Source: an uncultured delta proteobacterium
GTDB taxonomy: Bacteria > Myxococcota_A > Polyangia > Palsa-1104
Length of the DNA: 64,000 bases
Direction of reading: 5' to 3'
Assembly: GCA_963785725.1 (NCBI GenBank)
Contig: CAWAWS010000003.1
Span: 160,001-224,000 of the forward strand
The stretch's first letter is position 1. The number at the start of each line of letters is the position of its first letter. Below the pieces are notes generated by a model that saw only the letters and a program-made list of their open reading frames with translations, had not been told where the DNA came from and searched no databases. Positions 1-64,000 of the stretch are shown here, piece by piece. The translations under genes and the position numbers were made by a program.

Positions 1-484
1 GAGCGCGACGGCCTCGGCGATAACCTCGTTCCCGACTACGTGACGCAGCGTGCGCGCCGGCGCCTATTACGGTTGGCCTTGGTATTACATGGGCAACCAC
101 GAAGACCCGCGGCTCAAAGGCGCGCGCCCCGATTTGGCCGGCAAAGCGACGGTTCCCGATGTCTTGTTACAGCCGCATTCGGCGTCGTTGGAAATGACGT
201 TTTACGACGGTAACGCGTTTCCCGCCGCTTATAAGGGTGACGGTTTCTCGGCATTGCACGGCTCATGGAATCGCGCCGGCCGCACCGGCTATAAGGTCGT
301 CCGCATTCGCACCGAACACGGCATACCGACGGGCGAATACGAAGACTTCCTCGTCGGCTTCGTCGTCGACGAGGACAAAGTGTGGGGCCGCCCGGTCGGC
401 GTCGCCGTCGCCCACGACGGCGCGCTCTTGATCAGCGAAGACGGCAACAGCACGATCTGGCGCGTCACGTATACCGGCCGCTAA
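1..484 (+). CDS. PQQ-dependent glucose/sorbosone dehydrogenase family protein, 3' part (5' end outside window; apparent +1 frameshift near 46)
   Basis: Frame 1 from base 1 reads ERDGLGDNLVPDYVT. Frame 2 continues (S)VRAGAYYGWPW...LHGSWNR...GRPVGV...DGALLISED, all typical sorbosone-dehydrogenase motifs. Confidence 0.85.
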
Positions 485-501
485 TCGGCCAACTGAATTC
501 G

Positions 502-3500
502 TTACGGCTCGTAATTCAGATTCGGGCTCAGCCAGCGCTCGACTTCGGCGATCGTCATGCCTTTACGCGCGTGATAGTCGGCCACCTGATCGCGATCGAT
601 CTTACCCAGCGTGAAATACCGCGACTCCGGATGCGCGAAATAGAGCCCGCTGACGCTCGATCCCGGCCACATCGCGTACGACTCGGTCAATTTCATTCCC
701 GTCTTCGCTTCGACGTCCAATAAGCGCCACAGAATACCCTTCTCCGTATGATCGGGGCACGCCGGATATCCCGCCGCCGGCCGCAGACCGCGATATTTCT
801 CGGCGATCAACTGTTCCGGCGTCAGATTCTCGGCGCGACCATAACCCCATTCATCGCGCACGCGTTTATGCAGATATTCGGCGAACGCCTCGGCCAGGCG
901 ATCGGCCAGCGCCTCGGCCATGATGGCGTTGTAATCGTCCAGCTTGGCTTTGAATCCGTCGCACAGCTCCTTCAACCCGATACCGGTCGTGACCGCGAAT
1001 GCGCCCACATGATCGGCCATTCGCGTCGCCTTGGGCGCGACGAAATCCGACAAGCTGCGCGAGGGCTCGCCCTTTTCGCGCTGCGTCTGCTGGCGCAAGA
1101 AATGAAACCGCTCGCGCACTTCCGCGCGCGATTCATCGGTATAGAGCTCGATATCATCGCCGACCGTATTCGCCGGAAACAGGCCATACACCGCGCGCGC
1201 CGTCAGCAGCTTATCGGCGATGATCGTATCGAGCAGCGCATTGGCCTCCTTGAACAAGAGCCGCGCCTGCTCGCCGTACTTCTCGTGCTCGAAAATGCGC
1301 GGATAGACGCCTTTCAATTCCCACGTATGAAAGAACGGCGTCCAATCGATATAGTCGCGCAGCACGGCCAGCAGGAAATCGTCGATCACTTGCGCGCCGA
1401 TGCGCTCCGGCCGCGGCAGATCCTCTTCACGCCACACGATCGGCGTGCGATTGGCGCGCGCGTCGGCGAGCGGAATCAGCTTATGCCGCGACGTCCCGTG
1501 CGTACGCCGCAGCTTCTCGTATTCTTCGCGATGCTGCGCGACGAACGCCGCTTTGTTCTCGCGGCTCAATAAACTCGTGGTCACGGGAACGGCGCGGCTG
1601 GCGTCGAGCACGTGCACGACCGGCTCCGAGTAATGCGGCGCGATCTTCACCGCCGTGTGCGCGCGGCTCGTCGTCGCGCCGCCGATCAACAGCGGCAACT
1701 TGAAATTCAGCCGCTCCATTTCGCGCGCGACGTGCGTCATCTCATCGAGCGACGGCGTAATCAGCCCGCTCAAGCCGATCAGATCGGCCTTCTCCGCTTT
1801 GGCGCGCTCCAAAATCTTCTCGCACGACACCATGACGCCCATATCGATGACGTCGTAATTGTTACAAGCGAGCACGACGCCGACGATATTCTTGCCGATA
1901 TCGTGCACGTCGCCTTTGACCGTCGCCAACACGATCTTGCCTTGCGTGCGCACCACTTCGCCCGCCGCCGCTTGCGCCGCTTTCTCCGCTTCCATGAACG
2001 GCGTCAAATAAGCGACCGCCTTCTTCATGACGCGCGCCGATTTGACGACCTGCGGCAAGAACATCTTACCGGCACCAAAAAGATCGCCGACGACGCTCAT
2101 TCCGTCCATCAGCGGCCCTTCGATGACGAGCAGCGGACGACCTAATTTGGCGCGCGCCTCTTCGGTGTCGACCTCGATGAAGGCTTCGATTCCTTTGACG
2201 AGCGCATGCGAAAGGCGCGCTTCGACCGTGCCCTTACGCCACTCTTCTTCCTGCTTTTGCGCGGCCGCCGTGCCGCCCGCCGCCTGCGTCTTCAGCTTCT
2301 CGCCGAAGTCGACCAAGCGCTCGGTGGCATCGGGACGGCGATTGAGCAGCACGTCCTCGACCAGCACTTTGAGCTCGGGCTCGATCTCCTCGTAGACCTC
2401 GAGCATACCGGCGTTGACGATACCCATGTCCATGCCGGCGGCGATGGCGTGAAAGAGAAACGCCGAATGCATCGCCTCGCGAACGCGATTATTGCCGCGA
2501 AAGCTGAATGAGATATTGGAGACGCCGCCGCTCACCTTGGCGTGCGGCAGATTCTCCTTGATCCAGCGGGTGGCCGCGATGAAGTCGAGCGCGTAATTGT
2601 TGTGCTCCTCCATGCCCGTGGCCACGGTGAGGATATTGGGATCGAAGATGATGTCTTCGGGCGGGAAGCCCACTTCATCGACGAGAATGCGATAGGCCCG
2701 CTCGCAAATGCGAATCTTGTCTTGATAAGTGGCCGCTTGGCCTTGCTCGTCGAACGCCATGACGACGACGGCGGCGCCGTATTTCAATACAGTCAGCGCG
2801 TTCTGCCGAAACTTGTCCTCGCCCTCTTTGAGCGAGATCGAATTGACGATGCCTTTACCTTGTAAGCATTTCAGGCCCGCTTCGATGACGATCCACTTGG
2901 ACGAATCGACCATGAACGGCACCTTCGCCACTTCCGGCTCGCTCGCCAGCAGCGACAAAAAGCGACTCATGGCGGCGACGCCGTCGATCATGCCTTCGTC
3001 CATGCAAATATCGATGACGTTGGCGCCGTTCTCGACTTGTTGCCGCGCGATGCTGACGGCCTCTTCGTAATTCCCCTCTTTGATCAGCTTGGCGAACTTG
3101 GGCGAGCCGGCGACATTGGTGCGCTCGCCGATCATCAAATACGTGCCCGGCTGCGACGTAAACGGCTGCGACCCCGACAGACGCAACGGCCGCTCGGGCT
3201 CGAAGCCGACGCGCGGCACGGCGATCGACGAGTGGTCGACGATCGCCCGCGGCGCGCGACCCGTCAAGGCTCGGCTAATCGCCGCGACATGCTCGGGCGT
3301 ATTGCCGCAGCAGCCGCCGGCGATATTCAACAGGCCGCCCTCCGCGAAATCGCCGAGAAAGCGCGCCATATCGGCCGGCTCCAAGTCGAACCCGGTGGGC
3401 GACAACGGATTCGGCAAGCCGGCGTTGGGATAACAGGAAATGGCGCAATCGGACTTCTCCGACAGCTCCGTCAAAAACGGATACATCAGATCGGGGCCGA

Positions 3501-4311
3501 GCGAGCAATTGAGGCCGACCGCGAGCGGATTGGCGTGTTTGACCGCGTTCCAAAAGGCTTCGATCGTCTGCGCCGAGATCATGGTCTCGCCACCGCGACC
3601 GACCGCCGCCGAGACCATGATCGGCAGCTCTTTATGATCTTCCGCGAAGACGTCGGCGATGGCGACGAGCGCCGCTTTGGCGTTGAGCGAATCGAATATC
3701 GTCTCGACCAATAGAATATCGGAGCCGCCGGCGATGAGCGCGCGCACCTGCTCGGCATAGGCGATTCGCACTTGGTCGAACGTGACGACACGAAAGCCGG
3801 CGTCATCGGCGTCGGGCGAATTCGACAACGAGACCGTGAGCGGGCCAATGGCGCCGGCCACGAAGCGCGGCTTGCCGTCGACTTGCGCCATGCGGTCGGC
3901 CAATTCGCGGCATTGCCGCGCCGACTGCTCGTTGATCTCCCACGCCAGACCGCTCAACATCTTGTCTTCGATGATGCGCTGATAGAACTCGGGATCTTTG
4001 CGTCCGCCGTGCTCGCGCGGATCGTCGACGAAGAATTCGCTCTGCGTGATGCTGGTGGCGCCGAACGTATTGGTCTCGATGATATCGGCGCCCGCCTCCA
4101 AAAAGCGCCGATGAATGTCGCAGATCATCTTCGGCTGCGTGAGCGAGAATAGATCGCCGTTATTCAGCAGGTCTTTATTGGCATGTTTGAAGCGCTCGCC
4201 GCGAATATCCGCTTCGCTCATTCCATAGCTGCGAATGGTCGTTCCCATCGCACCATCGATGATGACGATGCGCTGCGCGAGAAGCTGCTTCAGTGGGTGA
4301 AGCTGGGACAT
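502..4311 (-). CDS. metH: Cobalamin-dependent methionine synthase
   Basis: 1269 aa with DGAMGT, GGCCG (Zn), IGERTN pterin domain, [11 protein letters not shown] cobalamin motif and [12 protein letters not shown] reactivation domain. Confidence 0.98.
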
Positions 4312-4352
4312 TTAAACGACGTCTCCTTGCCGGTCATTCTGCCTATTCGACA

Positions 4353-5333
4353 TCATTGACTGCTCGCGCTCTCCGCCTTGACGCTGCGCTGCGGATGCGC
4401 CGATTTGGCGCGCGGCAGCTTGTCCGCGATCGCCAACACGACCTGCAGATGCGGCTTGCGCGCCTCGCGACAGGCGACGCCACAAGACGCGACGTCGAGC
4501 CCCACTTTCGTCAACAATCGCTTCAATGCCCGCGGCGCGAACCCCGGATGGCGCTCGCCATAACGCGCGGTCACTTCGATCTGCTTATGCTGGTCGAGAC
4601 ACAACAAGACGAGCCGGCCGCCCGGCCGCAATACGCGCGCACATTCGGCGAGCGCCCGCGCCGGCTGCGCCGCGTACGTCAGCGTATGAAACATCAAGAC
4701 GGTGTCGAATGACGCGTCGGCGAATGGTAACGCGTGCACGTCGGCGACTTGCGCGCGCACGTGCGACTGTTTCGCCAGTCGCTCTTTGGCCGCCTCGATC
4801 ATGCGGTCATTGGTGTCGATACAGGTGAGCGTGCGGCAATAAGGCGCGAGCGAGCTGGCGGCCGCGCCGTCGCCGGAGCCGGCGTCGAGCACGTCGCCGA
4901 GGTCGAGCAGCGCCGCGATGCCGACGGCCAAGGAATGCCACGTGCGGCCGGGCGAGTAATCGCGCTCGATCTCGTCGACGAGCGCCTCGGGCAGCCCGCC
5001 GCGGCGCTCGGCCTCGAGGTCGAGCAGGCGCTTTTGATCGCCGTCGAGCGTCGGGTCGTTCGACGCCGCGGCCTCGTCGAGCAGCACGCGCGCCGTCGCC
5101 GGCAAGCGATCGGTCGCCAGCGCGTAGAACGACTGCGAGCCCTTGCGCCGATCGCGCACGAAGCCGGCGTCGCGCAAGCGGCCGAGGTGCGTCGAGACGC
5201 GCGGCTGCGGAATTCCGGTGACGCGCACGAGCTCGGTGACGCACAGCTCCCGGTCGCGCAAGAGCGCGCACAAGCGAATGCGGCTCTCGTCGCCGAGCAG
5301 GTTCAGCGTGTCGATGTAGTGCGCCAGGCTCAT
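4353..5333 (-). CDS. ArsR-type HTH fused to a SAM-binding methyltransferase domain (SahR/SamR-like methionine/SAM-cycle regulator)
   Basis: N-terminal ArsR HTH (RIRLCALL..ELCVTEL..QPRVSTHLGRLRDAG), C-terminal VLDAGSGDG SAM motif, directly upstream of metH on the same strand. Confidence 0.9.
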   Translation of the reverse strand: MSLAHYIDTLNLLGDESRIRLCALLRDRELCVTELVRVTGIPQPRVSTHLGRLRDAGFVRDRRKGSQSFYALATDRLPATARVLLDEAAASNDPTLDGDQKRLLDLEAERRGGLPEALVDEIERDYSPGRTWHSLAVGIAALLDLGDVLDAGSGDGAAASSLAPYCRTLTCIDTNDRMIEAAKERLAKQSHVRAQVADVHALPFADASFDTVLMFHTLTYAAQPARALAECARVLRPGGRLVLLCLDQHKQIEVTARYGERHPGFAPRALKRLLTKVGLDVASCGVACREARKPHLQVVLAIADKLPRAKSAHPQRSVKAESASSQ

Positions 5334-5339
5334 ATGCGA

Positions 5340-5383
5340 ATATCCCGATTGGCAGATATAGGAGGATCGCGCACCGCTGTCAA
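5340..5383 (-). promoter_or_regulatory. sigma70 promoter (TTGACA-N17-TATATC) overlapped by the palindromic operator ATATC-N10-GATAT
   Basis: Minus-strand TTGACA at 5383-5378, 17-nt spacer, TATATC at 5360-5355. Palindrome ATATCccgattggcaGATAT at 5340-5359. Confidence 0.75.
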
Positions 5384-5472
5384 GCGGCGTCGACGAGGCG
5401 CGTCATGACCCTTACAGCGTCTGGTGCCATGGTTTCAATGACTTGCGTGCTGCGGTACGCTGGCGAGCGCGC

Positions 5473-6297
<825 letters not shown>

Positions 6298-7389
6298 CGC
6301 CGTCGTAAGCGCCGCTCGTGCGGATCCAGCGATTGAGCGCGTCGCGCTTGGCTTCGCCGGCGGCGGTGTGCAGCTGCGTGCCGTCGAACGGCATGATGGT
6401 GCCGCCGAGGACGACGCGGCCGAGCGCGTGCGCGCGATCGATGATTTGGCGATGGGCGGCGATGAGCTGCGCCGCCGTCGGCAGAGGCTCGTCGGCCGTC
6501 GCGGGCGTGATGATGTCATTGATGCCGAGCAGCACGACGATGAACTTCACGCCCGGCTGCGCCAAGACGTCGCGATCGAGCCGCGCCAGCGCGTTGTCGC
6601 TGCCGAGCTCGCGCAGGAGCGCGTTGCCGCTGATGCCGGCGTTGACGACGGCGCGCGGCGGCGCGTGCTTGGCCGTTTGCAGCCGCTCGGCGAAGAAGTT
6701 GGTCCAGCGATGGTTGGTGTCGGTCGTCGACTGCATGCCGTCGGTGATGGAGTCGCCGAACGCGACGATCAGCTCGGCGCGCGCGCTCGCTTCGACGTCG
6801 ACGCCGGACAGGACGTACCAAGACTCCGACGAGCCGGCCGGGCGGAAGGATTCGGCGCCGCCAAAGTCGCCGGCGGCCGACAGATACGTCGTCTGCTCGG
6901 CGGTGGCGTGCTCGGTCCCGATCTGTTGTGCGCCGGGAAAGTACAGGCTGATCGCGAGATCGGTCGACGCCGACACCGGCAAGGCCAAGGCGTCGCTGAC
7001 GACGAGCGCGCCCGGCGGAATCGTCACGCTCGTCGCGCCGCCGAACGTGAGCGCGCGATCGCTGCCGGTCACGATCGCCGCCTGCGCGCGCTGAAACGCC
7101 ACATGCGCCGCGCCGATCGTCAACGGCACTCTGCCGTACGTGTTCGACAGCTTGACGGCGAGGCGCTCGCCGCCGAGGCTGAGGCGCACCACCTGCCGCA
7201 GCGTTTGACCGTCGACGCGCAGCGGCGGATCGGCCGGCTGCGGGCTCGCGGTCCAGCTGGCGATGAAGCGGCGCTCGCGATCGCGCCAACCGGACGGGCG
7301 CAGACAGCCGGCCAGCGACGTGACCAACAACAGCAGCGGCACGAGCCAAGCCGAGCGCGACGAAGAGGTCATGGCGTTCGCCGGCTGCG

Positions 7390-8343
7390 CTATTGCCCGA
7401 GGTCGGCGGGCGCGGCGCCGTCGCGCTTTTCGTGGGCGCGGCGGCTGTAGGACTCGCTGTAGACGTCGGCGCGAAAGCGCAGCAGCGGATCGGCCGACAA
7501 CTCGAGGCCGGGGACGACGCCGGTCGGATCGAACACCAGCGTCTCGAGCGCGCGCTGATCGGGCGCGACGGCGGTGACGGTCAGCGTGCCGGCGTCGAGC
7601 GTGCGGCGATTGTCGGGCCAGGCGCGCGTGGCGTCGTCGAGCGGATCGCCGGGCGCGGGAAGCTGCAGCTGCAGCCGCCACGACAACGGGCCCGTCGCCA
7701 AGCGCGCGCGCAGCTCGGCCAACAAATATTGCGCGTGCGGCGCGCCGTTTTGCGGCGCGACGGTGGCGGCGGGAATCCAGGCATAACGAAACGGCTGCCG
7801 CGTCGCATCCGGCGCCACGAGGCCATACGTGTGAATGCCGTTGAAGCGCACGTGCGCGAAGCTCGTCGCCGGCCGCATCGTGGCGATCGCCTTGACGGCC
7901 GCGAACGCCGACGGCCGCGACCACAGATACGCCAGAATCTTCAGCGGATTGGGCTTACCGAACAGCGACGGCTTCTGCGCGCGCGTAATCCGTATGAAAT
8001 CCTCGGGCGTGCGGGCGACGAACGACGGCAGATTCGCCGCCGCCCAGCTGGCCACGGCGCCCGACGGCAGCTGGAAGCGCACCGCCAAGCCCAGCACTTT
8101 GCCGACGGTGGGCGACATGCGATCGGGCGCGTGCGGGCTGCCCGAGGCGTTCGACAGCCGCACCTGCGCGGGGATGGCGGCGCCTTGGAAGTGCTCGGCC
8201 GTCGTCAGCGCGCGCATCGCCGGCGTCGCCGCGAACGTGGCCGCGCACACCAGGCCGCGCGCATGGGCGCGACGATAGCCGCGCTCGACGCCGGTGTATT
8301 TCTCCATCGCTTCGACAGCGGAATCGACGAGCGGCGAGCTCAC
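7390..8343 (-). CDS. Catalase-related heme peroxidase (SrpA-like small catalase)
   Basis: RRAHARG distal His, RLSNASG, FDP..V.PG, DPLLRFRADVYSESY proximal Tyr. Confidence 0.9.
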   Translation of the reverse strand: MSSPLVDSAVEAMEKYTGVERGYRRAHARGLVCAATFAATPAMRALTTAEHFQGAAIPAQVRLSNASGSPHAPDRMSPTVGKVLGLAVRFQLPSGAVASWAAANLPSFVARTPEDFIRITRAQKPSLFGKPNPLKILAYLWSRPSAFAAVKAIATMRPATSFAHVRFNGIHTYGLVAPDATRQPFRYAWIPAATVAPQNGAPHAQYLLAELRARLATGPLSWRLQLQLPAPGDPLDDATRAWPDNRRTLDAGTLTVTAVAPDQRALETLVFDPTGVVPGLELSADPLLRFRADVYSESYSRRAHEKRDGAAPADLGQ

Positions 8344-8406
8344 GGCGGGCTCCTCTTCTCTGTGTCACCGCTGAACATTGCGGCGGCCGGGACGGTAGCA
8401 CGAACC

Positions 8407-9180
8407 TCAGCGGCGATCGCAGACCGCGAGGACGCCCATGAACTGCCCGTCGTCGTAGCGGTTCAGCGACGGCGCGTAGAGGCGCGAGATGGTGCCGTCG
8501 AGATAGAGCGCGTCGGCGCAGCCGAGTCGGTCGCGAAAGAGGCAGGCGAAGTCCCAGAACGTGATCGGTCCGCGCGTGACGGCGAGCCAGACTTCGTTGG
8601 GCGTGCGCACGCCGACGCCGCTGCGGATGAGCGCGTTGTGCGACGCGTGGATGAAGCGCGGATGCAAGACGCCGCCGGCGAGCAAGAGCGGGCCCGATTG
8701 CGTCGCCAGCTGCACGTCGCGCGCGTCGAAGCGGCTCGACTCGACCACGCTCGCGCCCGCTTTACCGACGAGGAATACGCCGTTGGGCAAGAGGTAGAAG
8801 TTGCCGTCGCCGCCGCCGCGCGCCAGCGGATGGCGCACCTGGCCGTCTTCGATGTGCACGCCGACGGGCGCGTCGGTGGCGAAGATGCCGGCGTTGGTCA
8901 GCGCCACCGGCCGCTCGCCGCGCGCGCGTAGCCAGTCGTCGACGGCGCGCAAGCTGCCGAAGCGGCTGCCGTCGGGCCGCTGCCAATGCAGCGACAGGCG
9001 CGCGCGGGTCAGCTCGACGCAGACGAGATCGACGTCGACGCCGGCGTATTCGATCGTCGACACCCCGACGCCGGGCGGCCGCTGGACGTTTTTGCGGCGC
9101 GCGAGCGCAGGCTGAGCCAAGAGGTCGGCGCCGAGCGCGGCCAAGCCGCCCAGCCACGCGCGTCGCGACAGGCGCATCAC
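8407..9180 (-). CDS. Phosphodiester glycosidase (NAGPA/YigE-like), Tat-exported
   Basis: SRRAWL twin-arginine signal; NAGIF, GNFYLLPNGVF, QSGPLL, RSGVG and ALYLDG motifs. Confidence 0.88.
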   Translation of the reverse strand: MMRLSRRAWLGGLAALGADLLAQPALARRKNVQRPPGVGVSTIEYAGVDVDLVCVELTRARLSLHWQRPDGSRFGSLRAVDDWLRARGERPVALTNAGIFATDAPVGVHIEDGQVRHPLARGGGDGNFYLLPNGVFLVGKAGASVVESSRFDARDVQLATQSGPLLLAGGVLHPRFIHASHNALIRSGVGVRTPNEVWLAVTRGPITFWDFACLFRDRLGCADALYLDGTISRLYAPSLNRYDDGQFMGVLAVCDRR

Positions 9181-9230
9181 GCCATTCTACGACGTGCGGC
9201 GCGGCGAGCTACCTCTTGGATTCGCGAGAG

Positions 9231-9446
9231 TTAGCGGGCGACGCAGGTCGAACAGTCGTGCGTCGGGTCGCCGCTGCCGAAGATGCCGGTGTCGGGCGTG
9301 GCCGCCAGCGTCACCGAGTCGCCGGGCGATTCGAACGTCGGCCGCTGCTGCTTCGTCATTTCGCGAAACTGCTTGTGAACCGCCATGCTCTGCGGCGTAT
9401 CGGCACAACCGGCGACGAGAAGGCAGCCCAAGATCCAGCGCTTCAT
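9231..9446 (-). CDS. Small hypothetical lipoprotein with C-terminal HxCxxC
   Basis: MKRWILGCLLVAGC lipobox, GC-rich codon usage, ends HDCSTCVAR. Confidence 0.65.
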   Translation of the reverse strand: MKRWILGCLLVAGCADTPQSMAVHKQFREMTKQQRPTFESPGDSVTLAATPDTGIFGSGDPTHDCSTCVAR

Positions 9447-9548
9447 GCCGATCGCATAGCACGAGCGGCACAAAGCGTACAGCCGCGCGCATGAACGCGC
9501 ACGCCGGCCGTCACGGCGGCGTCACGATCGCGGTTTCCGGCGTTGCGG

Positions 9549-11321
9549 CTACAGCCGCGGCGCGTGGTCGGCGTCGGCGCGCGTGCGCTGGTCGATCGGC
9601 TGGCTGGCGAGCACGAACACGACGAGCCGCGACCACGGCGCGCCCGGCGAACGATAGTGCGCGACGGCGATGGCGACGTTCTGGAGCCGCGGCTGCAGCA
9701 GATCCTGCGGAAACACCAGCGCCTCGAGCGACGACGTCTCGAACACCCAGCCGAGGAGCTGCGTGCCCGGATGCGTCTCGGCCGCGTGGTGCAGCGCGCG
9801 ATGGAGCGCCGGCGAAGGCGCGCTCTGTCCGCTCTGCACGCGCGCCGCCGCCTCCTCGACCTCGCGCGTCAGCTCGGGCGACGCCGGCAGCGGCGCCATC
9901 GCCGTCGTCACGCGGGCGTGCGTGAGCCGGCCGAGCAGGCGCTGCGCGTCGGCGCCGTGGTTGGCCCCGTCGAACAGCTGATAGCTCGACGCGACCAGGC
10001 CGACGAGCGGATTCTTGGCGTCGACGACGGGACCGAGCGCCACGAGCCGCGTCGCGCGATCGAGCAGCGCCTCGCGACCCGACGGCCGCTCCAGCATGCT
10101 GTCGACGAGCCGCCCCAGATCCTGCGTGTGCGCGACGAGACCGTAGGTGAAGCCGCCCGAGCGAATGTTGCCGTCGACCTCCCAGCCGGCGCGTAGGCCG
10201 AGCACGACCTCGTCGACCACCTGCTCGGGCTCGGTGCCGGCGAGCGCGGCGAAATAGTGCGGCGCCACCGCTGCGGCGACGGCGCTCTGCCGCTCCGACA
10301 GCGCCACCGGCGGCAGGCCGGCGTCGTGGCGCACGTCGTTGATGAGGCCGAGCAGCTGCGCGCGCGGCTCCGGTCCGACGGGCAGCGCGCGGTTGACGTA
10401 GCCGGCGCTGTCGTAGCTGTTGCCGGGCGCGCCTTGCGGCCACACGATCAGGCGCGCCGCGACGGTGCCGACGATGCGGCCGGCCTGAAACGACGCGATC
10501 TCGAGCCACGCGCTCGTGTCGTTGACGTCGGCGTCGCAGCTGACGAGGAAGCGCGGCAACGCGATCGTCGGATCGACGGCGCAGCGGCCGAAGCCGAAGT
10601 GGCCGCGATTGATGAGCGCCTCGACGTGCTCGGCCGGCGCCAACAGCTCGCCCTGCACGTTGACGGTTCCGGTCGGCCCGGTCTGCAGCGCCAGCGGCTC
10701 GAGCTTGGCCTGCAGCCGCGAGGTCACGATCATGGCGACGGCGCGATCGCCTTGCCGGCCGAACCAAATGGCCGCGCGCTGGCTGCCGTGCAGCATCGCG
10801 CGCAGCTCCGTCGTCAGATTGGGGCGAATTTGCGTGAACAGCGCGGCCTCGGGACCGCTCGTGTGGCCGGGGAAATAGCGGAAGCTCAAGGTGTCGGACA
10901 CGGCGCCGCAGCGCGCGGCGATGAACGCCGCCAGCCGCTCGGTCGGCAGCGCGTCCTTGGCGACATAAAAGAGGCCGGTCTCGCGCGCCACGCAGTGCAG
11001 GCTCTCGGGCAGCGCGATGGCGCCGTTTTGCTCGCCGGCGAGCTGCTCCAAGAGCGCCTGCCAAGCCGAGTCGTCGTGATGCGGCTGGGCGACGATGCCG
11101 TCGGGCAAGGGGCCGGTCAACGGCCAGCGCTCGACGTCCGCGGCCGCGGTGCGCACGAGCTTGGCCGGCGCCGGCGCCGCGGCGATGCGCTCGAGCCGCT
11201 CGCGCGACGGAAACTGCTCGCGAAAGGCGCGCGCCGCCGCCTCTTCCTGCGCGCTGCCTTTCGTGGTCGCGCAGCCGGCCGCGCAACACGTCGCCAACGC
11301 CATCAGCCACAGCCGCTTCAT
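9549..11321 (-). CDS. Hypothetical lipoprotein with CAP/SCP-like domain(s)
   Basis: AAGC lipobox. LLGLINDVRHDAGLPPV and a second degenerate LLGRLTHARVTTAMAPL resemble CAP-domain first helices. Confidence 0.65.
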   Translation of the reverse strand: MKRLWLMALATCCAAGCATTKGSAQEEAAARAFREQFPSRERLERIAAAPAPAKLVRTAAADVERWPLTGPLPDGIVAQPHHDDSAWQALLEQLAGEQNGAIALPESLHCVARETGLFYVAKDALPTERLAAFIAARCGAVSDTLSFRYFPGHTSGPEAALFTQIRPNLTTELRAMLHGSQRAAIWFGRQGDRAVAMIVTSRLQAKLEPLALQTGPTGTVNVQGELLAPAEHVEALINRGHFGFGRCAVDPTIALPRFLVSCDADVNDTSAWLEIASFQAGRIVGTVAARLIVWPQGAPGNSYDSAGYVNRALPVGPEPRAQLLGLINDVRHDAGLPPVALSERQSAVAAAVAPHYFAALAGTEPEQVVDEVVLGLRAGWEVDGNIRSGGFTYGLVAHTQDLGRLVDSMLERPSGREALLDRATRLVALGPVVDAKNPLVGLVASSYQLFDGANHGADAQRLLGRLTHARVTTAMAPLPASPELTREVEEAAARVQSGQSAPSPALHRALHHAAETHPGTQLLGWVFETSSLEALVFPQDLLQPRLQNVAIAVAHYRSPGAPWSRLVVFVLASQPIDQRTRADADHAPRL

Positions 11322-11442
11322 CGCGATCTCGCGCATGAACGCCGCCATAGCACGAGAGGCGCAACCGATTTGGTGGCGATGATCACGAGGAACGAGCGGA
11401 ATGGACGAATGAAGGATCGAGGCTAGCGGACTCGAGCGAAGG

Positions 11443-12909
11443 CTACTTCGTGGGCGACTGGAACGAGGCGATGGCGGCGAGCATCTCGGCTTTGACCGGC
11501 GCCGACGCGTTGGCGGGCGCGAACGCGTACACTTGGAACGCGTTGCCGCCGGCGACGAACACGCCGTACATCTGCACCAGCTCCATGCCGTTGACGTTGC
11601 CGCGCGCCTCGATGACGCGACCCGAGCCGATGTTGGTCATGCGCACGACGTGGAACTTCTTGGCCGACGACTTGGCGCTGCGCAGCACGAGGCCGGCCAG
11701 CTGATCGAGCGTCAAGCTCTGGCCGCCCAAGCTCTCGCCGATGACGAGGACGTGCGCGTCGGCGTCGGCGCGCGTGATCCAGCGGTCGGCCAGCTTGTTC
11801 TGCTCGTGCGTCGTCTTCGAGGGCACGATCGTCCACTTGTCGCTCGGCATCTGCAGCTTCCAGTCGTAGCGCTCGCCGACCACGACGCCCGACTCGGCGC
11901 TCGCCGCCGCCGGCTCGGCCGTGGTCGCCGTCGCCGCTTGCGTCGGCTCGGGCGCTTGCACCGTCTTGGCGGCGATCTGGTTGGCGAACGCCTGCGCTTT
12001 GACCTTCTTCGTGTAGTCCTCGAAGCCTTTGGCCGCGAGGAATCCCCAGATGGCGACGATGAAGATCATCGACGACGCGCCGCCGCCGCTGGCGAAGCCG
12101 AACATCGGCGCCAGCGGATAGGCGAAGAAGCCGCGACCGACGACCGGGATCGTGCCCGGCAGCGCCATCTCCCGCAGCGCCGCGATGCGCTTGGGCAGAT
12201 ACGGATGCGTCGAGTTCAGCTCGTACACGGCCATCCAGAAGCCGCCCGTCTCGTGGCGCTGCTCGACGAAGGCGTCGAGGTTCATGACGCGGCCGGCGCG
12301 ACGACCGGCGGCCAAGATGGCGAGCGCGCGCGACGAAATCTCGAGGTCGCCGACGAACGAGTGGCCGGCGCGATCGCAGGTGTACTCGCAGGCGCGCGAA
12401 TAGGCCGGTCCGAGCAGCGGGATGATGCGGATCGGCATCAACATCCAGTTGAGATGGCCGGCCGCGAGGTGCGCCACTTCATGCGCGATGACGAAGTCGA
12501 TCTCCGACGGTCCCAACACCGCGCTGCCGCCGTCACAGGCGTCGACGAGCTCGGAGTTGAGGATGACGAAGCGGCGACCGAGCAGCTTGGTGGCGAAGGC
12601 GTTCAGGATGCCGCCCGACTGCATCAGATAGGCGGCCGGCGGCTCGCGCAGACCGAGGCGCTGCGACGCGGCCACGACCTTGTTCCACAAGTGCGGCAGC
12701 TGTTGCGGCCCGAGGCGCACGGCGTTGCCGCGCACGTGGGCGAGATGGAGCGCGTGGGCGACCAGGATGACGAGCGCGATGAGCGCGCCGTAGATCGCGC
12801 CGATGATCGAGACGACCACCAGCAGCCAAGAGACGATCGCGATGCCAATGGCGAAGCCGCGTAGCGTGCGCTCTCTTTTCGACCTGAGCTCTTCTGGAAA
12901 CGTGTTCAT
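11443..12909 (-). CDS. M48 family membrane zinc metallopeptidase with C-terminal extracytoplasmic domain
   Basis: NAFA, HEVAH, SRACEYTCDRAG and STHP motifs; N-terminal TM helices. Confidence 0.9.
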   Translation of the reverse strand: MNTFPEELRSKRERTLRGFAIGIAIVSWLLVVVSIIGAIYGALIALVILVAHALHLAHVRGNAVRLGPQQLPHLWNKVVAASQRLGLREPPAAYLMQSGGILNAFATKLLGRRFVILNSELVDACDGGSAVLGPSEIDFVIAHEVAHLAAGHLNWMLMPIRIIPLLGPAYSRACEYTCDRAGHSFVGDLEISSRALAILAAGRRAGRVMNLDAFVEQRHETGGFWMAVYELNSTHPYLPKRIAALREMALPGTIPVVGRGFFAYPLAPMFGFASGGGASSMIFIVAIWGFLAAKGFEDYTKKVKAQAFANQIAAKTVQAPEPTQAATATTAEPAAASAESGVVVGERYDWKLQMPSDKWTIVPSKTTHEQNKLADRWITRADADAHVLVIGESLGGQSLTLDQLAGLVLRSAKSSAKKFHVVRMTNIGSGRVIEARGNVNGMELVQMYGVFVAGGNAFQVYAFAPANASAPVKAEMLAAIASFQSPTK

Positions 12910-13256
12910 TTCCCCACCGACCTTTTGTTGACTGGATTGCAATCGGACTGATTGGCAATTCAGCCTTTGTTATGTGGGGACACTAGCACCGCTGAACACA
13001 CATGCGCACCGACAAAAGCAAGCCAATCGACGATTCAAGCGGCTGAATAGATTACGGAAACTGTCTCGCGCGCGAGACAGATCGACGTCATTTCGGCTCA
13101 ACGAATAGGGATTATCGGAGTGCAGATGACGCAGTCGAACTCTGCGTTAGCGGATTGTTCGATCGCGCAGTCGCGACTGATTGCATCGATTAGATGGACG
13201 CGCAGTCGACTGGAGCCGCCGGCGCACTTCCAAACGGCTGGCGGTGGACTGCCAAG

Positions 13257-13292
13257 CGGGACGATCGATTCCGACGGGACGATCGATTCCGG
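13257..13292. repeat. 18-bp tandem duplication (CGGGACGATCGATTCCGR x2)
   Basis: Read directly from the sequence. Confidence 0.85.
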
Positions 13293-13367
13293 AGGATGGT
13301 GGGCTCGCAGGAATTTCCCCCGTCCGCCCTCCCAATTATCGGGCTCGCTGCGGAAAAGTTGCGGGGC

Positions 13368-14345
13368 CTATTCGAATTTGACCTTCGTCAGCTGCTCGCT
13401 CACTTGCCATAGCCGCGCCGCCGACTCCGGATTCGTCGCCCACGGATTGACGCCGCTCGGCGCATTCGGATCGGCCGAGCCGACGACGGCGACCTCGCAA
13501 TCCTCGCAGTAAACACCGCCCAGCTTGTCGAGCCGCGGGCTCGTCGCGCACCAGACGATCGACGCCGCGCCCTGCTCCACCGTCTTCCGGCCTTTGGCCG
13601 GGTCGACGATGGGCCGCCCGTGGTCGTCGATGGCGCCGAGCCGATGCAGCTCCTCGCGCGACATATGGCGCGCCAAGTCGGTGATGATGCCGCCCGGATG
13701 CACCGAAAACGCGCGCACGCCGTGTGCTTGCCCGAGCTGATCGAGCGTCAGCGCGAACAGGATATTCGCCGTCTTCGACTGCCCATAACCGACCCACGGA
13801 TCATAAGGACGACGCTCGAAGTTGAGGTCGGCGAAATCGACCGGCGCGCGCCGATGACCGCGCGATGACACGGCCACGACGCGCGCCCGCTTGGCGCGCA
13901 CGAGCGCCGGCCACAGCCGCGCCGTCAGCTGAAAGTGGCCGAGATGATTCGTCGAGAGCTGCGACTCGTTGCCGCGCGCATCGCGGGTCAAGGGCGGCGC
14001 CATCACGGCTGCGCAATTGACGAGGATGTCGAGCGTCCCATGCTGCGCCGAGAAGCGCGCCGCGAACGCGTCGATCGATTGCGGATCCATGAGGTCGAGC
14101 GCTTCCAGCTGCGCGCGCGGCACGGCCTGCAGGTTTCGCCGTGCCTTGTCGGCGTCGCGTGCCGGTACGATGACGGTGCAGCCCGCGTCCGACAGCGTGC
14201 GCGCGACCTCGACGCCGAGGCCGGAATAGCCGCCGGTCACGATCGCCACTTTGCCGGTGAGATCGATGCCCTTGATGACGTCGTGGGTCGTCGAGGCCGC
14301 TCCGAAGCCGGAGCCAATCGGAGCCTGTGCAGTCGTGGTCGCCAT
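13368..14345 (-). CDS. SDR oxidoreductase (retinol-dehydrogenase/WWOX-like)
   Basis: TGGYSGLG, NHLGHF, YGQSK catalytic motif, VHPGGI. Confidence 0.93.
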   Translation of the reverse strand: MATTTAQAPIGSGFGAASTTHDVIKGIDLTGKVAIVTGGYSGLGVEVARTLSDAGCTVIVPARDADKARRNLQAVPRAQLEALDLMDPQSIDAFAARFSAQHGTLDILVNCAAVMAPPLTRDARGNESQLSTNHLGHFQLTARLWPALVRAKRARVVAVSSRGHRRAPVDFADLNFERRPYDPWVGYGQSKTANILFALTLDQLGQAHGVRAFSVHPGGIITDLARHMSREELHRLGAIDDHGRPIVDPAKGRKTVEQGAASIVWCATSPRLDKLGGVYCEDCEVAVVGSADPNAPSGVNPWATNPESAARLWQVSEQLTKVKFE

Positions 14346-14401
14346 GGCGTGACTCCTATTCGTGGGTGTTCGTTGCCAATCGCAGTCGTGTGCGGCGCGC
14401 G

Positions 14402-14980
14402 CTATCTCGCCTTGGGCACGAGCGCGCGCACCGCGATGTCCATGTGCGCCGCAAACTCGGCGCGCGTCTTCACTTTGTATTTCCAGCCGCGCGCGCAGGC
14501 ATGGAGCGTCTGCGCCAGCTGCAGCGGCGTCACGCGCGCCGCCTTGCAGGCCGCGGCCAGCGGCGAGTCCGTGATGGCGCGCGCCAGCTTGCGCTCGAAC
14601 GCGGCGCCATAGTCGGCGACCATCGTGCCGAGCACGGCGCGACCGCCTTCGCCGAGGTCGACGCCGTCGCTGCCGAGCTGCTCCAGGTAGCGCCCGCTCC
14701 ATTCGTCGAGCGCGCGCACCAGCCGCGGGCCGATGCCGAGCGCGTCCGCGAGCGCGACCTCGACGTCCGCCATCGCCGCGTCCAGCCCCGACTGAATGGC
14801 CTCGCGAAACAGCGTCTCTTTGTCGCTGAAATGGCCATAGAGCGCCTGCCGCGACAGCTCGGCCTCGCGCGCGATGTCATCCATCGACGTCTTGCGAAAG
14901 CCGTAGCGCAAGAAGGTCGCCAGCGCCGCTTGCAGCAGCGCCGCCCGCCGATCGACTGAAGCTGCTGACTTCGGGCTCAC
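14402..14980 (-). CDS. TetR/AcrR family transcriptional regulator (probable leaderless GTG start)
   Basis: LLQAALATFLRYGFRKTSMDDIAREAELSRQALYGHF HTH. Confidence 0.9.
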   Translation of the reverse strand: MSPKSAASVDRRAALLQAALATFLRYGFRKTSMDDIAREAELSRQALYGHFSDKETLFREAIQSGLDAAMADVEVALADALGIGPRLVRALDEWSGRYLEQLGSDGVDLGEGGRAVLGTMVADYGAAFERKLARAITDSPLAAACKAARVTPLQLAQTLHACARGWKYKVKTRAEFAAHMDIAVRALVPKAR

Positions 14981-14981
14981 A

Positions 14982-15024
14982 CGACAAAGGATGACAAACA
15001 TGACAATATTGTCAAGTTTGACAA
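14982..15024 (-). promoter_or_regulatory. TetR operator/promoter: GACAA repeat cluster with palindromes TGACAATATTGTCA and TTGTCAA-GT-TTGACAA
   Basis: Perfect 14-bp palindrome at 15001-15014 overlapping a minus-strand TTGACA (15015-15010), just upstream of the TetR start. Confidence 0.7.
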
Positions 15025-15060
15025 CGCAGAGAATGGCCAACCCGAAGCGGTCGTTGCGGA

Positions 15061-15462
15061 TTACTTTTTGGCGCGGGGCGTGCGGCCGGCGGCGTAACAG
15101 ACGACTTCGATGTTGTTGCGCTCGGGATCGCGAACGAAGGCGGCGTAATAGTGCGGGCCGTAGTCGGGCCGCGGGCCGGGCGAGCCGTTGTCCTTGCCGC
15201 CGGCGGCGAGCGCCGCGCGATGGAAGGTGTCGACGGCGGCGCGCGTGCCGACGCGGAAGGCGTAGTGGCCGCCGCCGGCCGCTTTGCGATCGCGTGCGAG
15301 CCAGAAGATCTTGTCGTCGCCCGAGCCCATGCCGAAGGCGGAGCCGACGTCCATGTTGACGCGCATGCCGATGGCGCCGAGCGCCGCCTCGTAGAACTTG
15401 CGCGCCTTGGCCAGACCGCGCACGGCCAGGCCGATGTGATCGAGCTCGACGTGATTTTTCAT
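15061..15462 (-). CDS. VOC/glyoxalase family protein
   Basis: LDHIGLAV..ARKFYEAAL, HYAF, GGKDNG.PG.RP.Y..YYAAFVRDP..NNIEVVC. Confidence 0.92.
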   Translation of the reverse strand: MKNHVELDHIGLAVRGLAKARKFYEAALGAIGMRVNMDVGSAFGMGSGDDKIFWLARDRKAAGGGHYAFRVGTRAAVDTFHRAALAAGGKDNGSPGPRPDYGPHYYAAFVRDPERNNIEVVCYAAGRTPRAKK

Positions 15463-15685
15463 GACGCCCGTTGTTCTAGACATGCAGCGCGCGAACGCCA
15501 CTGCCCGCGCGCCCCGCAATGACAGTGACAATCGAGCTTCAATTCCGCGACGAGCGTCGAACGGCCTAAACCGACCCCCGAACGAGCATAAAGGAGCGCT
15601 GAACGACCGGAGGAGCGCAGCACCGGCGTCAAACGAGCGCGAAGGCGGGCAAACCACGAGAGCACAAAGCGGGGGCTCGGCACAC

Positions 15686-15810
15686 GAGCGCGCAAAGCGC
15701 GCGTCGGCCGCGAGTGCGGCCGTGGGGAGGCTCATTGGGCTGTGCCCAATGAGGGGTGCTTGCACCCTTAGATCGAGACGCCTTAAATCAGCTTCGCTGA
15801 TTTAAGGCGT
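15686..15810. repeat. Five-hairpin structured intergenic element, copy 1
   Basis: Stems GCGCGC/AAA, CGGCCGC/GAGT, CTCATTGGGC/TGT, GGGTGC/TT and a perfect 15-bp ACGCCTTAAATCAGC/TTC stem. Homologous to 33647-33811. Confidence 0.8.
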
Positions 15811-16167
15811 GCAGATGTTGAACTCGTTGCCGTCTTGATCTTGGAACGTGACGCAGCCGGTGCCGTACGGGCAGTTGGCGCCGCCGTCGGGGCACTGCGT
15901 GTAGCACTGGCTGTTCACACAGATGGACGAGAAGTTCGATAGATCTTGCGGGCAGTCGGTGTCGACGGTGCAGCCGACGGTGCACAAGTTGCCGGTGAAG
16001 CCGGCCGAGACCGGCAGCGTCGTGCCCGAGCAGACCGTGCCCTGATCGCACACGTCGCCGGGCTGACACGACTCATAGGGCTCATCGACCGCGACGGTGC
16101 TGCCACCGCCGCCGCCGCAACCGAGGACCGAGAACGCCAGAGCAACTACGAACGTCAAGCGAGTCAT
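15802..16167 (-). CDS. Small cysteine-rich lipoprotein
   Basis: VLGC lipobox, Gly linker, Cys-rich body, AGGAG RBS. Confidence 0.85.
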   Translation of the reverse strand: MTRLTFVVALAFSVLGCGGGGGSTVAVDEPYESCQPGDVCDQGTVCSGTTLPVSAGFTGNLCTVGCTVDTDCPQDLSNFSSICVNSQCYTQCPDGGANCPYGTGCVTFQDQDGNEFNICTP

Positions 16168-16694
16168 GTCGCATCTCCTGTGAAATAAAGAACCCTGATC
16201 GTCGTTCCCATTGGCGCCGGGTCAAGTCTTTTGCGCGTTAATCGGCGACCCGATGGCGATTGTGGCGCCTGTCCGACCTCGCTCGCGACGCGAAGGTTGC
16301 CGCCGTTCGGCGCGACGATTTCGCCGCCTGCGACCCGCGAATCGGCATCACCGATGAGAATCTCGCGCTATTTCGATCACTTTGTGCCGTGACGCCGAGC
16401 GCGCGCGTCATGGATGGCGGCGGCAAAATCGATTCTCCGACCATCGATCGCCCAACGAATGATCGAGCACGCCCTCCTCGCCCAAAACGGCCGCGACGTG
16501 TTCTGTCGATGCGCGCGTCAGCCGGGCTGCTGCCGACTGCGAACCCGGCGCCGGATTGTAAACTCGCCATGGACGACCGAGGCGCGCGCTCCGCAGTCGC
16601 TGCGCCTGATTCCCTACATTGTCGCCAAGTTGCACTCGGCCCCCGTTGGCGCGACTGGTGCAAACTGGGTCGTTCGTACTTGGGGGATTCGAGC

Positions 16695-19320
16695 GTGAGC
16701 ATTCGGCGCAACCGGGCGGCGGCGATCTTTTCGGCGGTGAGCGTGTGGGCGAGCCTGGCGAGCGCGTCGCCGGCGCGGACGAGCGGCAAGCTCGATCCCA
16801 ACGTGGCGCGCGTGCTGGCCACGGGGCTCACGAGCCCGCATTCGCGCCGGCCGCGGCAGCCGGGCCGCGCGCGCGTCGTCGTCGAGCTGGCACAAGAGGC
16901 GACGCCGGCGAGCCTGGCGCAGCTGGAGGCGACGGGCGCCGAGCTGACGCGCGTCGACGGCAAGGTCGTCTACTATCGGCGCTTCGTGCCGGCGCAGCTG
17001 ACGAGCCGCGTGGCGCCGGCGCTGGCGGCGCTGCCGACGGTGACGCGCGTGCATTCGGCGAGCGCGACCCCGCCGTTGCCGCTCGACCGCTCGGCGCAGC
17101 TGGTGCGGCTGGCCGACGCGCGCGGCGCGCGGCCCGGCCTCGACCTCATCGCCGGCCAAGGCATGCTCATCGGCGACGTCGACACCATCGATCGATCCCT
17201 TCGAGCCCACGTTCTTCAGAGGCGACGGCGGCTATTACGACTGGATCGACGTCGACCACGACGGCGTCTTTACGCCCGCCCGCGACGCCATCGATCTCGA
17301 CGGCGACGGCAAGGTCGGCAAGCACGAGCTGGCGCAGGCGATCCTCGCCAGCCCCGTCGACTTCTACGGCGAGGCGCTGCCGGCGCACGCCATCGGCTTC
17401 GATCCCGGCATCGACTGGGTCTATCTCGACCAAAACGGCAACGGCAAGCGCGACTACGGCGCCGCCGCCGGCTTCGACGACACGACGCCGGCGTTCGGCG
17501 AGCCGCTGTTCACGCCCGACGACGTCAATCGCAACGGCCAGATCGACGTCGGCGAGCGCTTCGTGCGCCTCAAAACCAGCAAGCTGCGCGCCATCTACGT
17601 CAACCTCGACACGCCCAAAGTCAGCCAAGTCTTCACCCGCGGCGTCAACTTGTCGGCGACGCAGATCGACTACACCGCCGGCCAGCTCTACGGCAGCGCC
17701 GACGCCTTCCACGCCACGCCCGCCGACACCATCCTCGTCGGTGACGTGCCGCTGGTCGGGCGCCGCTGGGTGGGCATGGCGCCCGAGGCCGACCTCGTCT
17801 TGGCGTGGGATCCCGAAGGATTGCCGACGGCGGGCGCGGCCTGGGCGCTGCAGCAGAAGCCGAACGTCATGCTCTACGAGCTGGCGGAGTGGGTGTCGTT
17901 CCCGCTCGATGGCTCGGACGCGCTGTCGCAGATGATCGACAGCGCCACCGTCAACGACGGCGTCACCAACGTCTGTCCGACGGGCGACCAAGGATCGGCG
18001 CGCAAGCACGCCGGCATGCAAGTGGCGCCCGGCGGCGACGGCACGCTCGCGTTCGACCTGCCGGCGCACGCGCAAGCGCTGACCGGCGCGCTCGGCACCG
18101 TCTGGGTCTCGGTCGACGTGCAAGGCGGCGCGCCGTCGCAGCTGGCGCTCGTCGGACCTTCGGGCGATCGCTACGATCTGCTGGCGAGCGCGCAAGGCAC
18201 GCTGCACGGCGGCGCGAGCTATTACGCGACGACGCAGACGACGCCGCGCGCGACCTGGTTCGCCGACGTCGTGCTCTACAACGGCACGGCGACGACGCCG
18301 CTCGACATCGGCAACTGGACGCTCGACGTCGGCGGCGCGGCGGCGGGCACGCTCATCGTCGACGCCTACTTGACCGACGATCGCACGAGCTTCAGCGTCG
18401 GCGCCGCCTGGGACGCGAGCGTGGCCAGCGATCGCAGCACCATCGGCATTCCGTCGGTCGCCGATCACTGCATCGCCGTCAACGCGCAGCCCGATCACCT
18501 CGATAGCAACGGACAAGAGCCTTGGTACGACAGCTATTGGGCGGTTTATGATCTGCCGCCCGGTTATGTCGATACCGATTTGACGTTGCGCGCCTATTGT
18601 CCGCTGGGGCCGCGCATCGACGGCGTCATGAAGCCCGACGTCACCGCGCCCGATAATCCGTGGGGCGCCGTGCCGCACGACGCGGAGGCGAAGTCGCCGT
18701 TCGGCAGCTTCACCGTCTTCGGCGGCACCTCGGGCGCGTCGCCGCACGTCGCCGGCGTGGCGGCGCTGTTGGCGCAAGCGGGCATCAGCGGCGACGCCGC
18801 GCGCGACGCGCTGCGCGCCGGCGCCGACGCCGACGGCATCACCGGCGCCGTGCCCAACGGCAGCTACGGCTACGGCCGGCTCGACGCCGCCGGCGCACTC
18901 GGCGTCAAGACCGTCGGCGCCGACGTGAGCGTGACGTTGGCGGTCGATCCGCCGAAGCCGGCGCGTGGGCAGCCGTTCCGGCTCGTGCCGACGCTGGCCG
19001 GCGACGTCGACGGCGCGCAGGCCGAGTGGGACGTCGGCTACGACGGCACGTGGGACACGGCGTATGCGGCGGTCGCGCCCTACGCCGACCTGACGAGCGC
19101 GGCCGGCAAGCACGGCTACAAAGTGCGCGTCCGCAACGCCGCCGGCCACGTCGCCGAAGCCGTGGCCTGGGTCGACATGGCGGCGCCGGCGACGCACGGC
19201 TGCAGCTTCGCGCCCGGCGCAACCGACGACGACGACGAACAGGATCACACCGGCGGCTGGGCCGGCGCCTTGAGCGCGCTGTTGTTGCTGCTCGGCCTCC
19301 GCAAACGCTTCGGCCTCTAA
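16695..19320 (+). CDS. S8 (subtilisin-like) peptidase with Ca-binding DxDxDG insert and MYXO-CTERM-like tail; apparent +1 frameshift near 17190
   Basis: GDVDT (Asp), FHAT (His), KPDVTAP, GGTSGASPHVAG (Ser), YGYGRLDA; C-terminal GCS...LLLLLGLRKR. The two halves lie in adjacent frames. Confidence 0.85.
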
Positions 19321-19761
19321 GCCTTGGAGCGGCCGACAGCCAACAGCGACCGCTCCCGCCGCGCCTGCGTCAGGCCCTTCGCGCAGCCGACGCGGTCGAG
19401 TGCACGATCACCGTCGGTCGGCGCGATCAGGCTCAGCTGCGACGAGCAGCCTACAGCCGAGCGGTGTCGCTCACGAGCGAAGCCGAACGAGAACTCCGAG
19501 ATATCCGGCAGCATCAACCGACAATCATCAAATGACATGGATGAGCGGCGTGACCCCCAATGCCTCCTATTCGACCCCTTTAACAGCGTGACAGTTACCG
19601 TAGGGCAGCCAATGCGCGCCGCGACTCCAATGACATGCGACATTCTGTCGCCGGAACAGACGTTCGGGGCATCCGAGCCGCCGAGCGCCACTTCACTAGC
19701 GACGTTGGCGGTGAAGAAAACGAGCCACGCGTGAATGCGCGCGATCGTGCGCAGCGCGCGA

Positions 19762-20868
19762 CTATGGCGCCGACATAGCCGACGATCCGTCCCGTCCGCA
19801 ACGAACGAGCACGTGCCATAGGAGCTTCAGCTCCTGGACGACTTCCGCATAAGCGCCACGATCGGCCCACGCCGCGGGATCGCGAAACAGCGCCACCGCC
19901 GCCTCGCCGATCGCGCGCGCGTCGACCTGGCCGTTGCGCGCGACGCGCGCGGCCAGCGACGGCATCGTCGGCCCCCGCACGTCGACCGGCACCTCGAGCG
20001 CGGAGAGCGTCGAGCCCGCGTGAAAATGGAGCGCGACGCCGTAGCGCGCGCACAGCGCCTCCAGCAGCGCGCCCGTCGGCGTGCCGGCGAACGACGGGTC
20101 CGCCACCAAGGCCTCGACGTCCTCGGCCAGCGCGATCGGCCCGTGCACTTGCGCCTCGACGAACTGGTCGAGGTTCCGCGAGAGCGGTCGCGACATTCGG
20201 GCGGCGATGGGCTCGTCGAGCCGCGTGCGCAGGTGGCTGACAATCCGCGCCGGCCGAATGTCGCGCTCGCCGGCGGCGGAGTCGCGCGTGAATGCCTCGA
20301 ACAAGAGCGCGCCAACGACGTCGTCGAGCTCCTCGAAGCTGCCGGCCAGGGTCGACTCTTGCGAGCCCAGGTACGTAAAGGTGCAGCGCGGCAACACCGA
20401 GGAGCGCAAGAGCAGGTACGAGGAGCCGAACCGCGGCGCCGGGCCGTCGGGCTGAAGGAAGAGGTCGAGCGCGCCGTACTTCGGCCGATGCGCGCTCGCC
20501 GTTCCGTCGAGCTGGTAGGCGCCGCCGAATAGGCGCCGCTCCCACTCGTCGCGCGGGCTGCCGGCGAATGGCGCAACGTGGCCGTTCGACAAGCGCGTCT
20601 CGAACTGACTGCGGTACGCGCCCGCGTCGAGGATTCCGGCGGCGACGCTGTGCCCGTTGGCATCGGGGCGATCGGGATGAAAGTGGACCGCGACGCGCGC
20701 CCGTGACCGCAGCATCGCCATCGCTTCGTCGTACGCGGCCCACGTCGCGTTCGACATGCGAAGGAGCTCGTCGATGCGCTCACGCGCCGCGTCCCGGCGC
20801 AGCCGCGCCTGCGCAGTCACGTGCGCGATCGCCTGCTCCTGCGATCGATGCAGCGCCATCGCGATCAT
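19762..20868 (-). CDS. DUF3626-like protein
   Basis: VHFHPDR, YRSQFET.LSNG, RPKYGAL, PRFGSSY and EAQVHG motifs. Confidence 0.75.
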   Translation of the reverse strand: MIAMALHRSQEQAIAHVTAQARLRRDAARERIDELLRMSNATWAAYDEAMAMLRSRARVAVHFHPDRPDANGHSVAAGILDAGAYRSQFETRLSNGHVAPFAGSPRDEWERRLFGGAYQLDGTASAHRPKYGALDLFLQPDGPAPRFGSSYLLLRSSVLPRCTFTYLGSQESTLAGSFEELDDVVGALLFEAFTRDSAAGERDIRPARIVSHLRTRLDEPIAARMSRPLSRNLDQFVEAQVHGPIALAEDVEALVADPSFAGTPTGALLEALCARYGVALHFHAGSTLSALEVPVDVRGPTMPSLAARVARNGQVDARAIGEAAVALFRDPAAWADRGAYAEVVQELKLLWHVLVRCGRDGSSAMSAP

Positions 20869-21039
20869 GATGAGCCCATTTCTTATATCAAAGCGCGCTC
20901 ATGAGTGTAGGTCGCGTACCGCAATCGATATGAAGTGAATGATCATTTCGATTACGACTTGACTTGGGCGCGCGCGAATATCAATGTGCCTTCAGTCCGG
21001 ACCTCAGCCACCCGGCAATTCTTCTTCGGCTGTTCGAGA

Positions 21040-21276
21040 TTGTTTAGATGTCAGCTCTGTAAGCAAGTCGCCCCGCCTCGCATTTCCCAGACCCGAATCG
21101 TCGTCGAGACCCGCGCGATCGTCTATCCACGACGAGCGCACGCGCACGGTTTACGCAGTCTTGCGCGCGATCGTTGGGACGACGATCCCGGCGGAACCGG
21201 CACCGCCATCGTGCGCGAAGCCGTCGCCTGCCCCGACTGCGCCCGCAAGGCCGCGCCGGTCGTCAGACGCGAATGA
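21040..21276 (+). CDS. Small putative zinc-ribbon protein (start uncertain, TTG)
   Basis: FRCQLC near the N-terminus and CPDC near the C-terminus; DPGGTG..IVRE motif. Confidence 0.6.
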   Translation: MFRCQLCKQVAPPRISQTRIVVETRAIVYPRRAHAHGLRSLARDRWDDDPGGTGTAIVREAVACPDCARKAAPVVRRE

Positions 21277-21362
21277 CCGTCTGCGCGACGAGCGAGCGCC
21301 CGGCAATCGAATAGGAACCCGTGGTCGTGCATATCGCGTAGCGCAGCGCGTGGAAGCGCGGC

Positions 21363-21746
21363 TCATTCGCGGTCGAGGATCTGTCGCGCTTCCGTCTGGA
21401 TGGTCGCGGGCGCGCCGCTGAAATAGCGCTGCACGGCGTTGGCGCCGGCCCGATCGGTCAGCGGCGTCGCGCGCAGCGCGTCGAGGCGCTCGATCCAAAA
21501 CTCGAACGTCGCCAGCAAGCTGACGACCTGGCCGCCGCTGAACGCATGCTCGCTCGCGACCGCGCGAATCTGCGCGATCTTGCCGTCGGCGAAGGACTCG
21601 GCCGTCACGGCGGCCAATAAGGCGTCGAACGTCGCCGCATCGGTCGGCCGTCGCGGATGCGGATGCGGATATGGATAGGGCGTGCCCGCGCTCGCGGTCG
21701 AGGCCAACAGGCCGACGGTCAACACCGATTGCATGAGTAGACGCAC
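21363..21746 (-). CDS. Secreted DUF4476-like protein
   Basis: Signal peptide, then DAATFDALL.AV..ESF.DGK....R......FS..QV..LL..F.F..ERL.AL. Confidence 0.7.
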   Translation of the reverse strand: MRLLMQSVLTVGLLASTASAGTPYPYPHPHPRRPTDAATFDALLAAVTAESFADGKIAQIRAVASEHAFSGGQVVSLLATFEFWIERLDALRATPLTDRAGANAVQRYFSGAPATIQTEARQILDRE

Positions 21747-22079
21747 CACAGGCTTGGACGTCGCCGCGCGCGCTTTATTCGCGGTCATCTGAAATTCGCG
21801 CGCGCCAGCGTCATCCCGACATCCTAGGCGCAAAACCGCGCGCAGCCATCGGCCGGCGCCCCGATCGACGCGTGCGGACCGGCACATGTTGCTGCGGGAG
21901 ACCGTCCATCCGCTATCGTTGACAAACGTCCGTTATATTAGATATCGTCATCCAACGTCGGCCGATGCGGGAAATTACGCCATGAATCGCGGCTACGCAG
22001 GCCGATACGGCGCGCTCACGGCGCCGGCTAGCGGATTCGTCCGTTATGGCGGATGGCGCGCTGACGCGAGGCGGGCCGC

Positions 22080-23890
22080 GTGAACGACTCGCTGGCGATC
22101 GCGGCGCCCAGCGCCGAGCCGGTGCGTTCGGCGTACGACGGCGACAGCCTGCGCAAAGACGTGCTCGCCGGCATCACCGTCGCCGCCATCTCGCTGCCGC
22201 AGGCGATGGCCTACGCGCTCATCGCCGGCGTCGACCCGCGCTTCGGGCTCTACTCGGCCATCGTCGTCACCGCCATCGCGTCGCTGTTCGGCTCGTCGTC
22301 GCACCTCATCAACGGCCCGACGAACGCCATCTCGCTCGTCACCTTCAGCGCGCTCGCCTACTTCGAGCCCGAGGCCAAGCTCGACGCCTACGAGGCCATG
22401 TTCTTGCTCGGCATCCTCGTCGGCGCGCTGCAAATCGTCATCGCCGTCCTCAAGCTCGGCGACCTGACGCGCTACATCTCCGAGGCCATCATCGTCGGCT
22501 TCATGGCCGGCGCCGGCCTGCTCATCGCGCTCGGCCAGGTCGGCGAACCTCGTCGGGCTCGCCGATCGCGGGACGCGCCATCAGACGGTCATTCATCGGC
22601 TGTGGCTGACGTTGGCCGGCGACGGGCACGTCAACCCGCGCGCGGCCGTGCTCGGCGTGGCGACGATCGTCCTCGTCGTCGCCGCGCGTCGCCTTCTGGC
22701 CGCGCTCAGGCTGCCGAAGGTCGACCTCCTCCTGGCGCTGCTCGCCGCCGCCGCCGTCGCCGCGCAGCTCGGCTGGACGACGGCGCGCGCCGATGGCTCG
22801 ACGCTCGTCGCCGTCGTCGGCAACGTGCCTGCCGGCCTGCCCGCGTTTCACGTGCCGGCGATTCAGCTCGCCTGGCTGCGCGAGCTCGGCGGCAGCGCCG
22901 GCGCCATCGCCGTCCTCGGCCTGCTCGAAGCCATCGCCATCTCGAAGTCGATCGCCAATTCGACGGGACAACGCCTCGACTACAACCGCCAATGCCTCGC
23001 CGAAGGGCTGGCCAACCTCGGCGGCGGCTTCTTCCAATGCCTACCCGGCTCGGGCTCGCTCACGCGCTCGGCCATCAACCATCAGGCCGGCGCCGTCAGC
23101 CGCGCGTCGGGCCTGTTCGCCGCCGCGACGGTCGCCGTCGTCGTCGCGCTGTTGGCGCCGCTGGCGCGCTTCGTCCCCAAAGCGGCGCTGGCCGGCCTGC
23201 TCATGGTCACCGCCGTCCGCCTCGTCGACTGGCGCCGCCTCGCCTACGCGCTGCGCGCCTCGCGCTTCGACGCCGCGCTCGTCGTCGTCACGGCCTTCAC
23301 CGCCATCTTCCTCAGCGTCGAATATTCGATCCTCGTCGGCGTCGTGCTGTCGATCGTCCTCTTCGTCCCGCGCGCGGCCAAGCTGCAGGCGCGCGAGCTG
23401 ACGGTCGCCGCCGACCGTGTCATCCGCGGCCGACAAACGGGCGATCCGCAGTGCCGCCCCATCGTCATCTACGACCTCGAGGGCGAGCTCTTCTTCGGCG
23501 CCGCGCTGCAGCTCGAGCGCCACTTCGACGAGCTGCGCCAACGCACGCGCGCCGGCGCCAAAGTCGTCATCTTGCGCCTGCGCCGCACGCGCAACCCCGA
23601 TTCTCGTGTGCCTCGAGCGCCTCGAGCAGTTCATCCGCGAGCTCGACGGCCGCGGCATCGTCGTGCTCTTGAGCGGCGTCGGCGCCGACGTCAGCCGCAC
23701 GATGGACAACTTACGCTTCCACCGCTGGCTGCCGCGCGAACGCGTCTTTCTGCGCGCGGTCGAGGCGCCCGGCTCGTCGACGATCGCCGCCGTCCGCCAC
23801 GCCTATCGACTGTTGCCGGCCGACACCGCAGCCTGCGCGCATTGCGCCGCCATTCGCCCCGCCGCGCCCGACATTTACTACATGATCTGA
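22080..23890 (+). CDS. SulP/SLC26 anion transporter with STAS domain; two apparent +1 frameshifts (~22545, ~23601)
   Basis: DVLAGITVA..SLPQAMAYA, GPTNAIS, GSGSLTRS, GELFFGAA STAS. The protein is split over three consecutive frames. Confidence 0.9.
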
Positions 23891-23918
23891 CGTCAACCGC
23901 GAACGGTCAGGCCACGCA

Positions 23919-24395
23919 TCAGAGTCGTCTCCAAAGGCGCAACGGCCGATCCGATGCGTCCTCGACTTTCTCCCAGCCGAGTCGCTCGTAAAGGCGTAGC
24001 GCTGGATTCGTACGACCGACGGACAGACTGACGCCCGAAACACCTCGAATACGCGCCGCCGCAATGAGCTCATTGAGGAGCTCAGTGCCAATTCCTCGAC
24101 CGCGATGGCTGTCGGCGACTGCGATGGACATGACCGGCGTACTGCTGTCGATGAATCCGGTCAGCCCCGCTTCGTCTCCAGTGAAGCGGCGACACCACGC
24201 CGCACCCAAGGGGATTTCCTCCTCGGCGACAACGCCCAGATCCCCGGCGCGCATCCAGCCTTCGATCCAAGGAATGACGTGCGGCGCGCAGGCGGCCTCC
24301 TCCAGCGGCGGAATACGCCCCGGCCGAAAAGCGGCCTGGACGATCATCTGCCGCAGAAACTCCAAGTCGCCTTCATTTGCCTGACGAAATCTCAT
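23919..24395 (-). CDS. GNAT family N-acetyltransferase
   Basis: HRGRGIG acetyl-CoA motif; NPALRLYERLG. Confidence 0.92.
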   Translation of the reverse strand: MRFRQANEGDLEFLRQMIVQAAFRPGRIPPLEEAACAPHVIPWIEGWMRAGDLGVVAEEEIPLGAAWCRRFTGDEAGLTGFIDSSTPVMSIAVADSHRGRGIGTELLNELIAAARIRGVSGVSLSVGRTNPALRLYERLGWEKVEDASDRPLRLWRRL

Positions 24396-24457
24396 TGACG
24401 ATGATTGTCGGCTCCTAGCCGCGACCGTTCAACCGCGGCGAGCCCGATGCTTAGCGC

Positions 24458-26758
24458 TTAGAAGCGGTAGCTGGCGCGCGCGAAGAAGTTGAAGCCCGGC
24501 GCCGGATTGGGCGTATTTTCCAGCGTCGGCGTCAGGTCATTGAAGTTATCGGGGAACCAATAGCGCTGATTGAGCACGTTGTAGAACTGACCGCTCAGCT
24601 GGAAGCGCTCGTCATTGAAGCGCAAGCGAAAGCCGAGCTGCAGGTTCGCCACCGGCGTCAAGCGATCGAACGTCAGCGACGACTGCGGCGCGACGGTCGT
24701 GCCGGTAATGTTGTTACCGACGCCGCCATAACTCGTGCCTGGCGACGTCGGATAGCGATTGACGTCCTCGTAAGCGCCGAACACGTTCAAGTTGGCGTTG
24801 AGATCGAGCAGCCCTTTGACGATGTTGAACGAGCCGCCGATGACGAGCCAGTTGTTGGGCGTGGCGCGAATGACGCCGGCGTCGGTCGTGATCGCATAAA
24901 GGTAAGTATAAGACGCCTGCAAGAAGTGATTGCCGTTCAAATAGAGCTTGCCGTAGGCCTCGACCGAGTGAATGGCGCGCTTACCGAAGTTGTCGTACGC
25001 GCCGCGCTGAATCTGAATCAGATTCGATAGTACGGTGTACGAATAATCGGCGCGCAGCTCGAGCTCGCGCACTTTGCGCACGTTGCGCAGCACGCGCGCG
25101 TTGAGCTCGCCCTGAAACGCCTGCGACGACTCCGTCTGCAAATGCGGGTTCGAGCCGTAATCGATGCCACCGGCGGGAATCGACGTGTTCTGAAACACCG
25201 GCGCGCGGAAGCCCGTCGCGTAGTTCGCCTTCACGTGAAAGTCGGGCAGGAAGTTCCAGACGATGGCGGCCGAGCCGAGCGGAATGAGGTCATACGGCAG
25301 ATCGCCGAAGCCCTTCTGCAGACGAACACCCGCGTCGAGGGTCAGCTTGCGGAACGGATGCCACTGCGCGTCGACATAACCGGCGGCGACATAACGACCG
25401 GTATCGGAGGCGAAGACGCGCGGACAGGTCGGCAGCGGCGCGGTGCCGTTGGCGTTGACCGGGCAAAGCAGCGGCAAGAGCGTGCTGTCGAGCGGCTCGT
25501 TGAACTTCTGCGTCGAGTCGCGCACGCCCTCGTAAAAGAACTCGCCGCCGACGAGCAGACGAATATTGAGCGGCAAGTCGTAGTCGAGATCGGCCGTCGT
25601 TCCGGCGCGGAAGATGAACTGATTGACCGAGAAGTTCAAGCCGCCGAGGCCGGTCAGCTGACCATCGGCGCCGAGCTTGTTGGGGAAGAAGAACGACGGC
25701 GGAAACAGCGTATCGCCGAAGTTACGCACGAACTCGGTGCCGTACCCTTTGACGGTGAACCCGAGCTTCTCGTTGAGGAAGCGATCTTTGTACTCGAGCA
25801 TCGCGTAGCGGTCATAGAGGTTCCAAAGGTTGTTCTTACCGCTTTGCAGTGCATTGGCGAAGATGATGCCCGAGTGCTGATCGCCGAACGGCACCATGTA
25901 ATAGAGGCTGAGCGGCCCATACGAGTATTTGCCGTCGATGGTGACGAGCCAGCTGCGCGCCGGATCGCTCGTCGACACGTTGCCGTAGAACGCGTTACCG
26001 CCCGGCTGCGGCGACGGCGCCGACGTGATGAACTGCGGCGCCGTATAGACTTCGCCGATATCGCTCTCGTAAGAGACGTGCTGAAAAATCCTCAGCTTTC
26101 CCGCCAAGAACGTCTTACCGAACATCGCATATGTCTTGAAGTCCTGCTTATTGCCGTTGCCGTCACCATAACCGGCCGCGATCTCGACGCCGTTTACGTC
26201 CTCGGCGTCTTTGGTGATCATATTGACGATACCGAGGAACGAGTTGGCGCCCCAAAGCACGCCGCCCGGGCCGGTGACGACCTCGATACGCTTGATGTTC
26301 TCGACCGGCTGCGTGCGGTTGGACCAGGACAAATTGCCCCAGGGATCGAAGAGCGACATTCCGTCGCGCATGAAGAGCGCGGCCTGACTGACGCCGCGCA
26401 CCATCGGCAGCTGCACTTGATTGCCGAGGCCGTGCTCGTCGAGCCAACCGGGCACGGTCTCCAGCGCCTGCATGATCGTGCGATGGCCGCGCTCTTTGAT
26501 CTCGTCGGCCGTGATGATCGTGATGATCGCCGGCGCCTCTTGCACCGTCGTCACGCCCTTCGCCGCCGAGGTCACGACGTTGGCGAGGTCGATCTCGCGA
26601 TCGGCGTCGAGCGCGATATCGGGCTCGTTGGTGCTCGACTCCGAAGGCTGCGGAACCGGATCGGGCAGCGCCACGTCCTGCGCAAACGCCACATTCGCCG
26701 TCGACAATACAATCGCGACGAGCGACGAGATGAACGACGCTGCCAGCATTCGTTTCAT
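24458..26758 (-). CDS. TonB-dependent outer-membrane receptor
   Basis: Signal peptide, plug motifs (EAPAIITIITADEI; IKRIEVVTGPGGVLWGAN..GIVN), barrel ending in C-terminal Phe. Confidence 0.93.
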   Translation of the reverse strand: MKRMLAASFISSLVAIVLSTANVAFAQDVALPDPVPQPSESSTNEPDIALDADREIDLANVVTSAAKGVTTVQEAPAIITIITADEIKERGHRTIMQALETVPGWLDEHGLGNQVQLPMVRGVSQAALFMRDGMSLFDPWGNLSWSNRTQPVENIKRIEVVTGPGGVLWGANSFLGIVNMITKDAEDVNGVEIAAGYGDGNGNKQDFKTYAMFGKTFLAGKLRIFQHVSYESDIGEVYTAPQFITSAPSPQPGGNAFYGNVSTSDPARSWLVTIDGKYSYGPLSLYYMVPFGDQHSGIIFANALQSGKNNLWNLYDRYAMLEYKDRFLNEKLGFTVKGYGTEFVRNFGDTLFPPSFFFPNKLGADGQLTGLGGLNFSVNQFIFRAGTTADLDYDLPLNIRLLVGGEFFYEGVRDSTQKFNEPLDSTLLPLLCPVNANGTAPLPTCPRVFASDTGRYVAAGYVDAQWHPFRKLTLDAGVRLQKGFGDLPYDLIPLGSAAIVWNFLPDFHVKANYATGFRAPVFQNTSIPAGGIDYGSNPHLQTESSQAFQGELNARVLRNVRKVRELELRADYSYTVLSNLIQIQRGAYDNFGKRAIHSVEAYGKLYLNGNHFLQASYTYLYAITTDAGVIRATPNNWLVIGGSFNIVKGLLDLNANLNVFGAYEDVNRYPTSPGTSYGGVGNNITGTTVAPQSSLTFDRLTPVANLQLGFRLRFNDERFQLSGQFYNVLNQRYWFPDNFNDLTPTLENTPNPAPGFNFFARASYRF

Positions 26759-26760
26759 CG

Positions 26761-28623
26761 TTATTGCTCCACGATGATGAACTCGACGCGGCGATTCTTC
26801 GCGCGAGCCTCGGCCGTCTTGCGTTTGTCGATCGGGTGCGTGTCACCATAGCCGACGGCTTGCAGCCGCTCCGGCTCGACACCCTTACGAATCATGAACG
26901 AGCGCACCGCTTCGGCGCGCAGCTGCGAGAGCTCCAAGTTCTTCTTCGGCGACCCGACGTCGTCGGTGTGGCCTTCGACGCGGATGCGCTTCACTTGCGG
27001 ATTCGACTTCATCTTCTCGGCGACGCGCTCGACCAACGCCTGCGAACGCGCGATCAACCGATCCGAGCCCTCTTCGAACTGAATGTTCTCGGGTAGCTCG
27101 ATCTTCCCGCCCGTAATCGCGATACCGCCGCCGCTCGTGCCCGAATCGGGGCAGCCGTCGCCGTCGTCGATGCCGTTGAACGTCTCCGGCTCGTTCGGGC
27201 ACTTATCGACCGCGTCGGGAATGCCGTCGCCGTCGTTATCCAAATCGGGGCAGCCGTCATCATCCTGGAATCCATCTTTGTCTTCCGGATCATTCGGGCA
27301 TTTATCCTGCGCGTCGGGAATTCCGTCGCCGTCATTATCGATATCGGGGCAGCCGTCTTCGTCCTGATAACCGTCACGATCTTCGGGCTCGTTCGGGCAT
27401 TTATCGTTCTTATCGGCAATGCCGTCTTGATCGTTATCCAAGTCGGGACAGCCGTCTTCGTCGTCGAAGCCGTCCTTGTCTTCCGGCTCGGTCGGACACA
27501 AATCGGACGCGTCGGGAATGCCGTCGCCGTCGCTGTCGATGCCGCCGCCGACGCCGCCTTTGCCGCCTTCGGCGGGCGCCCACGTCACGCCGCCGAACAC
27601 GCGGAAATCGTCGTGTCGCTCGGACGTCGTGATGACGCCGGCGCCCGCGCCCACGCCGACTGAGACGTCGCGCGCCGGGAAGAACTGAAAGCCGCCCAAT
27701 ACATCGGCGGTGAAATCCTTACCAGCATCGAGCGGACCCGACGCCGAGCCGACGAGCGGAATGAGGCCGAATACTTCCGCCGCCACGCCGGCCCAGCGCA
27801 CGAAGCGATAAGCGACGCCCGCCGACCACGTGAGCTCGTCGCTGACATCGATGAGCGAGCGCGGCCGCGCGACGCCGGTCGTCCCCGATTGCACCGGATC
27901 ATTGGGCGAATAAATGATCGTCTCTTTGCGAACGATGGCGCCCACGTTGAGGGCGACCGTAAACGGCCCGCGCGTCACGTCGGCGATGAGCGTCGGGCGA
28001 AACGTGAAGTCGGTGTCGCCGAGAAATGCCGCGTCGTCGCCAAAGGGCAACGTGACGACGGCCGATAAGCCCATACCGAAGATTCCCGCGCGGAACAGCC
28101 GCGCTTTGAAGCCAATGCGCCAATCGAGCGGCGCGGCGTTCGGCGGCGGCACGTTGGTGAAGCTGCCGTTGCTATAGAATCCGGTGCGGCTGATATTCGG
28201 ATCGGAGGCCGATCCGTAAGTGCCATATTCCGCCGTATAACTCTGCGCCGACACCGGCAAGTCGATGACGAGCTCGAGCCAATCGGTGAGCCCCAAGTGA
28301 ATGCCGAAGTTCAGCACCGCTTGATAACCCATCACCGACTGCAAACCGGGCGCTTTCGGGTTCGCGCTCGCCAATGAGCAAGTGCTCGTCAATGGACAGA
28401 GCCCGAGTCGCAGCGGATTCTGCGCGTAATTGAGGAATAGCTTGAAGCCGAAATCCCATTGATGGGAAGTCTGCGAACGATCGACGGTAAAGATGCCGTA
28501 GCTGTCGAGCGCGGGATGAAAGAGCTCGGAGTCGACGCCACGCTGCGCCTCGGCGCGACCGCCGGTAGCCAGGACCGCGCACAGCGCGGCGGCAGCGAGA
28601 ATTGACGCACTCAGTCGATGCAT
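26761..28623 (-). CDS. TraB-like outer-membrane protein: beta-barrel + thrombospondin type 3 repeats + OmpA-C domain
   Basis: Tandem D.DGDGIPD..DKCP..PED.DG..D.DGCPD repeats; VEGHTD..LSQLRAEAV..NRRVEF. Confidence 0.9.
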   Translation of the reverse strand: MHRLSASILAAAALCAVLATGGRAEAQRGVDSELFHPALDSYGIFTVDRSQTSHQWDFGFKLFLNYAQNPLRLGLCPLTSTCSLASANPKAPGLQSVMGYQAVLNFGIHLGLTDWLELVIDLPVSAQSYTAEYGTYGSASDPNISRTGFYSNGSFTNVPPPNAAPLDWRIGFKARLFRAGIFGMGLSAVVTLPFGDDAAFLGDTDFTFRPTLIADVTRGPFTVALNVGAIVRKETIIYSPNDPVQSGTTGVARPRSLIDVSDELTWSAGVAYRFVRWAGVAAEVFGLIPLVGSASGPLDAGKDFTADVLGGFQFFPARDVSVGVGAGAGVITTSERHDDFRVFGGVTWAPAEGGKGGVGGGIDSDGDGIPDASDLCPTEPEDKDGFDDEDGCPDLDNDQDGIADKNDKCPNEPEDRDGYQDEDGCPDIDNDGDGIPDAQDKCPNDPEDKDGFQDDDGCPDLDNDGDGIPDAVDKCPNEPETFNGIDDGDGCPDSGTSGGGIAITGGKIELPENIQFEEGSDRLIARSQALVERVAEKMKSNPQVKRIRVEGHTDDVGSPKKNLELSQLRAEAVRSFMIRKGVEPERLQAVGYGDTHPIDKRKTAEARAKNRRVEFIIVEQ

Positions 28624-29166
28624 GATCCGCTAACGCCCCCTTCGACGATCGCGACCCGTAAAGCTATGAGCTTGCGCAAAAACCATATACGAAAGCAAAA
28701 TAATTGAATCTAATTTCGTGCGCGATTTTGCGCGTAACGCCTAAGTGGCCGCGTGTTTCCGGGTGCGTGGAACACAGGCTTCGCTCGTCGACGCGAGGCT
28801 TCCTCTTACTTTGTTGACGAGATGTCTCCATTTCGCCCCTTGCTTATTTAGGCGACGCGACAAATTCCGATCACGCTAGAAAAATGCACCACTGTCCGGC
28901 AAGCGTTCGGCGCTCTGTTTCGCGGACGCCAACGCGGCGATAGTCGCGGGGCATCCGCAAGCGCAATGACCAAAGTCCGGCGGCGCAGCCGCGCGACGCT
29001 GGTCGACGGAGACGATCCGCGCTACGCGACGAGAAGCCGGTCGCCGTACCAATCGGCGATCGACCCGGTCGCAGCGGAATCTAATGAGAGCGGGGATTGA
29101 GCGGGGATTTTCGGTCGTAGCAAACGCGCAAGCGGGATTACGACGTGCGGTGGCGAGAGTGGGCGC

Positions 29167-32082
29167 TTACAACGCGGGCTGCTTGGGAGCCGGGATGCGC
29201 TGCGCCACGCGCGGCTCGCTGCGCTCGACCACGATCGTCCGCTGCGACTGCACCTGCGCCGACTCGCGCGCAACGATCGTGACGAAGTTGGCGCCCGGCC
29301 ACAGCGGAATATCGGCGTCGAACGCCTGCGTCGCCGGATTGGTCGCCTTGCGATTCGAGCGGTAGAAGACTTTGCGGCGATCGATCTTCGCCGTCCGATT
29401 GGACACGAAGACGAACAGATCGGTCACGCGATCGTCATCTTTGGCCGTCCCGCTCAAACGAATCGTCGACGCATCGACGATGCCCGGCTGCGGCGTCAGC
29501 TCCAGCGTCGGCGGCGAGACCTCGCGCGCCGTCGGCCGCGCCAGCTTGGCGTTCGCGGCCACGATCGGAAAGGACAGCTTATCCGTCACGTACTCGTGCA
29601 GCACCGAATCGTAGACGGTCAGCTCGACTTTTGCTGCGTCGCCTTTGTATTCGGGACGCACGTCGAACGTGAAGTCGACCGACTTTGCTTCGCCCGGCGC
29701 CAGATTGTCGACATTGAAGCGGCCCTTATTGATGAAGAGCCCTTCATCCGACAGATTGCGCAGCTGCGCCAACGTCTCGTTCGCCTTACCGGTACCTGCA
29801 TTCTTTACGGTGACATGCAGTCGCACCGACTCGCCGCGCTGCAATAGCCCGTCGCCATTGCCTTTGATGTCGTCGAAGATTTGATAAGCGTACGAGAACA
29901 TCGGTCGCGCCGGCCCGTCCACTTTGACGACGAGCTCGCTGGCGTCGAGCTGCGCCTTGGCGCCGTGCTCCTCGGCGACATTCAGCGTCAGCGGATCGAC
30001 GCGCGTCAACGCGTCTTTCGGCAGTTTGACCGGCATCGTAAAGGCGCGCGACTCGCCCGGCTTGATACGACCGAACAAGAACTCGCGACCGTCGAAATAA
30101 GGATCGTCCGCCTTCAACGCCGCCCGCACTTGCGTGGCCACGCCCTGGCCTTTATTGGTCACTTTCGCGGTCAACTTGATGGTGTCGCCCGCGCTCGCTT
30201 CCGCCTTATCCGCGACGATCGACGCCACCAGCAGCGGCGACGGGCCGGCGACGCTGCCGCCCGACGTCCAATCGATGCCCTGCTTCTTCAGCGCGTCGAC
30301 GATGCGACGCTCCTCTTCGCCGGCTTTCTTGTCGAAGAACGGCTGCGCCGAGGCCAGCACTTCACGCCGCTTCCAGCCCTTGGCCGACGACAAAAGGTCG
30401 CGCGCGAAATCGACCTCGTAATCCTCGACGAGCGCATCGGGATCGCGAAACGCCGCTTCGTCACTATCGCTGCCATTGTCGTCATTGGCGTCGCCGTCGT
30501 CATCATCGTCGGCCGACGGCAACCGCTTGTTCGAATCGCGCGCCAGATACTTGAACGTCGCGAACGGCTTATCGCCGCTGGCCGCATATTTCGACTGCAA
30601 ATGCGCCTCCAGATCGGCTTCGCTCATGCCCTTATAGTCGCGATAGAACCAGACGCCTTGATCCTTGTCGAAGACCACCTTATCGAGCTCGACGTCGGGC
30701 GTGATACCGACCGACTGAATCGAGACGTCACCGGGCGTCAGATACTGCGCGATCGTCAGCTTGAGCGCCGAGCCGTCGCCGTTCTCGTAGACCAGCTGCA
30801 CCGAGCCTTTACCGAAGCTGCGCGTACCGATGATCACGGCGCGATCGAGGTTCTTGAGTGCACCGGCGACGATCTCGGAGGCCGAGGCCGAGCCGTGATT
30901 GACGAGCACCGCCATCGGAATCTGCGACTGCGAGCCGGGCGTCGCGCGCTTCTCTTCGCGCTGTTTGTTGGCGTAACCGACCGTCGTCACGATCGTCCCC
31001 GAATCGACATATTCATCGACGACCTTGACCGCCTGATCGAGCAATCCGCCGGGATTACCGCGCAGGTCGAGCACCAACGACTTGAGCCCCTTGGACTTCA
31101 AATCGGCCATCGCATGACGCATCTCATTGTCGCTGTTGCCGGCAAAGCTCCCGTGCAGCTTGATGAGACCGACGCCATTGGCGAGCATCTTGTAATCGAC
31201 CGTCACCGTCGTGACGATGGCGCGCCGAATGGTCAGCTTACGCGCCTGGTTGTTGGTCTCGTTGGCGTGGCGCACCCAAATATTGACGGTCGTATCGGGA
31301 TCGCCCGACATATGCGCGACGGCGTCATTGAGCAGCATATTGATCGTCGATTGACCATCGATGCGCACGATGCGATCGCCGGTGCGAATCCCGGCATTGA
31401 ACGCCGGCGTGCCCGGAAACGGCTTCAACACCGTCAATTCGCCCTTACGCAGACCAATGAGAATGCCGAGACCGCCGTAAGAGCCGCGCGTGTGCTGTTG
31501 CATCTCGGTAAACGACGCCGGATCGAGCAGCATCGAGTGCGGATCGAGCGTCGAGAGCATGCCATTCGTCGCCGCGTAATCGATGTTGCGCACGCTCTCG
31601 AAGTCGAGACCGGGCGGCAGATTGAGCGCGACGAAGCGGAAGATCTCTTTCATCTTCATCGACAACGACCAGGGCGAATCGACATCGGCGATCGAGAACT
31701 CTTGCCGCGCCGTATCGACACTCACTTTGACTTTGTTCTGCTCGGGATGCGGCTCGACGAGAATCTCCGCTTCCGACTTTTGCACTTGGTCGAGCGCCGC
31801 CAATAGCATTTGCTTGGGATCGACGCGCGTCGGATCGACATACGAGTCATTGACGCGCATGAGCGTATTGTTGAAGACGTGGAGCGCGGACAAATCATAA
31901 GGGTGCTTATTGTCGCTCGGCTCGGCGCGCAGCGGCGTGGCGCCGATGTCGACGATCCCGGCCGAGCCCGACTTGCGGACGGTCAGAAATGTCGCCAGGA
32001 CCAGGCTGATGCCGACGATGAGCGGCTTGAAGTGGCGAGAAGCGAAGGAATGGGGCCCCGGCGCACGATCAAAAAGGTCCAT
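29167..32082 (-). CDS. S41 tail-specific protease, MXAN_5808-family architecture
   Basis: LDPHS, GGLGI PDZ, DLRGNPGGLL, SASASEIV, FGKGSVQ, followed by a long C-terminal Ig/CARDB-like extension. Confidence 0.92.
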   Translation of the reverse strand: MDLFDRAPGPHSFASRHFKPLIVGISLVLATFLTVRKSGSAGIVDIGATPLRAEPSDNKHPYDLSALHVFNNTLMRVNDSYVDPTRVDPKQMLLAALDQVQKSEAEILVEPHPEQNKVKVSVDTARQEFSIADVDSPWSLSMKMKEIFRFVALNLPPGLDFESVRNIDYAATNGMLSTLDPHSMLLDPASFTEMQQHTRGSYGGLGILIGLRKGELTVLKPFPGTPAFNAGIRTGDRIVRIDGQSTINMLLNDAVAHMSGDPDTTVNIWVRHANETNNQARKLTIRRAIVTTVTVDYKMLANGVGLIKLHGSFAGNSDNEMRHAMADLKSKGLKSLVLDLRGNPGGLLDQAVKVVDEYVDSGTIVTTVGYANKQREEKRATPGSQSQIPMAVLVNHGSASASEIVAGALKNLDRAVIIGTRSFGKGSVQLVYENGDGSALKLTIAQYLTPGDVSIQSVGITPDVELDKVVFDKDQGVWFYRDYKGMSEADLEAHLQSKYAASGDKPFATFKYLARDSNKRLPSADDDDDGDANDDNGSDSDEAAFRDPDALVEDYEVDFARDLLSSAKGWKRREVLASAQPFFDKKAGEEERRIVDALKKQGIDWTSGGSVAGPSPLLVASIVADKAEASAGDTIKLTAKVTNKGQGVATQVRAALKADDPYFDGREFLFGRIKPGESRAFTMPVKLPKDALTRVDPLTLNVAEEHGAKAQLDASELVVKVDGPARPMFSYAYQIFDDIKGNGDGLLQRGESVRLHVTVKNAGTGKANETLAQLRNLSDEGLFINKGRFNVDNLAPGEAKSVDFTFDVRPEYKGDAAKVELTVYDSVLHEYVTDKLSFPIVAANAKLARPTAREVSPPTLELTPQPGIVDASTIRLSGTAKDDDRVTDLFVFVSNRTAKIDRRKVFYRSNRKATNPATQAFDADIPLWPGANFVTIVARESAQVQSQRTIVVERSEPRVAQRIPAPKQPAL

Positions 32083-32367
32083 TACTAGGACAAACCCGCA
32101 TCCCGCTGAATGTTCAGCTGTGGACGAGGCCGCCAATCAACAATCAATAGGCGCAGTTACACGAGCGACACCGAAGGAGCGCGCGCGCCGTCACCGAAGC
32201 TTAGCGACATGTAGGCAAGAGAACGTGACGATGATCTTTTGAAGGCACTCAGAAATTCGCCGCGCCGCGCGCCACCCGATGCGCGCAACCCTGCAAAATC
32301 CCTCACGCTGGAAATGGCCCGGCGCGTGCTCTTACGACGAAGACGCGCAGCGGAGGTCTCATTGGAA

Positions 32368-33645
32368 ATGCGTACACTCTTGTCGGTCTTATCGCTCGGG
32401 CTCCTCGCACCATTGGCGGCCTGCAATGGCCAACAGCTCGGCGGCCAATTGGTCAAGTCGCGGCAGTCGCGCATCTCCGCGGCCAGCGTCGACCCGAGCG
32501 TCGTCGCGGCGCAGGCCGCGGACAACACGCAGCTGGCCTTCGATGTTTATGCGCAGCTAAAGGGGACGCCCGGCAATCTGTTCTTTTCGCCTTATAGCAT
32601 TTCGTCGGCGATGACGATGGCGTGGGCGGGCGCGGCCGGCAATACGGCGACGCAAATGGCGAGCGCGCTCGAGCTCAATCAGTCGCCGGCGAACGTCTTG
32701 GGCGCGTTCAATGCGCTCGACGCGGCCTTGGCAAGTCGCGGTCAGTCGGGCTCGAGCGAAGGCGGCGGTCCCTTCCAGCTCAATGTCGTCAACGCCATTT
32801 GGACCCAACAAGGCGCGCCGCTCGAGGCGCCGTTTCTCGACGCGCTGGCCGAGAATTTCGGCGCCGGCGTGCGCACCGAGAAGTTTTCGACCGCGCCCGA
32901 AGCGGCCCGCGCCGACATCAATGCCTGGGTCGACGACAATACCGGCGGCAAGATTCCGACGCTATTGCAGCCAGGAACGGTCACCTCCGATTCGCGCCTG
33001 TTTCTGACGAACGCGGTCTATTTCGATGGCAGCTGGGATTCGGCGTTCGACGCGCAAGATACAAAGCCGGCGCCCTTCAATGCGCTCGATGGAACCACGC
33101 CGACCGTGCAAATGATGAATCAAACCTATTCGGGCAGGTATTCCCAAGGCACGGGCTGGCAAGCGATCGATCTTCCTTACTCGAACAACGCTCTGACGCT
33201 GACCGTGATTGTTCCGGATATGGGACAATTCGCGTCGATCGAGACGCAGCTGTCGGCCACGTTCTTGGCCGGCGTCCTTGCCGCGGAAGAGCAGGATCAG
33301 ATTACGCTCGGCCTGCCGAAGTTCACGGCGACGACGAAGGCCGATTTGGTGCCGACCTTCAAAGCGTTGGGACTGACTGACGCCTTTACCAGCTTGGCCG
33401 ACTTCTCGGGTATCGACGGCGCCAAAGATCTGGCGATTTCGACGATCGTCCATCAGGCCGTCATCGACGTCGACGAGAAGGGCACGAAAGCCGCAGCAGC
33501 GACGGCAATCGGCATCGGCGCCACGTCGGGAATGACGACGCAAAAGTCGGTTACGCTGACCGTCGATCGCCCGTTCTTCATTGTCCTGCGCGATATTCCC
33601 ACCAATACCGCGCTCTTCGTCGGTCGCATCACGCAACTGCAATGA
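32368..33645 (+). CDS. Serpin (serine protease inhibitor), lipoprotein
   Basis: LAAC lipobox, NLFFSPYSI, NAVYF.G.W, EKGTKAAAAT hinge, DRPF..LFVGRI. Confidence 0.95.
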   Translation: MRTLLSVLSLGLLAPLAACNGQQLGGQLVKSRQSRISAASVDPSVVAAQAADNTQLAFDVYAQLKGTPGNLFFSPYSISSAMTMAWAGAAGNTATQMASALELNQSPANVLGAFNALDAALASRGQSGSSEGGGPFQLNVVNAIWTQQGAPLEAPFLDALAENFGAGVRTEKFSTAPEAARADINAWVDDNTGGKIPTLLQPGTVTSDSRLFLTNAVYFDGSWDSAFDAQDTKPAPFNALDGTTPTVQMMNQTYSGRYSQGTGWQAIDLPYSNNALTLTVIVPDMGQFASIETQLSATFLAGVLAAEEQDQITLGLPKFTATTKADLVPTFKALGLTDAFTSLADFSGIDGAKDLAISTIVHQAVIDVDEKGTKAAAATAIGIGATSGMTTQKSVTLTVDRPFFIVLRDIPTNTALFVGRITQLQ

Positions 33646-33646
33646 C

Positions 33647-33811
33647 GCTAAACCAGGGTTCGCAATTCTCGATCGCTTCGCGCTCGAGAATCGCGCCCTG
33701 ATTTAGCCTCGATCAATGAGGGCGTGCCGCCCTCCCCGAATGGGCAAAGCCCATTCGGGTCTTCTCCCTGCTCTCGGCGCGACTCCGCGCCGACGCGAGC
33801 TTCGCTCGCTC
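33647..33811. repeat. Five-hairpin structured intergenic element, copy 2 (inverted relative to copy 1)
   Basis: GCTAAACCAGGG...CCCTGATTTAGC, CTCGATC linker, then GAGGGCG, CCCGAATGGGC, CGGCGCG/ACTC and GCGAGC/TTC stems. Confidence 0.8.
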
Positions 33812-33954
33812 CAAAGTCCCGGCCTATCGGGAATTACGATCGGCCATTTAGGCCGGACGATTGGCCGCGATCCAAGTCACGCCGCGGTAAAGGTTACGTA
33901 AAGACCGCCAATAAATTCGCCCTTCGCTGCGTCTGTTCGAGCAATATGAGCGCA

Positions 33955-35826
33955 ATGAAGGTTGGGCCTCTTTTCCTCGCTCTCGGCTGCTGCGCATTGA
34001 CAGGCTGCGCCGCCAGCTTCCCGCTGCCGATGACGGCGGCGCAATTCGCCACTTACGATGCGACGATGGCCGGACCGGCGCTGGTCGCTTATCTCGGTCA
34101 AGCCGACGCGTCGCCGACGGTTTGCGACATGGGCGCCAAAGGCCCGCACGTCGCCGCGCTCAGCGAGGAGCTGCGCGACGCGCTCGTGCGCGGCCTGACT
34201 GATGGCAAGATCGAGCCCGACTTATGGAATCGCTGCGCCAAAGCCGTTCTGCGCAGCGCGCCGCGCGACGACGCCGCCTCTTTCATCGACGCGGTCGGCA
34301 AAGGCTATCGCACGCTGATGCGAAGCAGTGATTTCGAGACGTCGGTGGTGTTGCAAAAGCGTCTACAGGCCATGGAGCAGTTCTATATCGATCGCAAGAA
34401 TCAGCTCCAAGGTCACGCGGCAGTCGACGATAAGCTCATCGCCGATCTGCGTAAGGCGCTCGCCAATCATCGCTTGGGGCCGATCGCTGCGCAAATGGGC
34501 GAAGACTTGGTGTCGGCGATCGATCTCGAGCACGGACTGTGGATGGGACGCCCGGTCGACGTGCCGCTCATCGATACCATCTATGCGCAAAAGGACGAGA
34601 AGACGTTATTGCGCTTCGGCAATCGACTGCCTTCGGCGGAGCTGCGCGACGCGGCGCGCCGGCGCGTCGTGCGATTGCATATCGCGGCGTCGCCGTTCCC
34701 CGAAGTGCGCGCGCAAGCGGCGGCGATCGAGGAGATCGTCATGAAAACCGGCGTCAATGCCATTTCATTGACGGCGAATCCGATTTTGCGTGGCTGGATC
34801 GATACCAATAAAGTGCCGATGCGCGGCGTGCTCGTGCGCCAACAATTACAGCAACAGACGGCGACGCTGCTCGGTTATAGCGGCGATCGTCCGGGCGTCT
34901 CGGTGTTGCCGGAGCTGAAGCTGCGCGGCGCATTGCTCGTTCAAGCCAAGGATATTTCGCAGCCGATTACGCTGTGCGCGCCCGGCGCGCTCGATCCGAC
35001 GCCGTGCATCTCCGTGCAGAGCGTCAAGCTGGAGAATCCCGCCGCTTATCTCGATAAGGGCGGCGCCTTTCATTTCGTCGAGCACATTTATATGCGCGAC
35101 GCCGTCAATCTGACGACGATGCACGATAAGTTCGTCTTGCCGGTGAGCATTGGCGGTCAGCGGCTTTGCTCGTTCGAGTGGCAATTGTATTTCGAGCGGC
35201 CCGCCGATCTCGTCTTCAGCGGATCGCAAGCGGGCGCCAATGGGCCCAATCTCGGCGTCGCCGTCGACTATCGCGATCCATTGCGATTCATTTATACGGT
35301 GGCATCGCGAACCGTGCCCTATTTGGCCGTCGTCGAGCGCGCCGATGCCTCGCTGTTTCACGTCGTGAGCCGCGGCGCGCCCGGCGAAAGCGGCAGCGCC
35401 GGCAGCGATGGCGCGACCGGGTCGAGCGGCAGCGAGTGCGGCGACGGCGGCAACGGCGGTGACGGCGGTCCCGGCGGCGACGGCGGTCCCGGCGGCAACG
35501 GCGGCGATATCGCGGTCAATATCGCGTGCGGCGCGATCAGCTGCCCCGACGTCGTCGCGCTCATGCGGCAAACGATCGTCAGCGTGGCCGGACCGGGCGG
35601 CGCGGGCGGTCCGGGCGGCAACGGCGGCGCCGGCGGCTCGGGCGGCTCGGGCCGCTCGCCGTCGACGCACACCGACTCCGACGGCAACACCGTCACCGAC
35701 GATCCCGGCTGCAGCGCCGGCTCCAATGGATCATCAGGCGCGAGCGGCGCGAGCGGCGCCGACGGACCGCCAGGCCTGCCCGGCCACACGCGGTTCACGG
35801 TCGTGCCATCGACGCCGCGCGCCTAA
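33955..35826 (+). CDS. Hypothetical lipoprotein with C-terminal interrupted collagen-like Gly-X-Y repeats
   Basis: LTGC lipobox; three G-X-Y runs separated by short Cys-containing spacers. Confidence 0.8.
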   Translation: MKVGPLFLALGCCALTGCAASFPLPMTAAQFATYDATMAGPALVAYLGQADASPTVCDMGAKGPHVAALSEELRDALVRGLTDGKIEPDLWNRCAKAVLRSAPRDDAASFIDAVGKGYRTLMRSSDFETSVVLQKRLQAMEQFYIDRKNQLQGHAAVDDKLIADLRKALANHRLGPIAAQMGEDLVSAIDLEHGLWMGRPVDVPLIDTIYAQKDEKTLLRFGNRLPSAELRDAARRRVVRLHIAASPFPEVRAQAAAIEEIVMKTGVNAISLTANPILRGWIDTNKVPMRGVLVRQQLQQQTATLLGYSGDRPGVSVLPELKLRGALLVQAKDISQPITLCAPGALDPTPCISVQSVKLENPAAYLDKGGAFHFVEHIYMRDAVNLTTMHDKFVLPVSIGGQRLCSFEWQLYFERPADLVFSGSQAGANGPNLGVAVDYRDPLRFIYTVASRTVPYLAVVERADASLFHVVSRGAPGESGSAGSDGATGSSGSECGDGGNGGDGGPGGDGGPGGNGGDIAVNIACGAISCPDVVALMRQTIVSVAGPGGAGGPGGNGGAGGSGGSGRSPSTHTDSDGNTVTDDPGCSAGSNGSSGASGASGADGPPGLPGHTRFTVVPSTPRA

Positions 35827-35863
35827 AGCCAGTCGCGCCCGGCGGCGCAAACGGCGCGAACGC

Positions 35864-36712
35864 CTATTTGCGCGCGCGTTTCGGCGCTTCCGGCGACCGC
35901 CAGCCGCGCGCGATGACGTCGACCACCGCGCGCGCCCACGTGTCTGCCACGATGTCGCCGTCGACGAGCGGCGTCAGCTGCCGATCGATGATCAGCATCG
36001 ACAGCCCATGCACCATCGACCACGCCGGCACCGCCAGCGCGCGCGGATCGCCGTCGCCCACGAGCCCTTCGGCCTGCCCCGCGGCGACCGCGTCGACGAG
36101 CGTGCGCAGCGCCGGCTCGCCCGCCGCCGTCAGCTCCGGCGCCGCGTCATCGTGCAGCTCGCTGGAAAACATCACGCGAAAATGGCCGGGATGCGCGACG
36201 GCATAGCGCACGTAACCGCGACCGATCGCAAGGAAGCGCTCGATCGCCGTCGTCGCCCCGGCCGCGACGGCGCGCATCTCCGCGTCGAGCCCGACGAAGC
36301 CTTCGATCGCCAGCTCGACCAATAGCGCCTCGCGGCTGGGAAAATGGCGATACGGCGCCGCGTGACTGACGCCCACGCTGCGCGCCAGCTCGCGCAGCGA
36401 CAGCGCGCCCAGCCCCGATCTCTCGACGATCGCCAGCGCCGCATCGACGAGCGTGCGCCGCAGATCGCCGTGATGATACGGCTGCGCCAACCTCACCTTC
36501 GCCGTCGTCCTCGCTGCTTTCTCCGTCGTCCGCGCCGCTTTCTCCGTCATCTTCGGCGTCGCGTTCGTATTGGACGTCGCCTTCGCGGTCTTCCGCGCGC
36601 TCCTCGTCGCGTCTTTCGTCGGCTTGGGCGCTTTCGTCACCTGGCTCGTCACCTTCGTCGCGCGCTCCGTCGCCGGCGCCACGCGGATCCTCGTCTTCGT
36701 CTTGTGCGCCAT
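35864..36712 (-). CDS. TetR family regulator (WHG-type C-terminus) with long K/A/T-rich N-terminal extension
   Basis: YHHGDLR..L, LSLRELA..VGVSHAAPYRHF, WSMVHG. The start could be further downstream. Confidence 0.88.
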   Translation of the reverse strand: MAHKTKTRIRVAPATERATKVTSQVTKAPKPTKDATRSARKTAKATSNTNATPKMTEKAARTTEKAARTTAKVRLAQPYHHGDLRRTLVDAALAIVERSGLGALSLRELARSVGVSHAAPYRHFPSREALLVELAIEGFVGLDAEMRAVAAGATTAIERFLAIGRGYVRYAVAHPGHFRVMFSSELHDDAAPELTAAGEPALRTLVDAVAAGQAEGLVGDGDPRALAVPAWSMVHGLSMLIIDRQLTPLVDGDIVADTWARAVVDVIARGWRSPEAPKRARK

Positions 36713-36756
36713 CGTAAGCACCGACAATAGCACGACATCTGTCGTCACCTCGCCTG

Positions 36757-36795
36757 ATGTTGACAGCGCCTACTTTATGTTTACACTGACAACAT
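36757..36795 (+). promoter_or_regulatory. Tandem TetR operators overlapping a sigma70 promoter (TTGACA-N16-TACACT) of the oxygenase gene
   Basis: ATGTTGACAGCGCCTACTT (36757-36775) and ATGTTTACACTGACAACAT (36777-36795) are imperfect 19-bp palindromes; a GGAGG RBS follows. Confidence 0.75.
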
Positions 36796-36807
36796 CTGGA
36801 GGACGAC

Positions 36808-38274
36808 ATGACCGCCATCGCTTCTTCGCTCGCTCCCGTCGCATCCGTTCCCGCCGTCACCGCCGCTGCGCATCGCTGGCAGCGCGCCTTCGACGATGTG
36901 CCGCGCCAGCATGGCTTCGAGCCGCTGACGATCGAAGGACGCGTGCCGGTCGGTCTGCGCGGCACGCTCTATCGCACGGGACCGAGCCTGTTCTCGACGT
37001 TCGGCCGCCGCTACGGCCACTGGTTCGACGGCGACGGCGCGGTCTCGGCCGTGCGCTTCGACGGCGGCGGCGCGGCCGCGGGCGCCGTGCGCGTCGTGCA
37101 GAGCCGAGGGCTGCTCGAGGAGCAACGCCGGCGCGCCCCGCATTACGCCGCTTACGGCACGCGCGCGCCGTCGCGCTTACGCGGCCTCGTCGCGGGCCTG
37201 CGCAACGACATCAAGAATACCGGCAATACGTCGGTGATGATCTGGCAAGGCCGCCTGTTCGCGCTCGTCGAATCCTCGGCGCCGACCGAGCTCGACGTCG
37301 AGAATCTGCAGACCATCGGCGAATCGCGGCTCGACGACACGCTCGTGCACAGCTTCTCGGCGCACCCGCATTATGTCCCGCAGCGCCGCTCCGCTTACAA
37401 CTTCGGCGTTCGTTACGGTAAGCGGACGATGCTCGACCTGTACGCGCTGCCCGACGAAGGCAAAGCGCGCCACCTGGGCTCGGTGCCGCTGGCCGGCGCG
37501 ACGATGGTGCACGATTTCATCGCCACCGAGCGCTATCTCATCTTCTTCGCGCCGCCGCTGCGCCTGCGTATTTTGCGGCAGCTGCTCGGCCTCGGCTCCT
37601 ACTCGGAGAATCTGCAGTGGCAGCCCGGGCACGGCACCGAGGTCATCATCGTCCCCATCGATCGCCCGGCCGACGTCCGCCGCTTCACCATCCCCGCGTT
37701 CTATCAATGGCACTTCGCGAACGCTTACGAGCGCGGCCAGGAGCTCGTCGTCGACTACGTGCGCTATCCCGACTTCTCGTCCAACCGCTGGCTCGGCGAC
37801 GTCATGCGCGGTCCCGTCCATTCGCACCTCGACGGCCAGCTGCACCGCGCGATCATCGATCCCGTCCGCGGCCAGCTGCGCGACGAGCCGCTCGCCAGCG
37901 TCCCCTGCGAATTCCCGCGCGTGGCCCGCTCCGCGCACGCCGCCGGCCACGTCTACGCCGCCGCCTACTCGGGCGACGAAGCCGCGCGCGGCATGTTCGA
38001 TTGCCTCGTGCGCTTCGACCTCGGCAGCGGCCAGACGCAGCTCGTCGACCTCGGCGCCGGCCGCTATCCGTCGGAGCCGGTGTTCGTGCGCCGCCCCGAC
38101 GCGCGCGACGACGAAGACGGCTGGCTCCTCAGCCTCGTCTACGACGGCGTGACCCACAAGAGCGGCGTCGCCGTCCTCGACGCGCGCGACCTCGACCGCG
38201 GCCCGCTCGCGACCGCATGGTACGACCACCACGTCCCCTTCACGTTCCACGGCAACTTCGCGCGCAACACCTAG
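36808..38274 (+). CDS. Carotenoid cleavage/lignostilbene dioxygenase (RPE65 family)
   Basis: HWFDGDG, SAHP, VHDF, WHFANAYE, EFPR, EPVFV, EDGW, FHG (four Fe-binding His). Confidence 0.95.
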   Translation: MTAIASSLAPVASVPAVTAAAHRWQRAFDDVPRQHGFEPLTIEGRVPVGLRGTLYRTGPSLFSTFGRRYGHWFDGDGAVSAVRFDGGGAAAGAVRVVQSRGLLEEQRRRAPHYAAYGTRAPSRLRGLVAGLRNDIKNTGNTSVMIWQGRLFALVESSAPTELDVENLQTIGESRLDDTLVHSFSAHPHYVPQRRSAYNFGVRYGKRTMLDLYALPDEGKARHLGSVPLAGATMVHDFIATERYLIFFAPPLRLRILRQLLGLGSYSENLQWQPGHGTEVIIVPIDRPADVRRFTIPAFYQWHFANAYERGQELVVDYVRYPDFSSNRWLGDVMRGPVHSHLDGQLHRAIIDPVRGQLRDEPLASVPCEFPRVARSAHAAGHVYAAAYSGDEAARGMFDCLVRFDLGSGQTQLVDLGAGRYPSEPVFVRRPDARDDEDGWLLSLVYDGVTHKSGVAVLDARDLDRGPLATAWYDHHVPFTFHGNFARNT

Positions 38275-38384
38275 TACCGCCTGTCATTACTCAAACGATC
38301 ACATTTGTATTTGGCTCAATATTCAAATAGCCATGTGACCATTGAAGCGCCGTTGCTGGGAACGACCGCGCGCGTTCCGTCGAA

Positions 38385-38540
38385 TCAGCCGGCGCAACGA
38401 ATCGCGCGCCGCACTTTGAACACGTCGCGAACCTCGTCGAGCAACGCCGATGCTGCAGTCGTAGTCGCGTCGCGAGGCTGCCGACATAATGGCCGAGATG
38501 CAGCGGCCCGGTTGGTCGATAAGCTGTGACGACTATGTCC
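38385..38540 (-). pseudogene. trpS: Remnant of a tryptophanyl-tRNA synthetase gene (HIGH-motif N-terminus)
   Basis: IVVTAYRPTGPLHLGHYVGSLATRLRLQ matches the TrpRS N-terminus. Similarity stops after about 30 codons. Confidence 0.75.
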
Positions 38541-38691
38541 GAAGGCGAAATGGAATGCTCGATACCCGTAACCGGGCGACCCCGCAAAGGCAAGCCCGAC
38601 GTAACTATGGAATGCGTGGCGCCCTTCTTTTCGACCTCGATAGCCGCACAGTGACGCCGACTTCCTTAGCAGTTTCAGGCATGCTCTCGCC

Positions 38692-39909
38692 ATGACCTGG
38701 TCACGCTCAGTCCTCGCCGCCGCCGCATGGGCGCTATTCGCCGGCTGCGCGCAGCGCGCCGCCATCATCGCGCCCGCAGTCGTCCCCGCGAAGAGTGCGT
38801 TCGCCGGCTACAGCTCGACGCGTTATGCCGATCCGACTGCGTGGGTCTGCTTGCCCGGTCGCGCCAACGATCCCTGTCTCGACAACCTCGACTCGACCGA
38901 GCTGCGCGACGACGGCTCGGGCGCCGTCGTCGCCGAGCCGCCGCCGGCTACGCCGCCGCCCGTCGACTGCTTTTACGTCTACCCGACGATCGACAACCGT
39001 GCCGAGCCCGGCAATCACACCGACTTCACCAACATCGAGCACATGGTCGGCGTGACGCAAGCGCAAGTCGGCCACTTTCGCACGGTCTGTCAGCTCTACG
39101 CGCCGCTCTATCGGCAAGTCACGATGGGCACCTATATGCAGTCGCAAGCCGAGCAAGACAAATACCTGGCCATTGCCAACGCCGATGTCGTCGACGCCTT
39201 TCGTCACTATATGAGTCGCTACAATCACGGCCGAAAGATCGTGCTCATCGGCCATTCGCAAGGCGCAGAGATGATCACGCGTCTCTTGAAGCAGCTCTTC
39301 GACGGCGACCAAGACGCGCCCATGCGCGAACAGCTGCTCTTGGGAATGCCCATCGGCGGCCATATCGACGTGCCGCGCGGCCAGCTCATCGGCGGCACGT
39401 TCACGCATATTCCCGTTTGCAGTCGTGCCGCCGAAACCGGCTGTGTCGTCGGCTATCGCTCGGTCGTCGCCGGCAGCGCCAGCCCGTCATTCGATGTCTT
39501 TCCGGCCGGCCACGTCAACGTCTGCGTGAACCCGACGGCGCTCGACGGCGGGCCCCATCCGACGACCCGCACGTATCTATTGATGACGGATCGATTGCGC
39601 GCCCACATGCCAAAGGCAAACGAGATTACGACGCCCTTCATTCTCTTGAACAACTATTACAACGCCGAGTGTGTCGAGACGCAGCCTGGTGTGTTCTCGT
39701 TGGCGATGAGCCTCGCCGTGCCGGCCAGCGATCCGCGCGCCAACCCCATCGACTTCGACGCGCGCATCTTCCGCGGCATGATGGGACTGCATTTAGTGGA
39801 CATGCAGCTCGTGCAAGGCGATCTGATCGACCTCATCGCTCACCGCGCCACTCCACATGCCGCGCGAGCAGACTCGAGCAGTCCACCGACGGCGTCCGGA
39901 CGACACTGA
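38692..39909 (+). CDS. DUF3089-like alpha/beta hydrolase lipoprotein
   Basis: FAGC lipobox, DCFYVYPT, YAPLYRQ, GHSQG nucleophile elbow, CVNP, GLHLVD. Confidence 0.88.
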   Translation: MTWSRSVLAAAAWALFAGCAQRAAIIAPAVVPAKSAFAGYSSTRYADPTAWVCLPGRANDPCLDNLDSTELRDDGSGAVVAEPPPATPPPVDCFYVYPTIDNRAEPGNHTDFTNIEHMVGVTQAQVGHFRTVCQLYAPLYRQVTMGTYMQSQAEQDKYLAIANADVVDAFRHYMSRYNHGRKIVLIGHSQGAEMITRLLKQLFDGDQDAPMREQLLLGMPIGGHIDVPRGQLIGGTFTHIPVCSRAAETGCVVGYRSVVAGSASPSFDVFPAGHVNVCVNPTALDGGPHPTTRTYLLMTDRLRAHMPKANEITTPFILLNNYYNAECVETQPGVFSLAMSLAVPASDPRANPIDFDARIFRGMMGLHLVDMQLVQGDLIDLIAHRATPHAARADSSSPPTASGRH

Positions 39910-39958
39910 AGCATTTACTTCAGTATCGCGTCTTCCTTACTGAAGCAGCTGCTTTACT
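39902..39958. repeat. ACTGAAG/CTTCAGT palindromic repeat, copy A
   Basis: ACTGAAG-catttA-CTTCAGT hairpin plus TACTGAAGCagCTGCTTTACT, shared with 51888-51930. Confidence 0.7.
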
Positions 39959-39979
39959 ATTGCCGCGGGCGACGAGTCG

Positions 39980-40522
39980 TCATTGCGGCAAGCGGCCGGT
40001 GCTCATCGCGAACACGACCCCTTTGGCCAAGCTCAAGCTGCAGAACTTCATGCGGCCGCCGAAGGTCCAATTCTCGAAGCCGAAGCGGTCGCTGTTGGCG
40101 TCCACTTTGGCCGCGAGCACCGGCTGGCCGCTGGCGGCGTCGATGAAGCTGACCTCGCCCTGCACGTGATCGGTCCCGAATCCGCCCATTCCCGACCGTT
40201 GAATCACGGCGATGCGACTACGCACGATGATTCCTTGCGCGACCGTTTGCCCCGGCGCCAAGATGACGATGCGGCGCGCGCCCAGCTTCGACCGCGCGTA
40301 ATCCTGCACGCCGGCGGCATAAGCGGACTGCCATTTATCGACATGCTGAGCCCACTGATGCGCCTCCTCGACCGGCTCGGCCACGGCAAACGCCAGCGGC
40401 TCCACGTAGAATATCGGCGCGCTGGCCAACGCCGGCGCCGCCTTCGTTTGCTCCGTCGCGTGCATGGTGGCGCAACCGCCGACCGACAAGAGCGCCATCA
40501 GCGCCAAGGTCGAAGTCTTCAT
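39980..40522 (-). CDS. Hypothetical lipoprotein (DUF4410-like)
   Basis: VGGC lipobox; C-terminal G.D.V.GEV.F.DA.SG..V pattern. Confidence 0.65.
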   Translation of the reverse strand: MKTSTLALMALLSVGGCATMHATEQTKAAPALASAPIFYVEPLAFAVAEPVEEAHQWAQHVDKWQSAYAAGVQDYARSKLGARRIVILAPGQTVAQGIIVRSRIAVIQRSGMGGFGTDHVQGEVSFIDAASGQPVLAAKVDANSDRFGFENWTFGGRMKFCSLSLAKGVVFAMSTGRLPQ

Positions 40523-40683
40523 GGTCATCCCCGCGTAAGTGGAAGCTAGGCCAACAGACGCGGGAAATAGCATGGGCGTTGCCCCGAGCGGGACGACTCA
40601 ACTTTATTTGAGATTGGTGAATGAAGAGACTGGCGGGACGAAACGGAGTCTATGCAGACGATGGAGCGACGGTGCGGTGAATA

Positions 40684-42198
40684 TTAGAGCCCTTCGAGCG
40701 TCCAGGTCTGCGCGCCCGTGCCGTTGCAATCCCAGATCTGCACTTGCGTGCCGTCGGCCGTTCCCGACGCCGAGATGTCGAGGCATTTGCCGCTGTTCGT
40801 GTTCACGAGCTTGCTGTTGCCGCCGCCGACGTCGACGATGCTGAACGACTGCGCGCCCGTGCCATTGCAATCGTAGAGCTGCGCTTTGGTGCCATCGGCG
40901 GTGCCGGCGGCGGTGATATCGACGCACTTATTGCTGTTGTCATTGACGATCTGATAGTTGCCATTGGCGACCGCGACCTTATGGAACGTCTGCGCCGCGC
41001 TGCCATTGCAGGTCCACTCTTGAACTTTGGTTCCGTCGGCCGTGCCGGCGCCGTTGATGTCGAGGCACTTGCCGCTGAAGGGCGCGACGATCGTGCCGCT
41101 GCCGCCGCCGCGCGAGCCGCCGAAGCTGACGGTGAAGTTCGTGCCCGACTGCGAGCCGCCCCAGAAGTTACCGCAGTTGGCCAAGCTGTTATCGACCTGA
41201 TCGGTCCACGACAAGCCGGGCACATTGATGCCGTTGCCATTGATGTCGCTGATGGCGAAGTTGTCATACGTCAATGCGCCGGTCGTCGGCAATTGATCGC
41301 ACGACGTCAACGAATAGGCCTCGAGCACGCCGGCGAAGATCCACTGATGCGGGTGGCCGAAGGCCGACGTGTCGAACACCGAAGACTGACCGGTGCGCTG
41401 ATCGGTCGTCGACACGCGCCAATTGTTGCAGATGCCGGTGCTGGCGCTGCAGTTGGTGCCGGTGTTGACGCCCAAGATGGTATCGCCCGGGCTGACGGGA
41501 ACGGAGTCGCCGTATTCGGCGTTGCCGCCACCTTCGCAGCAGTTCCAGCTCTGCACGAACCACGACGAGTTCTCATAAGCGAGCACCGGCTGCAAGATCG
41601 TGCCGCCCGATTTGCCGTCCAATGACTGCGTTCCCGGGAAGAAGAAGAGCACTTGGCCCGACTTCGCCGGCGTCGGCGGAACGACCCAGCTCACCGAGAG
41701 CTTACTGACACCGGCCGAGAACGTGGAGAAGTCGGCGAGCGACCAACCTTCGATATCATTCGTGACCGCCAGCGGCTTGATGACCGGCGCGGTCTCGGTA
41801 TTCGCGCCGCCGGCGACCGCGTCGGCAAACGGCGCCGCCTCGCCGGTGAGGCCGTGCACGCCGGCCAGCTGCGCGACCGGCTGACCACTCAACGCGTAAT
41901 GCTCGTACTGGCATACCGACGTCGCGCGCGCCTGACCGGTCGGCGCGCGAATCGTCCCGTCCGTGCCCACCTCTTCATCGTTGTTGACGTGCACGAGGCA
42001 GGACGGATGGAAATAGCCGACCGGCGTCGCGACGAAGCCTTCGGGCACGCCTGCCGGAAGCTGCGGCGGCCGAGCGACCAGCGCGGCGCTCGACGAGCCG
42101 CCGGTCGACTCGCCTTGAATCGTTCCGTTGCAACCCAATCCCAACGCGCCCAGCGAAAGCGCGAGCGCCAGTGCTTTTGGTGCCGACGAATGTTTCAT
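40684..42198 (-). CDS. Secreted lipoprotein: G1 (eqolisin)-like glutamic peptidase domain + ricin-type beta-trefoil lectin
   Basis: GLGC lipobox; SWVVP, ILQPVL, VSPGD.I and WIFAGVLE pattern; three SGKCLDI..G..VQ.W.CNG..AQ.W repeats. Confidence 0.8.
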   Translation of the reverse strand: MKHSSAPKALALALSLGALGLGCNGTIQGESTGGSSSAALVARPPQLPAGVPEGFVATPVGYFHPSCLVHVNNDEEVGTDGTIRAPTGQARATSVCQYEHYALSGQPVAQLAGVHGLTGEAAPFADAVAGGANTETAPVIKPLAVTNDIEGWSLADFSTFSAGVSKLSVSWVVPPTPAKSGQVLFFFPGTQSLDGKSGGTILQPVLAYENSSWFVQSWNCCEGGGNAEYGDSVPVSPGDTILGVNTGTNCSASTGICNNWRVSTTDQRTGQSSVFDTSAFGHPHQWIFAGVLEAYSLTSCDQLPTTGALTYDNFAISDINGNGINVPGLSWTDQVDNSLANCGNFWGGSQSGTNFTVSFGGSRGGGSGTIVAPFSGKCLDINGAGTADGTKVQEWTCNGSAAQTFHKVAVANGNYQIVNDNSNKCVDITAAGTADGTKAQLYDCNGTGAQSFSIVDVGGGNSKLVNTNSGKCLDISASGTADGTQVQIWDCNGTGAQTWTLEGL

Positions 42199-43153
42199 GA
42201 ACGCCTCCTTTGAAGCGACTGCGGGTGACTGCTGCCATTGCGGCGCGCGCCCGGACGATGCGCGCCTACCTCGGTCGACCGACAGCGTGATCTCGTGAGG
42301 CGGCCGCACCCCACACCGTCCACCTGCCGTTTACAACTCGGGCTATCACTGCGTGCGGCACTTTGCCGCGCGCGACGAGACCTCAAGCGCGCCGAACGCT
42401 CACGCGCTCGAACGCACGCGACGCGCGAGATGGCGCGCAGCGCGCCGCGACGAAGCCCAAGCAGTGTCGCGAAGCGAGCCGCGACAGCGAACGGCATGGG
42501 AGCTCTTGTCTGCGCACATGGCGGAGCGACGCAGCAACTGTCAGGCCAGCGCGCACGCTCCGCGAATCGACCGGAAAGCGCTGCATTCGGCAGACGAGCC
42601 TGCGTCATTGGCTGCGGGATCGATTCCTCACGTGTATCGATACCGAAACATCTCGACGCTCGACGTCAACATATAGGCGTTACCGATGTCGGGAAACGTA
42701 ATCGCGGGCAAACGGATCCTGAATCGTCGAATCGCACGCCGAGCACCACGCCGCTGAACCAATAGCTGTTGATCGTCCGGCTTCGCGTCAGTGGCTCTCG
42801 AGCGTTTGCTTCGGCGAAGCGCAGTCGTAGTGCGGCACCGTCAAGCTGGCAAGAATGACGAGCAGCAGTGACCTGCGAACGACGGCAGCAGCTCGCTGAA
42901 TCGCGTCGTGATGAGCGCGTGCTTGAGCCGATGGCGCGAGAGAGCCGAGAGGCCTCGAGCGAGCGAGTCGAACGCGTGTGACGACGATCAATGTTTGAAG
43001 GCCGCGTGACTTCGTCGGCACGACTCCGCGTCTTGCGGCGCCACGACGCGAACGATCATTTTTGCGTTTTCTCGCGGGAAGAATTTCCGCCGCTCGCGTC
43101 TCCTCATCGCAGGCGCATCGAGCGCCGCACAAAATCCTAAAGGAGACCGACTA

Positions 43154-44188
43154 ATGAACCGCTATCGATTCGATCGCCGCACGCTCCTCGCCGTCGTTGG
43201 CGCCGCCCTCGCCGGCTGCGGACAGGCCGGCCTGCCGCAAGACGGCGCCGCCGCTGCCGTCGCCCCTGCCGTGACCGCGCCGGCCGCCGCCGTTTCGCCC
43301 GCGCAGCAGGTCATCGCCGCCAACGCCAAGGCCGAACGCGACCTCCACCTCGTCACCCGCAAAGTCATCAACGATGGCGACGAGGTCATCGAGTTCTACG
43401 AGCCGCTCCCCGGCAAGGTGATCTTCTCGGCAGCCGGCAGCCCGCGCGGTGCCAGCGCCGTGCGCCGCGAGCTCGTCGAGGGTCGCTCCGCCGACGCCAT
43501 CTGGCGCGCGCTGGTCCCCAACGAGCAGCCGCCGGCGGAGCTGCTGGCCGCCGTCGAGCGCGCCACCATCCGCGGGAAGTCGGACGACAGCGCCGACACC
43601 ACCGCCGCGCAGTCGAACGAAGCCGAAGCCGCCGCGCGCGTGCAGGCGGCGCCAATCGCGGCCGAGTCCAAGACGGAGACGTCGGCCACGGCGGAAGCCA
43701 TCGTCGCGTCGCCGATCCAGCCGCTGGCCGCGTCGGGCGGCTACTGCTCGGGACAGTTCTGGACCGATTGGGGCAACTGGGCCGGCGGCAACCCGCAGAA
43801 CCAGGGCACCTGGAACTACGGCTGGTACGACCGCCAGTGGGACGGCATCACCGGCACCTCCGGCTACATCGTCTGCCCGTGGGGCAACGTCTCCAACACC
43901 GGCGGCACCTTCAGTGTCTATATCCCGGGCGGCGCCACCAGCTCGTGGACGATCGCGCCCAACTACTATCGCTGGTCGACGGAGACCGCGGGCCAAGATT
44001 GCCACTGGACATTGAGCTGCGCGCTGTCGGGCATGGCCAACCAGTGCAACCCGCTGCCGTTCAGCTTCCACGGCCACTTCGACTCGAGCTGCTACCTGAC
44101 GAAGGGCACGTCGTGCGGCGACAACTTCGACTGGATCGATTGGGCCAGCAGCGCCGGCTCGTACTGCCAGACGCCGAACTTCAATTAA
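43154..44188 (+). CDS. Hypothetical Tat-type lipoprotein with Trp/Cys-rich C-terminal domain
   Basis: DRRTLL..LAGC signal, AAGGAG RBS, Ala-rich linker, aromatic/Cys-rich C-terminus. Confidence 0.85.
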   Translation: MNRYRFDRRTLLAVVGAALAGCGQAGLPQDGAAAAVAPAVTAPAAAVSPAQQVIAANAKAERDLHLVTRKVINDGDEVIEFYEPLPGKVIFSAAGSPRGASAVRRELVEGRSADAIWRALVPNEQPPAELLAAVERATIRGKSDDSADTTAAQSNEAEAAARVQAAPIAAESKTETSATAEAIVASPIQPLAASGGYCSGQFWTDWGNWAGGNPQNQGTWNYGWYDRQWDGITGTSGYIVCPWGNVSNTGGTFSVYIPGGATSSWTIAPNYYRWSTETAGQDCHWTLSCALSGMANQCNPLPFSFHGHFDSSCYLTKGTSCGDNFDWIDWASSAGSYCQTPNFN

Positions 44189-44218
44189 TGAACTAGACCT
44201 CGAGAAAGCGTTCGCGGT

Positions 44219-44262
44219 GGGACGCGCAGGATCATTCGGTCCTGCGCGTCCCGCTCGCGTTT
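44219..44262 (+). terminator. Probable intrinsic terminator hairpin
   Basis: GGGACGCGCAGGATC/GGTCCTGCGCGTCCC stem 30 nt after the stop codon; weak U tract. Confidence 0.6.
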
Positions 44263-44657
44263 GACGAACATGAATGACGACTTCGGACAGGATGCCCGCG
44301 GGCACTCGGATGTCATCGCGGTGCGGACACTCGGTTCATTGATGCGCGTCATTAAAGACATAGTCAGTGCACGGCGCCGCCCGCGTCCATTATGTGTGCA
44401 CTCCAATCACGTTCCAAGCCGCCGAAACGAGTGAGACTGATCAGCCGCTCCCGGCCACGCGCATCGCACGCAGCGACGGGCGGCGAAAGAATTGGGAACC
44501 GCGTTCGCAACGCGTTGTCGATATCGCTGCATGACTTGGCGTGCCCGACGATGACCGCGTCGCGGCCGCCGAGCATTCGCGGCTGATCGCGCGTCGGCAA
44601 GTCGTTCCGAGCCGCTGCTGCGATCGGCGCAAACACTCAACGGTGGGAGGAGCTCGC

Positions 44658-46427
44658 ATGCCGTCCGGCGTGAACATTCCTGCGTCTTTCGTGCGCGCGC
44701 AACACGACCCCGATCTCGCTGCAGCGACACACGAGCCAGACAATGGAACGCGTGCGATCGAAGTCCACGCGCTGTTCGAAGAGACGGTGATCGCCGTCGC
44801 GCATCTGGCCGATCCCCGCGGCCGGCGCGTGAGTCGCCAGACCAAGGCGCTCTTGGCTGCGAGCATCGCCGCACTGACGATTCCATTGGTCGGCTTCATT
44901 GTCGCTTATGTCGACATGGCGCGTCTTCAACACGCGCGCGAAGCCTGGGATCGCGCAGGCCATCCCCATAACGCCTTCGTTACGCCGTTCGACGGCTCAT
45001 TGGTCGACATTGCCGCCGCGCTATGCCTCATCGCCGGCGTTTATCTGCTGACTCGCGGCGCATTACGTTTAGCGGCCGAGCGGACGAGTGGCGATTTCAC
45101 GATCGGCTGCGATCGCGACGCCGTCGTTCACGCGCCGGCCGAGCAGCTGCCGATCGCTTCGTTTCCGCTGGTGCGGGCGCTGGACAATGACTATGCGCTG
45201 CACTTTACGTGGCACATGTCGGGCGAGGTCACGCTCGCCAATGGGCAAGCGCGCTCGCTGGCGCAGCTCGTGGACTCCGGCGCAGCGCCGGCGGCGACCG
45301 ATATCGCCGACGCGTACGCCTGGCCGATTCCCAAAGACGCGCACGCGCGCATTCAGCTGGCGAACACGACGTTTCTCGTATCGTCGGTGCCGCCGCCACG
45401 CGTCTACGACATGTCGACGGCGGTCGACTGGCAAACTCAAGTCTATACGTTGGTGACGGCACTGTCGGTGATGCTGTTTCTCGTCATGGTCGACTGCATT
45501 CCCGCCGATCCGCAGTCTTTGTCACTCGACGCCTTCTTACGCGAGACGCGCTTTGCGCAGTTCCTCCTCAAGCCGCCGAGCGAGCAGTCGGCGGCGCTTC
45601 CCGATTGGCTTGCCAAGACGCAGCCGAGCACGAGCGGCGGCAAAGGAAAGCGGCAAAGCGGCGCGGTCGGTCAGATGGGATACAAGACCAGTCGCAAGCT
45701 GACCGGCATTTACGGGATCAAAGGACCAAAGAACAATCCCGACCCGCATGTGGCGAAGATGATCGCGGCCGATCGCGCCAATCACGCGGGTGTCGTCGGC
45801 ATTTTCAAGAGCTTCGAGGGCTCGCAGGTTGGCGCGCTTTATCGTGACACGCCGCTCGGCGCCGACGCCGACACGGTGCTCGCCGGACTGCGCGGCACCG
45901 AGATCGGCGACGCTTATGGCGACGCCGGCGCCGGCATGGTCGGCTCGGGCAAAGGCGGCGGCGGCACCGGCGAAGCCACGATCGGAACGGGCGCGCTGGG
46001 CACGATCGGCAAAGGCGGCGGCGGCGGCGACCGCTCCGGCTACGGCCCGGGCAGCGGCGGTGGCTTGGGGCGCCATCGGCTGGCGACGCTGCCCGATGTC
46101 ATTCCGCTCTCGGGAGACGTCCGCGGCTCACTCGATAAGGAGATCATTCGCCGCGTCATTCGTCGTCATTTGGCCGAGATAAAGTTTTGCTACGAAAAGG
46201 AGCTCTTGCATCGAAGCGGCTTAGTCGGTCGCGTCACGGTGCAGTTCACGATCGGCGGCAATGGCGGCGTCCTCTCGTCAGTCGTCCAAGAGTCGACGCT
46301 GCATGACGCCAATGTCGAGCAATGCATGCGAGACGCCGTGCGGCGCTGGGAGTTCCCGCAGCCGAAAGGCGGCGGGATCGTCATCGTCTCTTATCCGTTC
46401 GCGCTCAAGCTCGCCGGTCAGGAGTGA
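44658..46427 (+). CDS. AgmX/PglI (GltG-like) membrane protein with C-terminal TonB-C domain
   Basis: TM segments, Gly-rich GTGALGTIG linker, GSLDKEIIRRVIRRH...CYEKEL...WEFPQPKGGGIVIVSYPF. Confidence 0.88.
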   Translation: MPSGVNIPASFVRAQHDPDLAAATHEPDNGTRAIEVHALFEETVIAVAHLADPRGRRVSRQTKALLAASIAALTIPLVGFIVAYVDMARLQHAREAWDRAGHPHNAFVTPFDGSLVDIAAALCLIAGVYLLTRGALRLAAERTSGDFTIGCDRDAVVHAPAEQLPIASFPLVRALDNDYALHFTWHMSGEVTLANGQARSLAQLVDSGAAPAATDIADAYAWPIPKDAHARIQLANTTFLVSSVPPPRVYDMSTAVDWQTQVYTLVTALSVMLFLVMVDCIPADPQSLSLDAFLRETRFAQFLLKPPSEQSAALPDWLAKTQPSTSGGKGKRQSGAVGQMGYKTSRKLTGIYGIKGPKNNPDPHVAKMIAADRANHAGVVGIFKSFEGSQVGALYRDTPLGADADTVLAGLRGTEIGDAYGDAGAGMVGSGKGGGGTGEATIGTGALGTIGKGGGGGDRSGYGPGSGGGLGRHRLATLPDVIPLSGDVRGSLDKEIIRRVIRRHLAEIKFCYEKELLHRSGLVGRVTVQFTIGGNGGVLSSVVQESTLHDANVEQCMRDAVRRWEFPQPKGGGIVIVSYPFALKLAGQE

Positions 46428-46791
46428 CTGCCTTCGCGGATTCCGGTTCGGCGCGCCAGCGTGTGGCAAAGCGTCCGCTCAAGACATAGCGCGGGAACGT
46501 AATCCATTGCTCGACGAAGATGCGCGATATCGCATCGAACGGACCGGCGAATGGCACCGGCGCGACCGCCTCGCCGCGATGCCCGACGCCCTGCAGCGCC
46601 ATCGCGACCGCCATGGCGACGACGCCGCCGGGCACGAGCCAATAGCTCACGAACGGTGAAATCAATATCGCCAAGCCGCCCGCCTGAAAGAGCGGAACGG
46701 TCAGAATGTGCAAGAGCAAGTTGCGACGGGCGCGATGATTGTCGGGATAGAGCGACCATTGCCAGCTCAGCAGCGGTTGTCCACGGTTCAT
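46405..46791 (-). CDS. Mpo1/DUF962-like small membrane protein
   Basis: YPDNH...NL.LH...VP, QGVGH..E..P.PF, RIFVEQ. Confidence 0.8.
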   Translation of the reverse strand: MNRGQPLLSWQWSLYPDNHRARRNLLLHILTVPLFQAGGLAILISPFVSYWLVPGGVVAMAVAMALQGVGHRGEAVAPVPFAGPFDAISRIFVEQWITFPRYVLSGRFATRWRAEPESAKAVTPDRRA

Positions 46792-46912
46792 GACGCGAGC
46801 TTATCGCGGCTGCCGGCGCGCGTCATGAGCTGTCTCGGCCGCGGCACGAAAACCCAGCTCGCCTGAGGCTGGCGGCCCCAGCGCGCTGCACGATTGGCGC
46901 GCGCGAGCGCCT

Positions 46913-47130
46913 CACGAGGCGTGGCTGAAGGGCGACTTCTCGGACGCCAACCTCGCCCGCTTCAACGCCATTTGGACGCAAGTGGCGACGCGCTTCAAAG
47001 ACAGGTCGGATCGCCTGCCATTCGAGATCCTCAATGAGCCCAATCCCATGTCGCTCGACAACCTGAATTCGCTCGACGATCAGATCTTCACGCTCATGCG
47101 CCAGACGAATCCGACACGGCTCATCGTCAG
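46913..47130 (+). pseudogene. Internal fragment of a GH5 glycoside hydrolase
   Basis: HEAW...F.AIWTQVATRFKD....FEILNEP...MRQTNPTRLIV includes the acid/base NEP motif; no start and no nucleophile half. Confidence 0.8.
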
Positions 47131-47229
47131 CGATTTACCACTCGCGTGTGCCGGCACAAAGTGGCACACGTGCCAGCCTGCTTTCCCGCTAAAACCTCAT
47201 GAATTCAATGACGCACGGCACCTTGCCGG

Positions 47230-47245
47230 CGGCGCGACGGTTGCA
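47230..47245 (+). promoter_or_regulatory. Putative sigma54 (-24/-12) promoter
   Basis: cGGCGCG-ACGG-TTGCA has the GG-N10-GC spacing and lies 25 nt before the ATG with a GGAGG RBS. Confidence 0.6.
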
Positions 47246-47270
47246 ATGCGCGACGCGCCAGGAGGGGACG

Positions 47271-48911
47271 ATGTTTCAACGAGGCGCGGCGGCGAGTCTG
47301 ATCGGGCTCATGGCAATCTTCAATAGTGGATGTATGAATGGACCTTTGAATGGGGCGGTGTACGACGGAGATGGCGGCACGACGCTGCAGCAACAAGTCG
47401 GCTTTTACGGCTTCTATCCGCAGCCCAATCAGACGATTAGTGTTCAAGTGCTCGAGAGCCCGAACGCCGATCCCAGCGTCGACGCCAATTGGCTGACGAT
47501 GACGACCACGACGACGGGCACGCAACAATACTTCTATAATGACCCGAGCTCGCCGATGTATCTGTGGCAAGCGAGCGCCTCGCCGGGAACGGTCGCGGCG
47601 GGGATTATGCTGCTGCATCCGTGGACGAGCGGCGGATTGGCGCGCGTGCGCGCTCAGGCCATTACCGTTTCCGGCGGCAAGGTCACGATCGACGCGCGCT
47701 TGACGGCGTTCGACGAAGACTTCGACGATTGCAAGAGTCAGCTCGCGTCGCAGCCGTGGTCGGTCATTCGCAACGACTGCAAGACGCTCTATTCGCCCAA
47801 CAGCGACGTGGCGACGCTGGTCTCGACGACCGCAAGGCCGTCGACGGCGCAGGCGGCGCTGGCGACGTCGCCGTATCTGACGCTGCCGGGCGGCGCCGGA
47901 ACCAGCGCGACGGTCGGCAAAAACTATTATCATGCGGCCGGAATCGATATTCTTTTTCCGTCGCTCGGCGTCTTCAAGCTGGCGATGGGATTCGGTCTCG
48001 GCAATCCCACCGAAGCGTCGGCCGTTTATTACAACGCCGGCGACTTGGGGATTGGGCGGGAGATGCATTGCTTGAGCGACAGCGCGCGTAAAGCCTGCTA
48101 CGTCACCAACTATGCCGATCGCGTGCCGCCAGGAAACGATCCGACGAAGCGCATCTTCGCCGGCTCGCAAGCCAACATCAACGACGCGCTCGCCAATGCC
48201 GTCAAAGGCTTTCAAGGCGTCGCCGGCAGCGATCCCATCGCGACCGTGGCCATGATCGAGGCGACCGTGAACGGCGCGCCCAACGTCGAGTTCATGGTCT
48301 TCGGCGCCGACGGATTGTTGAGTGACACGGCGACGCTCGACATGAGCGCGCATCCGAACGATCAAGTGCCGACCAACTGCATGACCTGTCACGCCGGCAA
48401 TGGCGCGCTGAACGGCGGCACCGTCTCGAATGCGCACTTTCTGCCGTTCGACCTCGATTCATTTCAGTATTCGACGCAGTCGGCCTTTACCGAGAGCGCG
48501 CAGTTGGAGTCGTTCCGTAAGCTCAACGCCGTGGTGCAGATTACGTCGCACTCGCAGGCGATGACCGACCTCTTGAATGGCTGGTATCCGCCGAACGGCC
48601 CGGCGACGAGCGCCGCTACGTTCAACGGCGACTTCGTACCCGCCAATTGGACGAACCGACCCACCAACGAGGTCTACAACTATGGCATCAAGAAATACTG
48701 CCGCACGTGCCACCTCGGGCAGACCATCACCGACTTCGGCACGCCCACTCAATTGACGAATCTGGAAGCGGCCGGCCATGTCGTCACGAATTACTTGTGC
48801 GATACGCATTTGATGCCGCAAGCGCTGGTCACGCAGAACAACTTCTGGAACAGCTCGGCGCGCGCGCACTTCCTCGGCTTCGTCGGCGCCAATCGCGACT
48901 GCGCGCCTTGA
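47271..48911 (+). CDS. Di-heme c-type cytochrome lipoprotein of unknown function
   Basis: NSGC lipobox; CMTCH and CRTCH; HLMP possible axial Met; YYNAGDLGIGREMHC block. Confidence 0.82.
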   Translation: MFQRGAAASLIGLMAIFNSGCMNGPLNGAVYDGDGGTTLQQQVGFYGFYPQPNQTISVQVLESPNADPSVDANWLTMTTTTTGTQQYFYNDPSSPMYLWQASASPGTVAAGIMLLHPWTSGGLARVRAQAITVSGGKVTIDARLTAFDEDFDDCKSQLASQPWSVIRNDCKTLYSPNSDVATLVSTTARPSTAQAALATSPYLTLPGGAGTSATVGKNYYHAAGIDILFPSLGVFKLAMGFGLGNPTEASAVYYNAGDLGIGREMHCLSDSARKACYVTNYADRVPPGNDPTKRIFAGSQANINDALANAVKGFQGVAGSDPIATVAMIEATVNGAPNVEFMVFGADGLLSDTATLDMSAHPNDQVPTNCMTCHAGNGALNGGTVSNAHFLPFDLDSFQYSTQSAFTESAQLESFRKLNAVVQITSHSQAMTDLLNGWYPPNGPATSAATFNGDFVPANWTNRPTNEVYNYGIKKYCRTCHLGQTITDFGTPTQLTNLEAAGHVVTNYLCDTHLMPQALVTQNNFWNSSARAHFLGFVGANRDCAP

Positions 48912-49252
48912 GCTCGGCGCTCGCCGCCGGCGAATTCGTCCGCTAACGAACGCCGCCCCTCGCCATCGATTCGTCTTCAATGCGCGGGAGCGCGATTGCC
49001 TCACGCCTCGGCGATCGCGCTCCCACGCGTTCGCACCGGCTCGATAACAGCTCCGGCGCGCGGTCACGGCCCCGGTGCCATCCGCGATAACCCAAGAGTA
49101 TCGGCGAGTTTGGCAACCTCACAGCTGCGCATCTGCCGTCGACCGCGCAGCCGGGACGGCCCGACATTGCAGGGCGCGGGCGACCTCGTTTGCGATTGTC
49201 GTGAATAGCCGAATCGTCGGCTCGTCTACGCGGCAACTACGGGGGAGCTCGC

Positions 49253-49759
49253 ATGCGGATACTGGCCGGCATGCTTTTGACGGCGTGCGCCGGTTGCGCG
49301 CCGCCGCTGATTTCACTGGGCGCAGCCGTGCCCATTTCGACCGCGCCGCCGCACGAAGTGCCGCTCGAGGTCATTACGCGCTCGGCGATTTCACTGCCAT
49401 TGCCGGTCGAGCATTCGCGCACGCGCGTCGCCGACGTCGAGCTGTCGCTCGGTCACGCCGTCGCCAGCGCCGCGGTGCCGTGGGCCGACGCGCATCGCGG
49501 CCTGCGTCCCGACGGCTGGCAGCTCGTCGTCGAGCTGGCCAAAGCGCACGCGGCCGTCGACGACGGCTTGGTCGATGTCGCGCTCAACGTGCGCGCGACC
49601 TTGCGAACCCGCGCCGGCCACGTCTATCTCGCGCAGACGCAAGCGCATTGCCACGAGCGCGCGGCGACGTCACTCGAGAGCGCGGCGCCGCTCTTTTATC
49701 ACTGCATGTTGACCGTGGGTCACGAGCTGGCCGGTTGGCTGGAGGGGGTGCAACCTTGA
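49253..49759 (+). CDS. Hypothetical lipoprotein
   Basis: LLTACAGC lipobox, GGGGAG RBS, TTGA overlap with the next gene. Confidence 0.75.
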   Translation: MRILAGMLLTACAGCAPPLISLGAAVPISTAPPHEVPLEVITRSAISLPLPVEHSRTRVADVELSLGHAVASAAVPWADAHRGLRPDGWQLVVELAKAHAAVDDGLVDVALNVRATLRTRAGHVYLAQTQAHCHERAATSLESAAPLFYHCMLTVGHELAGWLEGVQP

Positions 49760-50739
49760 AACGAAATATCGGGTTAGTCGCGTTGTTGTGCGTAAGCGGT
49801 TGCGGTTATGTCGTCGAGCCCGGCCATCGCGGCCTCTTGTTCAATCCGCGTCGCGGCGGATTGCAGCAAGAGGTCTTGGCCGAAGGCTGGCACCGCGTCG
49901 GCGCTTACGGTCGCGTCGACGACTTCGACGTCACCTACTCGACCAAGCACGAGGACTTACGCACCATCAGCGCCGAAGGCCTGGCCGTCACCGTTCGCGT
50001 CTCCATCATTTATCGCCCGGTCGTGAGCGAGCTTTACGATCTCGACGTGGAGATTGGTCGCAATTATTACGACGAGGTCGTCGGCCCCGAGTTTAGAACG
50101 GCCACACGCGGCGTCTTTGCACGCCATTCGTATCTCGAAGTGCAGCGCATCAACGAAAAGCTCGAGGACGAGATCGAAGCGGAGGTGCGCCGTCGTATCG
50201 CGGGCAAACATGTCGAGGTTTCATCGGTGACGATGGAGCGCTTCGAATATCCGCCCGAGATCGAGCAGGCCATTCGCAGTAAGCTCGTCGGCGAACAGGA
50301 GGCCATTCGCAGCAAAGCGCAGCTCGAAGCCGACGCCTTGCGACAGACGATGGAGCTGCAGCACGAGGCCGAGCGCGAGAAGCTGCAGACCGAAGCGGAG
50401 CTGCGAAAGAAAGAGCGCGATCGGCATGTCGCCGAGCAGCAGGCGGCGATCGATCGCGTGCAAGCGGACGCCGACGCACAAACGCGGGTGACGCGCGCCA
50501 AAGCCGAGGCCACCGCGATCTCGACGCTGGCCGACGCCCAAGCCAAGCAGAAGCGCGCCGAAGCGCAAGCCTTGACGCCGCTCATGGTGCAAATGCACGC
50601 TTACGACGCGCTGTCGAAGCTGGGCGGATCGGGCACGACGATCATGCTCGGCGACTGGTCACACGTGCCCAACTTCCTCTTTCCGGGCATGCCGAGCTGG
50701 CGATCGACGATGGGCGCGCAACACGCTTCGATGCCTTGA
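49756..50739 (+). CDS. SPFH/prohibitin (band 7) family protein, predicted lipoprotein
   Basis: VSGC lipobox, VEPGHRGLLF, PPEIEQAIRSK and coiled-coil AEA repeats; TTG start with GGAGG RBS. Confidence 0.88.
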   Translation: MKRNIGLVALLCVSGCGYVVEPGHRGLLFNPRRGGLQQEVLAEGWHRVGAYGRVDDFDVTYSTKHEDLRTISAEGLAVTVRVSIIYRPVVSELYDLDVEIGRNYYDEVVGPEFRTATRGVFARHSYLEVQRINEKLEDEIEAEVRRRIAGKHVEVSSVTMERFEYPPEIEQAIRSKLVGEQEAIRSKAQLEADALRQTMELQHEAEREKLQTEAELRKKERDRHVAEQQAAIDRVQADADAQTRVTRAKAEATAISTLADAQAKQKRAEAQALTPLMVQMHAYDALSKLGGSGTTIMLGDWSHVPNFLFPGMPSWRSTMGAQHASMP

Positions 50740-50909
50740 GACCCGCGAATTCCGCGTCCATTCACGCTCGCGGAAGTTGCCGAGCCAGTCGTCTCTGCGA
50801 AGATTACGCGACATCTCGTCAAACAGAACCGTTCCTGTTGCAAATTATCGACAGTGATTGGAAGATTGCGCGTCGTTGCTTCTTCTACAGCTGACGCGCG
50901 GGTGAGATC

Positions 50910-51884
50910 ATGTCGAATATGAAAGCGGTCGTTATGTACGAGCCGGGCGGCGCCGACGTGCTCAAAGTCGAGACGCGGCCCATTCCGACGCCACGCGATG
51001 GTGAAGTGCTCATTCGCGTCAAAGCGTTTGGGCTCAATCGCTCCGAGCTCTTTACGCGCCAAGGTCATTCGCCGGGCGTGGAGTTTCCGCGCATTCTCGG
51101 GATCGAAGCGGTCGGCGTCGTCGAGCGCGCGCCGGCCCGAGAATTCGACGCCGGCGATATCGTGGCGACGGCGATGGGCGGAATGGGCCGACAGCGCGAC
51201 GGCGGTTATGCCGAATACACTTGCGTCGCGGCTGGGCAAGTGCAGCGGCTGAAGACGACGCTGCCGTGGGCGACGCTCGGCGCCGTGCCGGAGATGCTGC
51301 AGACGGCCTGGGGCTCGCTCCTCAAGGCGCTGCGGATTCAGCGCGGCGAGCGGCTGCTCATTCGCGGCGGCACGACGTCGGTCGGGCTCGCGGCGGCGGC
51401 GATCGCCAAGCGTCACGGCGTCTCCGTCGTCGCCACGACGCGACAGCCCGATCGCGCCGCGCTCTTGCGACAGAGCGGCGCCGACGAGGTCGTCATCGAC
51501 TCGGGCGCCATCGCGAGTGAAGTGCAAACGCGCTTCGGCGGCGTCGACAAGGTGCTCGAGCTCGTCGGCGTGACCACGTTGAAGGACTCGTTGCGCTGCG
51601 CCAAAGTGGGCGGCATCGTGTGCATGACCGGTATCGTCGGCAATCAATGGTCATTCAGCGAATTCACGCCGATGGAGGCGATACCCACGGCGGTATGCTT
51701 GACCTCTTATTCAGGCGACGCCGACGACTTCATGCGCACACCGCTGCAAGCGCTGGTCGAGCAGATCGCCGCCGGCGAGCTGCACGTGCAAGTCGGCAAG
51801 ACGTTCGCCATCGACGAGATCGTCGCGGCGCATCGCTGCATGGAGGAGAACCAGGCGGGCGGAAAGATCGTCGTGTTGACGTGA
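50910..51884 (+). CDS. MDR-family NADPH:quinone oxidoreductase-like protein
   Basis: [36 protein letters not shown]. Confidence 0.92.
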
Positions 51885-51887
51885 ATC

Positions 51888-51930
51888 GATACTGAAGCGA
51901 CTGCTTTACTGAAGCCGATACTTCAGTGTC
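51888..51930. repeat. ACTGAAG/CTTCAGT palindromic repeat, copy B
   Basis: TACTGAAGCgaCTGCTTTACT overlapping an ACTGAAG-ccgatA-CTTCAGT hairpin. Confidence 0.7.
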
Positions 51931-51948
51931 ATAATCAAATGCAGCGCT

Positions 51949-53412
51949 TCACTTGGCGAGATAGTCGCGCGCGGCGGTGGCGGCGAATACGCCTTTGGTC
52001 TCGTCGATCGCGTGGTCGCGGTCATTGAAGCCGGCGCTGACGAAGAGCCAATGGTCGTCGCCTTTACGCCGCAAGAGCCACGTCAGGTTGAGGACGCCGG
52101 GCTCGCTGCCGCCTTTGTAGCCGATGTATTCGTAGGCGCCGGTGTCGTCGACGATTCCGGGATTCAGCGACAAGATCGCCTTGACGGGCGCGGTCGCCGG
52201 CACTTGCGCGTGCGCCGCCAACGACGCCATCAGCTTGCAGAGATCGTCGGGCGACGCGAAATACTCGAGGGAATCGATCTGGCGCGGCTTTTCCCAGCCG
52301 GCGGCGCTCTTGAGCGCCTCGTGTAAGTCGCGCGCGGCAAAGGTCGACAGCAGCTTACGCTTGTGCGCGACGTCGGCGTGCGCATAAGCGGTGAGCTCGG
52401 CCGGCGTCGTCGCCAGCTTGAGCGCGAACAGCTCGCGGGTCGACAAGAAGGGGATCATGCGCGCCGGCGCCGAATGGCCGCTCGCTTTGACCGCGGCCTC
52501 GACGGCGGCGCGACCGACGAACGCGAGCAGATGGTCGGTCGCCGTGTTGTCGCTAATCGAGATCATCTTCTCGGCGACTTGGCGAACGGTGAAGGTCTTG
52601 CCCGCCGGCGCGTCTTGCAGCTCGCCCGACGGCAGGCTCTTCTTGGCCTCGTCGATCGTAATCAGTTCGTCCCACGAATGCTGCCCTGCGGCGATTTGTC
52701 GCGCCAACGCTTCGAGGATGTAGAGCTTGAAGGTCGAGCCGAGCGCGAGGATCTTTTGCGGCTCGATCGCCGAGCGCGCACGGCATTGTCCGCCGGAGAT
52801 GTCGGCCGCCAGGAAGCTTACGTTGGGCGCGACGGCGCGCAGCCGCGCGTGCACGTCATCCCATGACGTCGCCGGCGGCGCGTCGGCCACCGGCCGCAAG
52901 AGCAGGCCCGTCAGGCGCTGCGGCGCCACCGCCTCGACGCGCAGCGAGAGCTTGACCTTCGCGCCCTGGGCTTGTGGATTTCCCGAGCGCACGACCGCGA
53001 CGAGCTGGCCGTCGGCCGACTCCTCGACGTGCTCAATCGTGAGCGGCGGCAGCTGCTGGCTCAGCTGCGCGAAGAGCGCGGCCACTTGCGACAACGGCAC
53101 CTGCGCGACGAACGACTCCGCGAAGTGCGGCGCCGCGTCGGCCGCGCTCGGCGGATGCGCGATCGCCGCCAGCACCCACACCAGCTGCCGGCCGGTGGCG
53201 CTATCGGGCACGCCCGCCGGCAAAGCCGGCGCGGCCGGCGATGGTGCGGCGGCGGCGCGGTCAGCGGGGCGCGGCGGCGCGGGCGCGACTTGCGCGGCGG
53301 TCGCCATGCGCGGCGCGGCCGATTGCGCGGCTTTCGTGCATGCCGACAGTGGCAACAGCAACGTCAATGCCAAACGCAAACGAAGGGAAACAGTCATGGA
53401 TTGTGCGCTCAT
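51949..53412 (-). CDS. Class A beta-lactamase-like serine hydrolase lipoprotein (Cpe/LpqF type)
   Basis: LSAC lipobox; STFK, SDN and KGGS active-site motifs; extra N-terminal domain. Confidence 0.88.
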   Translation of the reverse strand: MSAQSMTVSLRLRLALTLLLPLSACTKAAQSAAPRMATAAQVAPAPPRPADRAAAAPSPAAPALPAGVPDSATGRQLVWVLAAIAHPPSAADAAPHFAESFVAQVPLSQVAALFAQLSQQLPPLTIEHVEESADGQLVAVVRSGNPQAQGAKVKLSLRVEAVAPQRLTGLLLRPVADAPPATSWDDVHARLRAVAPNVSFLAADISGGQCRARSAIEPQKILALGSTFKLYILEALARQIAAGQHSWDELITIDEAKKSLPSGELQDAPAGKTFTVRQVAEKMISISDNTATDHLLAFVGRAAVEAAVKASGHSAPARMIPFLSTRELFALKLATTPAELTAYAHADVAHKRKLLSTFAARDLHEALKSAAGWEKPRQIDSLEYFASPDDLCKLMASLAAHAQVPATAPVKAILSLNPGIVDDTGAYEYIGYKGGSEPGVLNLTWLLRRKGDDHWLFVSAGFNDRDHAIDETKGVFAATAARDYLAK

Positions 53413-53455
53413 ATAATCAGGCCTTTGCATTCGAATGGGCGAACATTGAATTGCG

Positions 53456-54049
53456 TTATGGGTTATTCGCGGGCGGCTCATCGTCGTTCAAGAGACGGCG
53501 CGCTTCGTCGATCTCGGCCAGCTCCCGCACGACGCGTTTGCGCACCAGCGCGATTCCCAGCCACGACGGCGGAATCGTAATCGCCGCCATGCCGACGAGC
53601 GCGATGAGGTCGGATGGATTGACGTGACGTTTGGCGATGGCTTGCGCGACCGTGATCGCGACCAGCGCGGCGACGAAGCTGCCGACACACCACGGCATGA
53701 AGCGCGCGAGCCGCAGCCGGCCGCGATGGCGCTGCTCGAGCGCGGCCAGCTGCGCCAACGGCGCCGCGCCGGGATCGCCCCAGGTGCCGCGCAGGCTGAC
53801 GTGGACGCGAATGAGGATAGCCATCATCATTGCCGCCACGACCAGCGCGGACAGCGTATCGAAGAGCGATTGGGCCTTGCGCAGCTCGCCCACCAAGAGC
53901 CAGCTCATCGGCACGAAAATCGCGTAAACCAACGAGATTCCAACGATCGTCAGCGTGCGGTTGGCGCGCGCTTTGGCGACGGCATAGGGCATCGGTCGTC
54001 CTCCTTGGTGAAAGGTCGTCTTCAGCCGCTCCCACTCGGGGTCGTTCAT
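53456..54049 (-). CDS. Putative membrane anti-sigma factor
   Basis: Four hydrophobic helices, ATGA overlap with the ECF sigma gene. Confidence 0.65.
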   Translation of the reverse strand: MNDPEWERLKTTFHQGGRPMPYAVAKARANRTLTIVGISLVYAIFVPMSWLLVGELRKAQSLFDTLSALVVAAMMMAILIRVHVSLRGTWGDPGAAPLAQLAALEQRHRGRLRLARFMPWCVGSFVAALVAITVAQAIAKRHVNPSDLIALVGMAAITIPPSWLGIALVRKRVVRELAEIDEARRLLNDDEPPANNP

Positions 54050-54600
54050 GGCTTCTCCAGCTCGACGCGCAGGGCGGCGCGCGCGCGGTTGAGGCGGACG
54101 GCGACGTTGCCCGCGGAAATGCCGAGGCAGACGCCGATCTCGGCTTGCGTCAGGTCTTCGAGCGCCAGCGTCAGCACCTGCCGATAGGCGACGCTGAGGC
54201 GGCGAATCGCGGCATAGAGGCGCGCGACCTCTTGGCGGCCGGCGGCGCGCGTCTCGGGGCTGGGCGCGTCATCGGCGGGCGAGCGATCGTCGGTGAGCGC
54301 GTCGGCGCCGCGCAGTCGCCGGCGCGCCAGATGCGTGAGCGCGCGGTTGTGGGCGACGCGATAGACGAACGTCTGCTCCGAGCAGTCGCCGCGAAACGCC
54401 GGCAAGGCGTTCCACAAGGCGACGGCGATCTCTTGCGCGAGGTCGTCTTGGTCGGCCGGGCGCGCGTAAGCGGCGACGACGCGGCCGAGGGCGCTGCCAT
54501 ATTGCCGCAGGAGCTCGGCGAAGCGCGCGTCGTCGGCGTTCACGGCGCGGGCGCCGGGCGCGACGGCAAAGGCGCGAACGCTCGCTTCTTCATCGGTCAC
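54046..54600 (-). CDS. ECF RNA polymerase sigma factor
   Basis: DDLAQEI..ALW..LPAFRG.CS..TFVYRVAHN; EI..CLGIS.GNVAVRLNRAR. Confidence 0.93.
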   Translation of the reverse strand: MTDEEASVRAFAVAPGARAVNADDARFAELLRQYGSALGRVVAAYARPADQDDLAQEIAVALWNALPAFRGDCSEQTFVYRVAHNRALTHLARRRLRGADALTDDRSPADDAPSPETRAAGRQEVARLYAAIRRLSVAYRQVLTLALEDLTQAEIGVCLGISAGNVAVRLNRARAALRVELEKP

Positions 54601-54707
54601 AGCATAATAGTCTCGTGCGCCCCGCGAACATTACAGGCGACCTGCGCGTGTGACTTGGCGCATTCGCGAAGTGCCGCGACAGTAGGCGTTACGCGATCGG
54701 CGCAGGG

Positions 54708-56846
54708 TCAGGCGTGGCGACGGATATTCCGCGGCGCGGGGTGATGCCGGCGCGGCTTGGGCGACGGCTGACGCCAGCCGAGCACCGAGCCGAAGCCGGC
54801 GTTCGTGCCGTCGGGGCCGCCGATGGTGACGAAGTGGCCGCTCGCCGTCGGCTGCAGCCCGCCGGCGCCGCCGAGGTAGACGTAGACCACGCCGACGCCG
54901 CCGTTGCCGCCGGACGCGCCGACGGCGACCTCGGCGTAGCCGTCACCGTTGCTGTCGCCGACGCCGATGACGGGACGGCCGAAGCCGGCGGAGTCGCCGA
55001 GCGCGCCGGGGATGGCGAGCCCGGGCATGCGATAGCCGCCGGTCGCGGCGCCGTAGTAGACGAACACCTTGCCGGGATTGGCGCCCGACAGCTGCTCGCC
55101 GACGATGAGGTCGCCGTAGCCGTCGTTGTCGAGATCGCCGGCGCCGCTGAGGACGATGCCGTACGAGGCGTTCGCGCCGTCGGGGCTGTCGATGGTGATG
55201 ACGGACGATGCGACCGCGGGGGTGATGCCGCTCGAGCCGCCGAGGTAGATGTAGACGCGCCCGCTCTGCGCGTTGTAGCCCCAGGCGCTGACGAGGATGT
55301 CGCTGTAGCCGTCGCCGTTCAGATCGGTGGTGGAGATGGCGGCGCCGAAGTAGGACTCGCCGGGCTCGGGGCCGAGCACGTTGCTGACGCGGCTGTCGAC
55401 GTTGGGCTGCAGACCGTCGCTGCCGCCGTAATAGACGAGGAGGCGTCCCTCCATGGCCGAGCCGCCGAACTCGGTGCCGACGATGAGGTCGCCGTAGCCG
55501 TCACCGTTGACGTCGGCGGCGCCGACGCCGTCGCCGAACTCGGAGTCGGCGACGTCGACGCCGCTGACGACGATGACGCGCGACGGGTCGGAGGGGTTCA
55601 CGCCGCCGGCGCTGCCGAGGAAGACGTAGACGCTGCCGACGTCGTCGGTTCCGGCGACGGTGGCGGAGTTTGCCGCGACGAAGAGGTCGGCGTAGCCATC
55701 GCCGTTGATGTCGCCGGCGCAGCCGATGAGCTCGCCGAAGTCGGACATGGTGCCGGCGCTCGACGGGGTCGTGATCGTCTGCACGGCGCTCGCGACCGAC
55801 GGATGCACGCCGTTGATGCTGCCGTAGTAGATGGAGACGCTGCCGCTGACGTTGCTGACGGCGACGTCGCCGAAGCCATCGCCGTTGATGTCGCCGGCGG
55901 CGGCGACCTGGAAGCCGAAGCTGACGTTGCTCGCGTCGGGCGCGTCGATCTCCTGCGACGTGGCGCCGGGCGAATTCAGGCCGGTGGGACCGCCGAGGAA
56001 AATGTGGACTTTGCCGGCGGTGTTGCCGCTGCCCATGGGCGCGGCGATGGCGAGGTCGGCGTAGCCGTCGCCGTTGACGTCGAGCTGCGCCGTATTGCTG
56101 GTGTCGGCGGCGACGGTGGCGATGGTGGCGCCGACGAACAGCTGCCACGTCGCGCTCGCCATATCGCTACCGCCACCGACGGCGTGCACGCGCCAGAAGA
56201 CGGTGCCGGTCGGTAAATCGGCGGTCGGGACGGCGCTCTGGTTGTCGGCGCCGATGGTGACGCTGATGGCGAGCGGGAACGTGCAGGCGCGATCCTGACA
56301 TAATTCGACGGTCGGCGTGCCCGAGCCCGGCAGCTGCCAGCGCAACGTCGGCCGCCGGCGCGTCACCTTCGCCGTCGACAAGGGCGCGATGAGGCGCGGC
56401 GCGACGACGGGACCGAGGTCGACGCCGGTCATGTCGGCGCCGCCGTCGCCGGGCGCGGTCGTCATCGTCGGCGCGAGCATGACGCCGACGTCGGCGCGCG
56501 CGCCGGTGACGACGGTCATCGAATTCTGGCCGCTGCCGACGACGGTCTTGCCGGCATAGGCGACGACGCTCAGCTGCAGCTTGCCGGTGAGCGCGCGCGG
56601 AATGTCGATGCCGAACGTCTTGGCCGGGGGCAAATCGAAGGGCGCGCCGTCCGTCGGGGGCACGGAGAACATGCGCGTCTGCGCATCGAGCGTGGCCGTG
56701 ACCTGCAGCCGCGTCACGCCCTTGACCGGCGCGCCGCTGTCGGCGGTGACGCTGACGAGCATGATGCCGTCGCCTTTGCGGCAGCCGCCCAACACCAGCA
56801 GCGCCGCGCACAACAGCCCACGAATATGCGACGAATGTTTGCGCAT
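54708..56846 (-). CDS. FG-GAP (integrin-alpha-like beta-propeller) repeat lipoprotein
   Basis: LGGC lipobox; about seven DxNGDGY.D...G.VYVF.G repeats. Confidence 0.9.
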   Translation of the reverse strand: MRKHSSHIRGLLCAALLVLGGCRKGDGIMLVSVTADSGAPVKGVTRLQVTATLDAQTRMFSVPPTDGAPFDLPPAKTFGIDIPRALTGKLQLSVVAYAGKTVVGSGQNSMTVVTGARADVGVMLAPTMTTAPGDGGADMTGVDLGPVVAPRLIAPLSTAKVTRRRPTLRWQLPGSGTPTVELCQDRACTFPLAISVTIGADNQSAVPTADLPTGTVFWRVHAVGGGSDMASATWQLFVGATIATVAADTSNTAQLDVNGDGYADLAIAAPMGSGNTAGKVHIFLGGPTGLNSPGATSQEIDAPDASNVSFGFQVAAAGDINGDGFGDVAVSNVSGSVSIYYGSINGVHPSVASAVQTITTPSSAGTMSDFGELIGCAGDINGDGYADLFVAANSATVAGTDDVGSVYVFLGSAGGVNPSDPSRVIVVSGVDVADSEFGDGVGAADVNGDGYGDLIVGTEFGGSAMEGRLLVYYGGSDGLQPNVDSRVSNVLGPEPGESYFGAAISTTDLNGDGYSDILVSAWGYNAQSGRVYIYLGGSSGITPAVASSVITIDSPDGANASYGIVLSGAGDLDNDGYGDLIVGEQLSGANPGKVFVYYGAATGGYRMPGLAIPGALGDSAGFGRPVIGVGDSNGDGYAEVAVGASGGNGGVGVVYVYLGGAGGLQPTASGHFVTIGGPDGTNAGFGSVLGWRQPSPKPRRHHPAPRNIRRHA

Positions 56847-57463
56847 TAGAACGGATGCACCGTGCCGAAGCTGGAGCTGGCGGTGGCGTTGTCGGCGTGC
56901 GACAAGCCGACGCCGAGGCCGACGCCGAGCCCGATGGCGACGGCGCCGCCGACCGCCGTCCACAGCCACCAGCGCTTGTAGAGCGGCTTTTCCCGCGGCG
57001 CGGGCGCGGCGGCGACGACGACGACCGGCGCCGGCGCGACCGCGACCGGCGGCGCAGGCGTCACGACCGGCGGCGGCGCGACCACGGGTGCTGGCGTCAC
57101 GACCGGCGGCGGCGCCGCCGCGCGCTGCTCGGCGCTCAGCTTCTCCAGCTTCGCGATCATGGCCCGTATCTCGCGCTGATTGGGCGCTTGCGGAACCTTC
57201 GAGAGGTAGGTGCGATAGAAGCGAATGGCGTCGTCGTTCTGCCCGAGCTGGCGATGACACTGCGCGATGTTGAAGAGGAAGTTGGGATCGGGAAAGTTGC
57301 GATAGGCCTCTTTGAAGTCGGTGAGCGCCGGCTCGTATTCGGCCAGGTCGTAATGGCTCGTGCCGCTCGCGAAGGAGGCGCGCGCGGCCGCTTTGTTCTC
57401 CGCACGCGCCGTCGTCAGCGACGTCAGCACGAGGAGGATCGTCAGAGCACGACAGGCGTTCAT
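56846..57463 (-). CDS. TPR protein with Pro-rich linker and C-terminal membrane anchor
   Basis: A...F..AY...PDP.FLFNIAQCHR TPR; PLYKRWWLW..VG hydrophobic segment; TAATG coupling to the FG-GAP gene. Confidence 0.85.
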   Translation of the reverse strand: MNACRALTILLVLTSLTTARAENKAAARASFASGTSHYDLAEYEPALTDFKEAYRNFPDPNFLFNIAQCHRQLGQNDDAIRFYRTYLSKVPQAPNQREIRAMIAKLEKLSAEQRAAAPPPVVTPAPVVAPPPVVTPAPPVAVAPAPVVVVAAAPAPREKPLYKRWWLWTAVGGAVAIGLGVGLGVGLSHADNATASSSFGTVHPF

Positions 57464-57720
57464 CGCCCGACAGCATACCCGCAAAGCGGGCCGCTTGGCG
57501 ACAGCCGACGCCGCGCGCGCCGGCTACTTCGGCAGCGTCGCCGGGCCGCGGCCGGCCGCAGAAAGCGCGCGCCCGGCGACAGCTACGCGCCGCCGCCGGC
57601 GTGTTCGGCGCGAAGCCGGAGCGAAAACCGTTACCGCATGGGTCGCCATGGAATTCGAATTCGAATCCCTATCGTTCGAATGGTCGGTGTCATTGCGCGT
57701 GAAATCGGCTCATTCGCGGC

Positions 57721-58194
57721 TCATTCGCGACGATTCGGGATGCTGATATTGGCGACCCAGTCTTCGATATCGCGGTGCGCGCCCAGCTTCAGCGCGTCGA
57801 ACTCGTCTTTACCGGTCGTCGCCAGCACGCCGAGCGCGCGCAGGCCTTCGTTGATCGCGGTGCGCGAAATGATCGGCGGCTGAATGAGCTGGCCGTTCTC
57901 CCACACCGCCGTCGCCTGCGTGCCCAAGCTGCCGAAGAGCTCGGCTTCGATATAGGCGACCTTGCCGGCGCGCGACAAACGCACGCAGATCTCGCGAATC
58001 GACGCCGGCAATTCGCTCTCGCCTTCGTCGGTCAAGGGCAAGAACGACAGGCCATATTGCTCGCGCACGCGATCGGTAAACAGCATGAGCGCCTTGCCTT
58101 GCGGCAGCCGCACGGCGCCGAAACCCGAGGCCGCGAACGCCGCGTCTGCCAAGATCTGCTCGTCACCAACTATGCCCTGCATCGTGTAAGACAT
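57721..58194 (-). CDS. Hypothetical protein
   Basis: AGGAGGAG RBS; YIEAELFG..GTQ..AVW, INEGLR.LGV, DEFDALKLG.HR look like a conserved unknown family. Confidence 0.75.
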   Translation of the reverse strand: MSYTMQGIVGDEQILADAAFAASGFGAVRLPQGKALMLFTDRVREQYGLSFLPLTDEGESELPASIREICVRLSRAGKVAYIEAELFGSLGTQATAVWENGQLIQPPIISRTAINEGLRALGVLATTGKDEFDALKLGAHRDIEDWVANISIPNRRE

Positions 58195-58503
58195 CGCGAG
58201 CGACTCCTCCTGCCGAATCCGCAAACGGGCGACAGCATCGCGTGAGCGGCGTCACTTTGGCAATAGCCGCATTTCCGCTAACGGCTTCACACGTCGGCGA
58301 TATTCGTCGGTTATCGTTGCTTCGTCCTACGCTGGCGGCGCGCACTCTCACCCGTCATCGATATCGCATACCGATTACTCATATTCGCGATCGTTGGCGA
58401 TATGACAAAGCGCGATTGGCGATTGATGGCGATTACAAATGTTCGATCGGCGAGGGCGGCAATCCCGAGGAGCCGCTGGCGCAAGGTGTGTCGGAGGTCG
58501 TCA

Positions 58504-58532
58504 ATCCTGCGCTGCCGAGGACAGCGTAGGAT
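58504..58532 (-). terminator. Hairpin downstream of the di-heme oxidoreductase gene
   Basis: ATCCTGCGCTG/CAGCGTAGGAT inverted repeat 14 nt after the stop codon. Confidence 0.5.
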
Positions 58533-58545
58533 CGTGCTCGCCGGT

Positions 58546-60990
58546 TTAGAGTGTAGCCAAGAAGGCCAGCAGCGCCGTTCGTTGCGTCGCGGTCATGTTG
58601 ACGAACGCCTGCTGCGCATTGGCGCCTTCGCCGCCGTGCCACAAGATGGCTTCTGTCAAGCTGCGCGCGCGACCGTCGTGCAGATAGGCTTCGCCGCCGC
58701 TCACGCCCGCCGTCAAACCGATTCCCCAGAGCGGCGGCGTACGCCATTCCGCGCCCGACGCGATGCCTTCCGGCAGATTGTCGGCGAGCCCGACGCCCAT
58801 ATCGTGCAGCAACAAGTCGGTATAGGGATGAATCGTTTGGCTGCGCAATTCGGTCTTGGGCGCGAAGGCGCTCGTCGTCAACGTCGCCGTATGGCACGAC
58901 GCGCAGCCGGCGCTGGCAAAGAGCGCCTCGCCCGCCAGCGCCGTCGGATCGTCATAGCTGCGACGCGCGGGAACGCCGAGCAGCCCGACATAACGGACCA
59001 GCTCGTCGACCGCCGCGTCTTCGATCGCCGCCGCGCCGTTGTCACAACCGGTCTGCGCGCTGCCGCAATCGAGCGTCGCGAACCCCGAGCTCTTGACGCT
59101 CATATCGCGATTGAGCGCGGTGACGATCTGATCATTCAAGCTCGCCTGCGCCGCTTTCCAGCCGAAGCGACCCATCCGCGGCTGTCCCGTCGTCCGATCG
59201 GTCACGACCGACATACGACCGGAGATGCCGTCGCCATTGGCGTCATTGACGTCGACCATGGCCGCGATCGCGCTCTCCGGCACCGCTTCCAACAGTCCCA
59301 AGCCGACCAATTGCGGCGTATTGCGCATCGAATAGTAGCTGGGAATGGCGCCGCTACCGGAATACTTCGGGCGCTGTAGCTGATACGCCGTTCCATCGGC
59401 GAACGCGCCGTTTTGCGTAATCCAGCTGTTGATATTGGCGCTGCCTTCGGAGCTGCCATTCAAATTGAACGGCTGCAGCTGCGAGCCCAGCTGCGGGTTG
59501 GGCGTGACCACCCCGCCCGCGACAGTGCCGACTTTGACCGACGTCGTCGTCAGCGTCGCGCCAATCGCGCCCGGCAAGGCGCGACCATTGTTGACGTGAC
59601 AGGTCTCGCAGCTCTGCACGACATAATTGCCGCCGATCTTGTTCATTTCGTCGGTAAAGACAGGATTGCCCGGCTCCGAATGCGTGCCGTCGAGGAAGTT
59701 GGTGTGGAACAGGCGACGTCCTTCGACCCACGGCTGCGCGTTATTGGGCGACATATTCGTCGCCATTTGGATGAAGCGCAGATCGGGCTCGTTCGAATAG
59801 GGATAATTGAGCGTCGTCGCGCCGCCGGTCAACCCGATCGGATCCATCGGATAGGAGTCGTTATTCGAGCCTTCGCCGATGAAGGGCTGAATCCCGCCGC
59901 TGCCGACCACATACAACATGACGCTCGAGTAGTAGTTGAAACGATCGTCGAACGGCGCCGCCAAGAAGATACCCACCTCTACTTCCATACGATCGCCGAT
60001 TTGAATCGCCCGATTCTCTTTCGGGTTCGTCGTAATCGTCGCCGTATAGAGGTAATCATTCACGGTCGTAAAATCGGCGTTGTAGAAGTATTCGGCGACG
60101 GTGGTAATGCCGCGAAAGAACGCGCGCACGTTGGGCGCGTCTTGCGGATGAATCGTATGCAGGTTGATCGTGATCGAATTGCCGCCTTTGGCGACCGTGT
60201 CGATGATCTCGAGATAGTGCGTGCGATCGACGAAATAGAACGGCAGAAAGTGCTCGTAGATATGAAAAACGGCCTCGCGCGCGTGGCGATCGCGCACGCG
60301 GTCACCGACCGTCGTGACGATGGCCGTGCCGATGTCGGTGATGGTCGCGGGCTCGGGCGTCGTCGCGCTGTTGAAGAGCGGCACGATCGTCCCGCTCAGG
60401 TCGGTGCCGCCGGTCGTCGGTCCGGCCGTGATGATCGGCGTCGGATAGGGCGTGCCTGTGGGCGCGGTCGTCGTCGTCGTCATGTCGGGGCTCGTCGCCA
60501 TGTCGGCGCTGCCGCCACCGCCGCCGGCTGTCCCGCCGCCGGCCGCACCGCCGCCGCCGGCCGCACCGCCACCGCCGGCGCTGCCACCACCGCCGCTGCT
60601 GCCGACGCTCAGATCGGGCGGCGCCGACACGCTGCCGCCTTGCACGTATTCGGCGGCCGGCGAGTCATGCGCGCACTGACAGCTCAAGTCGTAATACGTG
60701 AAGTTGTAATCGACGACGGTGCCGATACTGAGATTGCTCAACGTATATTGATTGTCGTTATTGGGCTCGACCGTCATGCGGATATTGAGCTGCTGCCCGC
60801 CGTTGACGTGATAATGGATATCCGCCCATAACGCGTTATTCACGAAGAATACCGCCGACGAGCCGACGCCGTTGACGCCGAATCCGGCGGTGGTGTCGGC
60901 GAAGATTTGCGCTTGTTGATCGTCCTTCGTCGGGCCGCAGCCCGCCAGCCAACAGAAGGCCATCGCCATCGCCATACGCTGCAGAGACAT
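58546..60990 (-). CDS. Di-heme oxidoreductase (DUF1111/DHOR) lipoprotein with N-terminal CBM56-like module
   Basis: LAGC lipobox; WADIHYHVNGGQQLNIRM..Y.FTY; CETCH, CASCH, GRFGWKA, DLLLHDMG, WRTPPLWG, YLHDGRA. Confidence 0.88.
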   Translation of the reverse strand: MSLQRMAMAMAFCWLAGCGPTKDDQQAQIFADTTAGFGVNGVGSSAVFFVNNALWADIHYHVNGGQQLNIRMTVEPNNDNQYTLSNLSIGTVVDYNFTYYDLSCQCAHDSPAAEYVQGGSVSAPPDLSVGSSGGGGSAGGGGAAGGGGAAGGGTAGGGGGSADMATSPDMTTTTTAPTGTPYPTPIITAGPTTGGTDLSGTIVPLFNSATTPEPATITDIGTAIVTTVGDRVRDRHAREAVFHIYEHFLPFYFVDRTHYLEIIDTVAKGGNSITINLHTIHPQDAPNVRAFFRGITTVAEYFYNADFTTVNDYLYTATITTNPKENRAIQIGDRMEVEVGIFLAAPFDDRFNYYSSVMLYVVGSGGIQPFIGEGSNNDSYPMDPIGLTGGATTLNYPYSNEPDLRFIQMATNMSPNNAQPWVEGRRLFHTNFLDGTHSEPGNPVFTDEMNKIGGNYVVQSCETCHVNNGRALPGAIGATLTTTSVKVGTVAGGVVTPNPQLGSQLQPFNLNGSSEGSANINSWITQNGAFADGTAYQLQRPKYSGSGAIPSYYSMRNTPQLVGLGLLEAVPESAIAAMVDVNDANGDGISGRMSVVTDRTTGQPRMGRFGWKAAQASLNDQIVTALNRDMSVKSSGFATLDCGSAQTGCDNGAAAIEDAAVDELVRYVGLLGVPARRSYDDPTALAGEALFASAGCASCHTATLTTSAFAPKTELRSQTIHPYTDLLLHDMGVGLADNLPEGIASGAEWRTPPLWGIGLTAGVSGGEAYLHDGRARSLTEAILWHGGEGANAQQAFVNMTATQRTALLAFLATL

Positions 60991-61809
60991 ATCGACCTCC
61001 CATAGTTTCGCGTCCGCCGACGAGCTCGCCGGCGGACCTACGCCCGCGCCGATCGCTCGTCGACGCGCTGTGCGGCGCGGACGATCGATCGGACGGGTAC
61101 TACGGCGAGCGAGACGGTGCTGCCGTCATCGCCCACGCGTGCGGTCAAGCTACGACGACCGACCGAGCGCGCAGACGCGCGCGCTACGTCATTCGCATGC
61201 GCGCCAGTCCACTCCTGAGAGGCCGCGCGCGAGCCTGCTTACTTCGAACGACGAACAATGTTTCACTCGCGTAAATATCCGTCAAACATTTTTTGAAGCG
61301 CCGTTCAATATCAGTTATCCAGTGGAAACAACGCACTGCAGCGCATTTATCCAATCCTGAATATTCGCCGCATTCTGCGGAATTCGAACAAAGTATCGCG
61401 TCACGCGCGTCGAGTCGTGCAGCGTTGCGTCACGCTGATGTCGGCATCACCAAATCGTCGCTTCGGGTTCGATTTGCCGCCGATTCGAATGGGTTTTGAC
61501 GGCGAATAATCACCCGCCGGGCGCCGCCAGATCTACACGGCGCGATGGCGATTTACCGTCGAGAACGCGGGCTCGCCGGCGCTCGCACGAAGTCGGCGCG
61601 CCAGCGGCGGCGCCAGGGATCGACGGCCCTTCGATTGGCAATATCAAATGCATTTACTGCGACGGCGCATCGATAGCTTACGATCGTATTTGTCTCACTC
61701 ACGAGACAGCGCGACGAATCGATGTTCGAATCGCGCATTGGATCCGTCTGCGGCCGATCGAAGTCGGGTAACATGCGCGCGACGGCGGCCGTTTGTCGCC
61801 GAACGACAA

Positions 61810-62892
61810 ATGAAGCTTTATCGCGGAGCACTGTGGTTGGCGCTGCTGGCGGGAGGCTGCGATGCCGCGCTTTGTCGCGCCAAGACGCTCTATTTGACCG
61901 TCGATTATGCCGGCGGCGCCGCGTCGGCCGATGCGCTCGCCGTCGACGTCACCGTCGGCGGCATCGAGGCGCACTTCCTGCGACCGCGAACGCCGGGCCG
62001 CACGCGCGATACGCTCGAGGTCGACTTCTCGGCCTATCCGGCGCAGGCGACGGTGTTGGTGGCGGCGACGGCGATGAGCGGCGCGCAGTCGCTCGGCAGC
62101 GGGCAGACGACGGGCACGCTGGCGCCGAGCTGCACGGCGCTCGCGCTGACCTTATCGGCGGTCGCCGGCAGCGACGGCGGCGCGACGACGGGCGACGGCG
62201 ATACGACCGGTGATTTGAGCGCGCCGTTGAACATGACCGATTTGGCGTGGACGTCGGCGTCGTCGGATTTGGCCGGCGTCGACTTGGCGTCGACCGACAT
62301 GGCGACGTCGATCCCGGTCATCTCGTTCACCGGCGAGACCGACACCGAGCTGCACCCGAACGGCTCGAGCGGCACGCTGCCGTTCGATACGCACTGCACG
62401 GCGGGACAGGCCATCGTCGGCTTCGCCTTCGCCGTGTCGACGAGCAACGGCGTCACGACGGGCATCAACCGCGCCGACGCGCTCTGCGTGCAGCCGCTGT
62501 TGACGGCGAAAGCGGGCGGCGGCTTCACGGTGGCGTGGGATCCGAACCACGCGTCGCAGATTCCCGGCCTCGGCACCAGCGATCCGGTGACCATCCAGTA
62601 CTTGTGTCAGATGCCGAGCTTCCTCGTCGGCTTCGCCGGCCGCGCGACCGCGACGGCGCTCGAGGACATCGTCTACAGCTGCGCGCCCATCGAGGTCGCC
62701 GCCGACGACTCGGTCAGCTTGGGGACGACCGTCGACGGCACGAGCGGCGTCGGCAGCACGACCAACGGCACGGCGTTCGGCCCCGTCTATTGCCCGGCCG
62801 GACAGGTCGCGACGTCGGTCCTGTCCAGCGGGCAAACGGGCAGCCCGCCCGTCTCGTTCGGCTTCGGCTGCTCGGCGATGTCTGCGCACTGA
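61810..62892 (+). CDS. Hypothetical lipoprotein with D[LM]x repeat linker and Cys-containing beta-prism-like C-terminal domain
   Basis: AGGC lipobox; three C..G/P...VG[FS]-type repeats. Confidence 0.8.
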   Translation: MKLYRGALWLALLAGGCDAALCRAKTLYLTVDYAGGAASADALAVDVTVGGIEAHFLRPRTPGRTRDTLEVDFSAYPAQATVLVAATAMSGAQSLGSGQTTGTLAPSCTALALTLSAVAGSDGGATTGDGDTTGDLSAPLNMTDLAWTSASSDLAGVDLASTDMATSIPVISFTGETDTELHPNGSSGTLPFDTHCTAGQAIVGFAFAVSTSNGVTTGINRADALCVQPLLTAKAGGGFTVAWDPNHASQIPGLGTSDPVTIQYLCQMPSFLVGFAGRATATALEDIVYSCAPIEVAADDSVSLGTTVDGTSGVGSTTNGTAFGPVYCPAGQVATSVLSSGQTGSPPVSFGFGCSAMSAH

Positions 62893-62928
62893 TGGAAGCG
62901 AAGCGGATCGCGAGGTGAGCGCGGTCCA

Positions 62929-64000
62929 CTAAAGGTCGGGCTGATATCGCAAAATCGTTCCTTCGGCTCCGCCCACCCAGACGTTCCTTCCGTGGCAATA
63001 GACGCTCTGAAGATCGTTGGTCGTGGGCGCAGGACGGATCCGTTCACTCATCGCGCCGTGATGGCGGATCAGAGCTGCCGATTTCGTCGACCGTCCAGAC
63101 GTCGCCTGCTTCGTCGGTGCACAGGCCCTGCAATTTGAGCTTGATGTCTTCGGTGGAGCTCCAATGGGCGCCGTCCCAGTGCAGTAGCGCTCGATCGCCC
63201 GCGATCCAGACGTCATTGGCCGCGGTGCCGGTGATTGCTGACAGGTCACGTGCAACGTCGAGCGTGAACGGTCGCCAGGACCGGCCATCCCAATGGAAGA
63301 GGGCTCCGGCGTCGCCCACGAGCCAGATGTCGTCGGCGTTGTCGCCCCAGAATGCCGACAGGGTCTGTCTTACGTCGAGCTCGACGCGCGACCACGTGCC
63401 ATTGTGGCGACGCATCAGCAATCCTTGCTCTCCGGCCACCCACAGATCGTTACTCGTGCCCCAGATGGCTGCCAGTCTCACCTTCGTTTCGACAGATAAG
63501 GATTCCCAGCCGACACCATCCCAATGAAGGATGATTCCCTCGGTACCGCAGACCCACGTGTCGACGCCATTCGAATGAATGCCGAATAACGGCGTGTCGC
63601 TTGCGATCGACGTCTGCCAACGCCCGTTCTCCGAGCGCAAAACGAGGTCGTGCCCTTTGGGTAGTTTTTCGTCGCTCCAGCCGCGGGCGAGCGCCCACGC
63701 AGCCTCGGTCGCTCCGGTGATGGCCAGTATCTGCGGCCGCAGCGGCTGACCCCATTCGCTCCAGCGCGTGCCATCCCAATGAAGTATCGCGTCTCCTACG
63801 GCCCAGACATCGTTGCTCGTCGAGCCCCAGACAGCGCTCGAGGCGTGCGGCCGCCACGGCTGTCCGTAGGCGGTCCATCGATGTCCATCCCAGCGCCGAG
63901 GGCTGCAATCGTCGCCGACGAGCCATACGTCCGAAGCAGTGGCGGCCCAGGCGGCCCTGTAGGTCGCGGGCCGAAGCCCTTCTGCGCTGACGCGTCGAAG
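62929..64000 (-). CDS. Beta-propeller repeat protein (WG...DVW.VG..G.ILHWDG), 5' end outside window; apparent +1 frameshift near 63076
   Basis: The frame is open from 64000 to 63044. The last repeat (LQSVYC..RNVWVGGAEGTILRY) lies in the adjacent frame and ends at 62929. Confidence 0.82.

Follow-up and report, generated by a model that had tools for sequence, protein, structure and literature searches.

Two copies of a hairpin element in the window

The window is a stretch of 64,000 nucleotides (G000:C3:160001-224000) from a source genome of 8.9 Mb with 68% GC that is 88% complete. It holds two copies of a multi-hairpin element, each at the 3' end of a gene, and a core-less remnant. The features are as follows.

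15686..15804, minus strand: copy 1, of subfamily T1, consisting of the left end, a shortened H5 and the core; no right end remains
15688..15767, minus strand: core of copy 1, with H4 (15754-15767), H3 (15731-15753), pyrimidine linker, H2 (15705-15722) and H1 (15688-15702)
15771..15776, minus strand: TCGATC linker of copy 1, which opens the core
15778..15810, minus strand: H5 of copy 1, a perfect 15-bp stem holding the TAA at 15802-15804
15802..16167, minus strand: host gene of copy 1, 121 aa, Cys-rich, N-terminus lipoprotein-like by eye
32239..33645, plus strand: host gene of copy 2, a serpin (PF00079), with its TGA 3 nt upstream of the element
33647..33707, plus strand: H5 of copy 2, in which the left end (33647-33658) pairs with an internal inverted copy (33696-33707); branched interior
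33649..33850, plus strand: complete copy 2, of subfamily T2, with 198 bp between two TA and the whole set between C and G
33651..33675, plus strand: left terminal inverted repeat (TIR) of copy 2, matching the right repeat at 16 of 25 positions (hand count)
33709..33809, plus strand: core of copy 2, with TCGATC (33709-33714), H4 (33718-33734), H3 (33735-33759), pyrimidine linker, H2 (33775-33792) and H1 (33795-33809)
33824..33850, plus strand: right TIR of copy 2 and TA
58499..58548, minus strand: T1 remnant lacking the core, with the left end and a portion of H5, at the TAA of an 814-aa ORF (58546-60990)

A sequence-only reading of the window had described an element of five hairpins present in two copies. 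All hairpins, loops and linkers that it quoted were found in place in both copies, and H5 of copy 1 indeed spans the last codons and the TAA of the upstream gene (15778-15810). The TAA at 15802-15804 doubles as the stop codon of this gene and as the left end of copy 1, and the outer 6 bp of the stem are host codons paired with their inverted copy. The 121-aa product gave no Pfam or NCBIfam match. The docking on stop codons was thus seen for copy 1, whereas copy 2 starts 3 nt after the serpin TGA. The end that had been set for copy 2 at 33811 was too short, the right TIR having been overlooked: the element runs about 40 nt further to a conserved right end at 33850 (GATCGGCCATTTAG at 33838-33851). 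Copy 2 belongs to a young subfamily with five near-identical copies elsewhere in the genome (85-99% identity), and copy 1 is an older copy whose right end is gone. Young T2 copies outside the window are those at C22:49040, C22:84169 and C3:386908. A possible decayed right end of the remnant lies near 58437-58449.

Minimum free energy folding gave five stems for both copies, with z-scores of -8.47 (RNA) and -8.90 (DNA) for copy 1 and of -9.75 (RNA) and -9.95 (DNA) for copy 2; none of 200 shuffles was as good in either case. Comparison with Rfam 15 matched no described family, with no hit in the window at the gathering threshold and none at E<=1 in 14 loci. No intrinsic terminator, with a stem ahead of a U run, was found on either strand in the region of copy 2 (33560-33960).

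A dispersed family that sits on gene ends

The element is far more frequent than the two copies in the window had suggested. In the source genome, 26 copies were detected by blastn and nhmmer and 27 by a covariance model of the core, in addition to short remnants. Intact copies start with C-TAAAYCAG and finish about 40 nt past H1 with GATCGGCCATTTA-G. The element is short (198 bp plus TA), non-coding, dispersed and intergenic, as is a MITE. The TIRs, with 16 of 25 positions matching in copy 2, are clearer in the end types T3, T4, T5, T7 and T10, and type T6 has none. The left flank is C in all 43 typed copies having both ends found, next to 34 further typed copies in which no right end was recognised. 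TA stands at the right end in 21 of the 23 copies whose search pattern did not demand it, and the outer flanks are varied.

In 13 of the 16 copies that have both a core and a recognisable left end, this end provides the stop codon (TAA or TGA) of the gene upstream. For CTAG sites located outside coding interiors, the corresponding figure is 22.7% (p 1e-6, with gene calls from a custom codon-bias script). CTAG itself occurs at a density of 0.28 per kb. Furthermore, a gene's 3' end is directed towards the element in 29 of 30 copies, and where the neighbouring genes are in tandem, 16 of 20 copies lie on the strand of the upstream gene (p 0.012). The association with lipoprotein genes was a coincidence of the window, since the other copies flank genes of all kinds. 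Next to one copy (G000 C24:131046-131172) lies a second dispersed repeat with short CGCTCAC-type units, which occurs on at least 15 other contigs.

Orthologous loci in the congeners were found without the element. The syntenic sites of two copies, one on contig C26 and one at the end of cheB, are empty in 4/4 congeners. Two more upstream genes are without the element in one of the four congeners each; the orthologue of the copy 1 host gene, found in one of the four (G004), ends with neither hairpin nor element. The flanks of copy 2 are not syntenic in the three genomes with a match. As the congeners are only 76-85% identical to the source genome, they are too distant for a TA duplication to be read from an empty site. 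A search for paralogous empty sites within the genome gave none for 16 copies. At the cheB copy (G000 C5:221953-222100; L031, L141), the C-terminus of the protein differs from that of all four congeners where H5 was perfected, and cheB may have gained codons from the element.

The core is conserved in relatives

The core runs in the order GATC, H4, H3, pyrimidine linker, H2, GAC and H1. With the covariance model it was detected in 11 of the 14 remaining family genomes (with as many as 54 copies) and in three of the four genomes of the sister family (up to 67 copies, in G021). A sample of 150 genomes from the class gave 21 with the core; several weak matches among them keep only H4-H3, and some are possibly due to chance. 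A phylum-wide sample of 150 genomes gave two weak matches. No core was found in the complete-looking relatives G003 and G010.

The compensatory stem changes first seen between the two copies hold in a large alignment. In 105 aligned copies, 95.9% of 2538 cells are paired, with 443 two-sided changes; none of 500 shuffles reached this value, and slid controls gave 39-51%. This alignment was fitted to the model, and an unfitted alignment of 27 copies was 90.7% paired. Loops and linkers are conserved across families. Of the five stems described, H1 to H4 are conserved as such, whereas the sequence of H5 varies with the left end. Both strands fold alike. G-U and A-C combinations are about equally frequent (31 vs 35), so that G-U pairs are no commoner on the strand of the sequence-only reading than on the opposite one. 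Swaps between G-C and C-G account for 304 of the 441 two-sided changes in the core (sequences counted, not events).

The unit of end, H5 and core forms inverted doublets in G005 and in one metagenome contig. Among 84 GTDB stretches containing the H2 20-mer, most were chance matches or a repeat of Wenzhouxiangella; the true copies were in records titled Myxococcales, Polyangium and Polyangia. The repeat in question is of a GTGGGAG type, is very frequent in a Ca. Wenzhouxiangella MAG (L045-L113) and holds the H2 hairpin without the remaining core. Spread by phages or plasmids was considered and rejected: the sole viral match was a chance match in coding sequence, and plasmids gave one 40-bp match.

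Group II introns were met at two copies. In a metagenome contig (L127:2008 onward), an intron (Rfam RF02001, RT downstream) begins 5 nt behind H4, inside the conserved GATC motif and on the strand opposite to that of the sequence-only reading; we take it to be of group IIC. Directly behind a T5 copy (L472:440-530, G021) lies what looks to us like the 3' end of another group II intron. Group IIC introns insert behind stem-loops according to PMC7923331, and the core may serve as a landing site for them.

One core between the ends of unrelated elements

The flanks of the core vary between genomes, and several of the end types could be assigned to autonomous insertion sequences. Type T3 is the right end of three IS630 elements (L212, L293, L295). 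Type T5 forms both ends of the IS630 element L504, which is 68% identical to the IS630 of the source genome, and type T11 (L521) the ends of the IS630 element L221. Type T4, with CTAG repeats, forms both ends of an IS5 element (L410, NF033581); T4 copies were found only in the relatives G005 and G019. Type T6, with no TIR, is flanked by TCAG repeats, as seen in a filled and empty pair (L253 vs L476), and the core is therefore not tied to the ends of DDE elements. In every typed copy the right end belongs to the family of the left end.

Cores can be almost identical between different ends. T3 and T6 copies share cores identical at 99/101 and 98/101 positions, the former in different genomes. 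A tree of the core rejected a single clade for T3, T4 and T6 (p-AU 0.0013, 0.0037 and 0.0032) and did not reject one for T5 (p-AU 0.26). It was built on 101 columns, with 42 of 83 branches open, stems that evolve non-independently and end labels set by hand; its 'T10' group lumps two end types, and the T10 result was not used. The two copies of the window have a common end family, yet their cores lie in separate parts of the tree.

Nested insertions at CTAG were found in four forms: an IS701 element at a left end (L189), a T4 element at the right end of another copy (L008), a T6 element inside the H5 of a T10 copy (L253 vs L476) and two end types in tandem (L370). In G002, T3 and T4 ends hold another conserved folded interior (L229, L187, L367-L385). 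These MITEs are a second case of one interior common to several end types.

A cognate of the T1 and T2 ends was sought in several ways. No autonomous element with such ends was found by motif in the source genome or in viral contigs. The 14-mer of their right end gave seven matches in 400 other genomes of the class, five in tmRNA and two by chance. These ends partly resemble those of T5 and its IS630 elements (L504/L500), and an exact cognate was not found in the 400 genomes. The IS630 (C33), ISAzo13-like, IS481-like and IS701 elements of the source genome were rejected as cognates on account of their different ends. Among 59 loci of autonomous IS or Y1 genes, two matches to the core were obtained, one in an adjacent MITE (L189) and one weak (E 0.009). 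The autonomous element L500 likewise provides its upstream gene with a TAA.

Some features of the neighbouring elements were recorded in passing. The insertion sequence loci of the source genome (C13:39.6-41.0k, C2:42.1-43.5k, C3:269.4-270.7k and C33:395.9-397.4k) comprise three elements with 3-bp TAA/TTA repeats, presumably ISAzo13-like, and an IS630 with a frameshift and no recognisable left end. Upstream of the T3-type IS630 elements L212, L293 and L295 lies a small divergent gene, annotated in L295 as SOS-response repressor. When the T6 ends (L253, L245-L260, L336-L358; G009, G021) are joined as a circle, the reverse strand shows by eye a promoter-like arrangement of a -35 box, 17 nt and a -10 box. 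IS110-type elements form such a junction promoter on circularisation. No autonomous partner of the T6 ends was found. In G021 (L353:940-1450), a T6-like left end adjoins a small gene with hexamer repeats, the product of which looks like a four-helix bundle by eye.

H5, a probable local fold-back

A stem of at least 8 bp abuts GATC in 82 of the 101 copies with enough flank (four of the 105 were dropped), compared to 4 of 99 control windows. The 3' arm of H5 repeats the left end in inverted form and tracks its changes, which the right end does not (L296, L320). In lone copies H5 extends into host DNA, by 6 bp in copy 1. In the cheB copy (C5) its outer 10 bp consist of conserved host codons and their inverted copy, and the congeners have no hairpin there. 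The autonomous IS630 elements tested have neither the core nor the H5 arm. Since this arm copies the left end, reaches host DNA and is absent from autonomous IS630, H5 is most likely a fold-back of the sequence in front of GATC, be it a left end or host DNA, and is remade locally.

Template switching is a process that can, in a single step, create a stem or repair one (bioRxiv 10.1101/2021.04.15.439925). It would explain both the excess of G-C/C-G swaps in the core and the lack of a strand bias of G-U pairs. The covariation of the core means that pairing is maintained; it is no proof of RNA function, because template switching could also produce such changes. The covariation expected in the sequence-only reading thus holds, and it does not prove selection at the RNA level, with G-U pairs symmetric and a majority of G-C/C-G swaps.

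A probable mobile element with probably exchanged ends

The element most likely belongs to a new MITE family with a structured core that is common to the ends of unrelated IS families. Its predicted status as a MITE is likely: the tests for a MITE that could be run came out in its favour, with the TA duplication as a presumed part. Of the two natures first considered, the non-autonomous mobile repeat fits the copy number, the TA-flanked imperfect TIRs, the empty orthologous sites and the nested insertions. We read the element as a dispersed non-coding MITE of about 200 bp which is moved in trans by an IS630-type transposase and whose core has swapped ends several times, and give this reading a probability of roughly 0.68. 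The repeated swapping is suggested by the position of the four-hairpin core between unrelated ends in relatives.

The process may be pictured as follows. The source genome has about 27 copies, with one young subfamily (85-99% identical) that is missing from the syntenic sites of congeners. A transposase would cut at the TIRs and insert the element at the TA of C-TA-G, duplicating the TA, and a TAG stop codon would thereby be rebuilt as TA plus the A of the left end. IS630 elements are indeed known to duplicate TA (PMC2170065). In relatives, one core is enclosed by ends like those of autonomous IS630 or IS5 elements, or by ends that lack a TIR. Other CTAG-targeting elements would land beside or inside copies, because CTAG is scarce and insertion of a copy produces one on each side; deletion would then leave the core with new ends. 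Template switching would make H5 as an inverted copy of the 5' neighbour of GATC and keep it perfect.

The weakest step of this scheme concerns what the hairpins do. An array behind the stop codon could tentatively be seen to shield or insulate the 3' end of the host mRNA, and insertions there would therefore be tolerated. The orientation of the copies agrees with such a role, 29 of 30 being faced by the 3' end of a gene and 16 of 20 tandem ones lying on the strand of the upstream gene. Against it stand the missing U-tract terminator in copy 2, the G-U pairs that favour neither strand and the T6 copies, which often place their right end and not their left one on the stop codon. For the persistence of the core, shielding of the host mRNA 3' end, as suggested by the orientation bias, is a possible reason, with the odds leaning somewhat against it; help in mobilisation is rather unlikely, and it is similarly doubtful that the core is carried along neutrally, with template switching preserving its fold. 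On a bolder and speculative view, to which we would not give even odds, the core would be a selfish module without an enzyme. It would recruit the ends of whichever CTAG- or TA-targeting transposon is active (IS630 groups, IS5, TIR-less elements), rebuild its fold-back and home to stop codons, and it would be kept throughout the class because its fold works in mobilisation or on host mRNA.

Alternative explanations

The core could itself be the mobile unit, inserting behind a pre-existing hairpin H5 in the manner of group IIC introns, so that MITEs, terminators and gene ends would be its landing sites. An H5 that is almost always present, yet arbitrary in sequence, would be expected in that case, and some copies have a host-made H5 and no TIR (L031, L300, L305, L180, L325), one is an H5-only copy (L392), and T3 and T4 ends also enclose another interior (G002: L229, L367). 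We nevertheless consider this improbable: the empty cheB site of the congeners has no hairpin, young subfamilies are dispersed with both TIRs and with varied outer flanks, the right end is always of the family of the left end in typed copies, and no enzyme gene was seen beside cores among the neighbourhoods read.

A structured 3'-UTR or small RNA under host selection, for which the transposon ends would be relics of its arrival, was the other nature first considered. The pairing of 95.9% of 2538 cells with 443 two-sided changes, far above the controls, speaks for it, as do the loops and linkers conserved across families and the orientation bias. It can hardly be the primary nature of the element, however, because the insertions are lineage-specific and lie beside unrelated genes. 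Orthologous sites do not keep the element, G-U and A-C combinations balance at 31 vs 35, G-C/C-G swaps dominate, the strands fold alike, and the relatives G003 and G010, which look complete, gave none. As a primary explanation, an RNA under host selection is quite improbable.

The sequence-only reading had pointed to REP elements mobilised by RAYT nucleases, and a single-stranded DNA element of REP/REPIN type moved by an HUH (RAYT/Y1) nuclease would account for the C[GAA]G and C[AAA]G triloops and for the inverted pairs of units seen in G005 and in one metagenome contig. H2 alone resembles the GTGGGAG-type repeat of the Wenzhouxiangella MAG, and Y1-like genes occur in 11 of the 14 family genomes. 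As a vehicle, however, this system is very improbable. No PF01797 match (Y1/RAYT) was obtained in the source genome (88% complete) or in G021 with its 67 copies, both incomplete genomes, and none of 30 Y1 loci of relatives holds a core. A core and a Y1 gene lie close together once (L470), and there a usual T5 copy stands on just one side. The foot of the hairpins bears no GTAG tag, and TIRs with TA repeats argue for DDE transposases. On the opposite strand, the stretch that separates H1 from H2 contains a CGTC, a candidate for the CGTC-type tag of published REP families.

Readings as attC site, retron or bridge RNA were dropped on anatomy, as we take these systems to be built, since there is no GTTRRRY box and no linked RT or recombinase, and the hairpins are perfect with no internal loops.

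Comparison with known systems

Several known families resemble the preferred MITE in part. RUP (ascribed to IS630-Spn1), ERIC/IRU and Correia/NEMIS (PMC2229807) are likewise intergenic and non-coding, 100-200 bp long, with TIRs and TA at both ends, and share a possible folded transcript and a possible co-transcription with the upstream gene. The present element differs from them in being GC-rich and in folding into four short hairpins plus a left-end fold-back instead of one stem from 5' to 3' end. With the IS630 family (ISY100, PMC2170065; L212, L221, L293, L295, L504) it has the C-TA-G context and probably the TA duplication in common, and the T3, T5 and T11 ends match autonomous members almost letter for letter; unlike them it has no transposase, and the cognate of its T1 and T2 ends was not found. 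The ends of the IS5 group NF033581 (L410) are like T4, which the window copies do not carry.

The nearest functional analogue would be ssr9 of ISPpu9 (IS110; PMC12288879), also a structured non-coding module that borrows a transposase, from a group of modules that arise from short end sequences. As described there, ssr9 depends on one IS110 enzyme and is a demonstrated RNA, whereas our core goes with the ends of several unrelated families and is known here from DNA. REP/REPIN with RAYT (PMC3733652) are alike in having GC-rich hairpins that often supply stop codons and in forming inverted doublets; the present element has no GTAG tag or linked Y1 gene and does have TIRs and TA repeats. A published multicopy structured intergenic element of a deltaproteobacterium has, judged by its figure legend, a central palindrome that is absent from the core, which sets the two apart. 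No description of the core was found in the main texts of the open-licence literature searched, and the portion consulted of a 2024 review of prokaryotic MITEs (PMC10969869) gives no case of a constant interior with variable ends.

Significance of the element

By the usual description, a MITE derives by decay from a single insertion sequence; its ends stay and its middle drifts. Unlike in usual MITEs, the constant part is here the core and the varying part the ends across IS families. The middle persists across several families of one myxobacterial class, and the ends come from unrelated transposase families. The copies rewrite stop codons and gene ends, as in the changed C-terminus at the cheB copy. 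Such elements will mislead covariation screens for non-coding RNAs, and they offer a test case for the role of MITE interiors and for whether compensatory changes in hairpins arise by selection or by template switching. If the fold is selected, the core would be a new kind of cargo that hops between transposases.
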